NCBI GenBank assembly: GCA_965215885.1
Contig: CBDCEW010000026.1
Location: 1-16,560 of the forward strand
Length of the DNA stretch: 16,560 nucleotides
Source: Candidatus Moanibacter sp.
GTDB lineage: Bacteria; Verrucomicrobiota; Verrucomicrobiia; Opitutales; UBA2987
Reading direction: 5' to 3'
Below the pieces are notes generated by a model. The model had not been told where the DNA came from and searched no databases. It saw nothing but the letters and a program-made list of their open reading frames with translations. The position numbers and the translations under genes were made by a program. Below are positions 1 to 16,560 of this stretch, one piece after another; position 1 is the stretch's first letter; each line of letters opens with the position of its first letter.

Positions 1-399
1 CTCAAGCACTCCGCCCTGACTTTCTTCCACGTCCGAGAATTCACCAAAATGGGACTCTCCTGCCTCATTGGAAGTTGCCGCCTTATGCTCCCTGCCCTGA
101 CGATCGGCGCTACCGGCTGCGTCGACGGCCCGATTAACATGGCCCCCGAGCTGTGGCTTGAGATCTGGAACGCTTACAGGGAAGGGGACCTGAAGCGCGC
201 GGAGGCAGCCCAGGCCCTGGCCACGGAAGTTAGCGCCATCGTCCTGGGAGAACGATTTCTAGCTTCCATCAAAGCGGTTCTGAGCGAACGACTGGGTATC
301 GACTGCGGGCACCCGCGCCCGCCCCAACTCCCGCTTACCCCCGAGGAACGCGAGAATCTGATTTTAAAAGCCGCCGAGGCAGGAATCTGTCGGACTTGA
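1..399 (+). CDS. Dihydrodipicolinate synthase / N-acetylneuraminate lyase family protein, 5'-truncated by the window edge
   Basis: Frame is open from base 1 (LKHSALTFFHVREF...). LKHS matches the Schiff-base Lys motif (GxKxS). It is followed by MLPALTIGATGCVDG and a C-terminal IKAVL...GIDCGHPRPPQLPLT, typical of the family. Confidence 0.8.
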   Translation, partial: LKHSALTFFHVREFTKMGLSCLIGSCRLMLPALTIGATGCVDGPINMAPELWLEIWNAYREGDLKRAEAAQALATEVSAIVLGERFLASIKAVLSERLGIDCGHPRPPQLPLTPEERENLILKAAEAGICRT

Positions 400-434
400 C
401 AAAAGAGCGAAAAGTCGATCAAGGGTACTACCAG

Positions 435-869
435 ATGCCGTTATCGTTCAAAAGAACTATCATCATCTTTTCCACATTGCTCTCGCAGATAATGTTGGCT
501 GGCGGCGATGAGGTGCTTGTGCTTTGCTTCGGGGAGGATGGGCACCTGGCGATTGAGTCGGCACATTCCGATTGCCCGTATGGCCCTTACAACAAACACG
601 GTCACCCGGAGAATATCGACTTTACCGCCGAGACTCAAGATTCCGATGTTTCAGCGAAGACCGGATGTTTCGATTTGCCGATTTCCAGAGATGAGGTTCA
701 GCAGGTATTTTCCGGATTTGAATTCTCTCCCCCCCCACAGCATTGTGTCTTGTCAGAGATTCGACCAATCGAGTCACGGCAGGAGCACAGGACAGACCGC
801 GTCTCCGCGCGGCTTATTAATAAAGCAGAGGTTTATCGGGTCCTTAAGACCGTAATCCTGCTGCTCTGA
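435..869 (+). CDS. Small exported or membrane-anchored Cys/His-rich putative metal-binding protein upstream of czcC (CzcI-like position)
   Basis: ATG at 435, hydrophobic N-terminus, motif VLCFGEDGHLAIE, His/Cys-rich middle (HSDC..HGH..CFDLP), C-terminal LKTVILLL. Lies immediately upstream of an RND metal efflux operon. Confidence 0.7.
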   Translation: MPLSFKRTIIIFSTLLSQIMLAGGDEVLVLCFGEDGHLAIESAHSDCPYGPYNKHGHPENIDFTAETQDSDVSAKTGCFDLPISRDEVQQVFSGFEFSPPPQHCVLSEIRPIESRQEHRTDRVSARLINKAEVYRVLKTVILLL

Positions 870-870
870 T

Positions 871-988
871 TTCTCCGAAGTCATCCTTCCAGGTTGCGAA
901 CAGGACACAGCTTTTCTGTGTGTTCGCTCCAGCTTCGTGGTAGACCGACGAAGCTTTCTTGCCCAAAAGTGAAATGATTTTCGGAGGA
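871..988 (+). promoter_or_regulatory. Putative cis-regulatory three-stem RNA structure sequestering the czcC Shine-Dalgarno
   Basis: 871-884 (TTCTCCGAAGTCAT) pairs with 974-988 (ATGATTTTCGGAGGA, containing the SD GGAGGA). Internal hairpins: GCGAACA 896-902/TGTTCGC 921-927 and AGCTTCGT 931-938/ACGAAGCT 948-955. Confidence 0.5.
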
Positions 989-992
989 TCAT

Positions 993-2360
993 ATGTCTCA
1001 AAGAATTCTGCCCGCATACGGGCTCCCATTAATATTCACAGCAACGCTACTCGCTAATAACGGGGTCGATAGCGGACCCTTCCATAGCCAGTCATCCGAA
1101 ACAAGCCGGCCGTCACGACAAACCGTCGACTGGGATGCGCGAGGGTCCCCCGACGAGGTCGAAATTAGAGAACCCACCGGAGAAGTAACGCTACAGCATG
1201 CGCTGGCCCTTGCCTTACTCGAGAACCCAAAACTTCGCTCCTACTCGTTGAAAGTCCGTGCGGCGGAGGCCCGTGCTCTCCAAGCCGGCCTACTACCAAA
1301 TCCGGAGATCGAACTTGGAATTGGGGAATTCGGAGGATCGGGATCCAGGTCCGGACTTAAAAGTGTGGAAACTACTCTTCAGTTCAGCCAACTGATCGAG
1401 TTGGGCCGCAAACGGGCAAAGAGAAGGCGGGTGGCAACCTTCGAAGGCGAGCTCGCTGGTTGGGACTATGAAAGCGCTCGACTCGACGTTCTAGCGGAAA
1501 CGACCATGGCGTTTATCGACTTGCTCGCAGCGCAGCGACGATCTGAATTATCTCTGAATACCCTAAGACTGGCGAAAGAGTTTCACCTCGTTGTAACCGA
1601 ACGGGTCCAGGCGGGAAAGGTTTCGCCACTTGAAGAGGGACGCGCGCGGGTCGCTCTCGCACTCAGTGAAATTCAATCAGAGAGAGCGAAGCGTGAACTC
1701 AACGCTTCCCGGTCGAAGCTATCCGTCATGTGGGGGAAGGAGTCGGCGAACTTCAGGGAGGCAATGGGAAAACTTGAGCCCCTATTACCGCCGCCGGGAT
1801 CGAATCTCGAGGATTGGCCTTTACAGAATCCCGATCTTGACCGTTGGGAAACGGAAATCGAACTCCGCGAAGCGGCCCATCGACTCGAAAAATCACGTAG
1901 AATTCCGGATTTAACGCTGGGAGCGGGGATACAGTCATTTAATGAAACGGATGAGACCTCGGCGGTCGTCGCAGCGTCCATACCGATACCGCTCTTCGAC
2001 CGCAACCAAGGTGCCATTCGGGCAGCCGAGTTCGAGCTTTCCAAAGCGGCGGAAGAGCGACGAGCGGCGGAACTGCAGATCAGAAGTGCACTCAACGAGT
2101 CCTTTCAGGAATTGTCCAGTGCCTATGTCGAGGCGAAATTGCTGCTTGAGGAAGTTGCGCCGGCAGCTCGATTTGCAATGGAGGCGGCGCGATCAGGATA
2201 TGAGCAGGGAAAGAACGGATACATTGAAGTGCTCGACGCTCAACGTTCGTTCTTTGAGACCGAATTTCAGCTCATCGATTCGCTTCTCAATTACCACCGA
2301 TCGATGGCGGAATTGGAACGCCTGTTGGGACGGCCGTTAAACCATGGAACACAACATTAG
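993..2360 (+). CDS. czcC: TolC-family outer membrane efflux protein, CzcC type
   Basis: 455 aa with a signal peptide and the motifs QAGLLPNPEIEL, SQLIELGRKRAKR, IPIPLFDRNQGAI and GYIEVLDAQRSFF. SD GGAGGA upstream; operon context fits. Confidence 0.9.
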   Translation: MSQRILPAYGLPLIFTATLLANNGVDSGPFHSQSSETSRPSRQTVDWDARGSPDEVEIREPTGEVTLQHALALALLENPKLRSYSLKVRAAEARALQAGLLPNPEIELGIGEFGGSGSRSGLKSVETTLQFSQLIELGRKRAKRRRVATFEGELAGWDYESARLDVLAETTMAFIDLLAAQRRSELSLNTLRLAKEFHLVVTERVQAGKVSPLEEGRARVALALSEIQSERAKRELNASRSKLSVMWGKESANFREAMGKLEPLLPPPGSNLEDWPLQNPDLDRWETEIELREAAHRLEKSRRIPDLTLGAGIQSFNETDETSAVVAASIPIPLFDRNQGAIRAAEFELSKAAEERRAAELQIRSALNESFQELSSAYVEAKLLLEEVAPAARFAMEAARSGYEQGKNGYIEVLDAQRSFFETEFQLIDSLLNYHRSMAELERLLGRPLNHGTQH

Positions 2361-2600
2361 CCCGCAAATTTCACCACTTTGGCGCAAACGGAGTTAAGTG
2401 GATGGTGAAGAATTGGTTGCGATTTCGAGGAGAGATACACCGTGCCTTCGCTAGAGTTTGCGCCAAAGCTCACATCCACAAGCGCGGCGTGGCTGCGTTC
2501 TCGCAGAAATCCCGCGCGGTTACGCACAGCAGTGCGCGCCCGCACGGGATTTCGCTCGGGCCTTGCCATCCACGCTTCTGAATAGTGTGAAATTTGCGGG
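2361..2600. mobile_element. 240-bp MITE-like element with perfect 14-bp terminal inverted repeats
   Basis: CCCGCAAATTTCAC (2361-2374) / GTGAAATTTGCGGG (2587-2600). Internal IRs at 2377-2389/2456-2468 (13/13) and 2506-2519/2540-2553 (13/14). Abuts the czcC TAG; no target duplication is visible on the right side. Confidence 0.75.
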
Positions 2601-2624
2601 AAAAGAATTCGGAAAAGGGGAAAT

Positions 2625-3878
2625 ATGAAAAAAGAGCTCTTTCAAATGATACCATTAAGCCTGGGCGTTGGACTGTTTTTCGCCCTCCCGGGATGTGGGC
2701 CCAATGTGCCCGAGGAACACGGGAGAATCGGTGGTTCAGAATCCTCGCATTCCAATTCGGAAGGTGCCCATGGGGACCACGATGCGAGTAGAGTAGAAGA
2801 GGTGCACAAGGCCTCGCAGGTGACCATTACCGCGAATCAGATCACGCTCGCCGAAATAGAGACGAAACCGGCGACAGTCGGCGCAATTTACAACGAACTC
2901 AAACTAACGGGCGAGGTGACCCTCAACCAGGACCGGGTGACACATATCGTACCGCGCGTTCCAGGGGTGGTTAGGGAAGTGCTCAAGACGCTCGGTGCTC
3001 AGGTCGACAGGGGAGAGGTCCTGGCCATCCTTGAAAGCCGTGAACTGGCTGACGCAAAGGCGGAATATCTCGCTTCGCGTGAACGCCTGAGTCTGGCAAA
3101 TGCAATCTTTACTCGAGAAGAAGCACTCTGGCAGAAGCAGATCTCCTCTGAGCAGGAATATCTGGACGCCAAACGGGTCCTCGCAGAAACGCGCATCGAA
3201 CTCCGCAGTTCAGAGCAGAAACTGCATGCCCTCGGTGTTTCCGAAAGCTATTTACGCACACTGCCGGAACAATCCGATCAATCATTTACACACTTCGAAA
3301 TGACAGCGCCATTTGCCGGCATTGTGATCGAAAAGCACATCACGCTGGGCGAAAAACTCGACGACGAAGAGAACGTATTCACTATCGCCGATCTGAACAC
3401 CGTCTGGGTAATAGGTAACGTCTATGAAAAAGATATCTCACGCGTCGCGGCTGGTCAATGGGCCAAGGTATCGGTCAAATCCTATCCCGATTCGCTGTTT
3501 CGCGGGCAGGTAGGGTGGATCGGAAGCACGCTCGAGGAGGAAACGCGCTCCCTGAATATCCGTGTGGAAGTGGCTAACAGGGGGCACATGCTCAAGCCCG
3601 GAATGTTCGCACGTCTGGCTCTCGAAATCGAAGAGAAGCAGAATACACTGATCGTCCCTCCATCGGCCTTACTGAGCCAGGGAGCTGAGACCATTCTTTT
3701 TGTCGAGGAGGGCCCCGGCCACTTCGAGCGCCGGGTAGTTGAAGTCGGCAATCGCTCGGCGACAGCAGTTGAAATACTCGATGGCGTAGGGGCCGGCGAA
3801 AAGGTCGTAACGAATGGCGCCTTCATCCTGAAATCGGAACTCGAAAAGGAGGGATTCGAAGCGGGACACGCCCACTAA
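2625..3878 (+). CDS. czcB: RND efflux periplasmic adaptor (membrane fusion protein), CzcB type
   Basis: 417 aa, lipobox-like FALPGC, His-rich linker, HIVPRVPGVV, APFAGIVIEKHITLGE, FTIADLNTVWV, LKPGMFA; ends in HAH. Confidence 0.9.
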   Translation: MKKELFQMIPLSLGVGLFFALPGCGPNVPEEHGRIGGSESSHSNSEGAHGDHDASRVEEVHKASQVTITANQITLAEIETKPATVGAIYNELKLTGEVTLNQDRVTHIVPRVPGVVREVLKTLGAQVDRGEVLAILESRELADAKAEYLASRERLSLANAIFTREEALWQKQISSEQEYLDAKRVLAETRIELRSSEQKLHALGVSESYLRTLPEQSDQSFTHFEMTAPFAGIVIEKHITLGEKLDDEENVFTIADLNTVWVIGNVYEKDISRVAAGQWAKVSVKSYPDSLFRGQVGWIGSTLEEETRSLNIRVEVANRGHMLKPGMFARLALEIEEKQNTLIVPPSALLSQGAETILFVEEGPGHFERRVVEVGNRSATAVEILDGVGAGEKVVTNGAFILKSELEKEGFEAGHAH

Positions 3879-4135
3879 CCCGAAAATCTCCTAGAGCAGC
3901 GTAGCCGCAACCAAAAAAGAAAAAGAGAACCGGTCTGCCGTACGGCAGACCACGCAAATGGACGCGAATGAAGAAGAATTGACCACGGATTCGAGCCGTC
4001 TTCGCTGTGCTGCGCCGAGCCAGGGAAAACCGCGAATTGAGAAAGTCAAATCCCGGCTTTGAATACCAACAAGTTACACCCCCAAACGTGTCAAAAAAAA
4101 CCAAGTTCTGACGGATAGTAATACAGATTTTCAGG
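3879..4135. mobile_element. 257-bp composite MITE-like element between czcB and czcA
   Basis: TIR CCCGAAAATCT (3879-3889) / AGATTTTCAGG (4125-4135), 10/11 match. Flanks are CTAA and TTAG. Contains a perfect 20-bp palindrome at 3932-3951. Abuts the czcB TAA. Confidence 0.6.
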
Positions 4136-4168
4136 TTAGTCCGCTTATTTGCGAAATAAGCGGACTAA
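4136..4168. repeat. Perfect 15-bp-stem hairpin (possibly a minimal element or an RNA stem)
   Basis: TTAGTCCGCTTATTT-GCG-AAATAAGCGGACTAA. The arms resemble the ends of the 11742/13017 elements (TAGCCCGCTTTT...GCGAAAAGCGGGCTA). Confidence 0.8.
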
Positions 4169-6484
4169 CACCCACCGGTAGCCGCAACCAGGAGTCGCCA
4201 ACGCAACAACCCTCATGATTAGCAGGCTGATTGAACTCGCACTGAGACACCGCTTTCTGGTCGTCGTGTTTGGCATAGTTATCGTCGCTTACGGAATCTA
4301 TTCGACCTTACGGCTCAATATCGACGCCTTTCCCGACGTAACCAACATCCAGGTACAGATCAATACCGAGGCAGCCGGACTGGCTGCGGTGGAAGTCGAA
4401 CAGCTCATCACTTTTCCGATCGAATCGGTCATGAACGGACTCCCCGACGTAACCGAAGTTCGCTCCATCTCCAAAACGGGGCTCTCCGTCGTTACGGTGG
4501 TCTTCGAGGACGATGTCGATATCTATTTCGCTCGACAGTTAGTTCTGGAACGGCTGCAGGCCGCGCGAGAGCGCATTCCCGAAGGTCTGGCCGAACCGGA
4601 GATGGGACCCATCACGACTGGCCTCGGCCAGATCTACAAGTACATCCTTGTCGGCCGGAACAAGACGGCGATGGAGTTGCGTACCATTAACGACTGGTTC
4701 GTAAAATTCCAGCTGCGCACGGTAACCGGGGTTACCGATGTACTCAGCAATGGGGGTGAAGTCAGGCAGTACCAGGTTCAGGTCGATCCTAACAAACTCT
4801 TCAAATACAACCTGGCACTTCCCGATCTCCGCGATGCCATTACCAACAACAACGCCAACGTCGGTGGGTGGTATATCGAGGGAGAACAGGAGCAGTATGT
4901 TGTTCGAGGAGCCGGTCTCATACGCGGCGGTCGGGAAGGTCTCATCGACATCGAAAACATCGTTCTCAAAAACGTTGGCGGTACTCCGGTTTATATCCGT
5001 GACGTTGCCGATGTGCGCTTTGGAAGCGAAATCCGACAGGGAGTCGTGACGATGAACGGCAAAGGAGAGGTCGTAATGGGCATCGTCCTGCAGCTTAAAG
5101 GTGCGAATACGAAAAAGGTAATTGAGGGAGTACGCGAAAAGTTAGATGCAATTCAGGCATCACTGCCCGAGGGCGTCGAAATTGTCCCGGTCTACGACCA
5201 GACGGACCTGGTCGAGAAAGCGGTTTCAACCGTAACCCGTGCCCTTACAGAAGCCGCGGTGCTCATAGTCATCGTGCTCTTCCTCTTTCTTGGGAATGTG
5301 CGATCGGCTTTTGTTGTAGTCTGTTCTATTCCCCTCTCAATGATGATCGCCTTTATCATGATGCGCTGGCAGGGGATCTCGGCTAACCTGCAGTCGCTGG
5401 GCGGACTCGCCATCGGCATTGGAATGATGGTCGACGGTTCCGTGGTCATGGTCGAGAATATCATGCGCCACCTGGCCGAGCCCAACCATCGCAAGGAACC
5501 CCTTGCACAACGCGTCCTCACCGCGGCTTGGGAGGTGGGACAACCGGTATTCTTCGCCGTGCTCATCATCGTGGTCGTCTTTCTACCATTGTTTACCCTT
5601 CAGGGTGTCGAAGGAAAGCTTTTCAGACCAATGGCCTTCACGATCGCTTTCGCCATGATGGGATCGCTCATGGTAGCTCTCACCATCGTGCCGGTTCTCT
5701 CCTCTATCGTGCTACGCGGCAAGTTAACGGAAAAGGAACCTTTCCTAATGCAGTTGCTTAAGGCGGTGTATCGTCCCGCGCTCGAATGGGCGCTCTCTCG
5801 CAGGGCTATTGTGGTGGGAACTGCCGTCTGCGCGTTGATTTTTTCGCTGGTAATCCTGCCCTTCCTTGGGACGGAATTCGTCCCCGAACTCAACGAAGGC
5901 ACGATGAACATTCGAGTTACCATGAACCCAAGCATTTCCCTCGAGGAGTCAAAACGCATCGCCCGGCGCCTTGAAAGGAAGCTGATGCAGTACCCAGAGG
6001 TAACCTATGCTTTCAGCCAAATCGGGAGACCTGAACTGGGAGGAGACCCCGAACCAATCTCGAATAATGAGATCTTTGTAGGTTTGAAATCGCAGGCGAA
6101 ATGGACAACAGCGGACACTCGCGAAGAGTTGATCCGCACTTTCGATCAGGATCTGCGCGAACACCCGGGGATCATGCTGAATTTCTCTCAACCTATTGCG
6201 ACTCGCGTCGATGAACTCCTATCGGGTGTCAAGGCCCAGATTGCGATCAAGTTGTTCGGCGAAGATCTTGACGTATTGGAACGAACAGGAAGGGAGATCG
6301 AGGCGGTGGCTAAAACCATTCCCGGCGCTACCGACGTCCAAATGGAACAGATTAGTGGGGAAGCCCAGCTGGTCGTCCGGGCCGACCGGGATGAAGTAGC
6401 CCGTTACGGCTTGAACGTAGCAGACGTCATGGAGATCGTTTCGAGCGCCGTCGGAGGGGAAGCGGTAACTGAGGTTATCGAGGG

Positions 6485-6533
6485 GAAACGCTTCGATGTT
6501 TATTTCGGGCCAGAAACGCTTCGATGTTTATTT
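6485..6533 (+). repeat. 21-bp direct repeat underlying czcA frameshift 1
   Basis: GAAACGCTTCGATGTTTATTT at 6485-6505 and 6513-6533. Confidence 0.95.
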
Positions 6534-6908
6534 GCGTATGGCCGAACCGTATCGCGACAGTCCCGATGCAATTGCGAATCTCTGGGTATCGAATAGGAAC
6601 GGGATGCGTGTTCCCCTATCACAGGTAGCCGATATTCGACTCGTGGAGGGCACACCCACGGTCAGCCGCGAAGACGCTCAGCGCCGCATTGTCGTACAAT
6701 GCAATGTTCGTGGTCGTGATATGGGGGGGTTCGTGCAGGAAGCGCAACAAGCGGTCAGAGAACAGGTCGATCTTCCCGCCGGCTATTTCGTCACTTGGGG
6801 AGGGCAATTCGAAAACCAAAGGCGCGCGCAGGCTACCCTGATGGTCGTCCTACCCGTTTGCCTTGGCCTTATCTTCATATTGCTCTTCATGTCGTTCAAT
6901 TCGGTTAA

Positions 6909-7361
<453 letters not shown>

Positions 7362-7464
7362 TGAGAAAGTAAGCAATCGCGTTCCGGCATGTCGGGATGG
7401 GGAATTACCAAGTTAGAAAAACCGAATATTGCCAAATCCAAACCTCACCCCGAGAATTTAAGAC

Positions 7465-7608
7465 ATGGACAAAGAGGAATTGAAGGAGCTTGCTCGGGAC
7501 CCGAAGTATATCTCAGGAATCTACAACTACTGTGACCGCTGGCGCGACATAGAGCGGGAGTTTCCGGAAGCTCGAACTTTTGTCCGGCCGGGGTTCAATG
7601 AAGGCTAA
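7465..7608 (+). pseudogene. 47-aa remnant of a conserved hypothetical (IYNYCDRW-type) protein with an internal deletion
   Basis: Translates to MDKEELKELARDPKYISGIYNYCDRW-RDIEREFPEARTFVRPGFNEG*. From recall, the two halves match the N-terminus (GIYNYCDRWCERC) and C-terminus (FPxARxFxRPGFD) of a longer uncharacterised family. Confidence 0.6.
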
Positions 7609-10546
7609 CCACCTGCCTCCACAATCCGAATCGCGAAGCGATCCCGCTACATGCCGATGCGATAATCGAATTGGAGTCCTTTGGGCAATTCTCCTGGGTA
7701 TTCTCCTTTCCTCAATCCCTCGAATCGCGCTCGGGCAGATACAGACCCATACGCTAAGTTCGCTGGTCGAGGAGGGCTTTAAGGCATTTGAAAGCGCTGA
7801 CTACGCTGGGGCGGCGAGGATCTTTGATTCGATTGAGGAACATTTTGGAGAGGAACCGGAGTTCCAAGAGCGGAAGTTTCAGCGAATCCTGCTGCCGACG
7901 CGCGCTTTCGCACAACTGAGCACAGGCCAAGCCGAGAGCGCGGCCGGGAATTTCAGTCGCTTTCTAGAGGATTTTCCAGATGACCTAAAGAGGCGTGCCT
8001 TTATACTCTACAGCCTTGCCCGTGCTTATTACGGGAGCGGAAAGAGCCAGGAAGCTATACGCGCCTTTGAAGCACTCGAGACGCAGTTTTCAGGGAGCCC
8101 GGAAGGCGCTCTGGCAACTTTGAGGCGCGCCGAGCTTCTATTTGAAGCCGGCCGGTCCGAAGAAGGATTCACCATTCTAGACGCATTTTACTCTTCCGAC
8201 GCGGCATTCACCCTCCGTATGCAGGCGCGTTTACGCTCGCTTCAACACGCATTAGAGCGGCACGACACGATATTTGCGAAAGATATCCTCTTGAGCACTC
8301 CGTGGAAGATTTCGACGATGCCCGAGCTCGCCTTACTGGCATTTTCTGCCCTCGAAGTGGGAGATCGGTTGCTGGAGTCCGAGCAGCCGGCAGATGCCGT
8401 CAGGTGCTACCGTTTCATTCCCCCTAAGGCTACTCTCGTAATACTACAGGAGCTACGCCTTAACGAACTTCAAACCCGCTTCAAGGAGAGATCCGGGGCC
8501 GTGAGCGTGACCGGTGGTTCAGTCTGGACTCAGTTCTATCGCCAGCTCATCGATCGGATAGAGAAACAGCTGAATGAGTTACGGGCAGCTGATGACTACA
8601 CGCCCGGATACCTCTTGCGTCACGGCCAGGCTATGCTCCTGGACAAACGGATCGAGGAGTCTTCGATTGTATTCCAGGAACTCGCCAACGACGGTTCAAT
8701 ACCCGAGGATATACGATCGAACGCGCATTACCGCTGGGTTCTAGCCGCTCAAGAGCTCACTGACTGGGATCGCTCAATTGAGATCGCGCGTTCTTTCATC
8801 GACTCTTATCCCGATTCCCCTCTCGGCCCCCAGACACTCTCTCTCATCGCTCAGGCCTTACAGGAACGGCAGAGATTCGACGAAGCGGTCGGTGTCCTAA
8901 ATGACCTTCTGCGTGAGTTTCCTCATCACGACCTCGCGCACCGCTGGGTTTTCAATCGGGGCTTTTGCTTTCTGCTCGCTGAAGCGTTTAGTCCGGCGCG
9001 AGACGACTTTCAGCTTTATCTCGCCAACTGGCCGGAAGGATCGCTCACGCTCAACGCGGAACTCTGGCACGCCTTATCCTGGCTCTTCGAGAAACAATAT
9101 CACCCTGCCCTCGACGAACTGACGACCCTCGCAGGCAATTCTCGTGGGCACCGTCTGAGACCCGAGATTCTCTTTCGCCGGGCGGGGACCCTCTACGCCA
9201 TGCGGGAATATGGTGCCGCTCTCGCCGACATCGACCTCCTTCTCAAAGAGTATCCCCTCCATTCGCGCATAGGGGAAGCGCAAGTCCTGCGGGGCGACAT
9301 ACATATGGGAAAAGGTGAACTGTTGGGTGCGGTTGTCGCTTTCTCAACAATAACTCCCGAAATGCCAAACCTCTACCCTTACGCGGTCTTTCAGATCGGA
9401 AAGATTCTCCGGGCCCTGGAAGAGTATGACCGCATGATCAGACACTTTGAGGAGTATCTCGAAAAAGAAGAACCAGAACTTAAGGTTAGGGTCAGCGAAG
9501 CCCTCTACTGGATCGGTTGGGCACATAGCCAGCTCGGGCGTTTGGTTGATGCATTTCCAGTCTACTATGACACATTGAAAACCTACGGAAATGATCCTGA
9601 ATCCTCAGAGATAAATTTGATCCTGAAAGCGCTACAGACTCAATATGCCCGTCTGCGAAACGATGTACCCACCAGTGAGTTGGCTCAAAATCCCATCCTG
9701 AGGGCACGCGATTTTGAATCCTGGCTGAATTCGGAAAGAGAGTCGGCACTGGAACACGGATACCTCACTTACTACGCGCGAATAAATACTTTTCTTGCCC
9801 AAACTCACTACAAGCGGAAGAGGGATCATGAAGGTGACAATCTGATGCTCCAAACAGTAGAAAAGGTGCCTATCGAATACCTTGACGCCGAAGTTCTAGG
9901 AAGATCCGGCCTTCTCCTGGAACGACTCGAATTCCCATCTTCGGCCGATTACCACAATGCACTTCTTCGCCGCTACCCCCGATCCTCCCATCGCGCCATG
10001 GCCTACTATGGACTGGCTTCAAACCGTTACAAAAAGAAGGCTTACCTGGAGTCGCGTCCATTTCTCAAGAAATTCGCAAATGAATTTCCCATTCATCCCC
10101 TGAGCCCCAAAGCTACCCTGTTGGACGGCAAGGTCTCGCTCGCCCTGAACCGGCCCCGGGAAGCGATCCAACTCTACGAGGAGCTTCTACGTCTCAAGAA
10201 CGCCCGGGGAAGACCACACGCCGAAGCGATCGATGGATTGGCCAAGGTCTACAGTCATCTGGGCGAAAGGGAAAAGGCTATTGCTTACTATCAGCGCATT
10301 TACACTCTCTACAAGGCTTATGGCGATCTCGTCGCAAACGCATATCTCCAAAGCGCACTCCTCTTCGAGGAACTGGGTGATCTGCAGGCCGCTGAGAACT
10401 CGTTGGATGAACTTCTCAGCGCTACAGACCTGAGCATCTTTGAAGCCCACGCCAAGGCTCGCAAAGAAAAGAGACGCATTGAAGATCTGCTCTCGCATGA
10501 CAATGAGACTTCAAATTCTGAACCTTCTAAGAGGAACAGGCTTTAA
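7598..10546 (+). CDS. Large exported tetratricopeptide-repeat protein (BamD/YbgF-like repeats)
   Basis: About 980 aa with an N-terminal hydrophobic segment and many TPR-like units (FLEDFPDD, FIDSYPDSP, LLREFPHH, LLKEYPLHSR, KAIAYYQRIYTLY). ATG 7598 is preferred over TTG 7580. Confidence 0.85.
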   Translation: MKANHLPPQSESRSDPATCRCDNRIGVLWAILLGILLSSIPRIALGQIQTHTLSSLVEEGFKAFESADYAGAARIFDSIEEHFGEEPEFQERKFQRILLPTRAFAQLSTGQAESAAGNFSRFLEDFPDDLKRRAFILYSLARAYYGSGKSQEAIRAFEALETQFSGSPEGALATLRRAELLFEAGRSEEGFTILDAFYSSDAAFTLRMQARLRSLQHALERHDTIFAKDILLSTPWKISTMPELALLAFSALEVGDRLLESEQPADAVRCYRFIPPKATLVILQELRLNELQTRFKERSGAVSVTGGSVWTQFYRQLIDRIEKQLNELRAADDYTPGYLLRHGQAMLLDKRIEESSIVFQELANDGSIPEDIRSNAHYRWVLAAQELTDWDRSIEIARSFIDSYPDSPLGPQTLSLIAQALQERQRFDEAVGVLNDLLREFPHHDLAHRWVFNRGFCFLLAEAFSPARDDFQLYLANWPEGSLTLNAELWHALSWLFEKQYHPALDELTTLAGNSRGHRLRPEILFRRAGTLYAMREYGAALADIDLLLKEYPLHSRIGEAQVLRGDIHMGKGELLGAVVAFSTITPEMPNLYPYAVFQIGKILRALEEYDRMIRHFEEYLEKEEPELKVRVSEALYWIGWAHSQLGRLVDAFPVYYDTLKTYGNDPESSEINLILKALQTQYARLRNDVPTSELAQNPILRARDFESWLNSERESALEHGYLTYYARINTFLAQTHYKRKRDHEGDNLMLQTVEKVPIEYLDAEVLGRSGLLLERLEFPSSADYHNALLRRYPRSSHRAMAYYGLASNRYKKKAYLESRPFLKKFANEFPIHPLSPKATLLDGKVSLALNRPREAIQLYEELLRLKNARGRPHAEAIDGLAKVYSHLGEREKAIAYYQRIYTLYKAYGDLVANAYLQSALLFEELGDLQAAENSLDELLSATDLSIFEAHAKARKEKRRIEDLLSHDNETSNSEPSKRNRL

Positions 10547-10616
10547 TCTCGATTGCCTGAAGTGCCCTTTCCTGGCGGTTTTGCACAGGCCCGCTCTTCC
10601 TCGCTGGGGAAGCGTG

Positions 10617-11738
10617 ATGGACTTCTGGCAGTCGCGATGGAGCCGACACGTTCCAAAGGAATTCGGTAAGAAAAGCGAGCTAGCCCGAATATTTCACAAA
10701 TCTCCTGCTGCGATCGCGGATATCACTGCATCTCAAACCCTTCCCTTGCCCGGCGACCGCAGAGGGTCTCAACACGCTGTTCCCGGCTTGCCGGGACTGC
10801 GGAAAGGCTCTGATATGCAGCAATCTACGCGGTCTCGTTACGAAGTGTGTGAAATGTTCGGGCTAGCTGCATATACCACCCTAATCGGGCTTCTTGCCTT
10901 GAGCGCAGTCAGCACAACCCGGGCGCAAGTTGGGGGTGAAATTCAATCGTTGCTCTCCCAGCCAGTTACATTGATAAATCGTGCGGGCCGAAGTTTTCAA
11001 GGTCACATTGAAAGAGTCGCACCCACACAGGTCGCAATCACTGCGCAAATCGGCGATGGCGAAGTGATCTACAGATTCGGCCAGGCTGAGATTTCGAGAA
11101 TATCGTTTCCTGGCGAAGCACTCAAGCTCCTGGCCGATGAATTGATCGAAGAGGGAAATCAAGAGGAGGCGCTGCCACTCTTAGAAGCTCTCTTTGAACA
11201 GAGATCGCCTTTTTTCAGGTTCATTCCACCGGGCGATATCGCGTTCTTTCTTCGACTGGCGGACGCCTATCAATTTTCCGGTCATCCCGTAAAGTCGATA
11301 GCAATTGGTAACCTTCTCTCCCAGTTTCTCACCAGCGAAAAGGCGAAGCTCAAGATCGATGACACACTGCTTCTCGCCAATTTCAGTTTGAGGTTAATCA
11401 CAGTGACGCGGCGCCTCGCAATTGAATGGACCGGGAAATACCCCAGGTATCATGATTCGGCTCTCGGTTGGTGGATACTATCCCAAATCGCATTTGAGGA
11501 AGAGGATTATGGTGCCGCCATGTGGAGCAGCTTGCATCCTGTCGTCTTTTCAAGTCACCTCCCAATGGATTATCTAGAAAACTGCTACGCCTACGCGATC
11601 GCCTCCGCCAACGAGCTCAACAAAGAAAAGAAAGCGCTCAAACTCTACCTGGAGATGAAGGAACGCAACCTCGATTGGCCGGATATCCCGGAACTCTCAA
11701 TTTATAGAGAACGTCTCGCCAAAATCGCAGGTGAATGA
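10617..11738 (+). CDS. Exported hypothetical protein with TPR-like C-terminus; N-terminus interrupted in-frame by a MITE
   Basis: ATG 10617 follows GGGGAAG. Signal h-region LIGLLALSAVSTTRA|Q. The ORF stays open through the 183-bp insertion. The start is uncertain, with alternative ATGs inside the element. Confidence 0.7.
   Translation: MDFWQSRWSRHVPKEFGKKSELARIFHKSPAAIADITASQTLPLPGDRRGSQHAVPGLPGLRKGSDMQQSTRSRYEVCEMFGLAAYTTLIGLLALSAVSTTRAQVGGEIQSLLSQPVTLINRAGRSFQGHIERVAPTQVAITAQIGDGEVIYRFGQAEISRISFPGEALKLLADELIEEGNQEEALPLLEALFEQRSPFFRFIPPGDIAFFLRLADAYQFSGHPVKSIAIGNLLSQFLTSEKAKLKIDDTLLLANFSLRLITVTRRLAIEWTGKYPRYHDSALGWWILSQIAFEEEDYGAAMWSSLHPVVFSSHLPMDYLENCYAYAIASANELNKEKKALKLYLEMKERNLDWPDIPELSIYRERLAKIAGE
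10684..10862. mobile_element. MITE family A, copy 1 (179 bp, CTAG target duplication)
   Basis: TIR CCCGAATATTTCACA / TGTGAAATGTTCGGG (14/15). CTAG at 10680-10683 and 10863-10866. Homologous to 12858-13012, with a 35-bp identical core at 10772-10806. Confidence 0.9.
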
Positions 11739-11741
11739 TAG

Positions 11742-11829
11742 CCCCCTTTTCCTGGCGGGTATGTAACTGCCTGTCAAAAGTGATCTTTCTGTCGTGATAG
11801 CGTTCTCGGAATTATGTGCGAATAGCGGG
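11742..11829. mobile_element. MITE-like family B, copy 1 (88 bp)
   Basis: Begins CCCCCTTTT and ends GCGAATAGCGGG. The 3' ~37 bp align with 13067-13103. Flanks are ATAG and CTAA, directly after the stop codon. Confidence 0.6.
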
Positions 11830-11840
11830 CTAAGGCTTGA

Positions 11841-11988
11841 CCCGAATGGCACTAACTTAAGGCAAGAATCGCTCGCAAGCGAGCTTCCTACGACGAACGT
11901 AAGTCTTTGTAGGAAGGCCGCTTGCGGCCGAATCGGGAACATCGGTGATGCAGCACCGTAGTGATCCCTTAGGTTAGTGGCGTTCAGG
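11841..11988. mobile_element. MITE-like element C (148 bp, 22-bp TIR, 5-bp CTTGA duplication) carrying a REP doublet
   Basis: CCCGAATGGCACTAACTTAAGG (11841-11862) / CCTTAGGTTAGTGGCGTTCAGG (11967-11988), 18/22 match. CTTGA at 11836-11840 and 11989-11993. Confidence 0.7.
11869..11931. repeat. Inverted pair of GTAG-type REP sequences
   Basis: GTAGGAAGCTCGCTTGCGAGCGA on - (11869-11891) and GTAGGAAGGCCGCTTGCGGCCGA on + (11909-11931). Each has a GTAG foot and a 6-bp hairpin. Confidence 0.75.
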
Positions 11989-12015
11989 CTTGACCCCTTC
12001 CTTTGAACCAATTTC

Positions 12016-12857
12016 ATGTTCCGGCATTCTCTCGCCATGTTCACCGGTAAGCTAACGTCCCATCTGAAATTCGCTCTCCTCACTCTATTCTCGCATGTTC
12101 TCGCTCTCCTCTACTCTCATGGCAGAGGAGGCGGGAACGCTGCCTCAGAGCAAGAGCCTATGGTCGCTCATTCAGCAAGGAGGATGGGCGATGTATCCCC
12201 TCAGTCTCTGTTCGCTCGCGGTGATATTTCTTTTCATCCACAGTTGGAGAGCAAGACCGGAAGGAGGAGATTTATCCCGGACCATGTCCTGGATGAATTG
12301 GCTTCTCGATTCCAGAAACGCGATATCGGTGAAGCTCTCTTTACTTTGGAGGAGCACTCATGCGTTCTTTCAAGGGCAATGGTGACAAGCCTTCCACCCC
12401 GGGCCAAGGCCCGTCCCGAGGCACCCGATGCCAACAAGGAAAAGATCGAGTCGGCTTTTCTCGATGCTCTAGACGGTGAAGAGAATTGGCTTCCATTCCA
12501 GAAACGCGACAGTGGATAAACTACCTAAATGTCGTGGCCGCCGTAGACGGTGAAGAGAATTCCTCTCCCATGATTGGATTGCTCGGTACCGTCAGTGGGA
12601 TGATCGGCGCTTTCGCCACCATCGCCAGCGGCGGAATGGGGCGGCCCGAGCTGCTCGCCGGCGATATCGGTGAAGCGCTTATTACCACTGCCACCGGTCT
12701 CGTAATCGGGATTCCCGCAATGATCTTTTACTTCGTGCTGCGCAACCGCCTCAACAATATCATCCTCGCTACGACGCAGACAGCCACCCTACTGATCGAT
12801 TATTTGGCAGGCGAATTGCAGGTAGATTCCGAGGATGAGACAGAGAACGAATCCTAG
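12016..12857 (+). pseudogene. MotA/TolQ/ExbB proton-channel family gene with multiple frameshifts and insertions (pseudogene or artifact)
   Basis: Segments in alternating frames: signal-like N-terminus, SLWSLIQQGGWAMYPLSLCS, RFIPD...KIESAFLDALDGEEN, then QWINYLNVVAAV...PMIGLLGTVSGMIGAF...LAGDIGEALITTATGLVIGIPA. Confidence 0.85.
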
Positions 12858-13012
12858 CCCGAACATTTCACAAATCTTCTGCTACGATTCCGGCGTGCCG
12901 GGACGACCTCAGAGGGTTCCGACACGCTGTTCCCGGCTTGCCGGGACTGCGGAAAGTCACTGATACGCAGCAACCTACACAGTCTCGCTACGAAGTGTCT
13001 GAAATGTCCGGG
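12858..13012. mobile_element. MITE family A, copy 2 (155 bp, CTAG target duplication)
   Basis: TIR CCCGAACATTTCACA / TCTGAAATGTCCGGG (13/15). CTAG at 12854-12857 (includes the exbB stop) and 13013-13016. Confidence 0.9.
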
Positions 13013-13016
13013 CTAG

Positions 13017-13103
13017 CCCGCTTTTGGTGGTCGGCAAGCAGCAACGCGCTGGGAAGAGCGCCTTACCGCGATACGGTTCTCGGGAATTTATGCGAAAAGC
13101 GGG
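13017..13103. mobile_element. MITE-like family B, copy 2 (87 bp)
   Basis: TIR CCCGCTTTT / AAAAGCGGG. Flanks are CTAG (shared with element A2) and CTA (stop codon of the convergent gene). Confidence 0.65.
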
Positions 13104-13808
13104 CTACTCGGTTTGTGCTGCCCCATTCTCCGTCAGCCGCAACTCGGGAATCGTACTCCGGAGGCGGTTGGCTTTAGTCGACCAGTAACCGGGCTTTTCC
13201 AGTTCCTCAATGAGATCGAGCTGGCTCTTAACTTCGGCGAAGTTTCCTCTCTCCCAATATAAGACAGCAAGATCGTAGGCAGCCTCAGCCCGCATCCCAT
13301 CGAGCCTGGAATCTTCGTTGCTCAGTTTTCGCAATGCCTGCTCTGCCGTTTCGACCTCTCCATTGCGGTAAGCTGCCACGGCATACCCGAGTTCGGCCCG
13401 GCCGGCCAAAGGAGATTGCCCCAGAGGCCCGATCGCCTCCTTGTAATGATTCGCCGCCTCACCATATTCCTTACTGGAAAACTCCTCATTAGCCACCTCG
13501 AGATAGGCGAATCCGGCCAAGGGATGTCCGGCATGCTCCCTCGCGAAGGCGAGACGTTCCTCACGGTCTTCCGCCAACTGATAGGCGGCACGCAAGGCTG
13601 ATTCTCTTCGCTCAGCCAGGTAACCCGTTAATTGGTACACCAACACAACCGAGAACACCACCGCGACCGTGCCGATAATGGTCCTACGATAATTCTCCCA
13701 GAACAGGAGAATCCTCTCCTCGAAGTCCGCCCCTTCGTAGCCACCCTCAACACCGACGAGATTTCTATCGTCTGAGGGCTTCTCTCGCCTTCTGTGTGCT
13801 GATTTCAA
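13104..13808 (-). CDS. Single-pass membrane TPR protein, YfgM / ancillary SecYEG subunit-like
   Basis: FEERILLFWENYRRTIIG precedes one TM helix, followed by TPR-like helices (HPLAGFAYLEVA, RAEAAYDLAVLYW). The start is uncertain; TTG 13808 was chosen. Confidence 0.7.
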   Translation of the reverse strand: MKSAHRRREKPSDDRNLVGVEGGYEGADFEERILLFWENYRRTIIGTVAVVFSVVLVYQLTGYLAERRESALRAAYQLAEDREERLAFAREHAGHPLAGFAYLEVANEEFSSKEYGEAANHYKEAIGPLGQSPLAGRAELGYAVAAYRNGEVETAEQALRKLSNEDSRLDGMRAEAAYDLAVLYWERGNFAEVKSQLDLIEELEKPGYWSTKANRLRSTIPELRLTENGAAQTE

Positions 13809-13854
13809 AGAAATAGAGGAGAAACTCGATCTCAGGGGTTGGCGGAATATGTCT

Positions 13855-15426
13855 TCACCCGTTCGCCGCAACAGCCTTCTCGCGCACTTCCAGCTCTCGC
13901 TCTCTCTTATCCAGATCAGAACTTATCTGCTCCAACACGGTCTCTCTCTCCTGTTGCGCCATGACTTTATCAAATAGAGTATTCTCACTCATCTCGAGAA
14001 ACTCCTCACGCTCCTTAATCATCGCCTTTGATTCATTTACGGCATTCTCCTGGACTTCCAATTCTTCCTTTAGCTTCTCCACCGCCTCCATGGCTTCAGG
14101 CGACATCTCGTCGTCTCCTTCACCCTCGGCCTCGCTGAGCTGTTCCTTGGCTTCCGCTACGGCTTCCGATTCAAAGATGTTTTTTACTCCCGCAATCTCG
14201 GAGGCGCGCTCTTTGTCGTCATCGCAAAAACGCAGGACTTCCTCCAGGTAAGCTTCTTCTCTAGCGTGCAGAAACTCCTTCAGGTTGGGCCACCTGTGGG
14301 CTGATTTTATTCGATGGGGAATCTGCTGAGGCCCGATCAGTCTCACTTTTGCCGCCACCACAATGCCACTCAGGACATTGGCTAATTCGATAAGATTACC
14401 CGGCCACGGATAGGCGTAGAGAATGTCCTCGGCTTCTCGCGAAAATTCAATCTGAGTAGTGTCGAAATAGGGGTTTGGCGAACGCTTCAGGAAATCCTTA
14501 ATCAATAATCCAAGATCCTCCTTACGCTCCCGCAGTGGCGGTAAAGTAATCGGTAATGTCGCCACCCGATAATAAAAATCGTTGGAAACTTTCCCCTTTT
14601 CCAGGCGGCTTTCAAGATCGCAATCCGTCGCACAGATGAGCCGAAACTGGCTTCCCGTCACCTGAAGAGCCTTGGCCAATGTTCCCTGCAATTCCACGGG
14701 CATTCTATCTACGCCGTTCAAGAAGAGAGTTCCTCCCTCCGCTTCCAGGAAAAGAGAACCGGGGATGCCGTTCCCCCCAACGATTGCCCTCTTCAATTCC
14801 TCCGGGTTCGCCAGAGAGCAATCCACCCCCTTGAAAGGCGCATTTCTGCCCGACGCTTTTTCATGAACCAGTTCAGCCAAAGATCGCTTGCCGGTACCGA
14901 TCTCGCCCTGTATGAGCATCGGCGTCTTCGCGCGGAGGAGTTTCTGCACCTGTCTGTCAACCGCCTTGATCGCCTCGCTCTTACCCAAGAGCGCGCCCAC
15001 GACAGTACCTTCCGCACGCAGGGGTTCATCCGAAGCAACCACTCGCCTGGGACCTCCCTCCGACTTCCGGGCATCCATCCCGCGGTGCAAAGTCTTGACT
15101 AACTCTTCAAGCCGAAACGGCTTCTGTACGTAATCGAAAGCACCGTATTTAATGGCCTGCGTAGCTGTCTCCGTGGAAGAGTAGCCCGTCATCATAATAA
15201 CAATGGCGTTTGGATCGATCTCCTTGAGCTCTTTGAGAACCGTGATTCCATCCATCGGCTCCATCTCAATGTCGACGAGGACAACGTCGATATTGCCCTC
15301 ACGGTAGCGTTTTAAAGCCTCTTCGCCGCTCAGAGCAAAGGCGGCCAGAAAGCCACACGGATTGATTACCGCCTCCAGCATTTCGTGGACGGCGGGCAAA
15401 TCATCAACTACCAAAACCGAAGCCAT
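13855..15426 (-). CDS. NtrC-like response regulator (REC + degenerate AAA+ + Fis-like HTH + acidic coiled-coil tail)
   Basis: Intact receiver (VVDD, VDIEMEPMDG, MMTG, KPF), Walker A GEIGTGK, RLICAT, LPPLRERKED, WPGNLIEL. GAFTGA is absent and Walker B reads FLNG. Confidence 0.85.
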   Translation of the reverse strand: MASVLVVDDLPAVHEMLEAVINPCGFLAAFALSGEEALKRYREGNIDVVLVDIEMEPMDGITVLKELKEIDPNAIVIMMTGYSSTETATQAIKYGAFDYVQKPFRLEELVKTLHRGMDARKSEGGPRRVVASDEPLRAEGTVVGALLGKSEAIKAVDRQVQKLLRAKTPMLIQGEIGTGKRSLAELVHEKASGRNAPFKGVDCSLANPEELKRAIVGGNGIPGSLFLEAEGGTLFLNGVDRMPVELQGTLAKALQVTGSQFRLICATDCDLESRLEKGKVSNDFYYRVATLPITLPPLRERKEDLGLLIKDFLKRSPNPYFDTTQIEFSREAEDILYAYPWPGNLIELANVLSGIVVAAKVRLIGPQQIPHRIKSAHRWPNLKEFLHAREEAYLEEVLRFCDDDKERASEIAGVKNIFESEAVAEAKEQLSEAEGEGDDEMSPEAMEAVEKLKEELEVQENAVNESKAMIKEREEFLEMSENTLFDKVMAQQERETVLEQISSDLDKRERELEVREKAVAANG

Positions 15427-15510
15427 TTTATATTCTAAATCAAGAGATAGTGGGACAGAAGGTAGATTACTCTACATTCAGAGAATTTCCCCGCCTACCT
15501 ATCCGGAAAC

Positions 15511-16560
15511 CTAGCCGACGACAGACGACAACTGGAAGATAGGCAGAAACATCGCCATCACAATCCCACCGATAACGACCCCCAACACACAAATTAGTAT
15601 AGGTTCCATAAGGGAGGTAAGCGCTTCCACGATTGTCTCAATTTCAGCATCGTAGAAATCCGAGATCTTATCCATCATCCCATCGACATTTCCGGTCTGC
15701 TCACCCGCCTTCGCCATATGCTTTACCATCGGCGGGAAATATGCATTCAAGGCCAGAGTATCCGAGAGCTGACCCCCCTGGCTGATCGCCCTCGTGACTT
15801 GCTTACAGGCGGCTTCAATATAAGTGTTGCCGCTGGCATTTGACACGATTTCCAGGCTCCTGAGAATCGGAACGCCGCTCCTCAGGAGGATTGCATAGGT
15901 GCGACAAAATCGGGAGATCGATGTTTTCTGGAGAAGATTCCCAACCACGGGGACCTTAAAGAGGGTCTGGTCTTTGATTACGCGGCCTCTCGGAGTGGAG
16001 ATGAATTTCATGAGTCCTTTCCAGCCGAAAAAGGCAGCCACAATCATATAAATAATATAGGCTTTCAGGAAATCACTGAGGTCGATCAGCATCTGAGTCG
16101 GTTTGGGAAGATCCGCCCCAAAGCCCGAAAACATATCCGCAAACACCGGAATGACGAACACCAGAAGCACGTTTACCAGCCCCACGGCCAATGTGATAAC
16201 CGCAACCGGGTAAGTCATGGCTCCCTTTACTTTTTTGGTCAGCTTTACACTTTCCTCAAAGTAGGTTGCCACTTTCCCCAATATCATCGCGAGACCTCCG
16301 CTGGCTTCACCGGCTTCCACCATGGAGATGAATAAATTGGGAAATGCATTTGGAAATTTTCGCACTGCATCGGAGAAGGCGGTCCCGCCCGATATGTCGA
16401 TGCGAACATCTCTGATTACGATTTGAAAGACTGGATCTTCAGTTTGCTCCTGGAGCGCTTCCAATGCGGAAACGAGAGGAAGACCCGCTTCCAGCATAGA
16501 CGCAAGTTGCTGCGTGAAAACGCACAATACATCCAGCTTTACCTTCGCCTTCTTTGCTCT
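15511..16560 (-). CDS. pilC: Type IV pilus / T2SS F-family inner membrane platform protein, 5'-truncated by the window edge
   Basis: FTQQLASMLEAGLPL, MVEAGEASGGL, KVKGAMTYP, GEQTGNVDGM, AMFLPIFQL. The frame is open to base 16560. Confidence 0.9.
   Translation of the reverse strand, partial: RAKKAKVKLDVLCVFTQQLASMLEAGLPLVSALEALQEQTEDPVFQIVIRDVRIDISGGTAFSDAVRKFPNAFPNLFISMVEAGEASGGLAMILGKVATYFEESVKLTKKVKGAMTYPVAVITLAVGLVNVLLVFVIPVFADMFSGFGADLPKPTQMLIDLSDFLKAYIIYMIVAAFFGWKGLMKFISTPRGRVIKDQTLFKVPVVGNLLQKTSISRFCRTYAILLRSGVPILRSLEIVSNASGNTYIEAACKQVTRAISQGGQLSDTLALNAYFPPMVKHMAKAGEQTGNVDGMMDKISDFYDAEIETIVEALTSLMEPILICVLGVVIGGIVMAMFLPIFQLSSVVG

Follow-up and report, generated by a model that had tools for sequence, protein, structure and literature searches.

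Genes and features of the locus

The window analyzed here is the whole 16,560-nucleotide stretch of contig CBDCEW010000026.1 from Candidatus Moanibacter sp. A leader ORF of 144 codons was found near its left end, and 123 nt separate the leader stop from genes of the czcC, czcB, and czcA type (Table 1). The RND transporter gene lies in three overlapping frames in the window assembly (ORFs 4215-6596, 6496-7158, and 7038-7364). A 25-nt stretch at about position 6482 was absent from three DNA runs, and at least the first of the frame breaks probably reflects an assembly artefact or a peculiarity of the strain. The two long spacers within the operon, 2361-2624 and 3879-4214, contain repeated elements with 19 and 147 BLAST matches in the own genome, respectively; one DNA run gave a contig skipping 3879-4171, and we read these elements as MITE/REP-like insertions.

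Positions 1-399 hold a DHDPS-family gene, and a TTGACA sequence overlaps its stop. Since this gene stops 35 nt upstream of the leader, read-through into the leader is possible; no terminator was found between the two, and no sigma-70 promoter was found on the + strand of 1-1500. One metatranscriptome contig covers 755-1133, although such contigs cannot show transcript, strand, or level. Farther along the window, 3' of a large TPR protein, a presumably ExbB/MotA-like gene (12016-12857; named by eye, the first part having no Pfam match) seemingly lies in two frames, 12016-12519 and 12486-12857. A previous reading of the DNA from sequence only had remarked that no regulator is adjacent to the operon. 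Indeed none adjoins it in the window, which is weak evidence, response regulators being the upstream neighbours in 2 of 32 relatives.

Table 1 Features of the leader, the spacer, and the following operon (positions in the window).
Feature	Position	Strand	Evidence
Leader ORF, 144 aa	435..869	+	ORF list; homologs with equal start and length
Hydrophobic N-terminal helix, residues 4-22, likely signal peptide/anchor	444..500	+	AF2 helix, pLDDT 84-90
Core VLCxGxDGHxAxE..C, residues 29-47, predicted beta-hairpin, candidate metal/disulfide site	519..575	+	Conservation and AF2
Invariant C78-x-D80 (family CxxCxD)	666..674	+	C78 and D80 both in 146/146
Stop-anchored tail YRVLKTVILLL-TGA, candidate termination-arrest motif	834..869	+	150-representative logo
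Anti-SD arm, 1 nt 3' of the stop	871..884	+	MFE fold, pair probabilities, duplex shuffles
Second, slid anti-SD register, pairs with 983-989 once the first arm is masked	883..889	+	Constrained folds
Inner hairpin 1	896..927	+	MFE and pair probabilities; G-U-tolerated change at 909 (sister strain)
Inner hairpin 2	931..955	+	MFE and pair probabilities; paired change 931/955 A-U to G-C, G-U-tolerated 951 (sister strain)
czcC RBS arm, SD GGAGG at 983-987	974..988	+	Sequence, MFE fold, pair probabilities
CzcC/TolC-type outer membrane factor	993..2360	+	PF02321 E 9e-49; best NCBIfam IhpA, below cut-off
CzcB-type periplasmic adaptor	2625..3878	+	PF16576; best NCBIfam TIGR00999, below cut-off
CusA/CzcA-family RND transporter, three overlapping frames	4215..7364	+	TIGR00914 860 bits, above cut-off

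The leader protein and its family

Pfam, NCBIfam, PDB sequence, and Foldseek searches with the window leader gave no match, and a single-sequence search found only two close relatives. A seed of 14 sequences was taken from weak matches in 401 genomes of the own phylum and in metagenomes. The resulting profile retrieved 146 leader-family proteins from the 90% collection, and in a 50%-identity library it matched 3,140 clusters at E ≤ 0.001 (472 at 1e-10), the best 150 of which were examined. The 146 aligned members had no Pfam family in common, the PDB was likewise empty, and no NCBIfam family was common to more than three of them. The carriers include Poribacteria, Planctomycetota, Kiritimatiellia, Methylococcales, Desulfuromonadales, Acidobacteriota, and Calditrichaceae, with Methylomonas, Methylococcus, and Nitrosococcus as cultured representatives, and in the own phylum the family is patchy (11/401 genomes with the N-terminal profile). 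Five loci from weak genome matches (L002, L006, L008, L010, and L011) were rejected as members.

The N-terminus of the window leader had a 12-residue hydropathy of 2.04, and values of at least 1.8 were found in 138/146 members. In the core, C31 was present in 146/146, H37 in 145/146, E41 in 139/146, D35 in 130/146, and C47 in 131/146 members, and AF2 placed strands at residues 28-32 and 38-42. Position 75, Cys in 110/146 members, is Lys in the window member, and the window leader is without one of the four family cysteines; CxxC (107/146) and CxxxC (35/146) are both absent from it. The ORF had been characterized as Cys/His-rich and exported. The richness proved to be moderate (four Cys and six His in 144 residues), and the hydrophobic N-terminal helix is the one indication of export. 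Column identity was 0.52 in the core, 0.45 in the tail, and 0.10 in the linker. The last invariant Cys lies 61-74 residues from the C-terminal end in 146/146 members (sd 3.0), a narrow linker length that is partly a product of the profile search itself, and compensation between the two spacer halves was weak (Pearson -0.15, p 0.08; Spearman -0.24, p 0.004). The AF2 models were of low confidence past the N-terminal helix and the hairpin (pLDDT 52.9 and 64.5) and uninformative for the tail, and the chain was mostly predicted to be poorly ordered (pTM 0.31).

A leader member was found in 116 of the 121 sequences of the locus set. Excluded were two copies of the window, four loci without a downstream start inside the available flank or 450 nt, three without the tail (L082, L104, and L107), and one open at a contig end, and the 106 loci kept form 38 clusters at 50% leader identity. 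Downstream starts were chosen by a rule blind to pairing; that of L004, which represents the cluster of L003 (next gene, a czcA fragment without a start), was probably mis-picked and was counted as a miss. The next gene carried PF02321 (TolC/CzcC-type) in 33/38 clusters, namely 32/37 relatives and the window, and among the other relatives it was a PF16576 membrane-fusion protein in one and had no match in four. All 11 RND N-termini found in the flanks (11/38 clusters) bear the motif DA[VF]PD[IV][TS], which we take to be CzcA-like and not CusA-like. On a complete Methylomonas plasmid, the order is leader, tolC, adaptor, cusA/czcA, and P-type ATPase. One contig (G158:C24) carries paralogous leaders 8 kb apart, L005 and L040, which head consecutive efflux units. 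The leader of L015 heads a 146-aa lipoprotein-like ORF and that of L035 a 381-aa exported protein without an assigned family; these non-TolC genes point to additional leader targets. Judged by sequence comparison, a large leader family of 3,140 clusters, unnamed and without a published description that we could find, precedes metal efflux genes in most of the loci examined; the search for a description of the family or its tail covered the open-access literature, with subscription journals outside it.

A tail fixed against the stop codon

The consensus of the family tail is L-R-[TS]-[VIT]-[VI]-L-[LR]-[IV]-stop. Counting from the last residue in 150 representatives, L was found at -3 in 145, T/S at -6 in 136, V/I at -4 in 136, I/V at -1 in 124, L/F at -11 in 111, and R at -7 in 108. 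The search was rerun with only the N-terminal 90 profile positions as a check on circularity, and the six new loci thus recovered all had a stop-anchored tail, indicating that the tail is no profile artefact. Conservation of the C-terminal motif in homologs had been proposed as a check of the leader idea; both the motif and its register to the stop are kept across phyla. The tail codons vary freely, with both Ser codon families and five Arg codons, and all three stop codons occur (20 TGA, 9 TAA, and 9 TAG in 38 representatives), which suggests that both the peptide and its register are under selection. We rejected a conserved stop codon, and codon variety led us to reject an RNA-level cause of the tail conservation as well.

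The window ORF ends in LKTVILLL without RAPP or RGPP, as the sequence-only reading had noted, and PP is absent too, no proline occurring among the last 32 residues. PP was found in the last 25 residues of 17/38 representatives and in the last 15 of 8/146 members, and RAPP-like sequences in the last 40 of 4/146. The suspicion that the ORF stands for a different leader class was thus justified at the level of motifs, which set it apart from RAPP/PP leaders. Pro is found at -17 in 47/150 and at -18 in 54/150 representatives. Two members from the same taxonomic order as the window have RGPP (L038) and CGPP (L037) 17-20 residues upstream of the leader end and are, from their sequences, possible intermediates between RGPP leaders and the family with the stop-anchored tail. 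Some members with an upstream PP/RGPP may pause earlier than the stop, and the upstream di-prolines together with the language-model neighbours described below hint at kinship with CutF/RGPP leaders.

Predicted pairing between the post-stop arm and the czcC ribosome-binding site

The leader TGA (867-869) ends 1 nt before the strand 871-884, which had been proposed to pair with the czcC SD region at 974-988. This pairing was recovered in the MFE fold with 14 pairs, of which two are G-U, and one bulge. In four folding spans of 141-401 nt, the pairs 873-878:986-981, which include the SD, had probabilities of 0.75-1.0, and the pairs 881-883:977-975 had probabilities of 0.95-0.99. The two hairpins, described earlier as clean, were both present in the MFE fold with probabilities of 0.99-1.0 at the pairs checked. 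The post-stop/RBS duplex of the window had an energy of -18.1 kcal/mol (z -4.4, p 0.0015 with 2000 composition-keeping shuffles). The fold of 840-1020 as a whole was not unusually stable (z -1.44; 14/200 shuffles equally good), and Rfam gave no match at E ≤ 5 in 300-1200. Among the 36 listed of the 83 differences in a sister-strain contig, nine fall in the spacer. None of these nine touches a long-range arm; three lie in the inner hairpins, one being a paired change from A-U to G-C and the other two tolerated as G-U.

When the stop codon occupies the A site, the ribosome shields about 9-10 nt past it. With this footprint, a ribosome at the end of the ORF would reach only to about 879 and would leave exposed part of 871-884, all of which it had been proposed to cover. 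The predicted cost of opening the window SD was 8.6 kcal/mol free, 6.1-6.5 with 9-12 nt masked, and 3.6 with 18 nt masked. The relief is only about 2 kcal/mol because the slid 7-bp helix 883-889:983-989 re-closes the SD.

The spacers between leaders and czcC-type genes have a median of 120 nt. Because spacers from different clades cannot be aligned and those of a single clade share only about 60% identity, pairing in the family was examined by cognate versus non-cognate permutation (post-stop 23 nt against the RBS, 20,000 permutations). In the 38 clusters, the cognate duplex had an energy of -11.6 against -8.5 kcal/mol for non-cognate pairs (z -7.1, 0/20,000 permutations), with p-values overstated since kin are not independent and the controls come from one genome; at 40% clustering (32 clusters), z was -6.1. 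The signal peaked 0-4 nt from the stop and was gone from offset 12, and four control samples of 38 own-genome gene pairs each gave z of +0.6 to +1.1. Within clades, the cognate z was -2.5 (18), -2.6 (26), -2.5 (15), and -3.9 (14), while control offsets did not exceed 1.8. Windows inside the leader ORF showed a cognate excess too (z -2.0 to -3.8), which is partly shared GC.

Composition-keeping shuffles gave p ≤ 0.05 at the stop in 12/38 clusters against 9/120 controls, and at offsets of -20, -40, +20, and +40 in 7/38, 3/38, 1/38, and 0/38, respectively. At least five expected arm/RBS pairs were found in 18/38 clusters and 12/150 controls. Masking 10 nt past the stop lowered the RBS-opening cost by a median of 4.2 kcal/mol, compared with 0.0 in controls; the relief was at least 3 kcal/mol in 22/38 clusters, and about 40% had little predicted relief. 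With gaps matched (≤170 nt), SD opening cost 6.4 kcal/mol against 2.7 in controls when free and 2.9 against 2.9 with 9 nt masked, and a relief of at least 2 kcal/mol was seen in 22/31 loci against 4/110 controls. The anti-SD pairing directly 3' of the stop, which homologs had been expected to conserve, is locus-specific and kept across phyla, though not in every cluster. The folding predicts that the SD is masked and that a ribosome stopped at the leader end would relieve it, more weakly in the window. Normal termination at the leader stop would also melt the arm for a short time, and thus the pairing alone needs no stall.

Comparison with known leader systems

In Rhodobacter capsulatus, CutF is a small exported first cistron with a Cys core, for which a metal-induced stall has been proposed to melt an SD-hiding stem; the stall occurs at a C-terminal PPP, and Cu is bound via CxxxC (PMC9973294, bioRxiv 2025.02.05.636593). 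The gene that follows a CutF-like gene most often encodes an outer membrane efflux protein (PMC9973294). The present family likewise forms a small first cistron with a Cys core, a predicted SD-hiding stem, and an efflux gene next to it, whereas its long-range helix encloses inner hairpins and its tail lacks PPP. The window leader has 144 aa against about 150 or less in the CutF-like criterion, a hydrophobic segment occurs in 138/146 members, and the leaders lie upstream of a metal-type gene on the same strand (PF02321 in 33/38 clusters, PF16576 in one). Because PP occurs so rarely in the last 15 residues, the PP filter of the CutF-like survey (PMC9973294) would have removed the family; three supplementary files of that paper contained no match to it.

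PF11162 (DUF2946) matched 0/146 members at E ≤ 0.01, with a model so insensitive that CzcI scores 15.7 against a cut-off of 23.7, and a protein named in UniRef as "DUF2946 domain-containing" (P0023) had no PF11162 match at E ≤ 10. Language-model neighbours included DUF6769 and DUF2946 clusters at 0.91-0.92 (about 100/256 features shared), which we treat as a lead only, and DUF8199 was likewise among the weak neighbours. Motif tests do not support membership in DUF2946, and by analogy the leader would work like CutF, its closest counterpart in mechanism and one that the sequence-only reading had not named.

CruR (Bp2923, Bordetella pertussis) combines RAPP elongation arrest with Rho termination, by which metal switches an importer off (PMC9426467; RAPP leaders are surveyed in PMC12992588). 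It resembles the present family as a metal-responsive uORF, a response that is conjectural here, with conserved sensor-to-tail spacing and a long spacer to the next gene. In contrast to CruR, the family is without RAPP, heads an exporter, and has an anti-SD arm. In the exported uORFs ending in NSP-, NAP-, and DGMK-stop, the motif is fixed against the stop and arrest requires the stop codon (PMC10987492); these differ in having other motifs, a position upstream of secA/secDF, and no metal core. PepNL arrests at a stop codon, where an Ile near the C-terminus blocks RF2 (PMC11890864). Arrest at the stop, as proposed for the leader, is common to TnaC and PepNL, but those are tiny cytoplasmic peptides with no export and no metal, and the leader family uses all three stops.

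CzcI of Cupriavidus metallidurans pMOL30 is likewise a small exported protein with His and Cys, encoded immediately upstream of czcCBA. It differs in ending RAPDRPQWQRLA, and PMC10127602 describes it as a trans-acting quencher. The C-terminal end of CzcI reads RAPDRP..., and the czcI stop of pMOL30 (L121:10480-10620) lies inside a predicted helix that reaches the czcC start (z -2.29). From this modelled fold, CzcI may also act as a cis leader besides its reported role in trans.

Proposed mechanism and alternative explanations

In the mechanism we propose, the leader would be exported co-translationally via Sec, and its Cys/His/Asp/Glu core would fold on emerging from the translocon, at a distance of 61-74 residues from the peptidyl transferase centre. 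A periplasmic domain has been described to fold and pull on the ribosome at about 70 residues from that centre (bioRxiv 2021.02.06.430026; PMC7513700), a distance matched by the stretch between the last invariant Cys and the leader end; by analogy, the core would have just cleared the translocon by the time the ribosome arrives at the stop. The aliphatic tail would slow termination at this stop, and binding of a periplasmic divalent metal (Zn/Co/Ni/Cd type) would likely lengthen the pause. A ribosome dwelling at the stop would melt the post-stop arm, expose the czcC RBS, and turn the pump on. The parts of this scheme differ in strength. Cis control of czcC through the post-stop arm is highly probable, and arrest at the leader tail is reasonably probable. 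For metal as the signal, and for the whole chain of the switch, we consider the balance to be modestly in favour. The leader is, with a similarly modest preference, a likely cis-acting, CutF-like translational switch for czcC with a new, stop-anchored tail.

The pairing statistics suit stalling and plain translational coupling equally. Under coupling, normal termination would open the czcC RBS and keep synthesis proportional, while the protein, acting in trans in the periplasm, would bind metal or modulate the pump in the manner of CzcI, and its non-polar tail would be a protease tag or a structural strand. A precedent is CzcI, described as quenching CzcCBA from the periplasm (PMC10127602), and non-polar C-termini are noted as degradation signals in PMC9426467. 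We regard this explanation as unlikely, because hhalign found no profile similarity to CzcI (14% probability over 19 columns), structure prediction left most of the chain poorly ordered, a linker of 10% identity and narrow length has no obvious need in a free protein, and the conservation of the tail extends back to -11.

Rho-dependent attenuation in the style of CruR or TnaC would have the ribosome at the leader end shield a C-rich rut site, the anti-SD appearance being a by-product of C-richness. Between -60 and +18 relative to the stop, the C>G skew was 0.30-0.46 in the 38 representatives and about -0.1 in controls, the post-stop 12 nt contain 39% C and 12% G, and the long spacers are like that of cruR. 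At four-fold degenerate sites, however, the skew was weak (0.14 against 0.03, p 0.17; 22/38), suggesting that it is mostly amino-acid driven, and the window is without it (4 C and 8 G at -60). Since the complementarity is also locus-specific and beats composition-keeping shuffles, and the spacer is structured, attenuation by Rho appears improbable.

The same RNA switch could instead be driven by an arrest peptide that responds to export capacity or to the disulfide status of the periplasm. The four conserved cysteines could form disulfides, and such folding pulls on the ribosome (PMC7513700). Three of the four search criteria for Sec monitors in PMC10987492 apply to the family, namely a hydrophobic export-type N-terminus, a conserved C-terminus, and a spacer of more than 30 residues. 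Disulfides, however, need no invariant His, Asp, and Glu; the neighbours are metal RND genes, with the CzcA-type motif wherever an RND N-terminus was available; and the spacer length, narrow in this family, usually differs widely among Sec monitors (PMC10987492). No leader among the 37 relatives and the window lies upstream of secA/secDF/yidC. There is little to be said, in our judgment, for a signal other than metal of this kind. A functional pause at the di-proline 17-20 residues upstream, as a CutF/RGPP remnant with the tail secondary, has in its favour the prolines at -17 and -18 and the motifs of L038 and L037, but it is very improbable given the proline-free last 32 residues of the window leader and an anti-SD signal that peaks at the stop.

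Nascent-chain metal sensing has so far been proven only for copper and for proline-based motifs (CutF and CruR). Going beyond the window, we tentatively propose, as a reading that may well turn out otherwise, a widespread proline-free termination-arrest class (L-R-T-V-V-L-L-I-stop) that would read periplasmic Zn/Co/Ni/Cd via nascent-chain force and open czcCBA-type pumps. It would operate in Planctomycetota, Poribacteria, Kiritimatiellia, methanotrophs, and others, with no two-component system and with both release factors. If true, this would represent a large cross-phylum family with a new termination-arrest chemistry and a non-copper ligand, and it would explain the induction of many czcCBA-like operons that have no neighbouring regulators.
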